A stretch of DNA of 51,542 nt. It comes from an uncultured Chitinophaga sp. GTDB taxonomy: Bacteria > Bacteroidota > Bacteroidia > Chitinophagales > LD1. The notes beneath the pieces were generated by a model, which was not told where the DNA came from, did no database searches, and saw nothing but the letters and a program-made list of their open reading frames with translations. The position numbers were made by a program, and so were the translations under genes. The DNA lies in NCBI GenBank assembly GCA_964563185.1, contig CAZLXD010000002.1, positions 1 through 51,542 on the forward strand, given 5' to 3'. This document shows, piece by piece, positions 1 through 51,542 of the stretch (positions within the stretch are counted from its first letter, which is position 1; each line of letters starts with the position of its first letter).

Positions 1-1039
1 GCAGATAATCTAAATCTCCTATTCCGCTTATTGAAAGAATAGGTAGCCCGGCCGACCAGTATTCGGCCATTTTTGTAGGACTTCGCCCAATGGTTGAGTA
101 TGATTTGTTGTAAAAAATGAATCCGACATCAGCTGCCATCAAATACTTGCTCACTTCGATGTAATTACAACTTGTCAAAAAAACTTTTTCCTGTGCAATC
201 CCAAATTTTTTTTGTTCCCTTTCAATAATGCTTTTACTGCATTTTGATAGAATAAGCAAATGCCAGTTTGCGTTGGAAATTTCAAGAAGTTTGAATGTTT
301 GAAACAGGATATCCGGATTGTAGTTGCCGCCCAAGGAACCACTGTATACTAATACATTAGCAGTTGTAGGAATACATAGTTTACTGCGAATTTCTTGCCT
401 GTACTCAGGTTTGTATGGCCCAAAATAGTTGAAGTTAACACAAGTAGGAATTACCTCCACTTGCCGGCTGCTTTTGAGACCACGTTTTTCAATTTCAGAT
501 TTACCCGCATAAGTAAGGCTTATACTTACGTCCGACTCCTTGAAAAATTCCTCTTCTAAATATTTAAAATAGCGGTAGACCAATTTATATATGCCTGAAT
601 TCCATAAACCACTTTCCAGTTTTTCATCAGCCCACCATCCACGCATATCAAAAATGAACTTTGTGCCGAAATGGCTTTTCATTTTCCTGCCCAATATAGC
701 AGCGATATAACCCCGGCAATGAACTATATCAAATTTCAACTGATTGTTGATCCTCTTCATTAGGCACCATCCCCTAAACAGGTCAAATACAGTTGAAAAA
801 ACCGGGGGAGATTTAGTGTAAGAAAGCGGATGCCAATTGATTTTTGCCGCTAACACGCGGGCTTCAACCAGTGATTTATGCTCTAAAAAAGCTGAAGGCT
901 TTTCATAGCTAAGCAAATGAATATTAAATCCTCGCTCGCTCAAATTCTCCAAATATGCTAAAACTTGCGACTGACCTAAGGGGTCGGTCATTCCGTCATA
1001 ACTTACATACAGTATGTTTCCCTTTTTTTTAGTCCCCAT
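1..1039 (-). CDS. Glycosyltransferase family 4 (partial; C-terminus runs off the left edge of the window)
   Basis: Manual translation of the minus strand from ATG at 1039-1037 gives MGTKKKGNILYVSYDGMTDPLGQSQVLAYLENLSERGFNIHLLSYEKP..., a typical GT4 N-terminus. The frame stays open to position 1. It is absent from the ORF track because there is no stop in the window. It overlaps the asnB-like stop by 11 nt. Confidence 0.8.
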   Translation of the reverse strand, partial: MGTKKKGNILYVSYDGMTDPLGQSQVLAYLENLSERGFNIHLLSYEKPSAFLEHKSLVEARVLAAKINWHPLSYTKSPPVFSTVFDLFRGWCLMKRINNQLKFDIVHCRGYIAAILGRKMKSHFGTKFIFDMRGWWADEKLESGLWNSGIYKLVYRYFKYLEEEFFKESDVSISLTYAGKSEIEKRGLKSSRQVEVIPTCVNFNYFGPYKPEYRQEIRSKLCIPTTANVLVYSGSLGGNYNPDILFQTFKLLEISNANWHLLILSKCSKSIIEREQKKFGIAQEKVFLTSCNYIEVSKYLMAADVGFIFYNKSYSTIGRSPTKMAEYWSAGLPILSISGIGDLDYL

Positions 1040-2882
1040 GCTCGCTAATCCATTTGTGAAGAACAATAAGTGCCCACAGCCTATTATACAGAAAATCTTC
1101 TCCTCGCTCGAACCTTTTAACCAAATTATTCACTATCTGGTATCTGACAACACCGCATTTTACTATAATTTCTTCATTAAGGTAGCTAACAATTAAATAG
1201 TGCAGTTCTTTCTTTAGCCAATACACTAATGGAATAGAAAACCCCCACTTAGGGCGTTCAAAAATGTGTTGGGGAACGTAATCGTAAAGCACTTGTTTAA
1301 GTAAGTATTTGGCAACTCCATCCTTCACTTTAAGATTTTGTGAAAGGTTAAGAGCAAACTCCACCACCCGGTAATCTAAAAACGGAGTGCGTGCTTCCAA
1401 CGAAAACTGCATGCTGGCAATATCTACCTTTGTCAGCAAGTCATCCTTTAGGTAATATTTTACATCAAACAAAGCCTGCTCTTCTTCAGCAGAAAGCTTC
1501 CGCTTCAACGAATTGAAATTTTCATTGAAAAGGATGGATGCTTTGTACGGAGCAAGCAACAGGCCATTTAACTCAGCTTCACTAAAAAAATATTGCTCCT
1601 GCGAGAAAATGTGGCTTTTAATACGCTGGTAGTTGGTGTAATTAAACACCTTGGCTGCACGCTTGTAACGATTTCCCATTGTTGAAAGTCCGACAGCTAT
1701 AGGTTCCCGCAATGCCTTCACCAAGGGATTATTTAATCGCTTTGCCCAGGTGTAGGCTCCATAACCCATAAACAACTCATCTCCTCCATCACCACTTAAA
1801 GTCATAGTTACATGTTGGCGCGCCAGTTTTGAAACTAACATGGTAGGTATAGCCGATGAATCCGCATAAGGCTCATCATAGGCGGTCAGCATTTTGTCCA
1901 TCAGCGCTAAGGCTTCCGTTTGTGTAACTGTAAACTCGTGGTGCTTGGTGTTTAAATGTTTTGCAACCTGACGCGCGTATTCTCCTTCGTTATACTTCGC
2001 CTCTTTAAACGAAATAGAAAATGTATTGATGGGCTGTGGAGAAATTTTCTGCGCAATGGCTGTTATGGTGCTTGAATCAATGCCCCCGCTCAAAAATGTT
2101 CCAAAGGGCACATCACTTATCATACGATAGCGAACTGATGAAACCAATAAATCGTTCAGCTGCTTTTTAGCAGAAGCAAAATCGCACACAATGTTCTCGG
2201 AAATTTTCTCTTCCGGGGTCCAATAGTTTGTAATTGAAAACGAACCGTCTTTTACAACTGCATAGCTGCCTGCAGGCAACTTCTTTACTTCATTATAAAT
2301 AGTATATGGTTCAGGCATATAACCTGAGTAAAGAAAGTTGCTGACTGATGCGGTATTAATCGTAACGCCAGAGCGAACAAAGTCAGATTGAAGCAAAGCC
2401 TTTATCTCTGAACCAAAACAAAAATTAGCTCCATTATTAAAATAGTATAGTGGTTTAACTCCCAATCTATCACGGAACAGATGAAGTGAATCTTTTGCTA
2501 TATCATAAATGGCGATGGCAAACATTCCATTGAAAAGATGTACACATTCCGGCCCCCTTTGCACAAATGCTTCTAAGATTATCTCCGTGTCTGAAGTGGT
2601 TTTAGGTTGAATGTTTAACTGCTTTGCAATTTCCTGAAAATTGTAAACCTCACCATTAAACACTATTACGTATCGCCCGTTGTGCGAAAACATAGGCTGA
2701 TTGGCGGCAGTGCTCAAATCAATAATGCTCAATCTGCGATGGCCAAGCCCAATACTTTGTTGCTCATTCAAATAATAACCAACTGCATCAGGCCCCCGGT
2801 GAGCCAAGGCACTGGTCATTTTCTCCAGAGTGGTTCTGTCGAATTTTTCAGAAGCAGAAAAATAACCGGTTATACCGCACAT
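1029..2882 (-). CDS. asnB: Asparagine synthase (glutamine-hydrolysing), polysaccharide-locus paralog (WbpS-like amidotransferase)
   Basis: N-terminal MCGI nucleophile Cys2 and an SGGIDSS PP-loop motif. 617 aa. Embedded among glycosyltransferase genes. Confidence 0.9.
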   Translation of the reverse strand: MCGITGYFSASEKFDRTTLEKMTSALAHRGPDAVGYYLNEQQSIGLGHRRLSIIDLSTAANQPMFSHNGRYVIVFNGEVYNFQEIAKQLNIQPKTTSDTEIILEAFVQRGPECVHLFNGMFAIAIYDIAKDSLHLFRDRLGVKPLYYFNNGANFCFGSEIKALLQSDFVRSGVTINTASVSNFLYSGYMPEPYTIYNEVKKLPAGSYAVVKDGSFSITNYWTPEEKISENIVCDFASAKKQLNDLLVSSVRYRMISDVPFGTFLSGGIDSSTITAIAQKISPQPINTFSISFKEAKYNEGEYARQVAKHLNTKHHEFTVTQTEALALMDKMLTAYDEPYADSSAIPTMLVSKLARQHVTMTLSGDGGDELFMGYGAYTWAKRLNNPLVKALREPIAVGLSTMGNRYKRAAKVFNYTNYQRIKSHIFSQEQYFFSEAELNGLLLAPYKASILFNENFNSLKRKLSAEEEQALFDVKYYLKDDLLTKVDIASMQFSLEARTPFLDYRVVEFALNLSQNLKVKDGVAKYLLKQVLYDYVPQHIFERPKWGFSIPLVYWLKKELHYLIVSYLNEEIIVKCGVVRYQIVNNLVKRFERGEDFLYNRLWALIVLHKWISEHGD

Positions 2883-2894
2883 AACAGGTGCCGC

Positions 2895-3860
2895 TTACCC
2901 GGCAAAAGGATGACTGGTTAATGGTAGTTTACAATAAGGATGATACTCGCCCTTTAAACCTTGCGGCAGATCATTTCTGATAGCATAGGCCATTTCTATA
3001 CTGGGCAGGGCTTCTTTAACACCAAATCCACTACCTGCCAAAATCTGTTCATAGCTCTTGGTATGTAGGTCGGTAAAGCCATCGCTGAATTCAATTTCTT
3101 CTCCTTCAAGTGTCATGCTGCGATAAGTGCGCATCCCTTTTTGTTTAGCGACCTCGGGCAGCGTATCGGAATTAATACTTAAAAACCAACGCACACGTGC
3201 CCGTTCAAACTCAAGATAACCCGCTGCCCGGTCAAAGGCATGTAAATGAACCACATTGCTTTTCACGGCTCCAAACAGGTAGTTGAGCATGTCAAAAAAG
3301 TGAATTCCTATGTTAGTGGCAATGCCACCGCTTTTGGACACATCTCCCTTCCAGCTGGTATAGTACCAGTTACCACGAGATGTAATGTAAGTTAAGTCAA
3401 AGTCGTAAATCTTGTCCCGGTTAGTCTCAATCTTTTGCTTCAACTTTATTATGCTTTCATGCAATCGCAATTGAAGTATGTTGTTTATTTTTTTTCCCGT
3501 TTCACTTTCCAACTCAATTAATGCTTCGGCATTCTTGGGGCTTAATACCAATGGTTTTTCACATATTACATTTGCTCCCACCCTTAATCCAAAACGAATG
3601 TGTGAATCATGTAAGTAGTTAGGGGAACAAATAGAAACATAATCTACACTTGTTCCTTTGCGCATCAGCTTGCTTACGTGTCGGTCAAAGCGCTCGAACT
3701 CTACAAAAAAAGAAGCATCGGGAAAATAGGAGTCCATTACACCAACACTGTCGAACGGATCATAAGCCGTTAGTAATTGGTTGCCGGTTTCTTTTATAGC
3801 TTTTAAATGTCGTGGAGCAATGTACCCTGCTGCTCCGATAAGGGCAAATTTTTTATTCAT
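2895..3860 (-). CDS. Gfo/Idh/MocA family oxidoreductase, WbpB/WlbA-like (UDP-GlcNAcA 3-dehydrogenase type)
   Basis: N-terminal Rossmann motif LIGAAGYIAPRHLKAI and a conserved EKP motif (CEKPLVLS). Size and sequence pattern are typical of WbpB-type sugar-nucleotide dehydrogenases. Confidence 0.75.
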   Translation of the reverse strand: MNKKFALIGAAGYIAPRHLKAIKETGNQLLTAYDPFDSVGVMDSYFPDASFFVEFERFDRHVSKLMRKGTSVDYVSICSPNYLHDSHIRFGLRVGANVICEKPLVLSPKNAEALIELESETGKKINNILQLRLHESIIKLKQKIETNRDKIYDFDLTYITSRGNWYYTSWKGDVSKSGGIATNIGIHFFDMLNYLFGAVKSNVVHLHAFDRAAGYLEFERARVRWFLSINSDTLPEVAKQKGMRTYRSMTLEGEEIEFSDGFTDLHTKSYEQILAGSGFGVKEALPSIEMAYAIRNDLPQGLKGEYHPYCKLPLTSHPFAG

Positions 3861-3864
3861 GTTT

Positions 3865-5055
3865 TTACTTTGTTACCCAATCACAAATTTGTTTTCCTAT
3901 GGAAAGTGAAGCCGTAGCAGCCGGTGAAGGCGCATTGAGCACGTGCAATATCCTTCCTTTTTTAACAAGAAGAAAATCATCCACTAGGGCTCCTTGCCGG
4001 CTACACATTTGTGCACGTACTCCTGCACCGCTTTTTATCAAATCATCTTCTCTGACTTCCGGTATAAATCTTTGTAGTTCTTTTGTAAAGGCGGCTTTTG
4101 AGTAAGATCGATACAGCTCTTTTAATCCCACCCGCCAATATCGCATAGCTACCTTTCTAAACCCCGGGTGAAATAGATACTTCCCTAATTCTCCAAGATT
4201 GATGTCCGATTTCGTGTACCCCTCCTTGCAATATGCCAAAACTGCATTCGGCCCGGCTTCTATTTCCCCTGTAATACGCCTGGTAAAGTGAACCCCCAAA
4301 AAGGGGAAATTTATATCCGGCACAGGATATATCAGATTTTTTACCAAGTACCGCTTCTCTTCTTTTATTTCATAGTATTCCCCTCTAAAGGGCACTATTG
4401 TGTCCTCTATACTTTCTGTCATAGCGGCAATATCATCTGAATACAATCCACCACAATTAATAAGTTTATCTGTTGCTAAAGTACTTCCATTTTCAATTGC
4501 AATTTTAATATGTGCTGTTTGCGGAGTAATACCCACTACTTTGTTTCCCAGAAGTATTTCTCCGCCCATTGAAGTAAATAGCTCTGCTAATTTTTGGCCT
4601 ACTTGTTTGTAGTTGACAATACCGGTTTGTGGAACATAAATACCCCTTACACCAACCAAGTGAGGTTCAATCTCCTTCATTTCGGCACTACTTACTTTCC
4701 TAAGGCCAGCCAATCCGTTCTGCAAACCCCGCTCAAAAAGCATGTCCAGCGTAGCTATTTCGTAATCGTCAGTTGCTACAATCAACTTTCCGCACAACTC
4801 ATGTTCAACTCCGTTTTCTCTGCAAAACTCTATAAGTCGATTATAGCCCTCTATACAGTTAATGGCTTTCTTACTTCCAGGTTTGTAATATATGCCTGAG
4901 TGTATTACACCGCTATTATTCCCTGTTTGATGTTTACAAATGACATCTTCTTTTTCAAGCACTGCTATTTTTGCCGCAGGTGTATCTCTAAGTAAATTGT
5001 ATGCTGCTGAAAGACCAACAATACCACCGCCTATTATCAAAAAATCGTATTTCAT
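3865..5055 (-). CDS. lhgO: L-2-hydroxyglutarate oxidase (FAD-dependent)
   Basis: FAD motif IIGGGIVG at the N-terminus. 396 aa. Overall LhgO/YgaF-like pattern (NSGVIHSGIYY, GVRAQ). Confidence 0.8.
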   Translation of the reverse strand: MKYDFLIIGGGIVGLSAAYNLLRDTPAAKIAVLEKEDVICKHQTGNNSGVIHSGIYYKPGSKKAINCIEGYNRLIEFCRENGVEHELCGKLIVATDDYEIATLDMLFERGLQNGLAGLRKVSSAEMKEIEPHLVGVRGIYVPQTGIVNYKQVGQKLAELFTSMGGEILLGNKVVGITPQTAHIKIAIENGSTLATDKLINCGGLYSDDIAAMTESIEDTIVPFRGEYYEIKEEKRYLVKNLIYPVPDINFPFLGVHFTRRITGEIEAGPNAVLAYCKEGYTKSDINLGELGKYLFHPGFRKVAMRYWRVGLKELYRSYSKAAFTKELQRFIPEVREDDLIKSGAGVRAQMCSRQGALVDDFLLVKKGRILHVLNAPSPAATASLSIGKQICDWVTK

Positions 5056-5373
5056 TGCTTCTGCATTACATGTGATTAAGGATAATGGCCAACGGTTCGG
5101 TTTGTTTCGGACGAAGATAAAAATAGACCTAACTTGCGCTTACGGAAATTGTTTGTTTATCCGCGATTTTCTGTTTACATCGGACAGCCTAGTCATAAAA
5201 CGCCCTAAGCAAACTTTGAAGTTGAAGCGAATGGTCGAAATGTTTTAGGAAAATGACCTACCGTATCGAAAGCGCTATGTGTAGCTAGCAGATGGTTCTG
5301 TGTATGCTTAACTACCCTTACCTCCCATGGAGGTACGTAGTTGTATGTTCCGGTTAATGCAAATTTTCCCACT

Positions 5374-6663
5374 CTAAAGTTTTGAAGTTATAAGCTCTGC
5401 AAATCGTTTAGCCTGGGCTTTTCTCGAAAACATCTTGTAATTCATCTTTGGAGAAAAATCAGGAGCCTCCCTTAGTTTGAACTTTTTAAACTCTCTGAAT
5501 AGTGCCAAAGCTACATCCTCAGCACTATTTGTTACATACCCTGAATTGTTTTCTGTAATTAATTTTTGAAGAATTCCATTGTCGTTTTGTACCAACAGAA
5601 TAGGCCTTTCTGTAGCAAGATAATCGAAGATTTTAGCATTAAGCCAATCAACTCCCGGTGAAGACAACAATAGTAACATTCGCGACTCCCTAAGTAACCA
5701 AACAATATCCGAATAGGCAATCCGTGGATAATAAGATATATATGGTTTTAAATGGCTATAAGTTTCTACTCGCTTTATCGCTGATTGCTGTCCCTCAATG
5801 CCGTAAAATCGGACCTTGAAGTCTAAGGTTGAAACCTCCGAATCATCAATAAACCGCGATACCCCATCCAAAAACATTTCAAGATTTTGATGCGCATAAA
5901 TGGTTCCTGCGTAAGTAACATAAAAAATATCTTTATGGGGAGCAACCTTCGGCACACTTTGAAATATCGAATCATCAAAGCCATTGTATATCACTTCAAT
6001 TGGCTTCTCTGAAATGATTTTATTCAGGTTTTTTGCATAATCCGGAGAAGCCGTTGTTACACATAAAACATTTGATAAATATTTCGTCTCACAAAGTCTA
6101 AAAAAAGCCAACTGTAGCTTTTGAATAAGGCTAAGCTGATACTTCCCTTGATTATGTGTCCATCCATCGCGATAGTCGGCAATCCAAGGTATTTTTATTT
6201 TTTTTGAAAGCAGATGACCATACTTAAACAACACAAAAGGCTCTCCAGTTGCCACTATCAAGTCGTATTGATTTAAGGACAACTCTTTCAAAGCTTCCTC
6301 ATAAATTTTACTTTTTGCGTCAAAGCAAAAGGAAAGATGTTCAAGAAAGGATAAAACAAGTGAAAGCACTTTCCTAATAAAAGTAAATCTGGCTGCACCG
6401 TATTTAAGCAACATCGAGTCTCTCATGTTAGGCTCATAGGGAACACGTATAACTTTGCTTTTATCTTCTACAGTTGTAAGCGTCCGATTTTGAGTGGGCT
6501 TAGCATAATCAGAAGGTGAGTTTACACTACCCTCCCAATGACGGGTAACTACAGTCACTTCAAAATCGAATTCAGGAAGATACTTATACCAACTATATGG
6601 CCTTTGAGCGCCAATAGATATAAGGGGAGGAAAATCATACGCAAGAACCAATACTTTCTTCAA
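5374..6663 (-). CDS. Glycosyltransferase (GT-B fold)
   Basis: N-terminus MKKVLVLAYDFPP..., with a C-terminal GT-B nucleotide-sugar-binding-like region. Lies within the polysaccharide locus. Confidence 0.65.
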   Translation of the reverse strand: MKKVLVLAYDFPPLISIGAQRPYSWYKYLPEFDFEVTVVTRHWEGSVNSPSDYAKPTQNRTLTTVEDKSKVIRVPYEPNMRDSMLLKYGAARFTFIRKVLSLVLSFLEHLSFCFDAKSKIYEEALKELSLNQYDLIVATGEPFVLFKYGHLLSKKIKIPWIADYRDGWTHNQGKYQLSLIQKLQLAFFRLCETKYLSNVLCVTTASPDYAKNLNKIISEKPIEVIYNGFDDSIFQSVPKVAPHKDIFYVTYAGTIYAHQNLEMFLDGVSRFIDDSEVSTLDFKVRFYGIEGQQSAIKRVETYSHLKPYISYYPRIAYSDIVWLLRESRMLLLLSSPGVDWLNAKIFDYLATERPILLVQNDNGILQKLITENNSGYVTNSAEDVALALFREFKKFKLREAPDFSPKMNYKMFSRKAQAKRFAELITSKL

Positions 6664-6690
6664 AAACTATGCAATTTAGCGGTGAATTTA

Positions 6691-7953
6691 ATGGAGAAGT
6701 TGACTTCCGGCAGAACCCTTATTTTTTTTACTTCTTCCTTTCCTTACGGAACCGGTGAAACTTTTATTGAGAGCGAGCTGCCTTTTTTAGCAGAGGCATT
6801 TGACCGGATAATAATTGTTACGAATGCCAAAACAGAAGGGAACAAGCGCAGCACTCCGTCAAACAGCGAAGTGCTTTATCTGCCCTATGAAGCAAAGTTA
6901 ACCAGTAAAATTGCAGCCATTGTTCATTTGCCAGGCGTGAATCTTAAAGACGAGGCGCGATTTATACAAAAGAGGGAAGACTTGGTCGGAAAAGCCTCTG
7001 CACTAAAAGCGGCACTTACTTCTTATGCAAAGGCATTGGAGGTTTCTGCTTTTTTAAAGCAACTCGTACAAAGTACTGATTTACCTCTTCACAACCTTTA
7101 CCTCTATTCTTACTGGATGAATGACATGGCGTCCGGAATTGCGTTGTTCAAAAAGGAACATCCGCAAGTTAAAGCCTTTTGCCGGGCGCACGGGTGGGAT
7201 GTTTACTTTGAACGCCACCAACCACCCTATCTGCCTCTTCGCAATTTTATTCTTGATAACTTGAGTGCATGCTTCTGTATATCCGCCAACGGACAGAAAT
7301 ACGTTCAACAACTTGCAGCTAGTGAAACTGCTCGTAGCAAAGTGAGGTTAGCGCGATTAGGAACAGTAACCGAAAAAGCGTTGCAGGTTGACGAGGCTTT
7401 GATATTCAGAATCGTCAGTTGTTCGGGAGTAATACCCCTTAAAAGGTTGCACTTGATTGTTGATGCATTAGCGCTAATAGATAGTTTTGAGATTGAATGG
7501 ATTCACTTTGGTAGCGGGCCATTGCTGGACTCAATACAACATTTAGCAAGCGAAAAACTTAAGCAAAAAGGTAATGTCAAGGTTACGTTCAAGGGGCAGA
7601 CAGCAAATGTTGACATAATTCACTTTTATAGTAAAAATTCTGTTAGTGCGTTTATTAATGTAAGTGAAACTGAAGGGCTTCCGGTTTCCATTATGGAGGC
7701 TGTGTCATTTGGCATTCCTGCTATTGCTACTAACGTGGGTGGAGTTTCGGAAATAGTTGAGCACGATAAAAATGGTTTACTGCTTTCGGCAAATCCATCA
7801 GTAGAAGAAATCGCCTCGGCAATTAATAAACTACAAACTATGAACGAGGCGCAAAGAAAATTGGTTTGCCAAAACGCCTATAACACGTGGAACGAAAAGT
7901 TCAATGCTGAAAAAAACTACAACAGTTTCGTGCAGGAAATCTTATCCCTGTAA
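6691..7953 (+). CDS. Glycosyltransferase family 4
   Basis: The track ORF 6538-7953 overlaps the divergent gene. The in-frame ATG at 6691 (MEKLTSGRTLIFFTSSFPYGTGE...) removes the overlap. The C-terminal region (EGLPVSIMEAVSFGIPAIATNVGG) is GT4-typical. Confidence 0.8.
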   Translation: MEKLTSGRTLIFFTSSFPYGTGETFIESELPFLAEAFDRIIIVTNAKTEGNKRSTPSNSEVLYLPYEAKLTSKIAAIVHLPGVNLKDEARFIQKREDLVGKASALKAALTSYAKALEVSAFLKQLVQSTDLPLHNLYLYSYWMNDMASGIALFKKEHPQVKAFCRAHGWDVYFERHQPPYLPLRNFILDNLSACFCISANGQKYVQQLAASETARSKVRLARLGTVTEKALQVDEALIFRIVSCSGVIPLKRLHLIVDALALIDSFEIEWIHFGSGPLLDSIQHLASEKLKQKGNVKVTFKGQTANVDIIHFYSKNSVSAFINVSETEGLPVSIMEAVSFGIPAIATNVGGVSEIVEHDKNGLLLSANPSVEEIASAINKLQTMNEAQRKLVCQNAYNTWNEKFNAEKNYNSFVQEILSL

Positions 7954-10900
7954 CCCAAGTTTTCTACGAAACCATGCGCGGGTTTTATAGCCTAACATAT
8001 ACATGGTTGGCACCACGAGTAGCGTAAGGAACGTAGCTACAATTAAGCCGTAAATCATTGTCCACGAAAGCGGTCCCCAGAACATTACATTATCACCACC
8101 CAGATAAAACTCGGGCTTAAACTCGCTGAAAAGTTTGGCGAAATCTATGTTTAAACCAATTGCAAGAGGAATTAACCCAAGTATAGCCGCACTTGCTGTA
8201 AGAATTACCGGAGTCATACGGGTTGCACCTCCATCCACTACAGCATCTTCCACCCCTTCGCCACGTTCGCGTAATTCATCTATAAACTCTATCAGTAATA
8301 TTCCGTTTCTGATTACAATACCTGCAAGAGCAAATACCCCCACCCCGGTCATTACAATACTCATGGTCATACGTGTAAACGCAAAGCCGAGAGCCACACC
8401 TATTAATGAGAACATTACTGTAGTGAAAATGATAAGTGGTTTTATTACAGAGTTGAACTGAAGTACCATAATAAAGAACATAAGGGCCAATGCGCCCAAG
8501 AAAGCCACACCCAAGAATGCTCCTGTTTCCTGCTGCTGTTCCTGCTCGCCTGTCATTTTAATTTCATAGCCTTCCGGCACCTCTGCATTAGCAATTAAAT
8601 CTTTCACCTGTGGAACTACTTCACTGGCATTAAATCCGGCACTTATATCGCTGGAAAGCGTAACCACGCGGTTTTGGTTTTTTCGATTGATAACGCTAAT
8701 CGTATTCCCATAACGAATGTTGGCAATAGCAGAAATAGGTACCTGGCGGAAAGAACCCGTACTGAAATCCATGTAGGAAATGTACACGTTCATCAGTTTT
8801 TCAACGCTTGCACGGTCTTCTGCCTTTAAACGAAGCATAATAGGAGCATCATCTTCCACATCACGGAATTTCGAAACCTCCTTGCCAAACAATGCAGTCC
8901 GCAACTCAACAGCCACCTGGCCTAATGAAATGCCTTCTCGCTGCATCTTTTCCTTATCTAAATCAACAATTATCTCCGGCTTGCTTATTTGCAGGTCGCT
9001 CTTTAATTCATCAATACCCTGAATGCCGCTATCGTCAATTTTGCGCTTTAACTCCGCTGAAATTTCAGCGAGCTTGGTGTAATCATCTCCACTTATTTCA
9101 ATGGTAATCGGCTTGCCTGTGGGCGGCCCATTACGTTCCGGCTCTACGGATATTTCTGCACCCGCAATTCCCAGTTTCTTAAACTCTTTTTGCACGCTAT
9201 CCAACCAAATAATGGTGTGTGGGTATTTACGGTCGGCATACTTTTTAAACGCCACTGCAACCTTGCTTTTGTTTGGGGTAGCCACCTTATCGGGGTTTTG
9301 AGGGTCACCGGCACCTAAACCCACGTTGGCAATTACCGAAGTAACGTCCGGATTGTTTTCACCAATAACTTTATAAACTCTTTTTTCAATTATTCGCGTA
9401 ATGGAGTCGGTAACATTTGCATCGGTTCCCATGGGCAGTTTGCAATACACATACACAAAGTTGGGGTCGCCACTTGGGAATGTTACATAAGGGGTTTTAC
9501 TAAGTAAAAAGATAGTCCAGCTTACTACTAATAAGGCAACGGCACCCAATACCACTGCTATAGGGCGCTTGCCATGAATAAATGCTCGTAAAATCTTTCG
9601 ATAAGCATTGCTGATATTGGGCCAGAATTTGGTTTGCCACCAAATAATAGCTCCATGGAAAAAGAAATGATACAGTAAAAGCAGAATAATACAGAAGACC
9701 GAGAAATTTCCAACGCCCATGCTGCCAAACAAGTAGCCTAACGCTGCTATAATTCCAAACACCACGAAACCCCATTTGTAATCTTTCAGTTTAGATTCGC
9801 CATGCTCTTCTCTCTTCATAAAAGAAACCGCAAACACAGGATTCATTACAAAGGCCACAAACAGCGATGCACCTAAGGTAATAATGAGTGTAATGGGCAG
9901 GTTCTTCATAAACTTACCGATAATGCCCGGCCAGAAAAGCAGCGGGAAGAATGGAGCCAGTGTAGTTAAGGTTCCAGCCAATACAGGAATAAATACCTCT
10001 CCTGCTGCGTACTTAGCGCTTTGCTTAATATCAAAATCGTACTTATGAAATATACGATGCGTATTTTCAATTACTACAATGGCATCATCAACCACAATAC
10101 CCAAAGCCAGCAGCAACGAAAAGAGAACCATTACGTTCATGGTCATACCTAAAGCGGGCATAAACAAGAAAGCTACTAGCGTGGTTAAAGGCACCGATAA
10201 ACCAACAAAGAAGGCGTTGGTAAAGCCCATAAAGAACATCAGTACAAATACCACAAATACGAATCCGAGAATAACGGTATTGAGGAGGTCGTGTAACTGA
10301 ATACGGGTATTCTCTGACGTATCTCCGGTTACTTTAACCTGCAATCCTTTAGGGAATTTTGTATCCTGGTACTCCTCAATAATCTTGTAAATCTGGTCGG
10401 TAGCGTTAATCAGGTTTTCACCGCTACGTTTAACCACATTCAGCGTAACAACACTCTTCTTGTCTAACTGGGCAAAGTCCTGCTTTTCTTTAAAAGCATC
10501 TTCTATCGTAGCTATGTCTTTCAAAAAAACAGTTGTTCCCACAAACGAGCGAACTATCAGATTTTCTAACTCCTTCGGGTCTTTAAACTCACCCGTTACA
10601 CGAAGGTTTCTGCGCAGGTCATCTACACGAACTTCACCACCACTTACGTTCAGGTTTTCACGCGTAACAGCATCCTCAATATCGCGAAAAGCAATACCGG
10701 CCGAAGTCATTTTATACAAATCCACATTGATTTGTATCTCTCTATCAAGCCCTCCTACAATATCTACGCGGGTAATTTCCTTCATGCTCTCAATACGGTC
10801 TTTCAGGTCTTCTCCGTATTTCTTAATCTGGTCGAGTGGTAAGTCTCCGGCCAGGTTAATGTTCATAATAGGTAATTCGTTTATGTCAAATTCCTGAATC

Positions 10901-11307
10901 TGAGGGTCGTTATCCAAATCGCTCGGTAAGTCTTTCTTTCCCTTTGCTACCGCATCAGTTACCTTTTGTTTACAGTCGGCCGGCTTTAAATCGGTCGAAA
11001 ATTCAACGGTAATAATGGAAACATCGGAAAGTGAGTTGCTGGTAATTTTCTTAACGCCATTTAAGCCCTTTACCTGCTTTTCAATCGGTTTGGTAATCAG
11101 GTTTTCAATGTCTTCGGGCGTTGCTCCCGGATATATGGTAACAATAGATATTGTTGGAACAACCACATCAGGGAAAAGTTCTTTGGGCAAATTGTTGTAA
11201 ATCATTAGCCCGCTAAACAGGATCATGACCATGAACACGTAAATACTGGTGGCGTTATTGATACACCAACTGGTAAAACCTAACTCTTTTAATCGTTCTG
11301 TTTTCAT
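7942..11307 (-). CDS. Efflux RND transporter permease subunit (AcrB/HAE1-like)
   Basis: 1121 aa with 12-TM RND architecture and two large periplasmic loops. Located in an operon with MFP and TolC genes. Confidence 0.93.
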   Translation of the reverse strand: MKTERLKELGFTSWCINNATSIYVFMVMILFSGLMIYNNLPKELFPDVVVPTISIVTIYPGATPEDIENLITKPIEKQVKGLNGVKKITSNSLSDVSIITVEFSTDLKPADCKQKVTDAVAKGKKDLPSDLDNDPQIQEFDINELPIMNINLAGDLPLDQIKKYGEDLKDRIESMKEITRVDIVGGLDREIQINVDLYKMTSAGIAFRDIEDAVTRENLNVSGGEVRVDDLRRNLRVTGEFKDPKELENLIVRSFVGTTVFLKDIATIEDAFKEKQDFAQLDKKSVVTLNVVKRSGENLINATDQIYKIIEEYQDTKFPKGLQVKVTGDTSENTRIQLHDLLNTVILGFVFVVFVLMFFMGFTNAFFVGLSVPLTTLVAFLFMPALGMTMNVMVLFSLLLALGIVVDDAIVVIENTHRIFHKYDFDIKQSAKYAAGEVFIPVLAGTLTTLAPFFPLLFWPGIIGKFMKNLPITLIITLGASLFVAFVMNPVFAVSFMKREEHGESKLKDYKWGFVVFGIIAALGYLFGSMGVGNFSVFCIILLLLYHFFFHGAIIWWQTKFWPNISNAYRKILRAFIHGKRPIAVVLGAVALLVVSWTIFLLSKTPYVTFPSGDPNFVYVYCKLPMGTDANVTDSITRIIEKRVYKVIGENNPDVTSVIANVGLGAGDPQNPDKVATPNKSKVAVAFKKYADRKYPHTIIWLDSVQKEFKKLGIAGAEISVEPERNGPPTGKPITIEISGDDYTKLAEISAELKRKIDDSGIQGIDELKSDLQISKPEIIVDLDKEKMQREGISLGQVAVELRTALFGKEVSKFRDVEDDAPIMLRLKAEDRASVEKLMNVYISYMDFSTGSFRQVPISAIANIRYGNTISVINRKNQNRVVTLSSDISAGFNASEVVPQVKDLIANAEVPEGYEIKMTGEQEQQQETGAFLGVAFLGALALMFFIMVLQFNSVIKPLIIFTTVMFSLIGVALGFAFTRMTMSIVMTGVGVFALAGIVIRNGILLIEFIDELRERGEGVEDAVVDGGATRMTPVILTASAAILGLIPLAIGLNIDFAKLFSEFKPEFYLGGDNVMFWGPLSWTMIYGLIVATFLTLLVVPTMYMLGYKTRAWFRRKLGLQG

Positions 11308-11376
11308 GTTTGAATTTCTTGTAGCCTACACTCTTGCTCAAACTAACAGCAAGAAACCGGCAGCCTCCGCGTCTTT

Positions 11377-12510
11377 TTAATACTCAATTTTCTGTCCGTC
11401 CACCACTTCGGTATACCCAAAAGTTATCACCTTGTCGCCTTCCTCTAAACCTTCCAACACAATAGTGCGCCCGTTGTAATTAGCCCCGGCCTTAACCATG
11501 TGTTTTTGCGCTACCGCATTGGTCTTTTCGCCTTTTGCGGTTAACACATATTCTCCATCGGCATTTCGTTGAATAACATTGGATGGAACCAGTAGTACAT
11601 CTTTGTAAACCGCATCGTTTATTTTCAGTTTGGCAATCATGTTTGCTCCGTAGTCATTGCTTCCGGGCAGTTTTACTTCCAACTGGAATGTGCGCGAGCG
11701 GGGGTCAATGGTTTTGGATACATAACTAACCGCAGCTGTAACAAATTTGTTGATGTCGGGGAATTCTATTTCCACTCTATCACCTTGCTTCACTTTTCCA
11801 AAGTCGCTATCGGCAAGCTTGGCTTTTATAGTCAGTTTATCGGGGTTAATAATTCGAATGCCCGGCATTAACTGGCTTGGTGCAGCCATATCTCCCACGC
11901 GAAGGTTAACGGCATCTACCACACCACTGATAGGTGCAATTACCTTCGTCATTTCCAATTGCTTTTTCAAAGCAGCCAAACCTGCTTCTGCCGCTTCTTT
12001 CTGTGTTTTGGCTTGCAGGTATTGTATCTCGCTTCCTATTTTTTGCTCCCACAAAGCTGCTTGCTTTTCGTAAGCTGTTTTAGCTAAAGCTACTTGTGTT
12101 TCTGTTGACTTAACCTGGTCTTCCAAAGCAGCGGTAGTTTGGGTAGTGGCTAATATCTGGCCTTTAGTTACGCGGTCGCCTACTTTTACAAAAATTGCGG
12201 AAACCACCCCAGGCTGTTGGTTAAGAGCCATAATGTTTTCTTCGGCATCAACCGTTCCCTGCACTTCAATGTAATGGCGGAATTCCTGCTTGGTTACTTC
12301 TTCAGCCTGTACCAGTTTGGTTTTCTGTACCACATGGAAAGAAGTATCCAGTTTGGCTATCTCCTTCTCAAGTGTGGCTATTTTTGCTGTTGTTTCCTTT
12401 AGTGTTGCTTTTGCGTCCGATAGTTCTTTCTTCTTTTTTTCCAATTCACTTCCTCCTCCGCATGAGTTGACAAGTGTAAGAACCGAAAGGGCAAGAATAA
12501 ATTTCTTCAT
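11377..12510 (-). CDS. Efflux RND transporter periplasmic adaptor (MFP/HlyD family) lipoprotein
   Basis: Lipoprotein signal (LVNSCGG), a coiled-coil hairpin segment and barrel-sandwich motifs. Position between the TolC and RND genes. Confidence 0.9.
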   Translation of the reverse strand: MKKFILALSVLTLVNSCGGGSELEKKKKELSDAKATLKETTAKIATLEKEIAKLDTSFHVVQKTKLVQAEEVTKQEFRHYIEVQGTVDAEENIMALNQQPGVVSAIFVKVGDRVTKGQILATTQTTAALEDQVKSTETQVALAKTAYEKQAALWEQKIGSEIQYLQAKTQKEAAEAGLAALKKQLEMTKVIAPISGVVDAVNLRVGDMAAPSQLMPGIRIINPDKLTIKAKLADSDFGKVKQGDRVEIEFPDINKFVTAAVSYVSKTIDPRSRTFQLEVKLPGSNDYGANMIAKLKINDAVYKDVLLVPSNVIQRNADGEYVLTAKGEKTNAVAQKHMVKAGANYNGRTIVLEGLEEGDKVITFGYTEVVDGQKIEY

Positions 12511-12531
12511 AATTTATGGTTTGAGTTGTTG

Positions 12532-13986
12532 TTATTTAATTCCTAATGCTTTGTCTAAGTCGGCCTTGGCATTCAGTAAACTCAGTATGCTTTGAATACG
12601 CTTAAGATGATTGGTGGCATTGTCGTTTTCGCTTTGCACTAATTCAAAACTACTGCCTATGCCTTCTTTGTATTTAATCTGGTTAGTCTTAAAAATCTTC
12701 TCGCTTAAATCGGTAGCGCGTTTGTTGTTGGCTTCATCAATTAAAGCCGATTCAAACTGCGAGCGCGATGCGCGGAATTGCAACTCGGCTGCTTGTTTAA
12801 AGTTCTCTAAGTCGTTAATTGTTTTCTGTTTATCAAGTTTGGCCTGTTTAACATTAGCCAGGCGGCTGCCTGAATCGAAAATGGGGAGCTTAAGCGTAAG
12901 GCCTACCAACCCTTGATCAAACCACTGCGTGCGCTTGCGCGTATCGCCATCGGGGTAGGTAGTGGTGGTGCTTTTGAATAAATCGCCAAAACTGTTTGCC
13001 TGCGCCTGCCAGCCGTAGTTTAAAAATGCAAACATACTTGGGAAGTAACCGCTTCTGCGCTGTGCCTCGTCATAGCCGCGAATGCGTACAGCTGTTTCTA
13101 ACAACTCGTTTTCGGTACGCTTGGTTACATCAAACTTCGATTCGGCATCAACGGTTAGCTGAGTACGAAGGTCTTCCAGATTATCTTTCAGAATCAACTC
13201 ATCGTTCAGGTTCATTCCCATCTGAAATTTCAGATTGTCGGTAGCCACTTTTGCCATTTGAGTTTGCAAAGTGATTTGGCTTTGCAGTTGAGTTTCGGCT
13301 AATGCCAGACGGTCAACATCCAATTCCTCAATCAAACCCTTTTTAAATATTTCGCGCGTGTCGCTCAACAGCTTTTGCACCAATTTTAGGTTTTCGCCCA
13401 ACTTGGCTACCGCTTCGTTAGCTGCTGCAGACTGATAGTAAGATTTTTTTACATTGTAGATAACCTCGATGTCCGTAAGGTCTTTTTGCAGGCGGGCTGT
13501 TTTAGTAAAGTCCTTGGTAGCTTGTAATCCTATAAAATAACGGCCATCGAAAATTAACTGCGAAACTGTAAGAGAAGACGAAATGTTGTGGGGAAGAACA
13601 AACGAAAATTCGGAGTCCTTGTTGTTAATCATGTTATTATAAAGTATGCCGGCAATGTTGGGATCCTGTGAAGCCAGATAGCCGAATACCTGAGAGGTAA
13701 CCTGTGTGGTATCGCTGAAAAAACTGTTGAAGGCCGGTGAAACAGGTCGTTTAAAATAATAGGTATATCCCATTTCAGCGCCAATGGTTGGCAGGCCGGT
13801 AGCCATTATCTCCCAGTTACGGGCTTTTGCAATATCCTGATCCAACTTTGCATTCTTGGCTTTGCTGTTAAATTCTAAAGCAAAATCTACGGCTTCTTTA
13901 AGCGTAACAGCCTTAACCGCTGTCGGTTCCTGAGCCTGAACCAAAAGAATATTAAAAGTTAGTATGGTGAATAGTATCCTTTTCAT
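12532..13986 (-). CDS. TolC family outer-membrane efflux protein
   Basis: Signal peptide, 484 aa and duplicated TolC-repeat pattern. Operon context. Confidence 0.88.
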   Translation of the reverse strand: MKRILFTILTFNILLVQAQEPTAVKAVTLKEAVDFALEFNSKAKNAKLDQDIAKARNWEIMATGLPTIGAEMGYTYYFKRPVSPAFNSFFSDTTQVTSQVFGYLASQDPNIAGILYNNMINNKDSEFSFVLPHNISSSLTVSQLIFDGRYFIGLQATKDFTKTARLQKDLTDIEVIYNVKKSYYQSAAANEAVAKLGENLKLVQKLLSDTREIFKKGLIEELDVDRLALAETQLQSQITLQTQMAKVATDNLKFQMGMNLNDELILKDNLEDLRTQLTVDAESKFDVTKRTENELLETAVRIRGYDEAQRRSGYFPSMFAFLNYGWQAQANSFGDLFKSTTTTYPDGDTRKRTQWFDQGLVGLTLKLPIFDSGSRLANVKQAKLDKQKTINDLENFKQAAELQFRASRSQFESALIDEANNKRATDLSEKIFKTNQIKYKEGIGSSFELVQSENDNATNHLKRIQSILSLLNAKADLDKALGIK

Positions 13987-13988
13987 GG

Positions 13989-14603
13989 TTACTTTTTAAA
14001 TAAGTTATGTTGTTCCAGAAGTTTCAGTCCTTCTTTGGAAACGATGCCCCGTAGGTGATAATTCTGGTATTCTTTATAAAGATTGATAAACATGTATTTC
14101 TTAACCGGGAAAAACTCCTGATTCATTAATATGTCAATTCCACCTACATACAGGCGGGCAATTACGTCTACATCCATGTTGCCGCGGTACAAGCCCTGCT
14201 CAATTCCCTTGGCAAGGTTATCGTTAATGCGGCTAAGCACGTAGTTGAAGCGGTAATCGTTGTATATACTCCATGTTTCAGGATAATATTTTCGCAAATC
14301 GTTCAGGGCGTAGGCATTAAACTCACGTAAATGGTTAAAGAAGTAATCAGCCATCTGAATCATTTCATCCACCGAATTTTTGGCCGAAGCCAGTATGGAA
14401 TCCATTTGCGCACGTTCCGTTTCCAAATAATCCAGCATCACCAGTTTTACCAGGTCAGCCTTATTGTCCACCACCCGGTAAATGGTCTTTTTGCTCATTC
14501 CAAGTTCGCGGGCAATATCGTCCATGGTAAGGCTTTTAATGCCATACTTCTTAAACATGTCCGAAGCTTTCTGAATAAGGACTTTTGCCTGCTGGTCTTT
14601 CAT
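13989..14603 (-). CDS. TetR/AcrR family transcriptional regulator
   Basis: TetR HTH signature (GIKSLTMDDIARELGMSKKTIYRVV). The track start at 14615 is TTG; the in-frame ATG at 14603 (MKDQQ...) is preferred. Confidence 0.9.
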   Translation of the reverse strand: MKDQQAKVLIQKASDMFKKYGIKSLTMDDIARELGMSKKTIYRVVDNKADLVKLVMLDYLETERAQMDSILASAKNSVDEMIQMADYFFNHLREFNAYALNDLRKYYPETWSIYNDYRFNYVLSRINDNLAKGIEQGLYRGNMDVDVIARLYVGGIDILMNQEFFPVKKYMFINLYKEYQNYHLRGIVSKEGLKLLEQHNLFKK

Positions 14604-14612
14604 GAGCGGGCG

Positions 14613-14620
14613 CAAATGTA
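14613..14620 (-). promoter_or_regulatory. Candidate Bacteroidota -7 promoter box (TACATTTG on the minus strand) for the tetR-efflux operon
   Basis: Matches TAnnTTTG, about 10 nt upstream of the tetR ATG. This implies a very short leader. Confidence 0.3.
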
Positions 14621-14628
14621 TACGAACA

Positions 14629-14661
14629 AAACTTTGGAAACAAAAAAAAGCGCCAAAGTTT
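14629..14661. promoter_or_regulatory. 9-bp inverted repeat AAACTTTGG-N15-CCAAAGTTT, a candidate TetR operator
   Basis: Perfect 9-bp arms were read directly. It lies 26-58 bp upstream of the tetR start, overlapping the expected -33 region. Confidence 0.35.
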
Positions 14662-14726
14662 CCTGTAAAATATATGAAACGTTGTTTTTGTTGGTTTAAC
14701 CGTTAGCAAAAAACGACCTTTACCGT

Positions 14727-15479
14727 ATGAGTTTTCAGGACCATTTCTCGAAGCAATCGGCTATTTATTTAAAGGCCCGCCCCACATACCCCGATGAATT
14801 GTTTGCCTACTTAGCCCGGTTAGCTCCCTCGCGCAAAGTTTGTTGGGACTGCGCCACCGGGAACGGTCAGGCTGCTATTTCGTTGGCTGAACACTTTGAA
14901 AAAGTAATTGCTACAGATGGCAGCCCGGAACAAATTGAAAAGGCAATACCCAAAGCCGGAGTGGAATACCGGGTGGGCACGGCTGAAGAATCGGGATTGG
15001 AAAGTGGCAGCGTTGACCTGATAACCGTAGCTACCGCGGCACACTGGTTTAACCACGAAAAGTTTTACAAGGAAGCCCTCCGGGTGGCAAAACCGAATGG
15101 CATATTGGCTGTGTGGACTTATTCTGAGGCAAAAATTTCAGATGAAATAGACGAGTTGATGGAATGGTTTATGTACACCTATTTGCATGATTACTGGCCT
15201 GACGGACGCTGGTACGTGCGCAACAGGTATGAAACGTTGCCTTTTCCTTTTTCATCCATAAACACGCCCGATTTCTATTGCAAAATGATTTGGAACAAAG
15301 AGCAATGGTTAAACTATGTAAAGAGTTGGTCCAGCTACACCAATTATGTAACTAAACATAAAACCGACCCGTTACAGGTAATTGCCGATAAATTGAATAT
15401 GCTTTGGAATGATACTGAAACTAGCGAAGTCGTTTGGCCTTTACACTTAAAATGTGCCCGCCTGAATGAAAACTCATAA
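14727..15479 (+). CDS. Class I SAM-dependent methyltransferase
   Basis: Motif I VCWDCATGNGQ, followed by an acidic loop (ATDGS). Confidence 0.8.
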   Translation: MSFQDHFSKQSAIYLKARPTYPDELFAYLARLAPSRKVCWDCATGNGQAAISLAEHFEKVIATDGSPEQIEKAIPKAGVEYRVGTAEESGLESGSVDLITVATAAHWFNHEKFYKEALRVAKPNGILAVWTYSEAKISDEIDELMEWFMYTYLHDYWPDGRWYVRNRYETLPFPFSSINTPDFYCKMIWNKEQWLNYVKSWSSYTNYVTKHKTDPLQVIADKLNMLWNDTETSEVVWPLHLKCARLNENS

Positions 15480-15545
15480 TAGGGCTTTTACTGAAAAAAC
15501 GTTAAACCCTGCGCCTGTATACGTATGAACATTGGTAAAAGGCAT

Positions 15546-15553
15546 TACATTTG
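15546..15553 (+). promoter_or_regulatory. Candidate -7 promoter box TACATTTG
   Basis: Matches TAnnTTTG, about 46 nt upstream of the DUF1573 gene ATG. Confidence 0.35.
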
Positions 15554-15598
15554 ATTTACCTGAAACGGAACAATAATTAAAAAACAAAATCAACAACG

Positions 15599-16036
15599 AT
15601 GAGAAAGTTATTTCTGATGTTAAGTTTTGCAGGGGCAAGTTTGTTTGCTGTTGCTCAGGATGCAGCCACTCCGGCTCCGGATCCTAATGCAGCAGATTTC
15701 AAATGGGAGTCCACTACCATTGACTATGGTACTGTAAACAAGGGTGATGAAGGAAGCGCCACCCGCTATTTCAAATTTACCAACGTGGGTAAGTCACCAC
15801 TAATCATTTCAAGCTGCCGTGGTAGCTGTGGATGTACAGTGCCTCAGTGCCCTACCGAGCCTATTCAGCCCGGAAAAGGCGGTGAAATAAAAGTTCACTA
15901 CGATATCAACCGCGTAGGTCCTTTCACTAAAACCGTAACCGTTTCTTCAAACGCCAAGAATCCTAACGAAACACTGAAGATTCAGGGAACTGTAAATGAT
16001 GTAGCAACAGCTCCGGCTGAAGCTCCTAAGAACTAA
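15599..16036 (+). CDS. DUF1573 domain-containing protein (exported)
   Basis: Signal peptide plus the characteristic CRGSCGCTVP motif. Confidence 0.85.
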   Translation: MRKLFLMLSFAGASLFAVAQDAATPAPDPNAADFKWESTTIDYGTVNKGDEGSATRYFKFTNVGKSPLIISSCRGSCGCTVPQCPTEPIQPGKGGEIKVHYDINRVGPFTKTVTVSSNAKNPNETLKIQGTVNDVATAPAEAPKN

Positions 16037-16060
16037 ACGGAATACCGCCTAATATACAAA

Positions 16061-16094
16061 GCGCCTCGCAATTTTGCGGGGCGCTTTTATTTTG
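16061..16094 (+). terminator. Rho-independent terminator
   Basis: The GCGCCTCGCAA/TTGCGGGGCGC stem is followed by TTTTATTTT, 25 nt after the stop. Confidence 0.7.
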
Positions 16095-16100
16095 TTCGCC

Positions 16101-16108
16101 TACTTTTG
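16101..16108 (+). promoter_or_regulatory. Candidate -7 promoter box TACTTTTG, immediately upstream of rlmN
   Basis: Matches TAnnTTTG and ends 8 nt before ATG 16116. This would give a near-leaderless mRNA. Confidence 0.3.
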
Positions 16109-16115
16109 TGTACCC

Positions 16116-17171
16116 ATGAACCAGCGAAAAGACATTCGTGATCTCTCTGCCGAAGAACTTACTGCGGAACTTGCCCGTTTGGGTGAGCCGAAGTTCCGCG
16201 CCAAACAAATTCACGAGTGGCTTTGGAAGAAATCGGCCCGCTCTTTTGAAGAAATGACCAGCCTCTCAAAACCACTTCGCGAGAAGCTGACGGAAACATT
16301 CCTTCTAAAACCTGTAACGGAAAACATCGTTCAGAAAAGCAAGGATGGAACCGTGAAGTTGGGCATGAGGCTGCACGACAACCGCCTGATTGAAGGCGTA
16401 ATGATACCCGATGACGAACGCAGCACAGCCTGTGTTTCATCGCAGGTGGGGTGTTCGCTTTCCTGCACTTTTTGTGCCACGGGCTTTTTAAAACGCGACC
16501 GAAACTTAGATGCCGGAGAAATTTACGATCAGGTGGTGCTGCTGAATAAGCACGCCATTGAACACAACGGAAAACCACTCACCAACATTGTTTATATGGG
16601 TATGGGCGAACCATTGTTGAATTACGACAATGTAATGCAGAGCATCCGTTACATTACTTCGCCCGAAGGATTGAATATGGCACAGAAACGAATCACTGTT
16701 TCCACTTCGGGTATTGCCAGAGGAATTAAACGGCTAACGGATGAAGGCATGAAATTCAACCTCGCTCTTTCGCTGCATGCAGCAACCAACGAAAAGCGCG
16801 ATAAAATAATGGATATTAACCGCAGCAATACGCTGGAGGGAGTGATTGAATCGCTAAACTATTTCTATAACAAAACAGGCAACAAGGTTACCTTCGAGTA
16901 TATCCTCTTCGATAAATTCAACGATAGTTTGGAAGATGCAGAACACTTAATTGCCCTTTACCACCAGGTACCGGCCTTCATCAACATTATTGAATACAAT
17001 AACGTAGAAGGGGTGGAACTGAAAAAAGCGAAAAGCGAAAAGCGCGATGCCTTTGTAAACTATTTAAAGAAACGGAATGTAAACGTAGCGGTGCGCAGAA
17101 GCCGCGGGAAGGATATTGATGCTGCCTGCGGGCAGTTAGCTAATAAGAATGATTTACTTAAAAACCCATAG
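16116..17171 (+). CDS. rlmN: 23S rRNA (adenine2503-C2)-methyltransferase, radical SAM
   Basis: Radical SAM CxxxCxxC motif (CSLSCTFCATG) and the conserved RlmN N-terminus (KFRAKQIHEWLW). The internal ATG at 16116 is chosen because the track start lies inside the upstream terminator. Confidence 0.93.
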   Translation: MNQRKDIRDLSAEELTAELARLGEPKFRAKQIHEWLWKKSARSFEEMTSLSKPLREKLTETFLLKPVTENIVQKSKDGTVKLGMRLHDNRLIEGVMIPDDERSTACVSSQVGCSLSCTFCATGFLKRDRNLDAGEIYDQVVLLNKHAIEHNGKPLTNIVYMGMGEPLLNYDNVMQSIRYITSPEGLNMAQKRITVSTSGIARGIKRLTDEGMKFNLALSLHAATNEKRDKIMDINRSNTLEGVIESLNYFYNKTGNKVTFEYILFDKFNDSLEDAEHLIALYHQVPAFINIIEYNNVEGVELKKAKSEKRDAFVNYLKKRNVNVAVRRSRGKDIDAACGQLANKNDLLKNP

Positions 17172-17906
17172 GTAAAACGCCAACGCAATAATCACCACCG
17201 TCATAAATACTTTCAGCCATTTTTCGCTGGCGCTTATACTCCAACGGCTGCCTAAAAAACCTCCGGTAGCCATACCGGCACTCAGCACTACACCGTAAAC
17301 CCAGTTGATATTGCCTTTGAAAAGGAAGACGAGAAAGGCTGCCACCGTGTAAGTAAGCATAATGATAGCCTTGTAGTAATTGGTTTTTATAATATCAAAC
17401 CGGTGAATGAGCATGCAGCCTGCCATGATAAAAAAACCCGAACCGGCCTGTATGAAGCCGCCATACATACCAATAAAGAAGTAAGTAATAATTCCCAGCA
17501 TTTTGTGTTTGGTTTCCATTCGGGGTATGCTGCCCACCATAGATTTTAAAGGATTGGTGAGCGTGATAATCAGGAACACAATCATTACCACCGAAAGGAT
17601 TTTATTAAACAGGGCATCGGGAATTTTAAGGGAAAACCAGGCACCGAGCATAGCCCCGGGTATGGCAGCTGCGGCCAGCCACCACATATAGTTTTCTGTT
17701 TTAAACCCTTTGCTGCGGAAACCCATAACCGAAGAAAAATTCTGTGCCAGAATTCCCACCCGGTTGGTGGCGTTTGCCTCGGCTGCACTTAAGCCCGTAA
17801 ATATTAAAACCGGTAAGGTAATAAGCGAACCGGCTGCCAACACCGCGTTTACAAACCCGGCCACCATGCCGCCAATAAGAATGATAAATGCAGTGGTTAT
17901 TTCCAA
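17154..17906 (-). CDS. Sulfite exporter TauE/SafE family membrane protein
   Basis: Polytopic membrane protein with a TauE N-terminal motif (GGMVAGFVNAVLAAGSLITLPVL). The track start at 18074 (TTG) overlaps the divergent gene, so the in-frame TTG at 17906 is proposed. The start is uncertain. Confidence 0.75.
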   Translation of the reverse strand: MEITTAFIILIGGMVAGFVNAVLAAGSLITLPVLIFTGLSAAEANATNRVGILAQNFSSVMGFRSKGFKTENYMWWLAAAAIPGAMLGAWFSLKIPDALFNKILSVVMIVFLIITLTNPLKSMVGSIPRMETKHKMLGIITYFFIGMYGGFIQAGSGFFIMAGCMLIHRFDIIKTNYYKAIIMLTYTVAAFLVFLFKGNINWVYGVVLSAGMATGGFLGSRWSISASEKWLKVFMTVVIIALAFYLWVFK

Positions 17907-17994
17907 CGCGGGCGAATATAAACCAAAGGAATGTTGGACGAATAGAAGCAGGCATTGTGTTTTCCTATTTTTGAAGCTTTTACAAACAGTAACC

Positions 17995-18657
17995 ATGGCG
18001 GCAAGAACAGCTTTAATTATAGGCGCAACAGGATTGGTAGGCGAGCAATGCCTGCAACAACTTTTGGAGAGCAAGGCTTACAATAAAGTAATTGCTGTTA
18101 CCCGCAAAAAACTTTCTGCTAATCATGCTAAGCTGCAAAACATAGTAATGGGCTTTGATAAGCCCGAAGCTGTAAAGGATTTACTAAAGTGCGATGATGT
18201 GTATTGCGCTATAGGCACTACCATAAAAACAGCCGGTAGTCAGGAGGCCTTCCGAAAGGTAGATTACGAATATCCGCTGCACTTGGCTGAACTCTGTTTA
18301 TGGAATGGAGCAAAGCGCTTCATCCTGGTTTCATCTCTGGGGGCCGATGCCTCATCGGCAGTGTTTTACAGCCGGGTGAAAGGCGAACTGGAAGAAGCTT
18401 TGAAAAAACTGAACTACGAAACCCTCCTTATCCTTCGGCCCAGCATATTGCTGGGCAACCGCAAAGAGCAGCGGGCGGGCGAAGCTATAGGCAGATTTGT
18501 GGCTGAAAAATTTTCTTTTCTATTTGCGGGCCCTTTACAACAATACCGCGGCACACCAGTGGATATGCTGGCGCGCGTTATGATTAAAACAGGGACCTCC
18601 GGCTTTAAAGGAACAAGGGTGCTGGAAAACAACGACATCTTTGCGGAGTCGGCTTAA
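17995..18657 (+). CDS. NAD(P)H-binding oxidoreductase (atypical SDR, HTATIP2/YraR-like)
   Basis: Rossmann motif IIGATGLVG directly after the internal ATG at 17995. The upstream part of the track ORF is antisense to the TauE gene. Confidence 0.75.
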   Translation: MAARTALIIGATGLVGEQCLQQLLESKAYNKVIAVTRKKLSANHAKLQNIVMGFDKPEAVKDLLKCDDVYCAIGTTIKTAGSQEAFRKVDYEYPLHLAELCLWNGAKRFILVSSLGADASSAVFYSRVKGELEEALKKLNYETLLILRPSILLGNRKEQRAGEAIGRFVAEKFSFLFAGPLQQYRGTPVDMLARVMIKTGTSGFKGTRVLENNDIFAESA

Positions 18658-18660
18658 ACT

Positions 18661-20670
18661 ATGAGGAATACTTTTTCTGCTTTCGTTTTTCTTTTCTTTT
18701 TCTGTTCGGTGGCGGTAGCACAGGTTACCCAAGAGCAACTCATTCATTTTAAACACAGGTATTTAAAGCCAAAGGCTCAGCTTGATTTAGTAGAAGCCAA
18801 GGACTCGCTGCGTACCCTGCACCTGATGATTGCCGGCAACGTGTATCAAACCGAAAAGCACATCAGCTATTGTTACGATGAAGAAAGCGGCCAGTACAAC
18901 TTCCGCGATGAGTTGAAATACATTCAACCTATTTTGAGCTTAGGCGACATTGCCATTGCCAACCTTAAAACCTCTTTCGGGGGCGATGTGTACAATATGT
19001 TTTCGGCACCCGATGAGTTTGCCCTTGCGCTTAAATACTCGGGCATTAACGCGATAATGCACGCCAACCTGCACACCGCTAATGTTGACCGCGCCACTTT
19101 TAAACGCACGCGCGACTTAATGAACACCTTTGACATGCGCTACTGCGGAGCTTACACCGATAACTTTCAGCGCAACGGTAACTATCCGCTTATCATCAAC
19201 AAAAAAGGGTTTCGCATTGCCTTGTTGAATTACGGAGCATTGGACAACCGCCCCGAAATTTCAGGCAACTTTTACATTAACGAAATTGATAAGGAGCAGA
19301 TTGAAATGGACTTTAGAATGCTGCGCGCTTATAAGCCTGATTTCACTATTGTGTATTTCGATTGGGGAACCGAAAAGCAGGAGGTGCCCTCGTATAACCA
19401 AATTGATTTGGCCCGTTTTTGTTTTCAGTACGGGGCCGACTTAGTGGTGGGCGCTAACCCTAACACCCCTATGCGTTTGGACTATGTAAGCTACTACCGC
19501 GATGGACAATCGAAAGAAGGAATTGTGGCTTACTCGCTGGGCAACCTTGTTGCCAGTACCGAAGATGTGCGCAACCGCAACGGCTATGTTATTGACATGG
19601 AGTTGAAGAAGAACAACTACACCGGTGAAACCCACCTGGGCGATTGGGGCGTTATTCCCGTTTACACGTATTACGATACCCTGTCGGTACCCGGCAAAAC
19701 CAAACTGCTTACCGTGCCCTGCTCTTCGGTGGAAAGTGGTGACATTCTCTCTTCGCTGCCTTATATTGAAAAACGCAGAGTGGTGAATGGTGCCTTTGAA
19801 GTGCGCAAGCTGCTGGGCGGCACAGCCGATGAAATTCAGTATAACCTTACCGAGCTGGTAGCCAGCAACGTAATGGAAACTATTGACCTGACCAATGCTT
19901 CGTGGAACAACAAATACGCCCCCAAGCGCGCTAAGGAAATTCCCGCCACCGGGGCACCTTTAATTGCCGCAAAGGATTTCGGCAATACCAACGCGCCTTC
20001 TATTTCGCAGATTTATGGCGATGAAAAACCTAAGGCCAAAGATTTTTCGGACGAGGCCGACCGCAACAGCGAAAGCCGCTACGAAGAGGAAAAGAAGAAA
20101 GCCGTAGAAGCGCAGGCCAAAAATCTTCCTACCAAATACGATAAGCCAAAGAAGGAAATGCTGAGCACCGATACCTCGGAAAACTATGCGGCAAAAACGG
20201 TGAAGAAAGACGGTGATGTAACGGTGGTAAGCGGCAAGGTGGTAACCCCTAAAGAGGAAACAAAGAAAACCGATGTGGCCGGTGAGGCGGCCAACACCGC
20301 TAAAAAAGAAGAGCCCCGCCCTGTGGCCGAAGGCATTAAAGCCGAACAGAAAAGCAGCGGAGGCATTACCGCCAACGATGCCGGCAAAACCGATATTAAG
20401 CCCGTGGAGAACAAGAACCTGAAACTGGTGGTAGATACTTTTTACCGCATACAGTTTTATGTGCTTAAAAAATACCTGCCGTTAGATACCAACTACTACA
20501 CCCACTTAAAAGGTTACGAGGTGGTGGAAGATGTAGGGCAGTTCCGTTACCTGCTGGGCAGGTTCCGCAGCTACGAGGAATGTTACAAATACTGGAAAGG
20601 ACAAATACAGCCTCGCTATAAAGAGAGCGTTATCATTAAATACTTAGACGGGAAGAGGTTGCTGGATTAA
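18661..20670 (+). CDS. CapA-like (PGA_cap metallophosphatase-like) exported protein with a K/E-rich linker and a C-terminal SPOR-like domain
   Basis: Signal peptide. The N-terminal ~400 aa resemble the CapA family. About 190 aa are low-complexity K/E/A/T-rich. The last ~75 aa (FYRIQFYVLKK...GRFRSYEECYKYW) look like a SPOR peptidoglycan-binding fold. Confidence 0.45.
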   Translation: MRNTFSAFVFLFFFCSVAVAQVTQEQLIHFKHRYLKPKAQLDLVEAKDSLRTLHLMIAGNVYQTEKHISYCYDEESGQYNFRDELKYIQPILSLGDIAIANLKTSFGGDVYNMFSAPDEFALALKYSGINAIMHANLHTANVDRATFKRTRDLMNTFDMRYCGAYTDNFQRNGNYPLIINKKGFRIALLNYGALDNRPEISGNFYINEIDKEQIEMDFRMLRAYKPDFTIVYFDWGTEKQEVPSYNQIDLARFCFQYGADLVVGANPNTPMRLDYVSYYRDGQSKEGIVAYSLGNLVASTEDVRNRNGYVIDMELKKNNYTGETHLGDWGVIPVYTYYDTLSVPGKTKLLTVPCSSVESGDILSSLPYIEKRRVVNGAFEVRKLLGGTADEIQYNLTELVASNVMETIDLTNASWNNKYAPKRAKEIPATGAPLIAAKDFGNTNAPSISQIYGDEKPKAKDFSDEADRNSESRYEEEKKKAVEAQAKNLPTKYDKPKKEMLSTDTSENYAAKTVKKDGDVTVVSGKVVTPKEETKKTDVAGEAANTAKKEEPRPVAEGIKAEQKSSGGITANDAGKTDIKPVENKNLKLVVDTFYRIQFYVLKKYLPLDTNYYTHLKGYEVVEDVGQFRYLLGRFRSYEECYKYWKGQIQPRYKESVIIKYLDGKRLLD

Positions 20671-21128
20671 AGGCGAGGTGGCGCCTTACTGCCGCGCTCT
20701 GGAACTGGTAGGCAAAAAAGGGTGAAAAGCGAAATGGAAACTTGCGTGTATAGTTAAGTTAACTCTGTTCGTCAGTTCCGTCCTTCGCAGGCTCGCTTAC
20801 TTCAGTGCTTGCTTCACAACAAACCACCTTGCGACTTGCACCACTTCCTCGATACTATCAAGGCGTGGAGAGACATTCACCCTCGGGGTTTCTCTAAGTA
20901 ATTTAAAGAACTATATTCATCATCCGGGGGGCGCACAGCACCTACCCAAAAGTGGCGGTTCAGTGGTTAAATCAAGCATTGTACTTCTATCAAAGTTTGT
21001 GCTTGGTTGATAGTGAAGTGCTTCAAATTTGCCTTCCGCCCGCTCAAAATCCCTTTCCGTCTGCTCAAAAAAACCTTCCCGGTTTACTATACCTTTTTTG
21101 GGGTTACAGCCGTTAACAAACCACCATA

Positions 21129-21719
21129 TCAATACACAAACGGTATCACCTTCTTAACCTTATGCCTATAATCGCGGTAAGCCTGCCCAAACTCCGCTTC
21201 TAATTTTTGCTCCTCTAAGCGAATGCCTATCTCTAAGTAAACAAGCGAAACAACTATAGCGGCCAAAGTCATTTTGGTGGGCAGCAACAAAAACAAACCG
21301 GCTAAAGCCAACAGTATTCCGGTGTAAATAGGATGCCGCACCACCGCATTAAGCCCGCTGGTGTTCAACAAAGGGGAAGCTGTTTTCTGTTTAGGTTTCA
21401 TAAAAGCATCCAATCCGGTAAACTCCACCGCCCCGTAGCGCAGCACGCTATAAGCCACCAGCACCACGCCACAAATTGCTAACACATAGCCCATAATGGA
21501 TAGTGTGCCGGAAGGTGCAAACAGATAATCGTACTCATGCTTTACAATAAACCACCAGCTTATACCCCCCCAAAGCACCAAGGAAATAAGGGTGTACATA
21601 AAGCGATAGAAGCGGAAAAAGTATTGGCTCCGGCTATTCACAAAATTCTTAACCCCACTGCCGGCTAACCAACTATGCGAAACATAAAATAGAATAAGTA
21701 AAAGGAGTAGTGTGGCCAT
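21129..21719 (-). CDS. Isoprenylcysteine carboxyl methyltransferase (ICMT/PEMT) family membrane methyltransferase
   Basis: Polytopic membrane protein with the C-terminal signature RHPIYTGILL...EE..L...FG..Y..Y. The ATG at 21719 shares one nucleotide with the upstream stop (TAATG). Confidence 0.6.
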   Translation of the reverse strand: MATLLLLLILFYVSHSWLAGSGVKNFVNSRSQYFFRFYRFMYTLISLVLWGGISWWFIVKHEYDYLFAPSGTLSIMGYVLAICGVVLVAYSVLRYGAVEFTGLDAFMKPKQKTASPLLNTSGLNAVVRHPIYTGILLALAGLFLLLPTKMTLAAIVVSLVYLEIGIRLEEQKLEAEFGQAYRDYRHKVKKVIPFVY

Positions 21720-22063
21720 TACTGTGCAATCAACTCCTCCCAAAACTCAGCCGCCCTGCGGGTGTGCGGTATAACAATAGAACCGCCCACCAAATTGGCA
21801 ATAGAGAACACCTCGTAAATCTCTTCCGTGGTGCAGTTCAGTTCGTGGCATTTGCCTAAGTGGTATTTAATGCAATCATCGCAGCGCAATACCATACTGG
21901 CTACTAAGCCCAGCAACTCTTTTGTTTTGGCAGGCAAAGCCCCATCGGCATAAGCCTGGTTATCCAAACTCCAAAAGCGTTTCATTACTAAGTTGTTCTT
22001 CGAAAGAATTACCTCATTCATCTTCGAACGGTAATCGCTAAAGTCTTTTATCAAATCGCTCAT
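21719..22063 (-). CDS. Carboxymuconolactone decarboxylase (AhpD-like) family protein
   Basis: CxxC motif (RCDDCIKYH) in an AhpD-like helical context. The start is either 22063 (MSDLIKDF...) or 22090. Confidence 0.7.
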   Translation of the reverse strand: MSDLIKDFSDYRSKMNEVILSKNNLVMKRFWSLDNQAYADGALPAKTKELLGLVASMVLRCDDCIKYHLGKCHELNCTTEEIYEVFSIANLVGGSIVIPHTRRAAEFWEELIAQ

Positions 22064-22172
22064 ACAATTTTTGATTTTGCGTTGCGTCAAAAGTAGTAAT
22101 CAACATTAGCGTAAATTCACCGCACTCAAAACTTTTTACATTTACTCAACCAAAAACCAAAACCATATACAC

Positions 22173-22751
22173 ATGAAAAATCTGTTCAGATTATTTCTCG
22201 GATTAATAATTGCTTCTACCCTTTCCAGCTGCGGTTACAACAGCATGGTAGAAAAACGCGAAGCCGTTAACAGCGCATGGGGAAATGTAGAATCGGCCTA
22301 CCAGCGCAGAGCCGACCTGGTTCCTAACTTAGTAAACACAGTTAAAGGAGCCGCTAACTTTGAGCAAACTACTTTAACACAGGTGGTTGAGGCCCGTGCG
22401 AAAGCCACTTCCATTCAGTTAAAAGTAGATGACCTTACCCAGGAAAACCTCGATAAGTTTCAGGCAGCTCAGGAAGACTTAAAAGGAGCGCTTTCACGAT
22501 TACTGGTAACGGTGGAGCAATACCCCGAACTGAAAGCCACACAAGCATTCATAGAATTGCAGGCGCAGTTAGAAGGAACCGAAAACCGCATTAACACCGA
22601 GCGCAACCGCTTTAACGAAGCTGTGCAGGCTTACAACGCCTACATTGCTAAGTTCCCGCAGTTACTTATAGCTAAGATGTTCGGCTTTACCGAGAAGGCT
22701 TATTTTAAAGCAGCCGCAGGCGCTGAAAAAGCACCGGAAGTAAAATTCTAA
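22173..22751 (+). CDS. lemA: LemA family protein
   Basis: Lipoprotein-like N-terminus and the typical LemA sequence (YNSMV...V...W..VE..YQRRADLVPNLV). Confidence 0.9.
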   Translation: MKNLFRLFLGLIIASTLSSCGYNSMVEKREAVNSAWGNVESAYQRRADLVPNLVNTVKGAANFEQTTLTQVVEARAKATSIQLKVDDLTQENLDKFQAAQEDLKGALSRLLVTVEQYPELKATQAFIELQAQLEGTENRINTERNRFNEAVQAYNAYIAKFPQLLIAKMFGFTEKAYFKAAAGAEKAPEVKF

Positions 22752-22796
22752 CCTCTCCCTCCCTTTCTTTTAAAGGGGAAGGTGAAAAACAGGTGT

Positions 22797-23234
22797 ATGC
22801 TTTTCGAAAAGGAACTGTTTACTGAAGAGGAGAAGAAGTCTATTGTGCAGGCAATAGGCGAAGCCGAGGCTATGACCTCAGGCGAAATTCGATTGCACAT
22901 AGAGCCGAAATATTCAGGTGATCCGGTTACCCGTGCGGTGGAAATGTTCTACAAATTGGGAATGGATAAAACCGTGCAGCAAAACGGAGTGCTTATTTAC
23001 CTGGCTTATACCGACCACAAGTTTGCGATTATTGGCGACAAAGGAATTAACGAAGTAGTGCCTGCCAACTTTTGGGATGGCATAAAAGAGGCCATGAAAG
23101 AGCATTTTAAACAACACGAATTTTTTCAGGGAGTGGTGTTTGCCGTAAAGGAAACGGGCTTTCATCTGAAAAACTATTTCCCGCTGCAACACAACGATAA
23201 AAACGAACTGCCTAATGAGATTAGCGAAGGATAG
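22797..23234 (+). CDS. TPM domain-containing protein
   Basis: TPM/TLP18.3-like pattern (SGEIRLHIEP...). Follows lemA as in the conserved LemA-TPM-TPM triad. ATG 22797 is preferred over GTG 22782. Confidence 0.7.
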   Translation: MLFEKELFTEEEKKSIVQAIGEAEAMTSGEIRLHIEPKYSGDPVTRAVEMFYKLGMDKTVQQNGVLIYLAYTDHKFAIIGDKGINEVVPANFWDGIKEAMKEHFKQHEFFQGVVFAVKETGFHLKNYFPLQHNDKNELPNEISEG

Positions 23235-24018
23235 TTCGGCTGTAAAAATCAAAAATCAAAGCTTAAAAATCAAAGTGGTTTTTGCTTTGATTTTAAATTT
23301 TTGTTCTTTGAACTTACTGCGTGCAGGATTTCCTGAAAAACCAAACCCTCCGCGTTTAGTCAACGATTTTGCCGGTATGCTTTCCGGCTCCGAAAATCAG
23401 GCGCTGGAAGATAAACTGGTGGCCTATGATGATTCTACCTCTACGCAAATAACCATTGTTACCATCAACACGTTAGATGGAATGGATAAAGCACAGTATG
23501 CCACAGAACTTGGCGAGAAATGGGGCATAGGCCGCGCCAAAGAAGATAATGGAGTATTGATTTTGGTAGCTAAAGAAGAGCGGCAAATATTTATTGCCAC
23601 CGGCCGCGGGGTAGAAGAGTATCTGCCCGATGCCATTTGCAAGCGGATTGTAGAAAATGTTATTAAGCCAAACTTTAAAGCGGGCGACTACTACTCGGGG
23701 CTAAATAGTGCTACCGATGAAATGATAGCCCGTCTCTCAGGAACTTTTGTAAATAACGACAGCGATGAAAAAGATGGGATACCGCTTTGGATTATTATTC
23801 TTATCATCTTCTTCATCTTTTTTGTAATGCCCTTTATTTTCCGCAGCAAAGGCGGAGGAACTACTTATGGCGGCAGAGGCTACAGAAGCTATGGTGGTGG
23901 CCCGTTTTGGGGTGGCGGCACTGGCGGTTGGGGCGGTGGCGGCAGTAGCAGTGGTGGTGGTTTTGGCGGCTTTGGCGGTGGAAGTTTTGGTGGCGGTGGA
24001 GCCGGGGGGTCCTGGTAA
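23215..24018 (+). CDS. TPM domain-containing protein (YgcG-like) with a TM segment and a Gly-rich tail
   Basis: The motif LVNDFAGMLS...L...L......T..QI.IVT is TPM-typical. It has a C-terminal TM helix and a GGGFGGFGGG tail. The start is uncertain. Confidence 0.8.
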   Translation: MRLAKDSSAVKIKNQSLKIKVVFALILNFCSLNLLRAGFPEKPNPPRLVNDFAGMLSGSENQALEDKLVAYDDSTSTQITIVTINTLDGMDKAQYATELGEKWGIGRAKEDNGVLILVAKEERQIFIATGRGVEEYLPDAICKRIVENVIKPNFKAGDYYSGLNSATDEMIARLSGTFVNNDSDEKDGIPLWIIILIIFFIFFVMPFIFRSKGGGTTYGGRGYRSYGGGPFWGGGTGGWGGGGSSSGGGFGGFGGGSFGGGGAGGSW

Positions 24019-24030
24019 ATTTAATTCAAC

Positions 24031-24654
24031 ATGAAGGAACATTTGAAATATATGCTTCATCCCTGGCATGGAGTGGAAGCCGGAGAAAACGCGCCTGAAG
24101 TAGTAACGGCCTTTATTGAAATTGTGCCAACCGATACTATCAAGTATGAGATTGATAAAAACAGCGGATGGCTAAAGGTAGACAGGCCGCAAAAATTCTC
24201 TAACATAGTTCCGGCACTTTACGGGTTTATTCCACAAACTCTTTGCGATACTAAAGTGGGAGAGTATTGCATGCAGCAAACCGGCCGGCAAAACATAGCA
24301 GGCGACCAAGACCCTATGGACATTCTTGTTTTATCAGAGAAAAGTTTCCCAAACGGAAGTTTTTTAGTGCAGGCTATTCCTATTGGTGGCTTTAGAATGA
24401 TTGACAAGAACGAAGCAGACGATAAGATTATAGCCGTTATGCAAGGCGATGCGGTGTATGGGGGCTACACCGATATTTCACAACTAAGCGAATCTGTAGT
24501 TCAGCGTTTAAAACATTATTTCCTTACCTATAAAGACATGCCCGGCACCGATAATCGTAAAGTAGAAGTAACCGATGTGTATAGAAAGCAGCAAGCTCGG
24601 GAAGTAATAAAGCACAGTATAGAAGATTACCGCAATCGGTTTTTGAATGAATAG
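24031..24654 (+). CDS. ppa: Inorganic diphosphatase (family I)
   Basis: DQDPMDILVL matches the family I PPase signature region. Also has the HPWHG N-terminal motif. Confidence 0.85.
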   Translation: MKEHLKYMLHPWHGVEAGENAPEVVTAFIEIVPTDTIKYEIDKNSGWLKVDRPQKFSNIVPALYGFIPQTLCDTKVGEYCMQQTGRQNIAGDQDPMDILVLSEKSFPNGSFLVQAIPIGGFRMIDKNEADDKIIAVMQGDAVYGGYTDISQLSESVVQRLKHYFLTYKDMPGTDNRKVEVTDVYRKQQAREVIKHSIEDYRNRFLNE

Positions 24655-25126
24655 AAAATGGACGTTTATTCTTGTTGTAGTGTTGCTTGCAGCAGCGGCA
24701 TTGCTGTATAACAAATATCGCGTTGCTCCCGAAATAGATTTCCGGCAATTACAGTTAACCGATTTGTATGGCAACGAAGTTTCGCTGAAAGAATATAGCG
24801 GAGAAAAAATTTTTGTAGGGTTTTTTTCCACTTGGTGCGGTCCTTGTATAGGCGAAATTCACAAGCTGGAAATGGCAGATAAGGAGTTAAAGGCAAAGGG
24901 AGTTTCGTTTGTTTTAATCAGCGATGAACCCATTGAACGTTTGCATCGTTTCGATTTAAGCAAAAGCGTACGGGTTACTATTCTTCATACCAACAAATCG
25001 CTCAAGGAATTGGGGATACATACTATTCCCACTAACTACATTCTTAACAGCCAGTTTAAAGTAGAGAGAAAAATAGTAGATGGCTCGGGCGAAAAACTGG
25101 AGGAGTTATTGAACTCCCTGCGTTGA
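24647..25126 (+). CDS. TlpA family thiol-disulfide oxidoreductase (membrane-anchored thioredoxin)
   Basis: N-terminal TM anchor and a WCGPC active site. Confidence 0.88.
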   Translation: MNRKWTFILVVVLLAAAALLYNKYRVAPEIDFRQLQLTDLYGNEVSLKEYSGEKIFVGFFSTWCGPCIGEIHKLEMADKELKAKGVSFVLISDEPIERLHRFDLSKSVRVTILHTNKSLKELGIHTIPTNYILNSQFKVERKIVDGSGEKLEELLNSLR

Positions 25127-25678
25127 TGGTTTTGTTTGACCGTTTTTCATCAGCCATATCACCATCGAAAAAATGAAGACATAGGTAACTGCCACGTATA
25201 AGTACTCGCTCACAGATTGTAAATGGTTATTGTGGTGAAATTGTGCTAAGGCAAAAACGGTAACGAGTATAACGTTTATAAAGAAGATAGCCGCCAGACC
25301 CGTAAGAATAAACAGGAGTTTGCCTCTTAGGTTATCGCCATATAAAAGAATAATGCCGCAGAAGATAGTCATAGGGGCAAGTCCCAGATACCAATCCGCT
25401 ATATATATTCCCTGTGTGCCTTCAATAGTAATAACCCGTTTATAGTGTATGAGTTCATATCCCGATGTTTTTAGCAAAGCAGCTGTACAAAAAGCTAGCG
25501 CATTACCCATGGCATTATTTAACCAATGCCACCCTCCCCACAAAAAGTTGGAATTGTTTTCGCCCATATAGCTAACCAGGCACCAGCCGGCATACAACAC
25601 CACTATGTTCAATACAAAATTAAAAGGGGCAGCAAGTTTTTGGTTAGAAAGATTACGTTGAAACAATGGCCTGAACAC
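25106..25678 (-). CDS. Hypothetical polytopic membrane protein
   Basis: About 5-6 hydrophobic segments. No family is recognised with confidence. It lies immediately downstream of the 2OG oxygenase gene on the same strand. Confidence 0.5.
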   Translation of the reverse strand: MFRPLFQRNLSNQKLAAPFNFVLNIVVLYAGWCLVSYMGENNSNFLWGGWHWLNNAMGNALAFCTAALLKTSGYELIHYKRVITIEGTQGIYIADWYLGLAPMTIFCGIILLYGDNLRGKLLFILTGLAAIFFINVILVTVFALAQFHHNNHLQSVSEYLYVAVTYVFIFSMVIWLMKNGQTKPSTQGVQ

Positions 25679-25687
25679 AAAACAAAT

Positions 25688-26470
25688 TTACCGGAACTTG
25701 CGCTGAATCCGTTCTTTTAATGCTATCAGGCCCGACTGGAGGTTCTTTATTCTGCCCTTTAATCCTTGGGTAGCTACAAAAATAGAGTTGTGCTCCCCGC
25801 CTGCTTTTACTTCGGGTGGAGCATCCTTTGTGTAGTAGTATACTGCAAGCGATTTACGGGTAACTCCTGCGGGAACAGTTAAAGGGACCGGATGGCCATG
25901 AAAAGATTTCTCATTGGTTTCAAAAATTACACAGCGGTTAAAACCGGGAGATATTTTTTTGAAACACTCTTTCCTTTCCATATCCCACAATTCAAGTTCG
26001 CCCCCGTATTCCGGCTTCCAGTCTTTGTTTAAAAATATAAGCAGGTTAAGCCTGCGGTAAAGTTTAGTTTCCGGATGAACATTAAAATCCACATGCACAT
26101 CTAAAAAAGCTCCGTTTAGCGATTGGTGCATTCCGGCACCGAAAAGGTTAGTATCAGTTTGAAGGTGGCTAATACCGGTAAGCTCTTCCACCAATTTTAC
26201 AAAATCATCCCCGTTAAGATATTCGAACAGGGATTTAAACAAGGGTTCATTTTCAAAATTTCCATTTTGCAGTTTCTTCTTCTGATTAATGTAGGTGGTT
26301 TTATTCCAAACGCCCGATTCGGGTTTAGGATAAACATTCAACAAAGCCTCTGCGGTTTCGTTGGTTAAAAAGTTGTCAATGACAATATGCCTGAACGGGG
26401 TTGCGGCATTAAACTCTTTTTGAAGCGTTTTTATTCGGCTCCGGAGTAAATCAACATTAATAAATGGCAT
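25688..26470 (-). CDS. 2OG-Fe(II) oxygenase family protein (prolyl hydroxylase/Tpa1-like)
   Basis: HxD motif (DVHVDF), a distal His (SFHGHPV) and the region LNLLIFLNKDW..E.GGELELW. Confidence 0.8.
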   Translation of the reverse strand: MPFINVDLLRSRIKTLQKEFNAATPFRHIVIDNFLTNETAEALLNVYPKPESGVWNKTTYINQKKKLQNGNFENEPLFKSLFEYLNGDDFVKLVEELTGISHLQTDTNLFGAGMHQSLNGAFLDVHVDFNVHPETKLYRRLNLLIFLNKDWKPEYGGELELWDMERKECFKKISPGFNRCVIFETNEKSFHGHPVPLTVPAGVTRKSLAVYYYTKDAPPEVKAGGEHNSIFVATQGLKGRIKNLQSGLIALKERIQRKFR

Positions 26471-26494
26471 GGTGGTTAGTTAAAGCGCACTATA

Positions 26495-27547
26495 TTATTT
26501 GGCTGGTCGGTATTTAGCCTTTTCCAAAATAGTTTTTGCATCGTATTTCGTTACTAAGTCCTTCATGTCTAACTTGCCACCTGTTTCCTTTACAAACTTC
26601 CGCACAATTTGTAACCCCACAAAGTTCCCTATAGCGCCCGGGGCATCGGCAGGCATACCGTTAGTGGTGGGCCCATCGCCCAGGTAGCGGGTTTTGTCCA
26701 TAGCGTTGTTCTTGTATAAAAGGTCTTTATCGTTAAAAAACTGCCAAATGGCATATTCGCTTTCCTTACACCAGGTGGTCTGCGGCTCGGTGTAACCAAG
26801 TATCAAACTATCGGGGGCATCGGGAAAAATGTAACTGATAAAGTAGAGCTTCTTTCCGCGCTCAATAATGGACTCCAGCAGGGTTGCATTGGAATTCAAA
26901 CTTACTGAAGGGAAATATGCATCATACAAGGCTTCGGCTGTATAGCGGGCTATGTATTCTCGCTTCATTTTATGGCGCAGATAGGCATATACTCCTATAC
27001 TATCGTAATCTTTATTGTCGGTGCCCAAAAACATGTCAAGCCCCACTATCAGTTGATTATTTCCAAACGGGGAAACGCCCGCTCCGTAAGTCGAGTTGAT
27101 AGTAACTACTTGCGGTACCTCCACAGCCGGCAGATAGAACTTGAAGTAGCGAAACATTTCCAGTAAGTCGTGCTCTACATCTTTCGTTTCGGCATAACGC
27201 GCATCAATTGAATCCTGAATAGTGCGGATGTATTTATCCGAAAGAAACTGTTGGATGGCCTTCAATTCAATGTCAGTTGTATCGCCCGCGGGACGAGGCC
27301 CGATAATAAAGTTGCTGACATAAAATTTATAAAACTCCCCGTAACGCTCCTGCATTTCAGCCCGCCACGAATCAAAGTGTAATGGGTCAAAATTCTTCAA
27401 ATCAGAATCGAAGCGGAGCAATTGCACTTGCACGTTTATGTTCGATACGTCAGGTTTTTCTCTACTTTTGTTTTGGTTGCAACCATTGCAACTTACCAGC
27501 AAACACAGCACCGAAACAACTACAATGGCTTTTACCCTTTGAATCAT
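26495..27547 (-). CDS. gldB: Gliding motility lipoprotein GldB
   Basis: Lipoprotein signal (LLVSCNGC). The C-terminal region (GNFVGLQIVRKFV...ILEKAKYRP) follows the GldB pattern as I recall it from Flavobacterium johnsoniae. The start is 27547 or 27577. Confidence 0.7.
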   Translation of the reverse strand: MIQRVKAIVVVSVLCLLVSCNGCNQNKSREKPDVSNINVQVQLLRFDSDLKNFDPLHFDSWRAEMQERYGEFYKFYVSNFIIGPRPAGDTTDIELKAIQQFLSDKYIRTIQDSIDARYAETKDVEHDLLEMFRYFKFYLPAVEVPQVVTINSTYGAGVSPFGNNQLIVGLDMFLGTDNKDYDSIGVYAYLRHKMKREYIARYTAEALYDAYFPSVSLNSNATLLESIIERGKKLYFISYIFPDAPDSLILGYTEPQTTWCKESEYAIWQFFNDKDLLYKNNAMDKTRYLGDGPTTNGMPADAPGAIGNFVGLQIVRKFVKETGGKLDMKDLVTKYDAKTILEKAKYRPAK

Positions 27548-27556
27548 ACCACGAAA

Positions 27557-28291
27557 ATGCGAAAGAAATTCAAACACACTTTTGTTCTCACACTTTTTAT
27601 ACTTCTTGCTACACAGGCTTTTTCACTGAACGAAAGGCTTCGAATCGGTTTTTTTGCCTCGCCCGGTATTGCCTGGAGCAAACCTGCCGGCAAAGACCTG
27701 CTGAAAGGCAAGCCCCGCTTTGGTGTGAACTACGGCTTTATGCTGGAATACTGGTTCGCTAAAAACTATGGCCTTTCCACCGGTATAGCAGGAGCATTTG
27801 ACGGCTGTAATCTGCAAGGCCGCGACAAGTTTGAACTGGACACTGCCGGTGTGAAAATCAGAAGCGTGAACGAGAAATACGCTTTTCACTATGTTGTGCT
27901 TCCTGCCTACCTCAAGTTAAAAACCAACGATATTAAGGACAGCAAGTTTTGTGTGTGGGGCCAGGTAGGGGTTGATTTGCAGTTTACCGTAAACGCCCGT
28001 GCCACGTTTAGCGACTCGATAGGAACTGCCGAACTTTATTCCATTGAGAAGGAAAATATACTAAAGGGCAATAATGAAGTAACAAAAGTTATCAGTGGTT
28101 TCCGAAACAATTTTATTGATGTGCGCTTAGGTGCCGGTGCCGGATTTGAATACCGTTTTGATGACGATGCTTCCCTACTGGTAGGTCTGCATTACCACAA
28201 TGGCTTTATCAATAACATATTTGACCGCGATGCCAAAAAGGAACCAAACGTAATGCGCTTTTTCAGCCTGCGCGTAGGGGTATTGTTTTAA
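27557..28291 (+). CDS. Outer-membrane beta-barrel (porin family / PorT-like) protein
   Basis: Signal peptide at the internal ATG 27557 (MRKKFKHTFVLTLFILLATQAFS). Alternating beta-strand pattern and a C-terminal aromatic residue (GVLF). Confidence 0.7.
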   Translation: MRKKFKHTFVLTLFILLATQAFSLNERLRIGFFASPGIAWSKPAGKDLLKGKPRFGVNYGFMLEYWFAKNYGLSTGIAGAFDGCNLQGRDKFELDTAGVKIRSVNEKYAFHYVVLPAYLKLKTNDIKDSKFCVWGQVGVDLQFTVNARATFSDSIGTAELYSIEKENILKGNNEVTKVISGFRNNFIDVRLGAGAGFEYRFDDDASLLVGLHYHNGFINNIFDRDAKKEPNVMRFFSLRVGVLF

Positions 28292-28306
28292 AGGATTTAC
28301 ACAGCA

Positions 28307-29983
28307 ATGAAAATAGCGCTCGCTCAGCTCAACTATCACGTTGGGAATTTTACCGCCAACACCTCTAAAATTATTAGCGCCATTCAGGAAGTTGAAAAGC
28401 AGGGCGCTGAACTGGTAGTGTTTAGCGAACTATGCGTATGCGGCTACCCTCCACGCGATTTCTTAGAGTTTGATGATTTTATTGAGCAAAGCACGGCTGC
28501 CTTAAATGATATAGCAAAACACACACAAACAGTGGCTGCTTTAGTAGGTTGCCCGCGCAAAAATCCGGTGAAGGAAGGAAAGGACTTATACAATTCTGCT
28601 TTCTTTCTGTATGAAGGGGAGGTGAAGTTTATTGCCGATAAAACCCTGTTGCCTAACTACGATGTATTTGATGAGTACCGCTATTTTGAACCCAACCGCA
28701 GGTTTGAAATCTTCACATTTAAAGGGAAGAAGTTAGCCATTACTATTTGCGAGGATATCTGGAACGTTGGCAACGATAACCCGCTATACACTATTTCACC
28801 GATGGATGAATTGGTAAAGCAACAGCCTGATTTAATGATTAACCTTTCGGCTTCGCCATTTAGTTATAAGCAGCCGCAAGAGCGTTTGAAAGTGATAACC
28901 GCTAACGTTGCCCGCTATGGTGTTCCTATGATTTATGTAAACGAAGCAGGCGGGCAAACCGAATTGCTGTTTGACGGTGGCAGTATAGTAATGGCTGCCG
29001 AAGGACATGTGGCTCATCAGCTTTCATATTTCAAAGAAGAGATGCTGGTTATTGAAACGGAAGCCATTTCCAACATTAAAACCGAAGCAGCCAAATACAG
29101 CGAAGTGGAACTGATACACGGAGCGCTGGTAATGGGCATTCGCGATTACTTTGAAAAGCTGGGGTTTAAAAAAGCCATACTCGGCTTAAGCGGTGGTATT
29201 GATTCTGCCCTGGTACTTTGTTTGGCAGCCAAAGCGCTGGGCAAAGAAAATGTGCTCTCGCTGCTGTTGCCTTCCGGTTTTTCATCGGACCATTCGGTGA
29301 ATGATTCTATTGCGCTTTGCAACAATTTGGGAATGAAGTACGAAACGGTTGCTATTGAAAATACTTTTCAGTCTTTCCGCGAAACACTTTCGCCCTGGTT
29401 TAAAGATTTGCCCTTTAACGTAGCCGAAGAAAACATGCAGGCGCGCACCCGCGGGGTGCTGCTGATGGCTTTCAGCAATAAGTTTGGTTACATACTGCTG
29501 AACACTACCAACAAAAGCGAGGCAGCCGTAGGCTACGGCACCTTGTATGGCGATATGTGCGGAGGCCTGGCCGTGCTGGGCGATGTATACAAAACACAGG
29601 TGTATGAGTTGGCCCGTTACATTAACACCTCATCCGCCCTTCGGGCACCTTCTTCTTTAGGAGAAGGAAATACCACTCCAGTTATACCTGAGAACATTAT
29701 TACCAAAGCCCCCTCGGCTGAATTGCGCCCTAACCAAAAAGATTCCGATTCGCTGCCCGAGTATGATATTCTCGACAAAATTCTTTTCCAGTACATAGAA
29801 AAACGACAAGGCCCTAAAGAGTTAGTGGCAATGGGTTTTGATAAGGCTTTGGTAGACCGGGTACTCAAACTGGTTAACAGCAACGAATGGAAGCGGCACC
29901 AGGCTCCGCCTATTTTGCGCGTGTCGCCAAAAGCCTTTGGTATTGGCAGGCGTATGCCCATTGAGGGGAAATATCTCGGTTAG
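28307..29983 (+). CDS. nadE: Glutamine-dependent NAD+ synthetase
   Basis: N-terminal CN-hydrolase domain (catalytic-Cys context ITICED) and a C-terminal synthetase PP-loop (GLSGGIDSA). 558 aa. Confidence 0.92.
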   Translation: MKIALAQLNYHVGNFTANTSKIISAIQEVEKQGAELVVFSELCVCGYPPRDFLEFDDFIEQSTAALNDIAKHTQTVAALVGCPRKNPVKEGKDLYNSAFFLYEGEVKFIADKTLLPNYDVFDEYRYFEPNRRFEIFTFKGKKLAITICEDIWNVGNDNPLYTISPMDELVKQQPDLMINLSASPFSYKQPQERLKVITANVARYGVPMIYVNEAGGQTELLFDGGSIVMAAEGHVAHQLSYFKEEMLVIETEAISNIKTEAAKYSEVELIHGALVMGIRDYFEKLGFKKAILGLSGGIDSALVLCLAAKALGKENVLSLLLPSGFSSDHSVNDSIALCNNLGMKYETVAIENTFQSFRETLSPWFKDLPFNVAEENMQARTRGVLLMAFSNKFGYILLNTTNKSEAAVGYGTLYGDMCGGLAVLGDVYKTQVYELARYINTSSALRAPSSLGEGNTTPVIPENIITKAPSAELRPNQKDSDSLPEYDILDKILFQYIEKRQGPKELVAMGFDKALVDRVLKLVNSNEWKRHQAPPILRVSPKAFGIGRRMPIEGKYLG

Positions 29984-30031
29984 TCAAAATAATTACCTTA
30001 GCCGCCCGTTTAAAAGGCCAATAAAATTACC

Positions 30032-30808
30032 ATGCGCTATATCGTTTTTATTCTGTTTGCCCTTGTATCGTTGAATGTATCGGCACAGCAGGATTCGGTG
30101 AAAACCACCAAAAAGAAGAAACAGTTAACCCCCGAGCAGATTGCCAAACGTGCGGCTGCCGAAAAGAAATTCTCGAAGTTTTCGAAAGACCGCTTTGCCG
30201 TTGATTTTATGGGAAGCAACTGGATTTACAGCAAAAGCGACCCGCGTATTGTGGACATTAACGGGGTGCCCAACAACCTCAGCCCCAAGTGGTATTCGCG
30301 CGGTATAAACATTACCTTCTACTACGATTTCCGCATTAAAAAATCGCGCTTCAGTTTTGCGCCCGGTATTGGTTACAGCAGTTCCAATATTTATTCGCGC
30401 CACGAGTTGCTGGAAGACACCAACGGTATTACCCTGCGTTCGCTGGCTAACCCCGGTGATTACAAGGTGAACAAAATTTCCCTTCAGTACCTCGAAATTC
30501 CTTTGGAGTTCCGCATTAAAACCAACCCCGATAAGTTAGACCAAGTATGGAAATTTGCCATAGGCTTTAAGGCCGGTGTAAGGGTAGATGCCCACACGAA
30601 AGTGAAAGTAAAAGAAGGCGGTGCCACTAAGGTGTATGTGGAAAGACGCTTTCCGGATTTCAACCTGTTCCGCATAGGGCCTACTATCCGTATTGGCTAC
30701 AGCAGCTTTAACCTGACCGCTTTTTACAGCATACTCGGGGTATTTAAAAAAGACCGCGGCCCCGGTGTAAACGAGTTTGGTGTAGGTATTTCGTTCAACG
30801 GATTATAG
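30032..30808 (+). CDS. Outer-membrane beta-barrel (porin family) protein
   Basis: Signal peptide, beta-strand periodicity and a C-terminal aromatic residue. Confidence 0.65.
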   Translation: MRYIVFILFALVSLNVSAQQDSVKTTKKKKQLTPEQIAKRAAAEKKFSKFSKDRFAVDFMGSNWIYSKSDPRIVDINGVPNNLSPKWYSRGINITFYYDFRIKKSRFSFAPGIGYSSSNIYSRHELLEDTNGITLRSLANPGDYKVNKISLQYLEIPLEFRIKTNPDKLDQVWKFAIGFKAGVRVDAHTKVKVKEGGATKVYVERRFPDFNLFRIGPTIRIGYSSFNLTAFYSILGVFKKDRGPGVNEFGVGISFNGL

Positions 30809-30833
30809 CGCTTATTGCTTTTCAGAAATAAGG

Positions 30834-30868
30834 AACGTTCCGCCCCTTTACTGGCGGAACGTTTTTTT
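30834..30868 (+). terminator. Rho-independent terminator
   Basis: The 11-bp stem AACGTTCCGCC/GGCGGAACGTT has an 8-nt loop and is followed by a T-run. Confidence 0.8.
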
Positions 30869-30933
30869 ATGCCTTCTTCCGCCCGCTTGCTTATTTCCCA
30901 TAAAATATATCTTTAAGCAACACAACCACTCCT

Positions 30934-32352
30934 ATGCTTAAAAGAATACTCCTTCCCGTTTTATTGCTGGCTGTTTTAGTTAACTGGTCGGGCTGTAAAA
31001 AAGAATGCAACATACCGCTGCCCAACAACCCCGGTGATACTACTTACGTGCAAACCACCCCCTGGCCCAAGTGGGTTTTTCAGCATTGGGTGTGGGAAGG
31101 CGAAGGCACCACGCAAAGCGCCCGGCAACTGGTTGATGATTACTTAGCCAACGGCATACCGGTAGATGCTATTATTATTGACAGCCCCTGGGAAACCGGC
31201 TACAATACTTTTGAGTGGGACAGCACCCGCTACCCCGATGCACAGGGCATGATTGATTACTTCCACAGCAAAAACATAAAAGTGCTTTGCTGGATAACCG
31301 GAGGCATTGATACCAACATGCACCCCCTGTGGGACTACGCCAAAGACCACAACTATTTTATGAAAGAGAATGCCAACAGCGGCCCCGCTATTGTAAAATG
31401 GTGGAAGCCTACCCGTTGCAGCCTCATAGATTTTTACAACCCCGATGCCGTGGCCTGGTGGAAGGGCCTGATGGATAAAACACTGGCCTATGGTATTGAC
31501 GGCTGGAAGTGCGATGGCTCCGATTTTCTGCTGTACGATGTGCAGAATTTTAAATCGTATTTCTACTCGCCTTACTTACAGGGCAACATACCCAGCCGCA
31601 ACGATTACTCGGAAAAATACTACCGCCTGTTTCACGAATACAGCCGCCAGAAGTTAGGCAACGACCGCGTGGTGATGTGCCGCCCCGTAGATAATTACGG
31701 CTACCCTTTCAGCGGCAGTTTAGTGGAGTTTGGCCCCAAGGATATCAGCTATGCTTACTGGGTGGGCGACCAGGATGGCGACTTTAACGGTATGAAAGCC
31801 GCGCTCAACAACATGTACGAAAGCGATGCTTCGGGCTACTACAGCTTTGGTTCCGATATTGGCGGCTACCGCACCGATGAAACCCTGTACCCCGGCACCG
31901 GCCGTTCGAAAGAAAGCTTTATACGCTGGGCACAGCTGGGCGCTTTTAGCGGCTTAATGGAAAACGGTGGCGGAGGCGAGCACCGCCCCTGGATGTTCGA
32001 CCAGCAAACCAACGAGATATACAAAAAGCTGGTGATTATGCGCAACAAATACTTAGTGGGTTACTTAATGGAAAACATGAGCAAGGTAGTGGCGCAGGGC
32101 AGCTCGCTCATGAACTTTTACAACAAAACCGATTACAGCTATATGCTGGGCGATGATATTTACGTAGCGCCTGTGCTAAGCAGCAGCGGCACCGTAACCG
32201 TTAACCTGCCCGCAGGCGATAACTGGGTTTACTTATACGATAAAACCAAAGTATACGAAGGCGGGCAAAGCATTACCAAAACCTACGCGCTGGAAGAGTT
32301 CCCCGTTTACATAAAGCAAAGCAGTAAGCTGGCCGATGCGGTGGTGATGTAG
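30934..32352 (+). CDS. Glycoside hydrolase family 31-like lipoprotein
   Basis: Lipoprotein signal (NWSGCKK). GH31-like catalytic-region motifs (GIDGWKCDGSDF; WVGDQDGDF; FGSDIGGY). Confidence 0.75.
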   Translation: MLKRILLPVLLLAVLVNWSGCKKECNIPLPNNPGDTTYVQTTPWPKWVFQHWVWEGEGTTQSARQLVDDYLANGIPVDAIIIDSPWETGYNTFEWDSTRYPDAQGMIDYFHSKNIKVLCWITGGIDTNMHPLWDYAKDHNYFMKENANSGPAIVKWWKPTRCSLIDFYNPDAVAWWKGLMDKTLAYGIDGWKCDGSDFLLYDVQNFKSYFYSPYLQGNIPSRNDYSEKYYRLFHEYSRQKLGNDRVVMCRPVDNYGYPFSGSLVEFGPKDISYAYWVGDQDGDFNGMKAALNNMYESDASGYYSFGSDIGGYRTDETLYPGTGRSKESFIRWAQLGAFSGLMENGGGGEHRPWMFDQQTNEIYKKLVIMRNKYLVGYLMENMSKVVAQGSSLMNFYNKTDYSYMLGDDIYVAPVLSSSGTVTVNLPAGDNWVYLYDKTKVYEGGQSITKTYALEEFPVYIKQSSKLADAVVM

Positions 32353-32353
32353 G
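32298..32353 (+). repeat. Direct repeat copy A (3' end of the GH31 gene including its stop)
   Basis: 55/56 nt identical to 33067-33122 by hand alignment. The single mismatch is at 32349 (G versus A). Confidence 0.9.
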
Positions 32354-32467
32354 GAAAGAAGATTTCCGAAGCTTTTGATATTTAAAAGTATTTAGATGGC
32401 GGGGCACCGGCCGATAAGAAATGGTTGCTGTGTTTGTATATCTTTGAGAAAACAAAGTTGTTTCGCC

Positions 32468-32698
32468 ATGAAACCATATCAGGAAATAATTTCGGTGAAT
32501 CCGAATGTGCGCTCGGGTAAACCATGTGTGCGCAATTTGCGAATTACCGTAGCCGATGTGCTTGGTTACCTTGCCGCAGGCATGACCCGGCAGGAAATAA
32601 TTGCTGATTTTCCCACACTTACCAATGAAGATATTACTGCCTGCCTGGCTTATGCGGCAGACAGCGAAAAGCATGTAAAGTTTGCCTCGGTTGACTAA
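32468..32698 (+). CDS. DUF433 domain protein (putative antitoxin)
   Basis: The sequence NPNVRSGKPCVRNLRITVADVLGYLAAGMT.EEI..DFP.LT.EDI.A.L.YA is the typical DUF433 pattern. The internal ATG at 32468 is used. Its stop overlaps the next start (TAATG). Confidence 0.85.
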   Translation: MKPYQEIISVNPNVRSGKPCVRNLRITVADVLGYLAAGMTRQEIIADFPTLTNEDITACLAYAADSEKHVKFASVD

Positions 32699-33030
32699 TG
32701 GTTTTAGTAGATAACAATCTCTCTTATCGGGTAGCTGTTTTTCTTCATAAGGCTTTTCCGGGCAGTGCACATGTGGCAACGTATAACATGGATGAAAACA
32801 CCGAAGATATTGCGATATGGAATTTTGCGAAAGAAAAGGGGTTTACTATTCTTACTAAGGATAATGACTTTGAATCGTTGAGCCGTTTGTTTGGCTGCCC
32901 GCCAAAGGTTATTCAACTTACCTGCGGCAATAAAACAACTTCACAGATAAATTCAATTTTAGAAAAAAGCGTTGCCGTAATAGGCGGTTTTATTGAAGAT
33001 GACGAAAACTGCCTGATGTATTTGCAGTAG
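32698..33030 (+). CDS. DUF5615 family PIN-like nuclease (putative toxin)
   Basis: The N-terminus (LVDNNLSYRVAVFL) and the motif (ILTKDNDF) are typical of the Mut7-C/DUF5615 partners of DUF433. Confidence 0.8.
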   Translation: MVLVDNNLSYRVAVFLHKAFPGSAHVATYNMDENTEDIAIWNFAKEKGFTILTKDNDFESLSRLFGCPPKVIQLTCGNKTTSQINSILEKSVAVIGGFIEDDENCLMYLQ

Positions 33031-33066
33031 ATAATTTACAGAGCTACACATTGCAACAGCAAGCGG

Positions 33067-33122
33067 GTTCCCCGTTTACATAAAGCAAAGCAGTAAGCTG
33101 GCCGATGCGGTGGTGATATAGG
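33067..33122 (+). repeat. Direct repeat copy B (orphan copy of the GH31 3' end)
   Basis: 55/56 nt identical to 32298-32353. It is not attached to any upstream GH31 reading frame. Confidence 0.9.
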
Positions 33123-33363
33123 CCAGAAGTGTTTCACCTACCTATAAAAAGTGCTTTTGGTTGGCAGGGATGCTGGTTAAGCGGGAGAGGACAAGCCACG
33201 CGCCTTAAGCTATCTGTAGAAGTGAGCGACTGCATGTCTACCGCTGGCGGGAGATGCCGCAAAGCGGCAAAGGGTGGTATTAAACAAACCACCACACCGC
33301 TTACTACATTTTATGGTTTGGTTATTGGTTGACCACGTGCAGGGAACCGGTAACTCCCGAAGC

Positions 33364-33396
33364 AGCGATACCATCCCTTAAAGGGATGGTATCGCT
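33364..33396. repeat. Perfect 14-bp-stem hairpin AGCGATACCATCCC-TTAAA-GGGATGGTATCGCT
   Basis: Read directly. The arms are near-identical to those of the hairpin at 38100-38146. It lies 80 nt downstream of the minus-strand T9SS gene. Confidence 0.85.
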
Positions 33397-33475
33397 ATAG
33401 CCATAACCCCTAAAACCGCACAAGAACCCTCCACTGTATCCCACGCTGCATTGCGCGAGTAGGAGGGTATTTTAC

Positions 33476-35548
33476 TCACTCAAACAAAATCTTCTTATAA
33501 ATACTACCCTCGCTTGTGTGGCATTCTATAAAGTACAAACCTTGTTTCGCTACCGGCAAAATAATTTGTTGCGTATGTGTGCCTTCGCCTAACTTGCCCA
33601 AACTATAAGTGGGCGAAATACTTCTACCTTGCAGGTCGGTTACTTGTATGAAAAAGTCATCGGCTTTCTTTACTTCCAATTTCAGGTTGATTTCTTTTTG
33701 AGCCGGGTTAGGAAAAACCTCTAAAGAGGCAACTGATGATACCTCATGAATGCCACCACAAATAAGGTAATAGTTGCAAGTGTCGAGATAATTAAAACAC
33801 CAATTGTTGATGACGTAACCTAAGGCACAGGCATCGTAAAAATCAAGTTGCTTGTGCTCATAGCAAACTAAAACCTGATCGGTACCGGGATATTGATATT
33901 CAGGGCAAGTAAACAGGCCACCACAGCACTGGCTAAAATGATTATACGGATAAATCAGTTCAGCCATATTACCGATACCTTCTACCCATTTTAACTGCAC
34001 TTGATTAACACCTGCCCCTTTTTTTAGATAAAACACTTTACGTGGCGAGGCGGTATGTTGGGCATTAAAAGAACCAATAGAGTCAAGCTTGTAAACGCCT
34101 GTTTGATAATAACTGAAGCTATTTGAAAACCGGAGGGTTACAGTGTCGCCTATCCCCATTCCAAAATCGTACAGCAGTGTTTCGTATGCACTATCTATAT
34201 CCCAAAAGTATATCCTGCGCATAATGGTGTCTTCGCGCAAATAGCCCATTACACATTGTTGCACGGGCCACATGTTAAGTGTTTGGCTCCACAGTATTTT
34301 GTACGTGTAGCTATCAATCATGGTATCATTACCGGTGTATTCTGTAAAGCCGTTTCCGGAGTTGGAAGACCCCGGCCCGCAATTGCTGCTACGGGAGTTG
34401 TTATTACCGGGATTGCCCAAAACAGGCATTAGATTACTTACGTAGTGCCAAACATTAACGGAATCTAACAGCGGCACATAAGTGCCATCGGTAATACTCA
34501 ATTGCAGGCAAGTATCATAAGCGCATTGGCTAGTACTATCGGATATATGCACACATACGCTGTAGTTTCCATTGGCTGTAAAGCGATAAAAAACACTCCC
34601 TGCTACCGAATCCTGAATAATGGTGTCCGAATTAATTGTCCATACAAAATTTTTAAGTTGGATAGTATCTGTACAAAGGGCTGAGAAATTGTAATAACCC
34701 GGCCCCACGTTTGTTGATTTGAAACTAGCGCTGCATTCGGAAACAACTTCCACACTATCCATTTGAATACAACCACCTGCATCGGTTATAGTTACATAGT
34801 ATTTTCCTGCTGCTAAGTTTGTTCGGGCACTATCAGTGTTGCCATCGCTCCATAAAAATGTAAATGGAGCTAAGCCATTTTGTATTTCAATGGCAGCCGA
34901 ACCGGTATTGCCCCAGTTGGCAGGCAAACGGTGTTTTAGGTATTTAAAACAAATGGTATCAACATTGGCATTTGTAAAATAGCATCCCGCAATGGCTGGT
35001 ACGGTATAGCTTATTCCTCTAAAACACAAATACAATTGCAATAGGCTAGTGTATGTAATGCCACTTATTTGCGCAAAAAAAGTATCGGAAATATTGGTGT
35101 TGTTTGTCCAAATAGTATCGTAAAAAACGGGACTACCCGGCTTAATAATGTACTTGTAGTTACCTAAAGGCCGCATTAGGTTACATGTGTTGCCCTCCCA
35201 AAAGGTAATACTTACCGAATCGATGGGAGATATTACGTTTTGCGATTGAATACCGCGGATAGTAAAAGCAGGGGTTGATACAAATTTGAACCAAACATCT
35301 TTACCAGTTTGTTTACCGAAAGAGCTGTTACAGGTGCTATCGGTAGAGTAATACGGGTAAGATACAGTAGCCTGTAGGGTAGAAACATCAATGCAGGTAT
35401 CAAACAGGCTAAAGTCGTACGAAAGAAAATTATACGTGCCGTCCATAACACCAATATCGGTAGCGGTGGCGCAATTATCGTTTGGTACTTGGGCCTGTAA
35501 ATTACAAACGGTAAGTAAGATTAGTAGAAGAGGGAAAAGTTTTTTCAT
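33476..35548 (-). CDS. T9SS type-A sorting-domain secreted protein with an SprB-repeat/PKD-like module
   Basis: Signal peptide. SprB-type repeat (FTFLWSDGNTDSARTNLAAGKYYVTITDAGGC). C-terminal Por-secretion tail (LEVFPNPA...GLYFIE...KILFE). Confidence 0.85.
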   Translation of the reverse strand: MKKLFPLLLILLTVCNLQAQVPNDNCATATDIGVMDGTYNFLSYDFSLFDTCIDVSTLQATVSYPYYSTDSTCNSSFGKQTGKDVWFKFVSTPAFTIRGIQSQNVISPIDSVSITFWEGNTCNLMRPLGNYKYIIKPGSPVFYDTIWTNNTNISDTFFAQISGITYTSLLQLYLCFRGISYTVPAIAGCYFTNANVDTICFKYLKHRLPANWGNTGSAAIEIQNGLAPFTFLWSDGNTDSARTNLAAGKYYVTITDAGGCIQMDSVEVVSECSASFKSTNVGPGYYNFSALCTDTIQLKNFVWTINSDTIIQDSVAGSVFYRFTANGNYSVCVHISDSTSQCAYDTCLQLSITDGTYVPLLDSVNVWHYVSNLMPVLGNPGNNNSRSSNCGPGSSNSGNGFTEYTGNDTMIDSYTYKILWSQTLNMWPVQQCVMGYLREDTIMRRIYFWDIDSAYETLLYDFGMGIGDTVTLRFSNSFSYYQTGVYKLDSIGSFNAQHTASPRKVFYLKKGAGVNQVQLKWVEGIGNMAELIYPYNHFSQCCGGLFTCPEYQYPGTDQVLVCYEHKQLDFYDACALGYVINNWCFNYLDTCNYYLICGGIHEVSSVASLEVFPNPAQKEINLKLEVKKADDFFIQVTDLQGRSISPTYSLGKLGEGTHTQQIILPVAKQGLYFIECHTSEGSIYKKILFE

Positions 35549-35718
35549 AGAGGTGCTTTATGTAAACATACAAAGTATGCTTTCTATTCGATTGCGCTCT
35601 CTTAAAAAATGACATTTCTGTGACAATTCCCCCAATGGCGAGCGTTTCCCCACTGCCCCCGCACCTCGCTCTTGCCAAAGAGGTTAAAGCAACTTCAACA
35701 AATCAACGGAACTTCTCC

Positions 35719-36327
35719 TCACTCCTTCTTCTCCTCATCGCCCTTCTGTTTAAGTTTAGGCTTTCTTTTCTTTTTGTTGCGCTGTCGTATTGTCTCCTTT
35801 GCTCTTTTTATTTCCTCCTCTGAAAGAAACTGGTGAGCAAACACCTCGCGGTAGTATTGCCATTCGCGGACTGTTAAAGGAGTCCAGTTTGCGTATAAAA
35901 CGGTACTGGCTTCTGCCGCGCATTGTTCAAATTCCTGTAATAGTTGTACCGATAGTTGGTTGTGTGCTTTGGCTGAACCGTTTGCCACCGCCCTTCGCCA
36001 TTTCAAATTGTGATGCCCAAAAACAACCTGCAAATACTCTACGTGCGAAAGAAACATGTGCAGCCTCGAACTGGCATCGGTTTGCTCGTAGCAGGCTTTC
36101 CTGTTTTTGGAAAGAAACTGAAGCATACTTAACGGGTAGTGTTGTTCCCCGTTATGGAAAATTAGCCCCCATTCGTTCTGGTAGTAGTCCTCCACTAAAG
36201 GCTTTGGTATTCGACCGGCTATCATTAGCCGGATTGTTTTCCAGGAGAGCCTTGAAAACAATTGCTTCTGTTTTCGATAGCGCAACATAAGCTGTTCTCT
36301 AATCTGTTGTTCAGTTACTGTTACCAT
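35719..36327 (-). CDS. Hypothetical protein (202 aa) with a Lys-rich C-terminal tail ending KGDEEKKE
   Basis: Long ORF with an ATG start, 42 nt downstream of the HTH gene on the same strand. No family recognised. Confidence 0.6.
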   Translation of the reverse strand: MVTVTEQQIREQLMLRYRKQKQLFSRLSWKTIRLMIAGRIPKPLVEDYYQNEWGLIFHNGEQHYPLSMLQFLSKNRKACYEQTDASSRLHMFLSHVEYLQVVFGHHNLKWRRAVANGSAKAHNQLSVQLLQEFEQCAAEASTVLYANWTPLTVREWQYYREVFAHQFLSEEEIKRAKETIRQRNKKKRKPKLKQKGDEEKKE

Positions 36328-36368
36328 ATATAAGGTTGGTAGTTAAGTAAACGGATTATTTCTCCCCC

Positions 36369-36716
36369 TCACTCCTTCTTCTCCTCATTGCCCTTTTCAA
36401 ACAGCTTGCGTATTTCATCGGGGCTAAGGTTTTTAATAGCCTCATCCAGCACAAACGGGGCTTTGGGTTTAAGCTGTTGCAGGGGATGCCGGGGGTCGTC
36501 CTGCATGGTGTCATCGGGCAACCATTCAAACAGGTCGTTGGGGCGGCAATGCAAAAGCAGGCATAGTGTTTCTACATGCTCAATCAATATCCATTTCTTT
36601 TTGCCGCTCATATAGTCGTGGGCAATAGAGTGGCTAATGCCCAGGGCTACCATTTTTTTAAACGGAGCCTTTACTCCTTTTTCTTTCATGAGCGATTTAA
36701 TACGTAGGCGAATCAT
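36369..36716 (-). CDS. XRE/Cro-C1-type helix-turn-helix DNA-binding protein (115 aa), tail KGNEEKKE
   Basis: The N-terminal 65 aa show the HTH_3-like pattern, ending in the typical L...L.C.PNDLFEW. Confidence 0.7.
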   Translation of the reverse strand: MIRLRIKSLMKEKGVKAPFKKMVALGISHSIAHDYMSGKKKWILIEHVETLCLLLHCRPNDLFEWLPDDTMQDDPRHPLQQLKPKAPFVLDEAIKNLSPDEIRKLFEKGNEEKKE

Positions 36717-36854
36717 GGTGTTTATTTTTAAGGTTAAATAATTGCTGAATTATCCCCTCTTCCTATCCCCGCTGCGGGATGCTGCACTTTGCCGACAGCA
36801 CTAATATAAGCATCTGTTTTAATCCTTAAAAATTTTTTTCGGAGGTAAATCAAC

Positions 36855-37022
36855 ATGCCGAAGCGGTAACTGTAAATGCTGAAACGGTAACTAAAAGTTA
36901 GAAACCGGTAACTGAATATTGCGCAGTGGTAACGAAAAATGATGCGGCAGTAACAAAAAATGATGCGGTGGTAACGAAAAGTGCTAAAACGATAACTGAA
37001 AATGCCGCAGCGGTAACTATAC
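36855..37022. repeat. Eight contiguous 21-bp direct repeats (iteron-like), core GGTAAC
   Basis: Units start at 36855, 36876, 36897, 36918, 36939, 36960, 36981 and 37002. A degenerate in-phase unit (GGTAAA core) lies at 36834-36854. Confidence 0.9.
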
Positions 37023-37116
37023 CCCCGTGCAAAACTTGCCTTTTTAAAGCGGCATAAAAGGCCGGTGCCGCTATAGCTTAGCCTTAAAATATTACTAACA
37101 CTAAAAACCAAACACT

Positions 37117-38085
37117 ATGAACAGCGCACAGGAAGACCACTACGGCATGTATTTAAAAGTTGATCTTATGTTGGGCACCAATGCTCCCGATTTAGCCTTT
37201 AACCCGGCTATAGCCACCAACAAAACAATACTGCACTCGCTTATTAACCTTATTGCACAGGCCGACAGTACCGCCACCCGCGACATTACCGGCTTTACAA
37301 CCGCTAAAAACGAACACCGCACGCAGCAAATAGCCCAGTTTAAACTGGTGCGTGCGGCTATGATGGGCTACTACACCACCAACCCCGACATTAAAAGCAA
37401 AACCATTATTGATTTTAATGATTCGGATATTGACAAGTTCCGCGATGCCGAACTGTACATAAAAACCGATCAGTTGCTTGATTTGGCACTGCCCGTAAAA
37501 GCCGTGCTGGATACCTTTGGCGTTACTTCGGGCGAAGTGGATGCCCTGGAGGCACTGAACGAGGCCTGGCAAAGTTTAGAACCCATAGGCCGGCAGGAAG
37601 AAGGAGTAAACAAAGCCGCCCGCGAAGATGTGGGCCGCTATATGGTGCAGACAGACAAATTAGTAAAGAACACCTTAGATAGTTATTTAAAGGTAGTGGA
37701 GTACACAAACCCCAACCTGTACAGCCGTTACTTAACCGCCCGTATGATTGACAACAGCGGGGGCAACAGCGGCACTGAGGGGTACGATGTACAAACGCTG
37801 AACATACCTGCAGGCGGATCGGTGTTGTTTCCTATTGGGGCGGGGTCTATTAACCCACTTCTTCAAATTTACCTGCGCGCTATAAGCGGTAATGTATTTG
37901 TATGCACTACCGATTTACCCGCCAGCCCATGCGTAGCTGCCGGCAGCTATCAATTGCTGCAGGGGGTTACTTTTAAAAAGAGTATAGGCGAGTTGGGAAT
38001 AGACCTGAACAAGAATACCCTGCAACTAACCAACCCCGGCTTAAGCGATGCGGTGATAAGGGCAGGGGTAAAAGAGGAGGAGTAA
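37117..38085 (+). CDS. Hypothetical protein (322 aa): no signal peptide, helical N-terminal half, beta-rich C-terminal half, tail GVKEEE
   Basis: Long ATG-initiated ORF followed 15 nt later by a strong terminator hairpin. No family recognised. Confidence 0.65.
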   Translation: MNSAQEDHYGMYLKVDLMLGTNAPDLAFNPAIATNKTILHSLINLIAQADSTATRDITGFTTAKNEHRTQQIAQFKLVRAAMMGYYTTNPDIKSKTIIDFNDSDIDKFRDAELYIKTDQLLDLALPVKAVLDTFGVTSGEVDALEALNEAWQSLEPIGRQEEGVNKAAREDVGRYMVQTDKLVKNTLDSYLKVVEYTNPNLYSRYLTARMIDNSGGNSGTEGYDVQTLNIPAGGSVLFPIGAGSINPLLQIYLRAISGNVFVCTTDLPASPCVAAGSYQLLQGVTFKKSIGELGIDLNKNTLQLTNPGLSDAVIRAGVKEEE

Positions 38086-38099
38086 GCAGGAAGAAATAC

Positions 38100-38146
38100 A
38101 ATAAACAGCGATGCCATCCCCGGATGGGATGGCATCGCTGTTTATT
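38100..38146 (+). terminator. Perfect 21-bp-stem hairpin (terminator of the 322-aa gene)
   Basis: AATAAACAGCGATGCCATCCC-CGGAT-GGGATGGCATCGCTGTTTATT. The arm core CAGCGATGCCATCCC differs at one position from the 33364 hairpin. Confidence 0.8.
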
Positions 38147-38307
38147 GCCCGGTGCCTTTAGCCAATAGTTTCCCTTTATTTGTTAGCGGTGGGTATCTCA
38201 CCCACCGAAACCGGTAAGAAAACACCTCTGTGGCCCACCTTTGTTTGTATAGTTTCGTGATAGATTCAGGGGGCATTAGGCTGCATTAAGAAAGACAAGC
38301 TGCCGTG

Positions 38308-39186
38308 CTACTCTCTTACCATTATCTTCTTTACCACATTATAGTTGTGCCGCTTTATAACACAGAAATAAATTCCACGGGTAACTTCTTCAACCGGTAT
38401 ATTGAAGCTATTTTGATAAGATGTAACCGACTTAACTACCTGCCCGCTTAAATCAATTATTTGAACATTTACAGGATAAGTATCACTCAGCGTGGTAATT
38501 CGAAGCTTATTCCCGTGGTTATCATACACCACGTTCAGTTGTTCGCTATCCTTTACATTATCAGCGCCCATCCACACATGGCAAACGCAGGAGTCAAGTA
38601 ATTGAATGTTTCCCAAATCTTCATGAAAGGCTCCTGTTAGCGAATCGCCAAAACAAATTCTGAATGGAGTACCATCATCAACAAATCCCCACGGGCCCGG
38701 TAGAAAATAATGAGATGACCCCGCTCCTTCAACAATATCTCCCAGTGTATATCCATAATTATAGAAAGGAGTATCTATAATTGAGGTAAAGATAATTCTC
38801 CTTACTTCCCCTCTTATGCTTCTTGTTGAAGCACTATCTACTCTTATAGGAACCAGACTGTCAGAAAAGTGAAACCGGTACCCCGGCTCAACCCAAATAC
38901 GCCATACCTCACCTGCTATAGCATTGTAGTTGTACAAGAAACAGACATTTCCATTACCAAGAATCCTATACACCGTATCGTTTCTAACAAACAAACATCC
39001 CGCCCCGGTTTGTGAACAGGGTATGCCTTGTATTACAGTATCTTTAGAATAATCTGTTTCGGTGTAAATAGTTGCAGTTGGATAGGCATAAACTGTACAC
39101 CAATGTGCTCCGGGATATGCAAACGGAGTTTGTGCTTTACAAAGGAAAATGCAACAAATGAAAATGAACGAGAAGGTGCAGTTCAT
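38308..39186 (-). CDS. T9SS type-A sorting-domain secreted protein
   Basis: Signal peptide and a C-terminal Por-secretion-tail-like ~80 aa (VNVQIIDLSGQVV...GIYFCVIK...KIMV). Confidence 0.7.
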   Translation of the reverse strand: MNCTFSFIFICCIFLCKAQTPFAYPGAHWCTVYAYPTATIYTETDYSKDTVIQGIPCSQTGAGCLFVRNDTVYRILGNGNVCFLYNYNAIAGEVWRIWVEPGYRFHFSDSLVPIRVDSASTRSIRGEVRRIIFTSIIDTPFYNYGYTLGDIVEGAGSSHYFLPGPWGFVDDGTPFRICFGDSLTGAFHEDLGNIQLLDSCVCHVWMGADNVKDSEQLNVVYDNHGNKLRITTLSDTYPVNVQIIDLSGQVVKSVTSYQNSFNIPVEEVTRGIYFCVIKRHNYNVVKKIMVRE

Positions 39187-39239
39187 AAGCCATAGGTTTC
39201 AACCAAAGATAAAAGAAGATACCTGTAAAGGTTTATCAC

Positions 39240-40364
39240 CTACTCAAACGGATTACTAAAAGCCGGGTTGTGGAGGAAGGTGGTATCGGTAAGGGTTTTC
39301 AGAAAAGCAATTAAATCGGCCTTGTCCTGCGGGGTAAGGTATTTAAGCCCACCACGGTGAACGGTTTTCATTTGCGGGTCAACGGTGGGGGAGGTTTTTA
39401 AACTATCGTTGTAAAAATCAACCACGTGTTCCAGCGTGGCAAAGCGGCCATCGTGCATGTAAGGGCCGGTTACTTCAATATTGCGGATGTGGGGTGTGCG
39501 GAACTTTCCGTTATCGAGCATATTGTTGGTTACAGCACCCAGGCCTTTATCGGCAAAGTCGCTGAAGGAATTGGCAAAATCCAGCGCATTGTTGTGGAAG
39601 TTATCATCAATCATGGTAAGGCTGCTGGCGCTGGAAGAAGCATGGCAGTGAAAACAGTCGGCCCCGCCATCAATGGTATCTTTCATAAACAGGTCGTAAA
39701 AGCCGCGGCTTTCCTGAGGTGTAAAAGAAGCCTGGCCCCGCATTACCTTGTCAAACTTCGATTCGGAAGAAATGAGGGTCATTTCGAATTGTGCAATGGC
39801 TTTTTCAATTTTCTGCTGCGTAATAGTTCCGGGCCTTCCGAAGGCTTTTTTAAACAGGGCTACGTATTCGGGCTTAGCTTCCAGGCGGGGAATAACCACT
39901 GCGGGGCTAAAGCCCAGTTCGTGCAGCAGGGCATCGTTGGCCTGGGTGGGCAAATCTTCGCTTCGCCCGTCCCAAAAAAAGTCCTTCATCCAAACCATGT
40001 TAAACAATGGAGGGGAATTGCGCTTAGTGGCTCCAAATACATTCTGGCTAAGTGCTTTGCCCCCATCGGCAAAGGCAAACTCCTGTTTGTGGCACGAAGC
40101 ACAGGCCAGCGTGCTGTCCACCGATAGTACCGGGTCGTAAAATAACATGCGCCCGAGCAACACGCCTTCTTCGGTTAAAGGGTTATCGGCCGGTATGTTT
40201 ATAGAGGGAAACTTAAAAGGCTTTTGCAGCGTAAGCGGAACGCCTACATAAAGGCTGTCGGGGTCGTTACAATCGGTGCAGGTAAACGGAGGGTCGGGCT
40301 TGCATTGCTGCAAAAGCAAAAGAACTAACAGTAATATAGTAGTAAGCAGTAACCCGCGTTTCAT
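39240..40364 (-). CDS. Di-haem cytochrome c peroxidase / MauG family protein (MbnH-like)
   Basis: Two CxxCH motifs (CASCH and CFHCH). Lipoprotein-like signal. Located directly downstream of an MbnP-like gene. Confidence 0.85.
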   Translation of the reverse strand: MKRGLLLTTILLLVLLLLQQCKPDPPFTCTDCNDPDSLYVGVPLTLQKPFKFPSINIPADNPLTEEGVLLGRMLFYDPVLSVDSTLACASCHKQEFAFADGGKALSQNVFGATKRNSPPLFNMVWMKDFFWDGRSEDLPTQANDALLHELGFSPAVVIPRLEAKPEYVALFKKAFGRPGTITQQKIEKAIAQFEMTLISSESKFDKVMRGQASFTPQESRGFYDLFMKDTIDGGADCFHCHASSSASSLTMIDDNFHNNALDFANSFSDFADKGLGAVTNNMLDNGKFRTPHIRNIEVTGPYMHDGRFATLEHVVDFYNDSLKTSPTVDPQMKTVHRGGLKYLTPQDKADLIAFLKTLTDTTFLHNPAFSNPFE

Positions 40365-40367
40365 GGT

Positions 40368-41120
40368 TTAATGGGAATAGATAAAGGAATTGGCAAACTG
40401 ATTGGAAAACTGCAGGGCAATGTTTAAGTCACCATCTTCAGACTGGGTGCCGGGTTGTGTAAACATGTTGAGCGGAGCAGGTGCCTGCTGAAATATTTTG
40501 AGCAAATCGAGGTTCAATGTCAGTGTTTTCTTTTCGCCTTCGTTCACTACAATATCGGAGCCGGTAAGGGTTACTTCGCGGTAGCAGGTATCGCGGCCAA
40601 CGTGGTAAACCATTCCAACCACCCCGCTCGTAAAGTTATTGCCTAAAGTATCGGCCGTTCCTTCTAAAACTATAAAACGGTGTTTCAGCCACTCCCAGAA
40701 CATGTCTTCTTTAGGCCCTAAGGCTTCGGATGAACTGTAGTTATCGGGGTCGGTGGCGTTTTGCTGCGGGTCTAAACCAACATTAAACTTTAAGCCTTTG
40801 TAGGTACCAGCATCCACCTCAGCCGAAAATGATTTCCAGTTACTATCATTCCAATCAAAGAAAGCGGCATCTTCTATTTCCACCTCGCTGTTGTCGGCTT
40901 TTACCAACCGGAAATGAGCTGCGTAAAATTTCAACTTGCTAAAGAAAAACTCTTTGCCGGCACCATCGTTGTAGGTGTTGGAAAAGCTGAAAGGCTGGTT
41001 GCCCACATAGGGTTGCAACTGAACGGTAAAGTTGGCTTTATCCTTTTCTTTACAGCCTGCCAGCAGCAACAGCATAACAGGAATTACAGATGCTATGCGA
41101 AGGATTTGTTTGGTCTTCAT
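40368..41120 (-). CDS. MbnP family copper-binding lipoprotein (putative)
   Basis: Lipoprotein signal (LLAGCKE), ~250 aa, with an LKFYAAHFRLV-type motif. It is paired 3 nt upstream of a di-haem peroxidase gene. Confidence 0.6.
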   Translation of the reverse strand: MKTKQILRIASVIPVMLLLLAGCKEKDKANFTVQLQPYVGNQPFSFSNTYNDGAGKEFFFSKLKFYAAHFRLVKADNSEVEIEDAAFFDWNDSNWKSFSAEVDAGTYKGLKFNVGLDPQQNATDPDNYSSSEALGPKEDMFWEWLKHRFIVLEGTADTLGNNFTSGVVGMVYHVGRDTCYREVTLTGSDIVVNEGEKKTLTLNLDLLKIFQQAPAPLNMFTQPGTQSEDGDLNIALQFSNQFANSFIYSH

Positions 41121-41296
41121 ATCTATATGTTGAATGAATGTATCAAAGAAAGCGAATTGAGTTTTGGCTGAAGCTGATGATAAGTAATATCGGAACGTTA
41201 ATTCAATTAGTGACTCTCCTAAGTGCGAAGGGCGGGGGAGAAAAACAACCCTCTGATGTGAATGATTGATTTAGCTGAATTATTAAAGCTTACGAT

Positions 41297-41650
41297 TTAT
41301 AAAACTGATTGCTTTCGCAACTTGCGGTTAACGCGCGGTACATTGCCACCGTTTACTACCGGTTTTATTCCGTTCCGGTTTAAAATTCCTTTGGCAAACA
41401 TGGCACGTATGCCGCTGTGGCAAAATACCACTACTTGTTTTTTGCCATTAAATTCATTAAACCTTTCTTTTACCGTACCAAGTGGAATGTTTACAGCGCC
41501 CTGCACTGAGCCTTGCGCAAATTCTTTTGGAGTTCTTACATCTACCAAAAAAGATTGCGCGTAGCTTATTTTTGTTGCTTGTTGTGCCGAAACTTCTTCG
41601 TCCATACAAACAAGAAACATGGTAAGGGCAAGTATCGCAGTTATCCTCAT
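41297..41650 (-). CDS. Rhodanese-like domain protein, exported
   Basis: Signal peptide and an active-site loop (CHSGIR). Confidence 0.85.
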   Translation of the reverse strand: MRITAILALTMFLVCMDEEVSAQQATKISYAQSFLVDVRTPKEFAQGSVQGAVNIPLGTVKERFNEFNGKKQVVVFCHSGIRAMFAKGILNRNGIKPVVNGGNVPRVNRKLRKQSVL

Positions 41651-41720
41651 TTGCCTGATTGTTTTTTTGCCGAAAACCTAAGAGATTACAACTATATAAA
41701 CGGTGTTTGCCATTTCGAGA

Positions 41721-43136
41721 TTATGCCTTCATTACTTTACTCTGGCACACATAATTTGTTTTCGGAACGTTAGTTTTTGCAATGGCATTAAACCCACCAT
41801 CCACTTCGGTAAAATTGCGGTAGCCGCGTGCCTGTAAAATGCTGGCGGCAATCATACTGCGGTAACCACCGGCACAGTGCAGGTAAAAGTGCTGCTGGGG
41901 GTTCATGTCCTTAATCCAGTCGTTTATGTAAGCCAGGGGTTTGCTGTAAGCATCTTCTACATGTTCGGCAGCGTATTCAGTTTCTTTCCGCACATCCACA
42001 ATCATATCTTTCTTCACATCGGCTTTAGCGGCAAATTCTTCGGCTGTAATTCTGTTTACTGTATCCACTTCTTTGTCCGCTTCTTTCCATGCTTCGAAAC
42101 TACCTTTTAAATGTGCGAGTATGTTATCGAAACCAACGCGGCTTAAGCGGGTTACGGTTTCCTGTTCCTTTCCCGGCTCACTAACTAACAATATAGGCTG
42201 CTTCACATCCACAATCATGGCGCCTACCCACGGGGCAAAATCGCCATCAATGCCTATGTTTATAGACTGAGGGATAAATCCTTTCCAAAAAGTTTGTGCA
42301 CAGCGTGCATCTAAAACTAATGCGCCCGATTCTTCAGCAGCTACTTCAAACTCGGCAGGTGTTAATTCTCTCATTCCATGATTCAGTACTTCTTCAAAAC
42401 TCTCGTACCCTTTTTTGTTCATGGCTACATTCATTCCAAAATATCCCGGAGGAGGGGTTAAGCCTTCGGTAACCGCTTTTACAAACGCTTCTTTGTTGGG
42501 TTGATTTAATGCGTAGTTCATTTTTTTCTGGTTGCCGAGGGTATCTACGGTTTCCTTCATCATGTTCTTTCCGCAGGCACTTCCGGCACCGTGTGCGGGG
42601 TACACAATTACCTCATCAGCCAGGGGCATAATTTTGTTGTTCAGGCTATCGTAAAGCAAGCCGGCAAGTTGTTCCTGTGTCATGTGAGCAGCTTTCTGCG
42701 CTAAATCGGGGCGGCCAACATCGCCAAGGAAAAGCGTATCGCCCGAGAAAATGGCGTAGTCTCTTCCATCTTCATCAATCAACAGGTAAGTAGCACTTTC
42801 CATGGTATGGCCGGGAGTGTGCAACACTTTAATTTTTACATCGCCTAATTCAAACACTTGCTCATCGGCAGCTATAATGGCATCAAACTCAGGTTGGGCA
42901 GTTGGGCCATACACAATAGGCGCGCCTGTTTTACGGCTCAGGTCCAGATGGCCTGAAACAAAATCGGCATGAAAGTGTGTTTCGAAAATGTACTTCAGTT
43001 TTACATTGTCTCTGTCCAATCTTTCTATATAAGGAAGTGTTTCGCGAAGCGGATCAATAATAGCTGCCTCGCCATTGCTGGTAATGTAGTAAGCGCCTTG
43101 CGCCAAACATCCGGTATAAATTTGCTCTACTTTCAT
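41721..43136 (-). CDS. MBL-fold persulfide-dioxygenase-like protein fused to rhodanese domains
   Basis: HFHADF metal motif at the N-terminus. C-terminal rhodanese active-site loop (CAGGYRS). 471 aa. Confidence 0.85.
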   Translation of the reverse strand: MKVEQIYTGCLAQGAYYITSNGEAAIIDPLRETLPYIERLDRDNVKLKYIFETHFHADFVSGHLDLSRKTGAPIVYGPTAQPEFDAIIAADEQVFELGDVKIKVLHTPGHTMESATYLLIDEDGRDYAIFSGDTLFLGDVGRPDLAQKAAHMTQEQLAGLLYDSLNNKIMPLADEVIVYPAHGAGSACGKNMMKETVDTLGNQKKMNYALNQPNKEAFVKAVTEGLTPPPGYFGMNVAMNKKGYESFEEVLNHGMRELTPAEFEVAAEESGALVLDARCAQTFWKGFIPQSINIGIDGDFAPWVGAMIVDVKQPILLVSEPGKEQETVTRLSRVGFDNILAHLKGSFEAWKEADKEVDTVNRITAEEFAAKADVKKDMIVDVRKETEYAAEHVEDAYSKPLAYINDWIKDMNPQQHFYLHCAGGYRSMIAASILQARGYRNFTEVDGGFNAIAKTNVPKTNYVCQSKVMKA

Positions 43137-43233
43137 ATTACTTGTTTTGTTTCTATTTTAAAATTACGATATAAAGATACCGTGTGGCGAAGAGAAAGTT
43201 CCGCTACTTTTGTTACAATTTCCTTGCTGCTAT

Positions 43234-44049
43234 TCAGTGCCTTTCACCGGTAGGAAAATACAGTTCTTTAACGATAATGTAAATACCCATTACCAGCACA
43301 AACCAGCCAAAGCCTTTCTTTAACTTAGCTGCATCTGCTTTCTTGCTAAGCAGGTCACCCACAAAAACTCCTGCTACGGCAACTGCTGTTACAGTTAACA
43401 GCAAAAACCAATCTATGTTCAAATGGCCCAAATCGCCAGTGAAGCCAATCAGTGATTTTGCTGCGATAATTAACAGCGAAGTTCCTACCGCCTGTTTCAT
43501 AGGCAGTTTACTGAGCAATACAAGGGCGGGTATAATTAAAAAACCTCCACCTGCCCCTACTAAACCGGTTAGCACACCTACAATCATTCCTTCTACAAAA
43601 ATTAAAGGTATGTTGAATTGTTGTGGCTTCGTTTCATGATTGTCTTTGGCGCTTTTCTTTTCGCGAATCATAGACACCGATGCTGCTACCATTAGTATGG
43701 CAAACAGTAACATCATAAGCATATTCTTTGTAATAATAAAGCTGCCTGCGGTAAAAACTTCTTTTGGTATTAACGGAACTATAAATGCGCGGGTCGCAAA
43801 AACCGCTATTATAGAAGGTATGCCGAAAATTATTGCTGTTTTAAGGTTTACCATTCCCTGCTTATATTTTGGGTAGGCCCCCACCAAAGCTGTGCTACCT
43901 ACTATAAATAGCGAGTAAGCTGTAGCTACCACGGGTTCTACTCCAAACAGGTAAACCAAAACCGGAACAGTAAGTATTGAACCGCCACCGCCAATAAGCC
44001 CAAGCGAAACTCCGATAATTGTGGCTGCTAGGTAAGATAGAATTAGCAT
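43234..44049 (-). CDS. Sulfite exporter TauE/SafE family membrane protein
   Basis: Duplicated 4-TM TauE pattern with GGGGSILTVP and GAGGGFLIIPAL motifs. Confidence 0.88.
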   Translation of the reverse strand: MLILSYLAATIIGVSLGLIGGGGSILTVPVLVYLFGVEPVVATAYSLFIVGSTALVGAYPKYKQGMVNLKTAIIFGIPSIIAVFATRAFIVPLIPKEVFTAGSFIITKNMLMMLLFAILMVAASVSMIREKKSAKDNHETKPQQFNIPLIFVEGMIVGVLTGLVGAGGGFLIIPALVLLSKLPMKQAVGTSLLIIAAKSLIGFTGDLGHLNIDWFLLLTVTAVAVAGVFVGDLLSKKADAAKLKKGFGWFVLVMGIYIIVKELYFPTGERH

Positions 44050-44155
44050 GGTGTATGCGTTAATTGATGTTGCAAAAATGGCTCTTATGAATCTTAGAGC
44101 CTGTTACATTTGTTACAGTTAGGGTTACAGAAATGTTTCACTGATGGTAAGTTTG

Positions 44156-44739
44156 CTAAATTCTTGCTTTTAAACTAAATCGTTTGAAGTTTTTGTTGTG
44201 TTTAATCCGGGCAAAGACAGGCTCTACATCGCAGCATCGCTTTTTCCGGTGCCGGATACTTCTTCGCTTTGTAGTTTTTCGCGGGCTTGTTGCTGATAGT
44301 ATCTTAACCGGTGATTGATTTTAATGGTTCGGTTGCCTTGTATTCCCCTTAACGGACAGTTGACACAGTTTTGCGCCTGATAAACGTGCAGTTCTTTTTC
44401 GCAACCGTTATCGGACTTTGTTTTTCGATGTGTAGTTTTGTTCATGCGTTGCCCCATCGGACAGATGTAAAAATCCTGTTCGTGGTTGTAGTGCAACTGG
44501 TTTTGATGAAAAGGATTTTTGTTGGCGTAATTTTTCTGTTGTTCTTTATCAAAACTGCTGAACTTGACGAATGCTTCTATCATATTTTGCTTTAAAAAAC
44601 GTAGTTTTCTTCGCTTCCATAACCGGCATCCGTAGTAATGTTCCCGGGTGCTTCCTGATACAGGTTGTTGTGCTCTCCTACATGTTCTTTGAGGGTAGTA
44701 GTATCGGTGGGGGAGTTTAAGCAGAATGCCTATAACCAT
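44156..44739 (-). pseudogene. Decayed IS1182/IS5-like DDE transposase (C-terminal part only, at least 2 frameshifts)
   Basis: Three minus-strand frames must be joined to read the following: ...TDAGYGSEENYVF / LKQNMIEAFVKFSSFDKEQ...FYICPMGQ...CVNCP... / VEPVFARIKHNKNFKRF. The N-terminal ~250 aa are absent. One frameshift is at the A6 run near 44594-44599 and another is near 44224-44235. Confidence 0.7.
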
Positions 44740-44913
44740 GCCGCATCTTCCCTATAGAAAACATACCGCCACAATACGAAGCATTCTACAAGGCGTGCTT
44801 AAAAGCAAGCCGGTGGAGTTTGTTGTTTGATGGGCAACAGGCTGCAGCACACATAAACAGCGCAGCCATCTTTTTAAAGTATGGCTGCACTAATCTTCAA
44901 AAGCAAACCTCCC

Positions 44914-45726
44914 TTACGGCAAACTTGCCTTAAAGACATTATAAGCGTTTACATCTTCGCTTACGCTTATGTTGTTGTTGGTGGCGCAGCTTTGCGAGGT
45001 GGCGTTGTTTTGTATGTTGGCCACACGGTTATCGGGGCAGGGGTGGGTACTGAAAAAGGCTTCTAGGCTGCTGCAGGTGGTTCCGTTGGCCTCCAGCTTT
45101 TGAAAAAAGTAAGAAGCGCCCTCGGCCTTGTATTTAGTGGGGCAGAGATATTTAACGGAGTGTTCATCGGCATCTTTTTCGTGGTCGCGGCTAAAGGCCA
45201 GAGTGGTGAGGCCCGCAGCCATTTCGGCCAGTTGCCCGGCATTGGTAGTGCCTGCCACAATAGCTACCAGCAGCGATAAACCGTACTGCTTGGTCAGCTG
45301 CTCGGTGCTGTGGCGTCTGTCGGCATGGGCCATTTCGTGCCCCAGCACACCCGCCAGCGAGGAAGCATTGTCGAGATACTTGATAAGCCCGGTATAAATG
45401 TAAATGTAGCCCCCGGGGGTGCAAAAGGCGTTCAGCGTGGCATCGTCCTGTATAATGTAAAGTTTCCATTCAAAATCGCTGGCATGTGCCAGCTGCCCCG
45501 ATGCCAGAATGGTTTGTTTCATGCCCTCCAAGTAATTATAGGCCGAAGCGTATTGTGTTTTACTGAGCACCGGATACTCCGAAGGGTTAGAGGCAATTTC
45601 AGCTTCCATTTGCAGGCCGAAGTTTTTATCGTCCTCAATGGTAAAAATGTTCAGTCCGCCTTTTTTGCAGCCGGGCATGGTACTAAGCGAAGCTGCAATC
45701 AGTAGTAACAGCAGTGGTTTTTTCAT
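44914..45726 (-). CDS. M48 family metallopeptidase lipoprotein
   Basis: HEMAH zinc motif. Lipoprotein signal at the internal ATG 45726 (MKKPLLLLLIAASLSTMPGC). Confidence 0.88.
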   Translation of the reverse strand: MKKPLLLLLIAASLSTMPGCKKGGLNIFTIEDDKNFGLQMEAEIASNPSEYPVLSKTQYASAYNYLEGMKQTILASGQLAHASDFEWKLYIIQDDATLNAFCTPGGYIYIYTGLIKYLDNASSLAGVLGHEMAHADRRHSTEQLTKQYGLSLLVAIVAGTTNAGQLAEMAAGLTTLAFSRDHEKDADEHSVKYLCPTKYKAEGASYFFQKLEANGTTCSSLEAFFSTHPCPDNRVANIQNNATSQSCATNNNISVSEDVNAYNVFKASLP

Positions 45727-45805
45727 GGTGTTAGGTTTTAGGTTGCTTGCGAAGGTGCAAAGGAAACTGTTTTGTTTTTCAACGTCTCTGCGCATTGTTT
45801 TAGTA

Positions 45806-46429
45806 TTAAACGTTTACTTCTTCCTGTTGCAGTTTCATTTTAATGGTGGCCACCATCATATCCACCGCCACTTCGTTTTCGCCCCCCTGCGGTATAATAA
45901 TGTCGGCAAAGCGCTTGGTGGGTTCAATAAACTGAAAGTGCATATTCTTCACCACTTCGTAGCGGTCCAGCACATCCTGCACAGTGCGGCCCCGCTCTTT
46001 AATGTCGCGCTCAATAATGCGTATCACCCGGTCGTCCGGTTCGGCATCCACAAACACCTTCATGTTGCAAAGGTCGCGTATGCGCTTATCGGTAAACAAT
46101 AAAATGCCCTCTACTATAACCACATGCTTAGGGGCTATGTGTATTGTTTCAGCCTTTCGGGTACTGGTAATAAAATCGTAAACCGGCTCTTTAACGGCCT
46201 TGCCTTCGGTAAGGCCTTTCAGGTGCCGGTAAAGCAAATCAAACTCAAAAGCATCGGGATGGTCAAAGTTGATGTTGGCGCGCACATCATGCGGCAGGTG
46301 GCTGCTGTCTTTGTAATAACTGTCTAAGTGCAACACGGCCACTTTTTCCATGGAAAAATGGCGGAGTATTTTTTTTACCACCGTGGTTTTTCCGGAGCCG
46401 GAGCCGCCTGTAATACCGATAACGAGCAT
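45806..46429 (-). CDS. udk: Uridine kinase
   Basis: P-loop GITGGSGSGKTT and the overall Udk pattern. The start is 46429 or 46447. Confidence 0.9.
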   Translation of the reverse strand: MLVIGITGGSGSGKTTVVKKILRHFSMEKVAVLHLDSYYKDSSHLPHDVRANINFDHPDAFEFDLLYRHLKGLTEGKAVKEPVYDFITSTRKAETIHIAPKHVVIVEGILLFTDKRIRDLCNMKVFVDAEPDDRVIRIIERDIKERGRTVQDVLDRYEVVKNMHFQFIEPTKRFADIIIPQGGENEVAVDMMVATIKMKLQQEEVNV

Positions 46430-46566
46430 TGTAAATTTTTGCTGCAAGATAATAAATGAAAGAGCGATTTCGTTATAGTAAATGGTGTATTGCGGTAGGC
46501 AAAATAAACTGAAAGAAATTTTATGGAGTTGTTAAGCGCACCACATCACAGCAGTATATAAAACAG

Positions 46567-47472
46567 ATGCTTATGAAAGCGAAACATCTTTTACCGGTGG
46601 CTATAATGCTCACCTTCAGCAACCTGAATGCTACACAGAGCTACAAACTCTCCGAAGCTTTGCAGAACAAACTGGTTTCGGTAAAAATGAGCGGTGCCAA
46701 GCCCGATACCAGCGGCTTGTTTGTTTCATCGCACGTAGGGCCCTGCATGGCTATGGAAGTAATAAACGCCACTGCCGACAACCTGTTGCTGAACCTGGAA
46801 TACGGCTATAAGTTGGTGCCCGATGATACCGGTACACAAACTATGATGGTAACGCAAACACTGATGGTAAACCTTGCCCCGAAACAAAAGAAGAACTACC
46901 GCATATATGCTATGTGTACCGAAGCGCACGATGGCGGGCCGTCATCAGACGAATCATTTAAACTGGGCAAACGCTTTAGCGGTAGTGTGTTAAGCATGGC
47001 AGAACTGATAAACAGGAAACGCTACCAAACCGATGCTGCACAACAGGCAGTGTGGTGCCTAACCAACGATTACGATTTGGGCAGGATACACAGCGATGAC
47101 ACTACCCAAATGTATGACCTGCGCAGGCTGGTGGCCAAGCTGAAGGGTTTGCCCCTCTCCAGCATTTATGACACCAACAATAACACCGGCAGCGCTTACA
47201 CCCCGCCCGCCCCCAGAGTAGCAAGGACAAGAGTGGTTTACTCCGGTAGTTTGAGTTACAGTGTAAGCCGCACCGCTAAAGTGATGATAGCGTTGTTTGA
47301 CGAAGACAACCACATGAAGAAAGTGTATGTAAACAACGAGGCACAACGCGAAGGCCAGTACACTTACAACTACGAGCTAAGCAGCGATGAAATGGATAAC
47401 AAGAAACACTATCTCCGCATGTTCCGCGATGGGCGGCTGGAAGAGGAGATAGCCATATTACCTCGCGAGTAA
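46567..47472 (+). CDS. Hypothetical exported protein (301 aa)
   Basis: Signal-peptide-like N-terminus. No family recognised. Confidence 0.55.
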   Translation: MLMKAKHLLPVAIMLTFSNLNATQSYKLSEALQNKLVSVKMSGAKPDTSGLFVSSHVGPCMAMEVINATADNLLLNLEYGYKLVPDDTGTQTMMVTQTLMVNLAPKQKKNYRIYAMCTEAHDGGPSSDESFKLGKRFSGSVLSMAELINRKRYQTDAAQQAVWCLTNDYDLGRIHSDDTTQMYDLRRLVAKLKGLPLSSIYDTNNNTGSAYTPPAPRVARTRVVYSGSLSYSVSRTAKVMIALFDEDNHMKKVYVNNEAQREGQYTYNYELSSDEMDNKKHYLRMFRDGRLEEEIAILPRE

Positions 47473-47529
47473 ATCCGGGAAGGACAGGTTGGTTTATGTA
47501 GGGGCGGCAGGGGTGCTGCCCTTACTTTT

Positions 47530-48327
47530 TCAGAACGTTACGCCAACGCTTACCACCATGCGGTGGTAAGTGCGCTTAATAGTGTAGTACGTGCCTTCGT
47601 TCCACATGGTGTACCACCATTTGGTTTCACTCATATTCATACGGTAAGCGGCACTCAGCATTACCGAAGCGCGGCTGCGGGTGTAAATACGAATGCCTCC
47701 GCCTGCCGAAGCATATGCACCGCCTTTGTTTTCAAAACTCTGGTAATCGTTGCTGCGCTGTTTCCACATAACGGCATAACCGCCATCGGCAAACACATAA
47801 GGCGTTACTTTCCTTTTCAGAAACTCGCTGCTTACCCGCACATAAAACGGACTGAAGGTTTGTTTGTAAGAAATAAAACGATCAATACCCACTCCGGCCC
47901 CTATGTATAAGTAAGGCCAAAACTGGTAACCGTTAATGGTGTGTATGGAAAACCCGAGATCGTCCTTGCTATTGTTGTAATAATCGGTGTAGGGGTCGTT
48001 CTCTGTTTTTAGATCAACGCCATAAATCAACCCCAGCTGGGTAATGTTTCGGTAGCCGCGGTCTTTGCGGTAATAGTCTTTTTTAATGCACTCTAATTTG
48101 GCTTTGCGCACGTTTTCTTTTTTAATGCTGTCAATTTCGGTTTCATTAAAAACAAAAATGCTGCCGCCCAACAGTTCAATCTTCAGGGTTTCGCCAAATT
48201 TTTGTTCGGTGATTTTGCCGCGGATAACACTTCCGTTTTTCAGGTAAACCACATCTTCGGTTTCAAACTGAGCAAATAAAGAAGCGGTTAGTAAACAGGT
48301 GCAAACGAGCAGGAGTAATTTTCTCAT
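47530..48327 (-). CDS. Hypothetical outer-membrane beta-barrel-like protein
   Basis: Signal peptide at the internal ATG 48327 (MRKLLLLVCTCLLTASLFA). The C-terminal half has alternating aromatic beta-strand periodicity and ends in F. Confidence 0.6.
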   Translation of the reverse strand: MRKLLLLVCTCLLTASLFAQFETEDVVYLKNGSVIRGKITEQKFGETLKIELLGGSIFVFNETEIDSIKKENVRKAKLECIKKDYYRKDRGYRNITQLGLIYGVDLKTENDPYTDYYNNSKDDLGFSIHTINGYQFWPYLYIGAGVGIDRFISYKQTFSPFYVRVSSEFLKRKVTPYVFADGGYAVMWKQRSNDYQSFENKGGAYASAGGGIRIYTRSRASVMLSAAYRMNMSETKWWYTMWNEGTYYTIKRTYHRMVVSVGVTF

Positions 48328-48423
48328 AGCGCTATTTTTTCGTTGCACAGGCAACGCTTTCAATATCCGAAACGTTTCATTCCCGAAAACCGTTGCTTTC
48401 ATTATTCAACAAAACATATAACC

Positions 48424-49716
48424 ATGAAATCTTCATCGCTGAAAAACCTTGCTCCGTTTGTTGTGCTGAGCATTCTCTTTTTCGCTTCGTGCAAGAAAGA
48501 CAAGTGCATACAAACCGTTACTTACAAAACCTACGAACCGGTTTACATGAGTTACGATGAACTGCGTGCTGCCGTAAAAAGCGAACCGTCCCGGCCACTT
48601 AAAAAGCCCGGTAAAATTTACCTGAAGGGCAACTACATTTTCGTAAACGAAGTGGACAAGGGTATTCACATTATTAATAACAGCAACCCTTCTGCACCGC
48701 AAAACATCGGGTTTATCAATATTCCCGGCAATATGGATATAGCCGCTACAGGCAATGTGTTGTATGCCGATAGTTATGTTGACCTGCTGGCCTTAGATAT
48801 TTCGAACCCGCAAAATGTAACCGTGTTGCAGCGCTTACAAGATGCTTTGCCGCAGAGAAGTTTTACCGGAGGTTATTATGCCGACCCGCAAAAGGGAGTA
48901 GCTATTGAATGGAAGGAAGTGGAGAAAACCGAAGAGTTGCAGGGCAACTGCACCACAGGCGGTGGCTGGTATGGCGGCCCCTGGGTAATGGAAGGCGATG
49001 TAATGACCGCTACCAACACTGCCGGCAACACCGTTACCTTCAACAAAAACACTCCGGGGGTGGGCGGTTCTATGGCGCGCTTTACCATTAGCAACAACAC
49101 CTTGTATGTAGTAGATGATTTCAATTTGCGCAGATTTAACATCAGTTCGCCTTCCAGCCCTGTTTCAACGGGAACTTCTTACATAGGCAGGAATATTGAA
49201 ACCATTTTCCCTTACAACAACCGCCTGTTTATAGGCTCCACCAACGGCATGTTTATTTACGACATCAGCAATCCTGATAACCCTACCTACGTTTCTACCT
49301 ACATACATGGCACCGCCTGCGACCCGGTAGTGGTAGATGACAACTACGCTTACATAACCCTGCGCAGCGGAACGCCTTGTAATACCTCGCTTAACCAGTT
49401 AGAGGTAGTGAACATTCAAAACATTACCAACCCAACTTTAAGCCACACCGTGCTAATGAGCAACCCGCATGGCTTGGGTAAGGATGGAAGCGCACTCTTT
49501 ATTTGCGATGGCACAGCCGGACTGAAAGTGATGGATGCCACCAACCCGGTAGCCATTCCTTCTACTCCGGTAGTGCACGTTAGCAACATACAGGCTACCG
49601 ATGTTATTCCGTTCAACAAAAAATTATTGATGATTAGTGACGATGGTTTATACCAGTACGATTATACGAACGTGCAGAACATAAACATGCTGAGCCGTAT
49701 TCCGGTAGAAAAGTAA
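48424..49716 (+). CDS. LVIVD-repeat beta-propeller lipoprotein
   Basis: Lipoprotein signal (FFASCKKD). Repeated ...Y(V/I)xD...L.V.DIS.P..P motifs, at least five of them. Confidence 0.7.
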   Translation: MKSSSLKNLAPFVVLSILFFASCKKDKCIQTVTYKTYEPVYMSYDELRAAVKSEPSRPLKKPGKIYLKGNYIFVNEVDKGIHIINNSNPSAPQNIGFINIPGNMDIAATGNVLYADSYVDLLALDISNPQNVTVLQRLQDALPQRSFTGGYYADPQKGVAIEWKEVEKTEELQGNCTTGGGWYGGPWVMEGDVMTATNTAGNTVTFNKNTPGVGGSMARFTISNNTLYVVDDFNLRRFNISSPSSPVSTGTSYIGRNIETIFPYNNRLFIGSTNGMFIYDISNPDNPTYVSTYIHGTACDPVVVDDNYAYITLRSGTPCNTSLNQLEVVNIQNITNPTLSHTVLMSNPHGLGKDGSALFICDGTAGLKVMDATNPVAIPSTPVVHVSNIQATDVIPFNKKLLMISDDGLYQYDYTNVQNINMLSRIPVEK

Positions 49717-49820
49717 ACGTGTTTATGTGTTAAGGTGCGAAGGTGTTAAGATTGTTTGAACGAGCCATTCGCACCTTAACACCTTCGCACTTTGGCACAA
49801 CTTAAAAGCTAACTTTATCA

Positions 49821-50390
49821 ATGGAAATCGCTTTCAGCGTGATTGAAGAAGAACTGATTAAAGGCTGCATTAAAAACGAGCGCCTTGCCCAAAAGCGTTT
49901 ATACGAGCGCTTTTACGGCAAGATGTTCGGAGTGTGCATGCGTTATTCTTCGCACCGCGAACAAGCGACAGAGATAATGAACCTTGCCTTCTTTAAGGTT
50001 TTTAAAACCATGGAGAGTTTTGCAGAGAAGGGCGGTAATCTGGAGGCCTGGATTTACCGCATCATGGTAAACACTGCCATTGATTACCTGCGAGCAGAGG
50101 TGCGCCACCAGCACAGCGATATTGAAAAGACGGTGTATGTGGAAGACACCTCGGATGTGGTTTCGGATTTGAGCGCGGAAGACATTATGCGCATGGTAAA
50201 CAAGTTAACGCCTGCTTACCGCACCGTGTTTAACCTGTATGTGGTAGAAGGTTATAACCATAAAGAGATTGGCAATATGCTGGGCATTTCGGAGGGGACT
50301 TCGAAATCGAACCTGGCGAAAGCACGCGCCAAATTGCAGGACATGATTATTGAACAGAATAAAGTAAAAGTGAGTGTTTATGGAAAGTAA
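49821..50390 (+). CDS. RNA polymerase ECF sigma-70 factor
   Basis: Region 2 and region 4 patterns (WIYRIMVNTAIDYLR; YRTVFNLYVVEGYNHKEIGNMLGISEGTSKSNLAKAR). Confidence 0.9.
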   Translation: MEIAFSVIEEELIKGCIKNERLAQKRLYERFYGKMFGVCMRYSSHREQATEIMNLAFFKVFKTMESFAEKGGNLEAWIYRIMVNTAIDYLRAEVRHQHSDIEKTVYVEDTSDVVSDLSAEDIMRMVNKLTPAYRTVFNLYVVEGYNHKEIGNMLGISEGTSKSNLAKARAKLQDMIIEQNKVKVSVYGK

Positions 50391-51542
50391 TGCCGATAAG
50401 CAGTTGCGCGAAAAGCTGAAAGGAGTGGAATATCCTTTCGACCCGCAGGCATGGGAGCAGATGGAGGCCATGCTGGACGAGAAGAAAAAGCGCAGAGGTT
50501 TCTTTTGGTGGTGGGTTGGCGGTATAGCGACAGCCTTGCTGATAACCGCAGGTACCATAGGCTACGGCTTGTGGTTAATGGGCGAAGAGGACCGCTTTGC
50601 AGGAGCAGAGTATGCGCAGGAACAAGAGCAAGGGGAAAACAGAAAGCAAGTAGTTGGCAGTGAAGAGCAAAAGGCAAAAAGCAAAGAGCAATTAGCCAAT
50701 GATAATGAAGAAGAAAGAGCAAAAGACAAAGAGCAAATTGCGAAGGGCAAAGGGCAGTTGATAAACGGCAAAGGGCAAGAGACAAACAATAAACAGAGAA
50801 CAGCAAACAACAAACAACAAACCAAAACTTCGCCCGCGGCTAAACAAAACCGCAAAGGCAACCAGCAGCAACGCACTAAAGAAGTGTTGGAGCAAGTAGC
50901 AAACAACGAAGCAAACTATAACAACAGCAGTGCGCAAACCGAATTGGCAACTCCGGCTGTTCCTGTTTCAGCAACACAAAAAGAAGAAGCCCTTTCGCTA
51001 AACACTATGTATGCTTTATTGAATGGCAAGGACGATGCCTTGAACACCGATAAGAAAGAAGAAAGTAAACTGCCGAAGAAGAAAAAGTGGTTTACCTATT
51101 CCATTGGGCCTATGGCAAATGTTACGGGCACTATTCTCAGCAATCCATTTGTTGCTGATAGTGCTGCCCGCAACCGTTCCGCTTTTTCGAAGGGCGCTTC
51201 GTTTATGGCGGGCTTTCAGCAGGAGTTTTTGTTTGTTGACCGCATAGCGCTTACTACCGGATTTTTGTATTCGCAAACTTCGTTTGATATACACCACATT
51301 AACCTAAACAACAACTATTCGCGCCCGCCATTAGCTTATACCTGCAACATCAGCGAAATGAATATTACCACCGGCATTAAAGCCAACCTGGTAGCAAAAA
51401 ATAATGTGCGCTTTTATGTGCATACGGGTTTTATACATCACATAAAACTAACGGAGCAGTTTACCTATACTTATCCAAATGATACGGTGCCCGCTAATGT
51501 TTGGAACGGAAGTAATGTGGTAAACAACACCACCGGTTTCCC
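50380..51542 (+). CDS. Putative anti-sigma / membrane-anchored protein with a C-terminal porin-like beta-barrel (partial; runs off the right edge)
   Basis: Manual translation from ATG 50380 gives MESNADKQLREKLKGVEYPFDPQAWEQMEAMLDEKKKRRGFFWWWVGGIATALLI... This is followed by a K/E/Q-rich linker and then a beta-strand-rich region. The frame is open to the window end. It overlaps the sigma-factor stop by 11 nt. Confidence 0.7.
   Translation, partial: MESNADKQLREKLKGVEYPFDPQAWEQMEAMLDEKKKRRGFFWWWVGGIATALLITAGTIGYGLWLMGEEDRFAGAEYAQEQEQGENRKQVVGSEEQKAKSKEQLANDNEEERAKDKEQIAKGKGQLINGKGQETNNKQRTANNKQQTKTSPAAKQNRKGNQQQRTKEVLEQVANNEANYNNSSAQTELATPAVPVSATQKEEALSLNTMYALLNGKDDALNTDKKEESKLPKKKKWFTYSIGPMANVTGTILSNPFVADSAARNRSAFSKGASFMAGFQQEFLFVDRIALTTGFLYSQTSFDIHHINLNNNYSRPPLAYTCNISEMNITTGIKANLVAKNNVRFYVHTGFIHHIKLTEQFTYTYPNDTVPANVWNGSNVVNNTTGF

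Follow-up and report, generated by a model that had tools for sequence, protein, structure and literature searches.

A DUF433/DUF5615 toxin-antitoxin cassette bracketed by a 56-nt duplication of the 3' end of a GH31 gene

In this study, we found that an intact GH31 glycoside hydrolase gene is followed by a small toxin-antitoxin (TA) cassette, on either side of which lies a copy of the 3' end of that gene. The cassette and the second copy are absent from close relatives, and long, locus-specific duplications recur at other TA cassettes. It is rather likely that the TA module entered the GH31 gene within its final 52 nt without a dedicated recombinase and that 56 bp of the target was duplicated in the process. 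The window is the whole 51.5-kb stretch of DNA that was analysed, and its features that bear on this reading are as follows; the leader and the two motifs within it were read from the sequence.

30934-32352, + strand: GH31 glycoside hydrolase gene, intact, 472 aa (Pfam Glyco_hydro_31_2nd, 161 bits, and Glyco_hydro_31_3rd)
32298-32353, + strand: repeat copy 1, comprising the final 52 coding nt of GH31 with its TAG stop and one G
32354-32467, + strand: cassette leader, 114 nt
32439-32446, + strand: -7 box TATCTTTG in the leader
32442-32457, + strand: CTTTG-N6-CAAAG inverted repeat in the leader
32468-32698, + strand: antitoxin gene, DUF433 (COG2442), 76 aa (Pfam PF04255, 86.4 bits)
32698-33030, + strand: toxin gene, DUF5615 (COG4634, Mut7-C-like reduced PIN), 110 aa (Pfam PF18480, 89.5 bits)
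33031-33066, + strand: tail of the putatively inserted DNA, 36 nt, from the toxin stop to copy 2
33067-33122, + strand: repeat copy 2, an orphan, non-coding GH31 3' end with the terminal ATG changed to ATA
44224-44739: truncated DDE transposase fragment, 11 kb away

Copy 1 is the working end of the GH31 gene, and this gene end is the target that was duplicated. The two copies, each 56 nt long, are identical at 55 of 56 positions, and the sole mismatch lies at repeat position 52 (32349 versus 33118). The duplication with its single ATG to ATA change is thus as the preliminary description had reported. A repeat match of this kind appeared in none of 100 dinucleotide shuffles, and no copy beyond the two was found in the 51.5-kb window with up to three mismatches allowed. 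No ORF of at least 40 aa crosses copy 2. The variants that set the GH31 allele of the window apart are also present in copy 2, so this copy is recent and was derived within the genome itself or from a lineage very close to it. Immediately past the stop, identity between the copies falls from 98% to about 60%. In relatives, the sequence downstream of GH31 (GAAA...AGATTT) is similar to the 14 nt that follow copy 1 and less so to the 14 nt that follow copy 2; such a pattern would fit a duplication in situ and a two-haplotype junction equally well. The whole structure is known from one assembly. The string GTGGTGATRTAGGCCAGAAGTG can serve as a k-mer query for the locus, beside the left and right joints of the cassette.

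The 713 bp between the copies (32354-33066) contain the DUF433 and DUF5615 ORFs only. The genes are adjacent and co-oriented, the antitoxin gene comes first, and the stop and start overlap as TAATG. Both are matched by Pfam (cut-offs, 23.6 bits for DUF433 and 23.8 bits for DUF5615). The earlier claims that the TA pair is the sole content of this interval and that no recombinase lies between the repeats are borne out. The antitoxin also matches the DUF433 structure PDB 2ga1 (E=1e-6). In the toxin, D5, D32, D37, T53-K54-D55, D57 and E59 are invariant among 21 homologues, and D5, D32, D37, D55, D57 and E59 probably represent the acidic active-site residues expected of PIN-like nucleases. The AlphaFold model of the toxin (pLDDT 95.6) is an alpha/beta fold with four strands; a PDB fold search with this model gave no match at E < 0.3, and the Mut7-C group has been reported to be without a solved structure (PMC5499597). 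The GC content of the cassette is 41.5% and that of the window is 44%, which is not clearly distinct. In a clustering of about 15 billion proteins at 90% identity, each of the two TA proteins is a singleton, and exact-protein look-ups of the GH31 protein, the toxin and a 690-aa protein of the window gave no match.

Judging by its domains, the pair at 32468-33030 is firmly identified as a type II DUF433/DUF5615 VapBC-like TA system. A pair of PIN and COG2442 proteins, VapBC10 of Synechocystis, has been experimentally proven to be a functional TA system, and its antitoxin VapB10 was shown to bind an inverted repeat in the promoter (PMC3834315). The pair in the window shares with these VapBC-like systems (VapBC10, PMC3834315; COG4634/Mut7-C, PMC5499597) a DUF433 antitoxin gene upstream of a small PIN-like toxin gene, the overlap of the two genes, an inverted repeat in the promoter region and the conserved acidic residues. 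Toxicity and neutralisation were shown for VapBC10 and are predicted for the pair here. The CTTTG-N6-CAAAG inverted repeat may be the operator, and CTTTGA(G)AAAAC-like motifs precede homologous antitoxin genes at loci L023 and L027. The leader also holds TATCTTTG at 32439-32446, which we take to be a Bacteroidetes-type -7 box.

We compared the locus with eight contigs of relatives whose GH31 proteins are at least 90% identical in amino acids, found through the members of the 90% cluster. DNA identity in the GH31 region is 86-97%. The GH31 end is single in all eight contigs, and the TA pair and the second copy are absent from all of them, in line with the earlier proposal that the pair is an insertion. 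GH31 orthologues of at least 90% identity all terminate in ...VM*. Homology ceases right past the GH31 stop in 8/8 contigs, and the region beyond differs in each relative lineage, breaking at the stop codon. The left flank aligns in the eight contigs and the sequence from 33123 onward aligns in no relative, so a clean insertion/deletion can be recognised by half only. The preliminary description had also predicted an empty site in which the GH31 stop is followed by 33123 onward; this was found neither among the contigs of the relatives nor in metagenome DNA, where a scan with the 23 nt that immediately follow copy 2 gave no match. Its suggestion of an island extending to the right agrees with the variability among relatives of the DNA right of the cassette. 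Twelve GH31 loci in species-level genomes show 55-82% identity and no synteny, and are too distant to give a view of the empty site.

Duplications around TA cassettes are not restricted to this locus. We aligned 400 nt upstream with 400 nt downstream of each TA pair in 13 cassettes. Five of them, namely the cassette of the window, L027, L028, L031 and a DUF2281-PIN pair at L023, gave flanking-duplication scores of 49-126, and the other eight showed no flanking duplication. Among random control segments, 5/530 scored at least 40, and all five lie inside repeat-domain genes. Local duplications of about 30-110 nt are also present at four other DUF433/DUF5615 loci. At L023, the unrelated DUF2281-PIN pair is followed by a repeat of the nuoD 3' end, comprising 43 nt and the stop codon, and at L037 one gene-end target occurs in three copies that separate two cassettes. 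The L031 repeat consists of short units resembling dispersed repeats. At the five loci, the duplicated sequences are locus-specific, vary in sequence and length and have no common core. The downstream copy begins 0-36 nt past the toxin stop in five independent cassettes (36 nt in the window, 0-9 nt in the rest of the cassettes with duplications). Independent assemblies contain equivalent structures, of which one (L027/L029) was found in two samples. The nearest TA homologue, L022, has 79% DNA identity; the common part is the two ORFs only and the flanks are unrelated. Plasmid searches yielded distant cyanobacterial and Deinococcus homologues only, and none of the three cyanobacterial plasmid cassettes that were fetched has a flanking duplication. 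A common motif of the duplicated targets was sought, and ATTTGCG alone emerged, in three of five, which is unconvincing. A hairpin is present in the targets of L027, L028 and L031 but missing from both coding-end targets.

Insertion with long target duplication has been described for restriction-modification complexes (Nobusato et al. 2000, Gene 259:99; Furuta, Abe & Kobayashi 2010, PMC2853133), and the literature that we found describes this mode for restriction-modification systems only. Measured by the criteria of Furuta et al. 2010, both addiction genes lie inside the insert, the insert is 713 bp (<20 kb) and contains no mobility genes, and the duplication exceeds 30 bp and is not dispersed (56 bp, two copies in the 51.5-kb window). 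As in those inserts, a small addiction-type unit without a mobility gene is flanked by long (>30 bp), variable direct duplications of unique local sequence, and the repeat is single in relatives that lack the insert. The repeat overlaps a gene 3' end, as in some of the restriction-modification inserts; in long-target-duplication cases of H. influenzae, for instance, a 46-bp repeat overlaps a gene 3' end (PMC2853133). There are also two differences: the right flank here is unaligned in relatives, leaving the clean insertion/deletion visible by half, and the cargo genes encode a type II TA pair whose toxin is PIN-like (RNase-type), whereas restriction enzymes cut DNA. Because the toxin is of the RNase type, the explanation that restriction-modification systems make their own double-strand break is not transferable.

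The insertion that we favour may be pictured as follows: A two-gene type II addiction module with its own promoter would enter the GH31 3' end, the upstream copy would preserve GH31 intact, and the downstream copy would be left as an orphan gene end whose decay has begun (ATG to ATA). The joint could arise by illegitimate or microhomology-mediated recombination, e.g. fill-in of a staggered break or template switching. Recombination between the repeats would normally erase such a repeat-flanked insert. The insert may persist because loss of the cassette frees the stable toxin, which kills the cell; we thus infer survivorship of the cassette through addiction. In the preliminary description, duplication-mediated capture and attL/attR integration had been offered side by side. 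The former comes closest to the insertion with long target duplication that we favour, and the latter finds no support.

It is unlikely, though worth keeping in mind, that the TA pair is a resident neighbour of GH31 and not the unit that moved. In that case a fragment of a close strain, from 56 nt before the GH31 stop into 33123 onward, would have been joined right of the TA pair, one illegitimate and one homologous crossover would have made the joint, and addiction may have selected recombinants that kept the TA pair over those in which it was replaced. Chromosomal restriction-modification systems are known to resist allelic replacement (PMC3874152). The lineage-specific DNA beyond the GH31 stop, the likeness of the flank of copy 1 to that of relatives and the drop of identity past the stop, which is typical between alleles of different strains, are what such a junction would leave, and at L021 the neighbouring 690-aa gene adjoins a HicAB pair instead. 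However, a copy start at 0-36 nt past the toxin stop in five cassettes is expected of compact inserts and not of random crossovers, and neither parental arrangement was found as a haplotype. Moreover, ATG is the last codon of all eight observed alleles, which makes a donor allele with a terminal ATA unlikely. A purely technical origin, in which the assembler threaded two co-existing strains through the shared GH31 end and produced a structure present in no single genome, is very improbable. The relatives are all metagenome-derived, so the source of the window appears to be an uncultured Chitinophagales population; strain variation at the locus is extreme, and the TA pair occurs in no independent assembly. 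Nevertheless, the joint of the cassette end and copy 2 must be in the reads for any assembler to output it. Because of the mismatch, no exact stretch longer than 51 nt is common to the copies; assembler k-mers of about 53 or longer therefore separate them, and those of 55 bridge both unambiguously. Like structures in independent assemblies, with L027/L029 in two samples, also argue against a chimera.

Site-specific recombination, with the copies as attL/attR and a tyrosine or serine recombinase that works in trans or has been lost, is improbable. As in integrase islands at gene or tRNA 3' ends, direct repeats regenerate the target end on one side, and the region to the right is variable. However, no integrase or serine recombinase was found in the 51.5-kb window, searches of the neighbouring ORFs (Pfam, NCBIfam, PHROGs, PADLOC) gave the truncated DDE fragment 11 kb away only, and the window has no tRNA or tmRNA. 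Rfam gave no match at the gathering score in the window, nor at E up to 1 in 32250-33520. The flanks of homologous cassettes, L022 included, are unrelated, their duplications lack an att core common to the family, and an identity of 56 bp down to strain-specific variants is unusual for attP. The insert is merely 713 bp, and a scan of viral contigs gave no relatives of the toxin family. We give hardly any credence to a non-autonomous, MITE-like transposon mobilised by a transposase in trans. The DDE fragment at 44224-44739 would speak for it, but no terminal inverted repeats were found in the window or at the cassette ends, and duplications of 31-110 nt that vary in length contrast with the short fixed ones made by transposases (PMC2853133). 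Termini conserved among the copies of the cassette were likewise not seen. The cassette resembles the TA cassettes of integrons and superintegrons, ~0.7-kb TA units with direct repeats between them that stabilise variable arrays. Unlike in integrons, the repeat here derives from the coding end of a housekeeping-type gene and lacks attC-like symmetry, and intI was not found.

According to a 2020 review, the mechanisms of chromosomal TA movement and integration "remain unelucidated to this day" (PMC7167474). In E. coli, TA pairs lie within operons, such as mazEF in relA-mazG, yafNO in dinB-yafP and ccdO157 in folA-apaH (PMC7167474). The cassette of the window resembles these chromosomal pairs in its short intergenic space, in the conserved gene order and in the plasticity of a locus with inserts varying among strains, and the L023 pair inside the nuo operon is a similar case. 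For the E. coli pairs the review gives the mechanism as unknown and no flanking duplications, whereas a molecular scar is visible here. At this locus and in the recurrent scars, the entry of TA cassettes seems to have left a readable footprint: gene ends carry a long target duplication of variable length, as has been reported for restriction-modification systems. Since this toxin does not cut DNA, addiction is a more likely common cause than DNA cleavage by the cargo. Addiction would shield the insert from repeat-mediated deletion or allelic replacement. Such scars would be a rare clue to the chromosomal entry of cassettes without a recombination enzyme of their own.

A broader reading, which is doubtful, is that in Bacteroidota, if not more widely, small type II TA pairs are self-mobile units that enter gene ends or terminators without a recombinase and leave long variable duplications with a fixed 3' boundary. 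The 3' boundary would be fixed tightly at the toxin stop and the 5' boundary would vary. Template switching, transcript-primed (retroposition-like) insertion or help from the PIN-like nuclease would be expected to give this pattern.

Right of copy 2, the window has the following further features.

33123-33475: non-coding segment, 353 nt, GC 51%, without a homologue in any relative; either the ancestral flank or DNA that arrived along with copy 2
33364-33396: perfect 16-bp hairpin within this GC-rich segment
35712-36395, - strand: second scar of the same kind, bracketing a 202-aa orphan gene

In the second scar, the 34-nt 3' end of an HTH_26 gene (36362-36395) is repeated at 35712-35745. A homologue search with the 202-aa protein gave none. 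The 202-aa gene runs into the duplicated copy of the HTH_26 end, and one restriction-modification case shows a comparable fusion of a gene with the duplicated sequence.

The structure at the 3' end of the GH31 glycoside hydrolase gene is a genuine insertion scar. A direct repeat of 56 nt (32298-32353 and 33067-33122; identity 55/56) encloses 713 bp with two ORFs that overlap as TAATG, and its sole mismatch changes the terminal ATG of GH31 to ATA in copy 2. The preliminary description had reported the repeat and the toxin-antitoxin (TA) pair in this form, and it was right in all details (positions, mismatch, spacing and overlap). No third copy was found in the window at up to 3 mismatches, and shuffled sequence gave 0 matches to the repeat in any shuffle. 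At sites that vary even among the nearest relatives, copy 2 shares the strain-specific bases of copy 1; its source was thus this genome or a very close strain, and the copying was recent.

Features at the GH31 end
30934-32352: GH31 gene, 472 aa, Pfam 161 bits
32298-32353: copy 1, the final 52 coding nt of GH31, the TAG stop and one G
32439-32446: TATCTTTG box, upstream of the antitoxin gene
32442-32457: CTTTG-N6-CAAAG inverted repeat, upstream of the antitoxin gene
between the copies: antitoxin ORF, 76 aa, DUF433, 86.4 bits
between the copies: toxin ORF, 110 aa, DUF5615 PIN-like, 89.5 bits
33067-33122: copy 2
33123-33475: non-coding segment, 353 nt, GC 51%

The DUF433 (COG2442) protein followed by a COG4634/DUF5615 protein is predicted to be a VapBC-like type II TA pair. 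The TATCTTTG box fits the Bacteroidetes -7 consensus, and with the inverted repeat it makes the cassette look self-sufficient for expression. Clustering of ~15 billion proteins at 90% identity left both TA proteins as singletons. Across 21 aligned homologues, the acidic residues D5, D32, D37, D55, D57 and E59 were invariant. The AlphaFold model of the toxin is confident (pLDDT 95.6), and a search of solved structures with it returned no significant neighbour, which is consistent with the published statement that the Mut7-C/COG4634 group is without known structure (PMC5499597). The same PIN classification assigns COG4634 to the reduced Mut7-C group, whose members are likely toxins (PMC5499597). 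A Synechocystis PIN-COG2442 pair is a functional TA system by experiment, and its antitoxin binds an inverted repeat within its own promoter (PMC3834315).

Genomes of other species were too distant for comparison (GH31 identity 55-82%, no neighbours in common). The informative relatives were contigs of proteins clustering with GH31 at 90%, a cluster with ten further members. The contigs L015-L018 share 92-97% DNA identity with the window over nadE, an outer-membrane gene and GH31; for L013, L014, L019 and L020 the identity over the GH31 region is 86-90%. The GH31 end is single-copy in all eight and the TA pair is present in none (0/8), which makes the pair a lineage-specific insertion of the window. 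In 8/8, homology to the window stops a few bases from the GH31 stop, and homology between the different lineages is lost just as close to it.

DNA 3' of the GH31 stop in the relatives
L015-L018: two small genes without known function, then an HTH gene
L013, L014: 375 bp, then a DUF1015 gene
L019: pantothenate kinase gene
L020: contig end

Compared with window 32354-38150, there are four gene contents among five relative lineages downstream of GH31. The site is thus a hot spot of gene-content change. Many GH31 homologues at 53-60% identity are ~540-555 aa long with a T9SS C-terminal sorting domain, which is absent from the window GH31 and its closest relatives (464-475 aa).

The empty site proposed as a check in the preliminary description, that is the GH31 stop joined straight to 33123 onward, was found in no relative contig examined, and an exact scan of JGI metagenomes with the first 23 nt right of copy 2 gave 0 matches. 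In L021, a 3006-nt contig of a close strain, the gene for a 690-aa T9SS-tailed secreted protein (window 33466-35683) is 96% identical, and where the window has 343 nt of non-coding DNA (33123-33465) this contig has another kind of TA cassette, a HicB/HicA pair. The right flank is thus variable as well, and the clean insertion/deletion test is passed by half only. Segment 33123-33475 has an unusually stable fold (z ~ -3.8, both strands) and a perfect 16-bp hairpin at 33364-33396. It matched nothing in Rfam and has no homologue among the relatives. A similar hairpin occurs at 38099-38147.

Further loci of the DUF433/DUF5615 subfamily were gathered, and at each the two 400-nt flanks, one ending at the antitoxin start and the other beginning at the toxin stop, were aligned to each other.

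Cassettes with flanking duplications
window: DUF433/DUF5615, score 107, 56 nt, 98%
L028: DUF433/DUF5615, score 126, ~100 nt, 84%
L027 (same locus as L029, second sample): DUF433/DUF5615, score 54, ~93 nt, 74%, 24-nt exact core
L031: DUF433/DUF5615, score 52, 31 nt, 94%
L023, second TA pair: DUF2281-PIN, an unrelated family, score 49, ~58 nt, 78%

Eight other cassettes scored 15-22, which is background without a duplication signal. Among 530 random same-size segments, five scored at least 40, all five inside genes with internal repeat domains. The duplicated sequences are 31-110 nt long and all unlike each other, with no common core; hairpins occur in some of the targets, and other targets are simple coding ends. 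The downstream copy starts 0-36 nt after the toxin stop in every duplicated cassette, and the leader on the upstream side has a length of 31-287 nt. In L023 the duplication covers 43 nt at the end of nuoD, the nuoD stop and 15 further bases. In this contig (1800-8300) the nuo (NADH dehydrogenase) operon is broken by two TA pairs, DUF433/DUF5615 after nuoC and DUF2281-PIN after nuoD, and four small ORFs without known function. The 1.45-kb contig L037 (1-1452) has two DUF433/DUF5615 pairs in opposite orientation, one toxin frameshifted, separated and flanked by copies of the flanking gene's 3' end (a 27-nt segment three times, a 37-nt segment twice). Its two ends overlap each other, so it could also be circular or a repeat-bounded piece.

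The window has a second scar, in which the 3' end of an HTH_26 gene including its stop (36362-36395) is copied at 35712-35745, 650 nt on (34 nt, 31/34).
36716..36369, minus strand: HTH_26 gene
36327..35719, minus strand: 202-aa gene between the copies, its own end formed by the copy
The 202-aa gene has no detectable homologues, and its locus is like that of the cassette: gene end, insert, gene-end copy.

The reading of the copies as attL/attR of a site-specific integration, raised by the repeat of a gene end, is poorly supported. No integrase or serine recombinase was found among the ORFs around the cassette, no tRNA, tmRNA or Rfam match in the window, and the duplications share no common core. 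A single mobility-related gene was seen in the window, a truncated DDE transposase ORF (44224-44739, minus strand, 171 aa, DDE_Tnp_1_6), 11 kb from the cassette, at which there are no terminal inverted repeats. The nearest TA homologue, at locus L022 (82% protein and 79% DNA identity), matches the window only over the two genes, starting one base ahead of the antitoxin gene and ending at the toxin stop, with unrelated flanks; its cassette is absent from its own relative L019, where homology again stops at the stop of the upstream gene. An assembly chimera is unlikely, because the joint from cassette to copy 2 has to exist in reads and the single mismatch lets the copies be told apart. The locus could also be a junction of two GH31-linked haplotypes and not an in-situ duplication; the few bases past copy 1 are closer to the relatives' GH31-downstream flank than those past copy 2.

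We favour a recombinase-free illegitimate event that would have duplicated 56 bp of the GH31 end, possibly by staggered-break fill-in or microhomology-guided template switching. Nobusato et al. (2000) and Furuta et al. (2010; PMC2853133) described long, variable target duplications round a small selfish unit without a mobility gene in restriction-modification systems, under the name "insertion with long target duplication". As Furuta et al. require, the window cassette has addiction genes inside, an insert of <20 kb, a duplication of >30 bp and no mobile-element genes; they further ask for alignment of the repeat and both flanks in an insert-free genome, and at the window locus the single repeat and the left flank align in the eight relatives and the right flank in none. 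Among their examples are 46-bp repeats that overlap the 3' end of a gene, and a case of fusion between a gene and the duplicated copy (PMC2853133). No mention of this mode outside restriction-modification systems was found in the papers searched, and a review on type II TA systems from 2020 describes insertion sites as plastic and non-random and the integration mechanism as unknown (PMC7167474).

We infer that survivorship may preserve such scars. Direct repeats of 30-100 nt flanking an insert would allow its easy loss by repeat recombination; because loss of an addiction module would kill the cell, the scars would last mainly round TA and restriction-modification units. The same scar round two unrelated TA families fits this idea, as do orphan copies from 98% down to 74% identity, expected from events of differing age. 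A parallel is that chromosomal restriction-modification systems are reported to resist allelic replacement (PMC3874152). The scar thus offers a testable handle on the integration of TA modules.

The window has a tandem array of about eight 21-nt units (36844-37018), with an HTH gene on one side and a gene for 322 aa without known family on the other. Further arrays lie in the contigs L016 (~4290-4400), L022 (3277-3486) and L031 (~2524-2980); those of L022 and L031 have the same period as that of the window with other units, and adjoin TA cassettes. The arrays might be candidate iterons or operator arrays.

Follow-up and report, generated by a model that had tools for sequence, protein, structure and literature searches.

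In iteron replicons such as R6K, pSC101 and RK2, the Rep gene lies beside direct repeats of 17-22 bp that are spaced about two helical turns apart. The locus described here, which lies in a 51,542-nucleotide stretch of DNA from an uncultured Chitinophaga sp. (hereafter the window), recalls this arrangement in that in-phase tandem repeats of ~21 bp stand directly upstream of a gene of ~320 codons, and in that repeat specificity diverges rapidly. Unlike an iteron replicon, however, this cassette encodes a large protein that is not a winged-helix Rep (Rep_3/RepA-like) and has no Rep match in Pfam or the PDB; it is chromosomal, missing from the plasmid collection searched, and has an extra divergent XRE gene. 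Evidence for a DUE or for DnaA boxes was not found in this comparison. A further likeness is to the Omega (RHH) repressor of inc18 plasmids and to ParR/parC-type systems, with a small protein plausibly polymerising on 7-10 or more repeats that lie upstream of promoters, thereby combining operator-like roles with those of a higher-order complex. In contrast to Omega, the cassette's binder is predicted to be of the HTH_26 and not the RHH type, and the context is not a plasmid; nor did we find the NTPase of a partition system (ParA, ParM or TubZ; Walker, actin-like or tubulin-like) in either cassette protein or in conserved neighbours.

Like the CI/Cro and SaPI Stl switches, the cassette has an XRE HTH gene divergent from its presumed target and a fast-evolving regulator, but it differs from them in having no phage or satellite genes nearby, no matches in phage collections, and a putative operator that is a long direct-repeat array instead of 2-3 palindromes. 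Stl resembles the regulator in the HTH alone, the best PDB sequence match of the regulator being Stl2 of SaPI2 (8Q86; E = 0.01, HTH part only). HTH-regulated anti-phage defence systems with BrxR- or CapH-type regulators are found in defence islands. The cassette shares with these a small HTH gene beside a presumed target, R-M, AbiH and pAgo neighbours, and an output protein with a polymorphic C-terminal domain, yet unlike known defence systems it matches no PADLOC model, and we know of no such long repeat array for BrxR/CapH-type regulators. A keyword-matched search of the literature returned nothing relevant on 21-bp repeats, iterons, or Bacteroidetes together with HTH.

ORF calling placed the gene for the 115-aa HTH_26 regulator at positions 36369-36716 of the minus strand and the 322-aa gene at 37117-38085 of the plus strand, separated by a 400-nt spacer that contains the 21-nt repeat array. 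The strands and the spacer agree with the preliminary description of this DNA, in which the 322-aa gene was divergent across the repeats. A hairpin with perfect 22-nt arms, found by repeat search and terminator scan at 38099-38147 (plus strand), forms the terminator of the 322-aa gene; the scan itself placed the stem-plus-T-run on the minus strand, the stem being perfectly palindromic. Homology to the closest relative, as detected by blastn, breaks within this hairpin, at 38141. Both genes flanking the locus encode a T9SS Por_Secre_tail domain, and the toxin-antitoxin (TA) cassette of the window consists of DUF433 and DUF5615, which confirms the described position between two T9SS cargo genes with a TA cassette nearby. 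The proteins have no hydrophobic N-terminus and no TM-like stretch, in line with the reported absence of signal peptides. Behind the HTH gene, a 202-aa orphan ORF (35719-36327, minus strand) lies outside the conserved cassette. It had likewise been correctly noted that no family can be named beyond the HTH: neither the 202-aa nor the 322-aa protein matched a model in Pfam, PHROGs, NCBIfam or PADLOC, the last giving 0 matches for all three proteins at E <= 1. No second paralogue was found elsewhere in the window.

Comparison of the window locus with 26 related loci (27 loci in all) revealed a conserved order of HTH_26 gene, 21-nt repeat array and 322-aa gene, with the two genes transcribed away from the array. 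All 27 loci have the array and 25 of them an adjacent divergent HTH gene, an architecture that persists where the large proteins are no more than about 20% identical. When compared to the closest relative, the HTH protein is 57% identical and the 322-aa protein 87%, against 96% for the flank (nucleotide). The gene downstream of the HTH gene is different at every locus, and is convergent in 6 of the 17 loci for which the layout was read off. Of the three-gene unit originally proposed, the pairing of the HTH and 322-aa genes stands, whereas the 202-aa gene drops out, as it is never syntenic outside this strain (0/26 related loci). Taken together, these comparisons indicate that the conserved unit is a two-gene cassette with its array, widespread in Bacteroidota as far as sampled.

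The 115-aa protein matches Pfam HTH_26 (E = 8e-7; 29.6 bits against a gathering cutoff of 22) and is, to judge from this match, an XRE/Cro-C1-type HTH regulator; the distant HTH partners in three further loci (L022, L024 and L034) also exceed the gathering threshold. It is basic (pI 8.9), and its gene has a native-like codon score of 0.32. Family conservation, read from an alignment and an entropy profile, shows an N-terminal HTH, followed by a conserved C-terminal region (C.PNDLFEW.PD...HPLQ...LTPDEIRKLF) and a variable K/E tail. Among cassette proteins, such K/E-rich tails of variable length are confined to the HTH family, and the HTH protein of relative L003 carries the same tail as that of the window.

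The array itself (~36842-37018, plus strand; TRF and repeat search) is iteron-like, with 8.3-8.4 direct copies of a 21-nt unit that comprises a GGTAAC core, an A-tract and ATG, is A-rich on the plus strand and has a TRF period of 21/42. Across loci we counted 6-16 in-phase 21-nt direct copies, with core sequences that are locus-specific. In autocorrelation the strongest lags were 21, 42 and 63, for the window array as for those of the other loci, except that in two of these lag 1 also ranked in the top three. Limnovirga soli (the cultured strain KCS-6; loci L016 and L017) and two MAGs each carry two modules with different arrays in the same genome. Gene callers put small ORFs in several arrays. 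Between the array and the 322-aa gene, an alignment of 13 promoter-proximal regions (A2) revealed two boxes that are kept although the arrays diverge in sequence: GTGCAAAA (37027-37034, plus strand), directly 3' of the array and ~85 nt before the ATG, and TAGCTTAG (37074-37081, plus strand), 36-43 nt before the ATG, which resembles the Bacteroidetes -7 element. The consensus of this element in Bacteroidetes sigma-A promoters is TAnnTTTG; for Bacteroidota, a scan for sigma-70 promoters carries no information. With respect to the two predicted promoters, the array is upstream of each and overlaps neither, a position as suitable for activation as for repression.

The 322-aa protein is acidic (pI 4.85) and cytoplasmic, and its gene has the top codon score of the window (0.37). 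An AF2 model computed with a 37-sequence alignment (pLDDT 88.7) predicts an all-helical N-terminal domain (residues 1-209) joined through a conserved Gly-rich linker (IDDSGGNSG) to a C-terminal β-sandwich (residues 223-319) with an 8-strand, jelly-roll/cupin-like topology. Foldseek against the PDB and BFVD gave weak cupin/jelly-roll matches for the C-terminal ~100 residues only (E about 1e-3, TMq 0.2); full-length matches to SznF, with an rmsd of about 25 Å, were discarded as meaningless. Residues Y252, R254, C263, C272, K287, N306 and R315 are conserved in the C-terminal domain, and a metal-binding cupin was rejected, as the family has no conserved His. The protein has 39 close homologues, and a profile search at E <= 1e-3 extended the family to at least 4,237 clusters, for which PDB sequence and profile searches returned nothing significant and a wide alignment (A3) contains no conserved stretch. 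The N-terminal domain matched no Pfam model in 110 family members, and some members have CarboxypepD_reg, SpaA, SdrD_B or other domains in place of the C-terminal one.

Cassette copies are chromosomal, on contigs of up to 574 kb, and lie among housekeeping genes. Their neighbours include NotI R-M, AbiH, TIR-APAZ with short pAgo, a mad2-like gene, WapI and TA pairs, and defence/TA-type genes adjoin about 5-8 of the 27 loci (a raw count). The variable neighbourhood postulated for this locus is consistent with this abundance of TA and defence genes around the cassette loci.

The best explanation overall, which we hold with moderate confidence, is that the HTH protein acts on the array to control the polymorphic 322-aa protein, the 202-aa ORF being a separate insertion. 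The basic HTH protein would occupy the repeats head-to-tail and on one face of the helix, as proposed because 21 bp corresponds to two helical turns and each unit contains an A-tract. A cooperative nucleoprotein complex may form in this way between the divergent promoters, and would set the expression of both the HTH gene and the 322-aa gene in a switch-like manner, most likely by silencing. The 322-aa protein would constitute the output, with a conserved helical domain and an exchangeable β-sandwich that probably serves target or ligand recognition. Fast divergence of array and regulator, also between paralogues of the same genome, would keep the copies orthogonal. Counting against this explanation are the loci that have an array and no adjacent HTH gene (L023 and L033), locus L028, where the array stays with the HTH gene and the 322-aa gene is flipped, and the Mantel result given below. 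The weakest step concerns what the cassette is for: a conflict or defence-related role appears most likely, and is proposed because the cassette sits in variable, defence-rich chromosomal regions.

It is unlikely, in our estimation, that the array's partner is the 322-aa-family protein and not (or not only) the HTH protein, as would be the case for a cis-acting recombination or gene-capture platform. Arrays stand without an adjacent HTH gene in two loci (L023 and L033), variable or defence genes adjoin the cassette, and in Mantel tests array similarity correlated best with 322-aa protein identity (partial r = 0.34, p = 4e-4), when compared to the helix 2-3 region of the HTH (partial r = 0.15, p = 0.05), such that the test does not single out the HTH protein as array partner. 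The stronger correlation may merely reflect shared phylogeny, however, and because phylogeny confounds it, covariation between recognition helix and array core is unable to identify the binder. Among individual loci, L026 and L032 have both recognition helix and repeat core in common and L029 differs in both, in favour of the HTH protein as binder; L011 and L013, with a common repeat core and different recognition helices, speak against it. Gene capture is further suggested by two insertions in the window that look like cassettes and are each enclosed by copies of a gene's 3' end, 34 nt at the HTH gene and 56 nt at a GH31 gene, but these duplications copy different sequences and therefore provide no common att site. 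The 322-aa protein itself also argues against this role, being acidic and lacking a conserved His as well as any motif recognisable as DNA-binding or catalytic.

We consider it rather improbable that the array is a cis-acting DNA-maintenance site of the iteron or centromere kind, with the cassette a relic or domesticated mini-replicon or partition unit and its two proteins taken as initiator or partition factors. In-phase 21-bp tandem repeats beside an auto-regulated gene do resemble the incompatibility logic of iterons and centromeres, as do the fast-diverging specificity and the orthogonal copies within one genome, and the three elements remain together at locus L028 despite a rearrangement in which the 322-aa gene is flipped and the array remains with the HTH gene. 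The predicted fold of the 322-aa protein, a helical bundle plus jelly-roll, is nevertheless neither a winged-helix Rep nor the bearer of an NTPase motif. In addition, neither unknown protein had a match by tblastn in PLSDB (72,556 plasmids) or in INPHARED (50,697 phages) and IMG/VR, and all copies lie in the chromosome between housekeeping genes, with no integrase, transfer, phage or satellite genes in the cassette flanks.

Very improbable, and largely refuted by missing synteny, is that the HTH, 202-aa and 322-aa genes form one orphan defence or addiction module, in which the HTH protein is the antitoxin or regulator of a 202-aa effector. As in type II TA systems with XRE antitoxins (HigA, MqsA, HipB), a small HTH gene is followed by an unknown co-directional ORF 41 nt on; the co-directional layout had been described correctly, with a gap of 42 nt that we measured as 41 nt. 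The variable neighbourhood with its TA pair would also fit such a module, and an ORF of this length is unlikely by chance, with 0.125 expected per window. Unlike in type II TA systems, however, the HTH/202-aa pairing occurs in no other genome, the ORF being missing from 26/26 related loci, and the putative toxin belongs to no family: we found no homologue in 5.8 billion proteins, no PDB match and, in a comparison with the window's ORFs and those of a set of related loci, no protein relative. Since a different gene follows the HTH gene at every locus, the suggested antitoxin-effector pair is left without comparative support. Codon usage is atypical, with a score of 0.054 that falls under all 23 reference genes and over antisense ORFs. 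The 202-aa protein is basic (pI 9.8) and predicted helical; its AF2 single-sequence model (pLDDT 46) was left unused.

The C-terminus of this ORF, in further contrast to type II TA toxins, appears to be a duplication artefact. A repeat search identified a 34-nt direct repeat that brackets the ORF, its right copy (36362-36395) comprising the HTH gene's own 3' end and 7 nt downstream, and its left copy (35712-35745) giving the ORF its last 8 codons and stop. The copies are 31/34 identical (91%; blastn-short E = 3.6e-8), the duplication extends 7 nt beyond both stop codons, and the left copy matches the 3' end of the L003 HTH gene at 96.6% identity. Apart from this repeat, the 616-nt insert has no DNA relative in the window. 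We therefore read the 202-aa ORF as a sequence separate from the cassette that was inserted downstream of the HTH gene in this strain only; its Glu/Lys tail would stem solely from the 34 nt of that gene's 3' end duplicated upon insertion. By this reading of the DNA, the likeness between KGNEEKKE and KGDEEKKE is a duplication scar, stop codons included, and not a common functional motif; the third tail, GVKEEE of the 322-aa protein, lacks conservation across 37 homologues, and the notion of charged tails shared by all three products was abandoned. A second duplication of a gene 3' end is present in the window, 56 nt at the GH31 gene, its two copies lying around the TA cassette.

Scarcely credible is a reading of the 21-nt periodicity as heptad-repeat micro-protein coding or as a structured or repeat-bearing RNA instead of DNA-binding sites: 21 is divisible by 3 (7 codons), small ORFs are called in several arrays and 12/23 arrays have a minus-strand open frame, but stops in all six frames of 9/23 arrays led us to reject heptad-repeat coding, none of the strands or frames stays open across the arrays, conservation falls in contiguous blocks of 5-8 nt and not in a codon-phase pattern, the array ORF of the window scores as non-coding (codon score -0.02), and an Rfam search of the region matched no family.

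Beyond control of a polymorphic 322-aa protein by an HTH regulator bound to the array, the explanation that we prefer, stands a broader proposal that we regard as possible, if doubtful, namely that the HTH_26 gene, the array and the helical-domain protein, as found in the Bacteroidota relatives sampled, make up a kind of autonomous genetic element not recognised before and more than an ordinary regulated gene. The private array and its fast-evolving binder would then form an addressable cis-site for a polymorphic effector, and candidate roles are a new anti-phage/anti-MGE system or a platform at which accessory genes are nucleated or captured next to the cassette.

If the cassette architecture is true of the ~4,000 clusters, their family would rank among the larger unannotated gene families of Bacteroidota, and would carry an unusually rigid and legible regulatory signature in the form of a private in-phase 21-bp array at each locus. 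Such cassettes would supply natural orthogonal DNA-protein address pairs for Bacteroidota genetics, and would serve as a test case for the cooperative head-to-tail assembly of HTH proteins on DNA. How accessory cassettes enter this genome is illustrated by the gene 3' ends duplicated over 34 and 56 nt, and these also show that orphan ORFs can gain borrowed C-termini, which calls for caution in the motif-based reading of raw sequence. Finally, the defence-island setting, together with the swappable C-terminal domain, marks out the large protein as a candidate for a new conflict system.

All three open reading frames of the preliminary description are present in the window: a 202-aa ORF (35719-36327, minus strand), the gene for a 115-aa protein with an HTH_26 (Cro/C1) domain (36369-36716, minus strand; E = 8e-7, exceeding the Pfam threshold) and a 322-aa gene (37117-38085, plus strand). 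As that description held, no family can be named beyond the HTH, neither the 202-aa nor the 322-aa protein having a match in Pfam, PHROGs, NCBIfam or PADLOC, and a hydrophobic N-terminus was found in none of the three, consistent with the claimed lack of signal peptides. The HTH and 322-aa genes are separated by 400 nt, within which a 21-nt direct repeat with the core GGTAAC recurs ~8.4 times (36842-37018). Both genes have high, native codon scores; the HTH protein is basic (pI 8.9) and the 322-aa protein acidic (pI 4.85). The surroundings were also correctly described, with 690-aa and 292-aa flanking genes bearing a T9SS C-terminal sorting domain and a nearby toxin-antitoxin (TA) pair, DUF433 and DUF5615. 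Elsewhere, a di-haem cytochrome c peroxidase (CCP_MauG) adjoins an MbnP-family protein (39240-41120), an MbnH/MbnP-like pair unrelated to these genes, and 7-, 8- and 21-nt A/G-rich tandem repeats cluster near the window end (50666-50822).

Close homologues of the 322-aa protein number 39, all unannotated, from Chitinophagales, MAGs of other Bacteroidota and Limnovirga soli; we compared the 27 distinct loci with sufficient upstream DNA. In 24 of the 27, an HTH_26 gene is found in divergent orientation at an upstream distance of 350-590 nt (816 nt in locus L034); in one more (L028) it is rearranged, and in two (L023, L033) missing. Every one of the 27 has an array with 21-nt periodicity, made up of 6-16 units. 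By autocorrelation, lags 21, 42 and 63 were the top three nearly throughout, lag 1 intruding among them in L003 and L012. Array cores differ by locus, examples being GGTAAC, GTATCGA, GACGGACACTATTGC and GGGTAAGC. Most arrays contain an A-tract and are rich in A on the large-gene strand, and 3' of each lie a conserved GTGCAAAA box and a TAnnTTnG box resembling the Bacteroidetes -7 element. In each of three genomes there are two cassettes, whose cores are different and unrelated (L016/L017, L011/L015 and L013/L020). The array is not consistently coding, as stops occur in all six frames in 9 of 23 arrays, and Rfam gave no match to a known RNA. At the rearranged locus, L028 (4779-6492), the 322-aa-family gene is directly preceded by a T9SS gene and followed by the array (TTAATCATTGACA...), with a co-directional HTH gene directly downstream of the array; the three elements are still linked despite the inversion. 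L023 (4596-4927) and L033 (2740-3818) hold distant family members whose 21/42-nt arrays of ~12-16 units have no adjacent HTH gene, L033 having an additional 7/21-nt repeat region further upstream. HTH gene, array and 322-aa gene thus form a real, unannotated cassette with strictly conserved repeat architecture, recurring together in relatives as far as sampled; this part of the proposed module stands, and the 202-aa ORF is not part of the unit.

By tblastn the 202-aa ORF is present in none of the related loci, contrary to a three-gene module, and a blastp search of the ORFs of those loci included in it yielded no relative. It has zero relatives among 5.8 billion proteins, no match among PDB sequences and none in phage or plasmid collections, and its AF2 model (pLDDT 46) is unusable. 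The ORF is strain-specific. Its codon-usage score (0.054) falls below all 23 window reference genes (minimum 0.064, mean 0.22) and above antisense ORFs (-0.03 to -0.17). Because this score is intermediate and a chance ORF of such length is improbable (0.125 expected per window), the ORF is probably genuine coding sequence of foreign origin. The suggested HTH/202-aa antitoxin-effector pair likewise found no support: the two genes are not conserved as a pair, the "toxin" matches no family, and the test for TA membership was negative. Through the end of the GH31 gene the window shares 96% identity with its closest relative (L001-L003), after which the two are wholly different until the HTH gene; in the window this divergent stretch comprises the TA cassette, a T9SS gene and the 202-aa ORF.

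The Glu/Lys tails said to be shared by the three proteins have a different origin. A 34-nt direct repeat (35712-35745 and 36362-36395; 31/34 identical, E = 3.6e-8) codes for KGNEEKKE and KGDEEKKE; it spans both stop codons plus 7 nt past each and brackets 616 nt that hold nearly the entire 202-aa ORF. The GVKEEE end of the 322-aa protein shows no conservation among 37 homologues. In the closest relative, the HTH gene has a 3' end that matches the left copy at 96.6% identity; variable-length K/E tails are native to the HTH family. The tail of the 202-aa ORF is borrowed from the HTH gene, and the likeness is a duplication scar. The TA genes (DUF433/DUF5615, PIN-like; 32396-33030), absent from L003, lie between copies of a 56-nt direct repeat (32298-32353 and 33067-33122, 98% identical) that duplicates the last 18 codons and stop of the upstream GH31 gene. 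As a duplicated gene 3' end marks both sites, a common insertion mechanism is suggested for the TA cassette and the HTH/202-aa junction. A 14-nt inverted partial copy of the GH31-end repeat, just upstream of the 690-aa T9SS gene (35554-35567), may reflect chance (E = 0.13) or another rearrangement scar. Two related perfect palindromes (33364-33396 and 38099-38147) with the common arm AGCGAT(A/G)CCATCCC (4 arm matches observed, 0.35 expected) delimit 4.8 kb spanning the T9SS through the 322-aa gene, and the right-hand hairpin is the exact point where L003 homology ends. The two palindromes could belong to a terminator or REP-like family, or they could mark a recombination boundary.

AF2 modelled the 322-aa protein (pLDDT 88.7) as two domains, all-helical at the N-terminus (1-209) and an eight-strand jelly-roll at the C-terminus (223-319), joined by a conserved, Gly-rich linker that is disordered in the model (IDDSGGNSG). 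Foldseek found weak cupin-like similarity for the C-terminal domain alone, the full protein and the helical domain yielding nothing; a metal cupin was ruled out because no His is conserved. Exhaustive profile searching, with clustering at 50% identity, recovered 4,237 clusters at E <= 1e-3, of which 2,047 reached E <= 1e-10; most are 310-325 aa long. Across 110 members the N-terminal domain matched no Pfam model, and the C-terminal domain was swapped for CarboxypepD_reg, SpaA, SdrD_B, PEGA or Ig-like folds. Within a wide family alignment (A3, P0046-P0191), one member matches BrxL_ATPase (E = 8e-15) and several are 397-408 aa long with CarboxypepD_reg domains; such fusions and swaps could hint at function.

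The tripartite anatomy is conserved, with helical phasing, locus-specific arrays and discordant evolution, identity to L003 being 57% for the HTH, 87% for the 322-aa protein and 96% (nucleotide) for the flank. We propose that the HTH protein would bind the repeats head-to-tail and cooperatively, controlling both divergent promoters, with the 322-aa protein as the putative regulated output carrying a variable recognition domain. Binding of the array by the HTH is proposed because loci L026 and L032 have recognition helix and array core in common, L029 differs in both, and the charges of the two proteins fit. As caveats, a Mantel test does not separate HTH and large protein as the array's partner, two loci (L023, L033) lack the HTH, and in L028 the large gene is flipped but the array has stayed beside the HTH.

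Known systems with a similar array are plasmid iterons and omega/ParR-type centromere-operators, but the large protein is neither a Rep nor an NTPase and the cassette is chromosomal, on contigs of up to 574 kb with housekeeping neighbours (PolA, RNase G, trigger factor, PdxA). CI/Stl-type divergent switches are also similar, but phage context is absent around the cassette; searches of IMG/VR, INPHARED and PLSDB gave no member of the 322-aa family. No PADLOC model matches the cassette proteins, and no description was found in searchable literature. Neither the three-gene module nor the shared tails survive from the preliminary description, but its pointer to a real unannotated cassette does. 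We rate the cassette as a putative XRE-controlled gene with an iteron-like operator array, and consider a new class of element rather unlikely.

Each locus has a different gene behind the HTH, often one that looks defence-like: NotI endonuclease and methylase (L016), AbiH (L017), a mad2-like gene (L020), WapI immunity (L013), DUF6994 with NucS/EVE (L005), PIN toxin-antitoxin pairs (L022, L023 and the window) and, directly downstream of and co-directional with the HTH gene, TIR-APAZ with a short pAgo, SPARTA-like by PADLOC (L024, 899-3836). Only this neighbourhood and the polymorphic domain suggest a possible defence or conflict role for the cassette. The paralogous cassettes L016 and L017 both belong to Limnovirga soli KCS-6, a cultured organism suited to testing their orthogonality.

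Follow-up and report, generated by a model that had tools for sequence, protein, structure and literature searches.

Small regulators that spread over long, phased arrays of binding sites have been described in a few plasmid, phage and Streptomyces systems. Iterons (P1, F, R6K, RK2, pPS10) are contiguous direct repeats of 17–22 bp that lie about two helical turns apart, and a plasmid protein whose gene adjoins them binds each repeat as a monomer. The Omega repressor of pSM19035 is a small protein that binds cooperatively to 7–10 contiguous short direct or inverted repeats upstream of promoters. In lambdoid heteroimmunity, genomes that are near-identical elsewhere exchange a module made up of the repressor and its operators. 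The usual targets of XRE-type proteins are palindromes, bound by dimers, and to our knowledge neither a Cro/C1-type protein that spreads over such arrays nor a family-wide chromosomal occurrence of this behavior in Bacteroidota has been described. In ParR/parC-type systems, the small adaptor encoded beside the array binds it cooperatively and also autoregulates (PMC2241845), and adaptor and repeat specificity co-diversify into mutually private families (PMC9426499). In Streptomyces, BldC forms cooperative head-to-tail oligomers on direct repeats, resulting in a protein-DNA filament (PMC5859096).

The locus described here is an array of 21-bp direct repeats beside the gene for a 115-aa HTH_26 protein, located in a 51,542-nt window (the whole stretch of DNA that was analyzed) from an uncultured Chitinophaga sp. 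(Table 1). By analogy, the module may work most like BldC and the ParR/parC or omega-type adaptor-array pairs, and it belongs to none of them; a literature search did not find it described. It resembles BldC in pairing a small, putatively DNA-binding protein that has no effector domain with a predicted target of asymmetric direct repeats in variable number. BldC is, however, a MerR-type winged-helix protein that serves many promoters with differing repeat numbers, whereas the 115-aa protein is of the Cro/C1-type HTH_26 family and is accompanied by a fixed 21-bp period, in about 9–12 units, beside the regulator's own gene; oligomerization has been published for BldC and would hold for the HTH_26 protein by analogy. 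With parC/ParR (plasmid R1, pSK41, C. perfringens) and tubC/TubR, which have about 4–10 phased direct repeats in or beside the operon promoter, the locus shares its array geometry and its linkage to a small HTH gene, with binding here being putative. The adaptor fold is ribbon-helix-helix in ParR and winged HTH in TubR, in contrast to the five helices and C-terminal extension of the HTH_26 protein, and both systems are plasmid-borne with a filament-forming NTPase, whereas the present module is chromosomal, lacks an NTPase in the neighborhood scanned and has a dispensable partner gene. Nine units of exactly 21 bp match iterons in repeat length and spacing, but no Rep-type winged-helix initiator, DnaA box or plasmid context was found around them, and the protein is only 115 aa long. 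A Cro/C1-type gene divergent from its presumed target, with sites in between and modular exchange, also recalls lambdoid immunity and Stl2. Phage operators are nevertheless few, palindromic and bound by dimers, as opposed to about nine asymmetric direct repeats, and, unlike in lambdoid phages and SaPIs, prophage or satellite genes were not found nearby. Omega is likened to the module by one related array (L022), which likewise mixes direct and inverted copies, and differs from it in its 7-bp heptads, ribbon-helix-helix fold, plasmid location and additional role as a centromere protein.

Table 1. Positions of the features discussed, numbered from the first nucleotide of the window.
Feature	Position	Strand	Remarks
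HTH_26 (Cro/C1-type) gene, 115 aa	36369..36716	-	Pfam PF13443, E = 8e-7; proposed array binder
Exchangeable specificity cassette	36410..37022		HTH CDS minus its last ~15 codons, HTH promoter region and whole array
125-aa ORF through the array	36734..37111	-	Not a gene; no family match above threshold
Predicted −7 box TATATTAG of the HTH promoter	36801..36808	-	92 nt upstream of the HTH start codon
21-bp repeat array	36834..37022		Nine head-to-tail units, consensus ATGcnGmrgCGGTAACtrAAA
Conserved promoter and leader block of the 322-aa gene	37023..37116	+	98% identical to L001
GTGCAAAA box	37027-37034	+	At the array border; recurs there in closer relatives
−7-like box TAGCTTAG	37074-37081	+	Predicted, promoter of the 322-aa gene
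322-aa gene	37117..38085	+	Divergent from the HTH gene; frequent yet dispensable partner of HTH gene and array

Re-reading of the array agrees with the first-pass annotation, which had listed eight good units (36855–37022) preceded by a degenerate GGTAAA unit (36834–36854), and had placed at offsets 11–16 a core that reads GGTAAC in six of the eight units and AGTAAC or GATAAC in the other two. Its coordinates for the genes flanking the gap are likewise correct; its statement that the array fills most of that gap overstates the case, as 189 bp of 400, or about half, are occupied. All nine units are identical at columns 2, 13, 14, 15 and 20, and they are asymmetric and point in one orientation. 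The identity of the array (36834–37022) with itself at lag 21 is 0.625, compared with a mean best-lag identity of 0.377 (sd 0.020, maximum 0.463) in 1000 first-order Markov simulations in which the maximum was taken over lags 5–63, and this signal is the top periodicity at any lag across the 51.5-kb window. Tandem Repeats Finder reports positions 36844–37018 with a period of 21, 8.3 copies and 67% matches, and scores a 42-bp period above the 21-bp one. A 10/11-bp sub-period inside the units was looked for and not found. Dyad symmetry within units reached p < 0.05 in one of 26 arrays from the window and related loci, which is the level of chance; unit orientation is uniform in 25 of these 26, the repeats being asymmetric direct ones, and additional or inverted core copies around the arrays occur at chance level, with L022 as the exception. 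Read on the strand that leads away from the HTH gene, 23 of the 26 arrays contain more A than T, which suggests that the arrays have a common polarity. The five four-codon ATG-N9-TAA mini-ORFs that had been pointed out earlier are all present on inspection; they arise because the ATG and GGTAA columns are conserved, and the arrays at related loci are built of unit sequences quite unlike those of the window.

The first-pass annotation had proposed that co-occurrence of the array with its flanking genes be checked, and a 21-bp-period array was found beside an HTH homolog at all 31 loci with enough sequence. These arrays contain about 8–14 units (median 9), and at each locus the lag with the highest self-identity is 21 or a multiple thereof. 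For the family of the 322-aa protein, 25 loci were fetched, 22 of which had sufficient upstream DNA. A divergent HTH homolog and an intergenic 21-bp-period array of about 8–10 units, located about 260–350 bp upstream of the 322-aa start codon and with a best lag of 21 or 42, are present at 21 of the 22, and the HTH gene and the 322-aa gene are the sole conserved neighbor genes in this family. At the twenty-second locus (L022), the 322-aa gene, the array and the HTH gene follow one another on one strand, and the array lies directly upstream of the HTH gene and not of the 322-aa gene. It has eight CATTGACA units and, after them and with the 21-bp spacing kept, three TGTCAATG copies in inverted orientation, as would be expected for a protein site and unlike the product of simple slippage. 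Distant HTH homologs, 27–40% identical, were then drawn from a profile search with the HTH alignment, and eight were looked up. All eight loci are devoid of the 322-aa gene and carry arrays of about 9–12 units directly upstream of the HTH gene, with the array end 20–70 bp from the HTH start codon; their other neighbors are unrelated (a sigma-54 activator, LptD, RibD_C and others). At the locus of a remote 322-aa family member (L067), the HTH gene is again divergent and the 21-bp array is present in degenerate form. The array tracks the HTH gene rather than the 322-aa gene, and the pairing of HTH gene and array is a conserved, family-wide trait in Chitinophagales, so that the label of orphan module given at first does not hold; the 322-aa gene belongs to a large uncharacterized superfamily. 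Unit sequences are nearly all lineage-specific, being of the GGTAAC type in the window, TTCTGAAAC in L004, TTGCCCTATGGACGGACACTA in L014 and GTAAGTTACTAAGTTAGAGAT in L023: the geometry of the array is constrained and its unit sequence is free to vary.

The 115-aa protein scores 29.6 bits against PF13443 (cutoff 22), which is its sole family match in Pfam, PHROG, NCBIfam and PADLOC, and it has a conserved LC..L.C.PNDLFEW.PD motif. An AF2 model (pLDDT 87) predicts a five-helix Cro/C1-type domain, with H2 at residues 18–24 and the recognition helix H3 at 29–37, and a C-terminal extension of three additional helices (78–114). Its nearest solved sequence relative is the HTH domain of Stl2, the master repressor of SaPI2 (profile E = 8e-7; PMC11846896), the similarity being confined to residues 1–80. 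Among the HTH homologs, mean pairwise identity is 0.29 for H3 and its loop versus 0.48–0.53 for H1 and H4–H5, and the recognition region is the most variable part of the protein. For the 322-aa protein, searches of Pfam, PHROG, NCBIfam and PADLOC gave no match. Its AF2 model (pLDDT 89) combines an N-terminal helical bundle with a C-terminal jelly-roll or cupin-like domain; in fold searches of PDB and BFVD the jelly-roll alone weakly matches cupins (TM about 0.2 on the query), and no NTPase was seen, either as a Pfam domain or as a fold. Its 39 close homologs, each about 320 aa long, come from Bacteroidota metagenomes and Chitinophagales genomes, and a search of representatives recovered 4250 clusters of remote relatives. 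Downstream of the HTH gene lies a 202-aa ORF for which there was no match and no conservation among relatives. The wider window is an ordinary Bacteroidota chromosome, encoding GldB, NAD synthase, GH31, T9SS cargo proteins, MbnP and cytochrome c peroxidase.

The Bacteroidota −7 promoter consensus is TAnnTTnG. In 10 loci a box resembling it is located 88–94 nt away from the start of the HTH gene. On the other side, 10 loci have a −7-like box at −43/−44 relative to the 322-aa start codon, and two more have it at −47 and −49. We take both boxes, as matches to the consensus only, to have a promoter role. The array starts about 30 bp upstream of the predicted HTH −7 box, and on both sides the predicted boxes face away from it. 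Given the conserved positions of the −7-like boxes of both genes, the array sits between two divergent predicted promoters.

Two pairs of close relatives differ by a block of roughly 620 bp that comprises the DNA-binding part of the regulator, its promoter and the array and is 50–65% identical, against flank identities of about 100% in one pair and 87–100% in the other. Between L006 and L024, both flanks are ~100% identical, and identity is 40–60% across the ~640 bp of HTH CDS, promoter and array; the left boundary falls in the last ~30 nt of the HTH CDS and the right boundary at the end of the array. These boundaries recur between the window and L001, with DNA identity of 87–96% at the 3' end of the HTH gene (36355–36400), 30–70% over 36410–37015 and 98–100% from 37023 on. 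Taken by segment, the HTH CDS of this pair is 68% identical in DNA and 58% in protein, the gap between HTH gene and array is 49% identical, the array is 60% identical with a 42-bp difference in length, the stretch from the array end to the 322-aa start codon is 98% identical, and the 322-aa CDS is 88% identical in DNA and 87% in protein. From the conserved flanks and the divergent block between them, it follows that the DNA-binding part of the HTH protein, its promoter and the array are inherited and replaced as a unit. Judged by these alignments, regulator and repeats are swapped jointly between strains, in the style of a phage immunity region. Where one genome has two modules, these carry differing units (L009/L013, L014/L015, L011/L018); the cultured organism Limnovirga soli KCS-6 carries two modules, at 42.9–49.9 kb of NZ_WHPF01000012.1 and at 192.0–199.0 kb of NZ_WHPF01000001.1.

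On shorter timescales the arrays are stable. Near-identical contigs from independent samples have identical arrays of unchanged length, which argues that the array is not a hypermutable or slippage-prone contingency tract. The near-identical HTH pairs L020/L026 and L028/L029 share their unit core, and the arrays of L020 and L026 are 18% divergent with zero indels and the core kept. Substitutions between L020 and L026 correlate negatively with information content, by a measure that is partly circular and is not used as evidence.

We consider it probable, from the sequence relationships set out above, that the array is the cognate multi-site binding platform, i.e. an operator array, of the adjacent 115-aa HTH_26 protein. 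The first-pass annotation had left a choice between the relic of an integrated replicon and a multi-site operator or nucleoprotein-filament site; the linkage to an HTH gene in 31 of 31 loci and the joint exchange of the cassette favor the latter and not the relic. Each asymmetric 21-bp unit would be one binding site for one HTH protomer. A spacing of 21 bp amounts to two helical turns, and all sites therefore lie on one face of the DNA. About nine protomers, or protomer pairs on 42-bp double units, would assemble head-to-tail, probably through contacts made by the conserved C-terminal extension. The assembly would be a nucleoprotein complex of roughly 190 bp that fills the space between the two predicted divergent promoters and sets expression levels for the HTH gene and, at loci that have one, for the divergent 322-aa gene, with repression more likely than activation. 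Because the units lack dyad symmetry, the protein would have to bind in a way that is unusual for the XRE type; this counts against the reading, as do the negative covariation result and the discordant pairs given below. The DNA-binding part of the protein and the array would evolve and recombine as one specificity cassette, and this coupling would keep each module private, even with two modules in a genome.

Periodic DNA could also be purely structural, as a phased A-tract bend or a promoter spacer, or be left behind by neutral tandem duplication through unequal recombination; we regard such an origin as unlikely. Many arrays do contain one A-tract per unit, which in the window is helix-phased, and unit sequences turn over fast; the 42-bp super-period of several arrays and the 42-bp difference between the window and L001 would fit duplication or deletion of unit pairs. 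The 21-bp period is nonetheless held by the 9 of 26 arrays with at most 0.35 A/T-tracts per unit, the value being zero in L003 and 0.11 in L013, L014 and L027, and curvature was rejected as a conserved property because A-tract content is too uneven among the arrays. Neutral duplication is at odds with the persistence of period, unit count and position beside one protein family across proteins that are 30–40% identical. Against both versions, a specific core is kept within an array while the other columns drift, and the inverted copies of L022 stay in phase.

It is quite unlikely that a factor other than the HTH protein, whether the 322-aa protein or a host protein, binds the array and that the HTH gene is merely co-located. 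In favor of such an arrangement, the test for covariation between the HTH recognition region and the array was negative: with the rest of the protein controlled, array similarity and H2–H3 identity gave a partial r of 0.03 (permutation p = 0.35), in a test built on PWM similarity and a partial Mantel statistic that is a coarse measure for arrays diverging too fast for it. The window and L013 have like units and dissimilar recognition helices, and L014 and L015 have like recognition helices and unrelated units, contrary to what binding by the HTH protein would most simply predict. The 322-aa protein, having no assigned function, is also available as a candidate binder. The arrays are, however, found upstream of HTH homologs where the 322-aa gene is missing and the other neighbors are unrelated, the HTH gene is the sole gene that constantly adjoins the array, and the swapped cassette holds the DNA-binding part of the HTH protein together with the array and excludes the 322-aa gene.

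Contiguous direct repeats two helical turns apart beside a small DNA-binding protein would also be expected of an origin of the iteron type, of a centromere of the parC/tubC type, or of a relic of one of these, with the HTH protein acting as an initiator or adaptor in replication, partition or DNA pairing (handcuffing) and not in transcription. The joint diversification of protein and repeats further recalls the incompatibility-driven divergence of ParR/parC (PMC9426499). We nevertheless find this option, which the first-pass annotation had raised, very unlikely. No Rep protein, partition NTPase (ParA, ParM or TubZ-like) or integrase was found among the window ORFs scanned (about 18.6–20.7 kb and 26.5–49.7 kb) or at related loci, and no DnaA-box match lies at 22–41.6 kb of the window. 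In fold the 322-aa partner is no NTPase; eight loci lack its gene, and plasmid (PLSDB) and phage collections gave no match to it. The context of the arrays is chromosomal: modules lie on contigs of up to 500 kb, beside housekeeping genes for DNA polymerase I, RNase E/G, GldB and NAD synthase. A link to phages was rejected as well, as viral relatives of the HTH_26 protein match its HTH domain only and are not accompanied by 21-bp arrays. A pattern scan of viral contigs for three GGTAAC copies gave more than 120 unrelated matches among the matches listed and is uninformative.

Expression of the array itself, as a heptad-repeat protein or a repeat-containing RNA, is highly improbable: a 21-nt unit does equal seven codons, one minus-strand frame in the window is stop-free across the entire gap and yields the 125-aa ORF because the repeat unit has no stop codon, and the source annotation calls a 64-aa gene within the L004 array, but conservation of the ORF as a protein, which the first-pass annotation had named as grounds for refuting its own reading, was not seen, 10 of 21 arrays being closed by stops in all six frames and no strand or phase being consistently open across the 21, while no protein family threshold was passed, an Rfam scan of the array at E ≤ 1 gave no match, its folding energy was no better than that of shuffles (z = +0.9 and −0.8 on the two strands), which rules out a known or structured RNA, and the −7-like boxes are directed away from the array.

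Returning to the array as the operator platform of the HTH_26 protein, a broader proposal can be made, and we advance it tentatively: a Cro/C1-type polymer on an array, a portable specificity cassette and a gated protein superfamily may jointly constitute an undescribed chromosomal nucleoprotein switch of Chitinophagales. A Cro/C1-type protein would here drop the dimer-on-palindrome mode and polymerize head-to-tail over 9–12 asymmetric 21-bp sites, along one helical face for about 200 bp. The array and the protein's DNA-binding domain would be exchanged between strains at two fixed boundaries, in the manner of phage immunity regions, and this exchange would keep the paralogous modules of one genome mutually private. 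The modules would gate a large uncharacterized superfamily whose members combine a helical bundle with a swappable β domain.

About 30 distinct 21-bp "words", each with a matched HTH variant, would amount to a natural specificity series; once decoded, it could supply orthogonal regulatory parts for use in Bacteroidota. The module is directly testable in Limnovirga soli KCS-6, which is in culture. The sharp swap of the cassette in strains that are identical elsewhere speaks for strong selection acting on specificity, and such selection raises the question of what role is played by the 322-aa superfamily, with its thousands of clusters and no annotation.

The direct-repeat array upstream of the 322-aa gene shows signs of a longer period than its 21-bp unit. 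In several arrays (the related loci L018, L020 and L029, and part of the array in the window), self-matching at 42 bp is at least as strong as at 21 bp, and the window differs from its close relative L001 by exactly 42 bp. Arrays may gain or lose units, or use them as pairs. Unit orientation and gene order also vary: in the related locus L022, the deviant order of 322-aa gene, array and HTH gene lies on a single strand, and the array comprises eight direct CATTGACA units together with three inverted TGTCAATG units, spaced at 21 bp.

Inverted copies of the core also occur outside the arrays. An inverted double core lies immediately 3' of the HTH stop codon in the window, at the start of a 202-aa ORF, and L003 likewise carries one inverted copy, approximately 55 nt beyond the HTH stop. 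Across 26 loci, inverted core matches near the arrays are as numerous as expected by chance.

The promoter-side border of the array is occupied exactly by a GTGCAAAA box, approximately 47 bp upstream of the predicted −7-like box of the 322-aa gene. The same box is found at the array border in the closer relatives L001, L003, L006, L008, L011, L012 and L024, and it stands where the exchanged cassette has its right-hand boundary; this cassette comprises most of the HTH coding sequence, its promoter region and the array. This box could be a site for a second factor, or a recombination arm.

Coordinates of features described in the text
Feature	Sequence	Position	Strand
DUF433 and DUF5615/PIN-like gene pair	window	32396-33030	
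Unconserved far side of HTH gene	window	33476-36327	
Unconserved far side of HTH gene	L001	2318-3203	
Inverted double core ATGGTAACAGTAACTGAA	window	36313-36328	minus
Array segment with 42-bp self-match	window	36864-37017	
GTGCAAAA box	window	37027-37034	
322-aa gene	window	37117-38085	plus
Array locus with deviant gene order	L022	4086-4340	single strand
Tandem repeat CCTTCCGCCCGCTCAAAAAAA	window	21032-21081	
7-bp repeat run	window	50628-50822	

Two further repeats occur in the window. The short 21/22-bp tandem repeat CCTTCCGCCCGCTCAAAAAAA (2.2-2.3 copies) is unrelated in sequence to the array at 36834-37022; the other is a long series of 7-bp repeats (AGCAAAA, AAAGGGC and ACAAACA) within a strongly AT- and GC-skewed region at the window's end.

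The 322-aa protein and its relatives form a large unnamed superfamily of 4250 representative clusters (E ≤ 1e-3), with a conserved N-terminal helical domain and, in some members, CarboxypepD_reg or PPC-like domains instead of the C-terminal β domain; one genome can hold several paralogs.

DNA flanking the HTH gene on its far side is unconserved even with respect to the 87%-identical L001, where two small plus-strand ORFs stand in place of the 690-aa T9SS cargo gene and 202-aa orphan of the window. An adjacent gene pair encoding DUF433 (100 aa) and DUF5615/PIN-like (110 aa) proteins, whose arrangement is typical of a toxin-antitoxin pair, also falls within the stretch differing between these two relatives. 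Because this far-side DNA differs between the window and L001, the module lies in a variable stretch of the chromosome.
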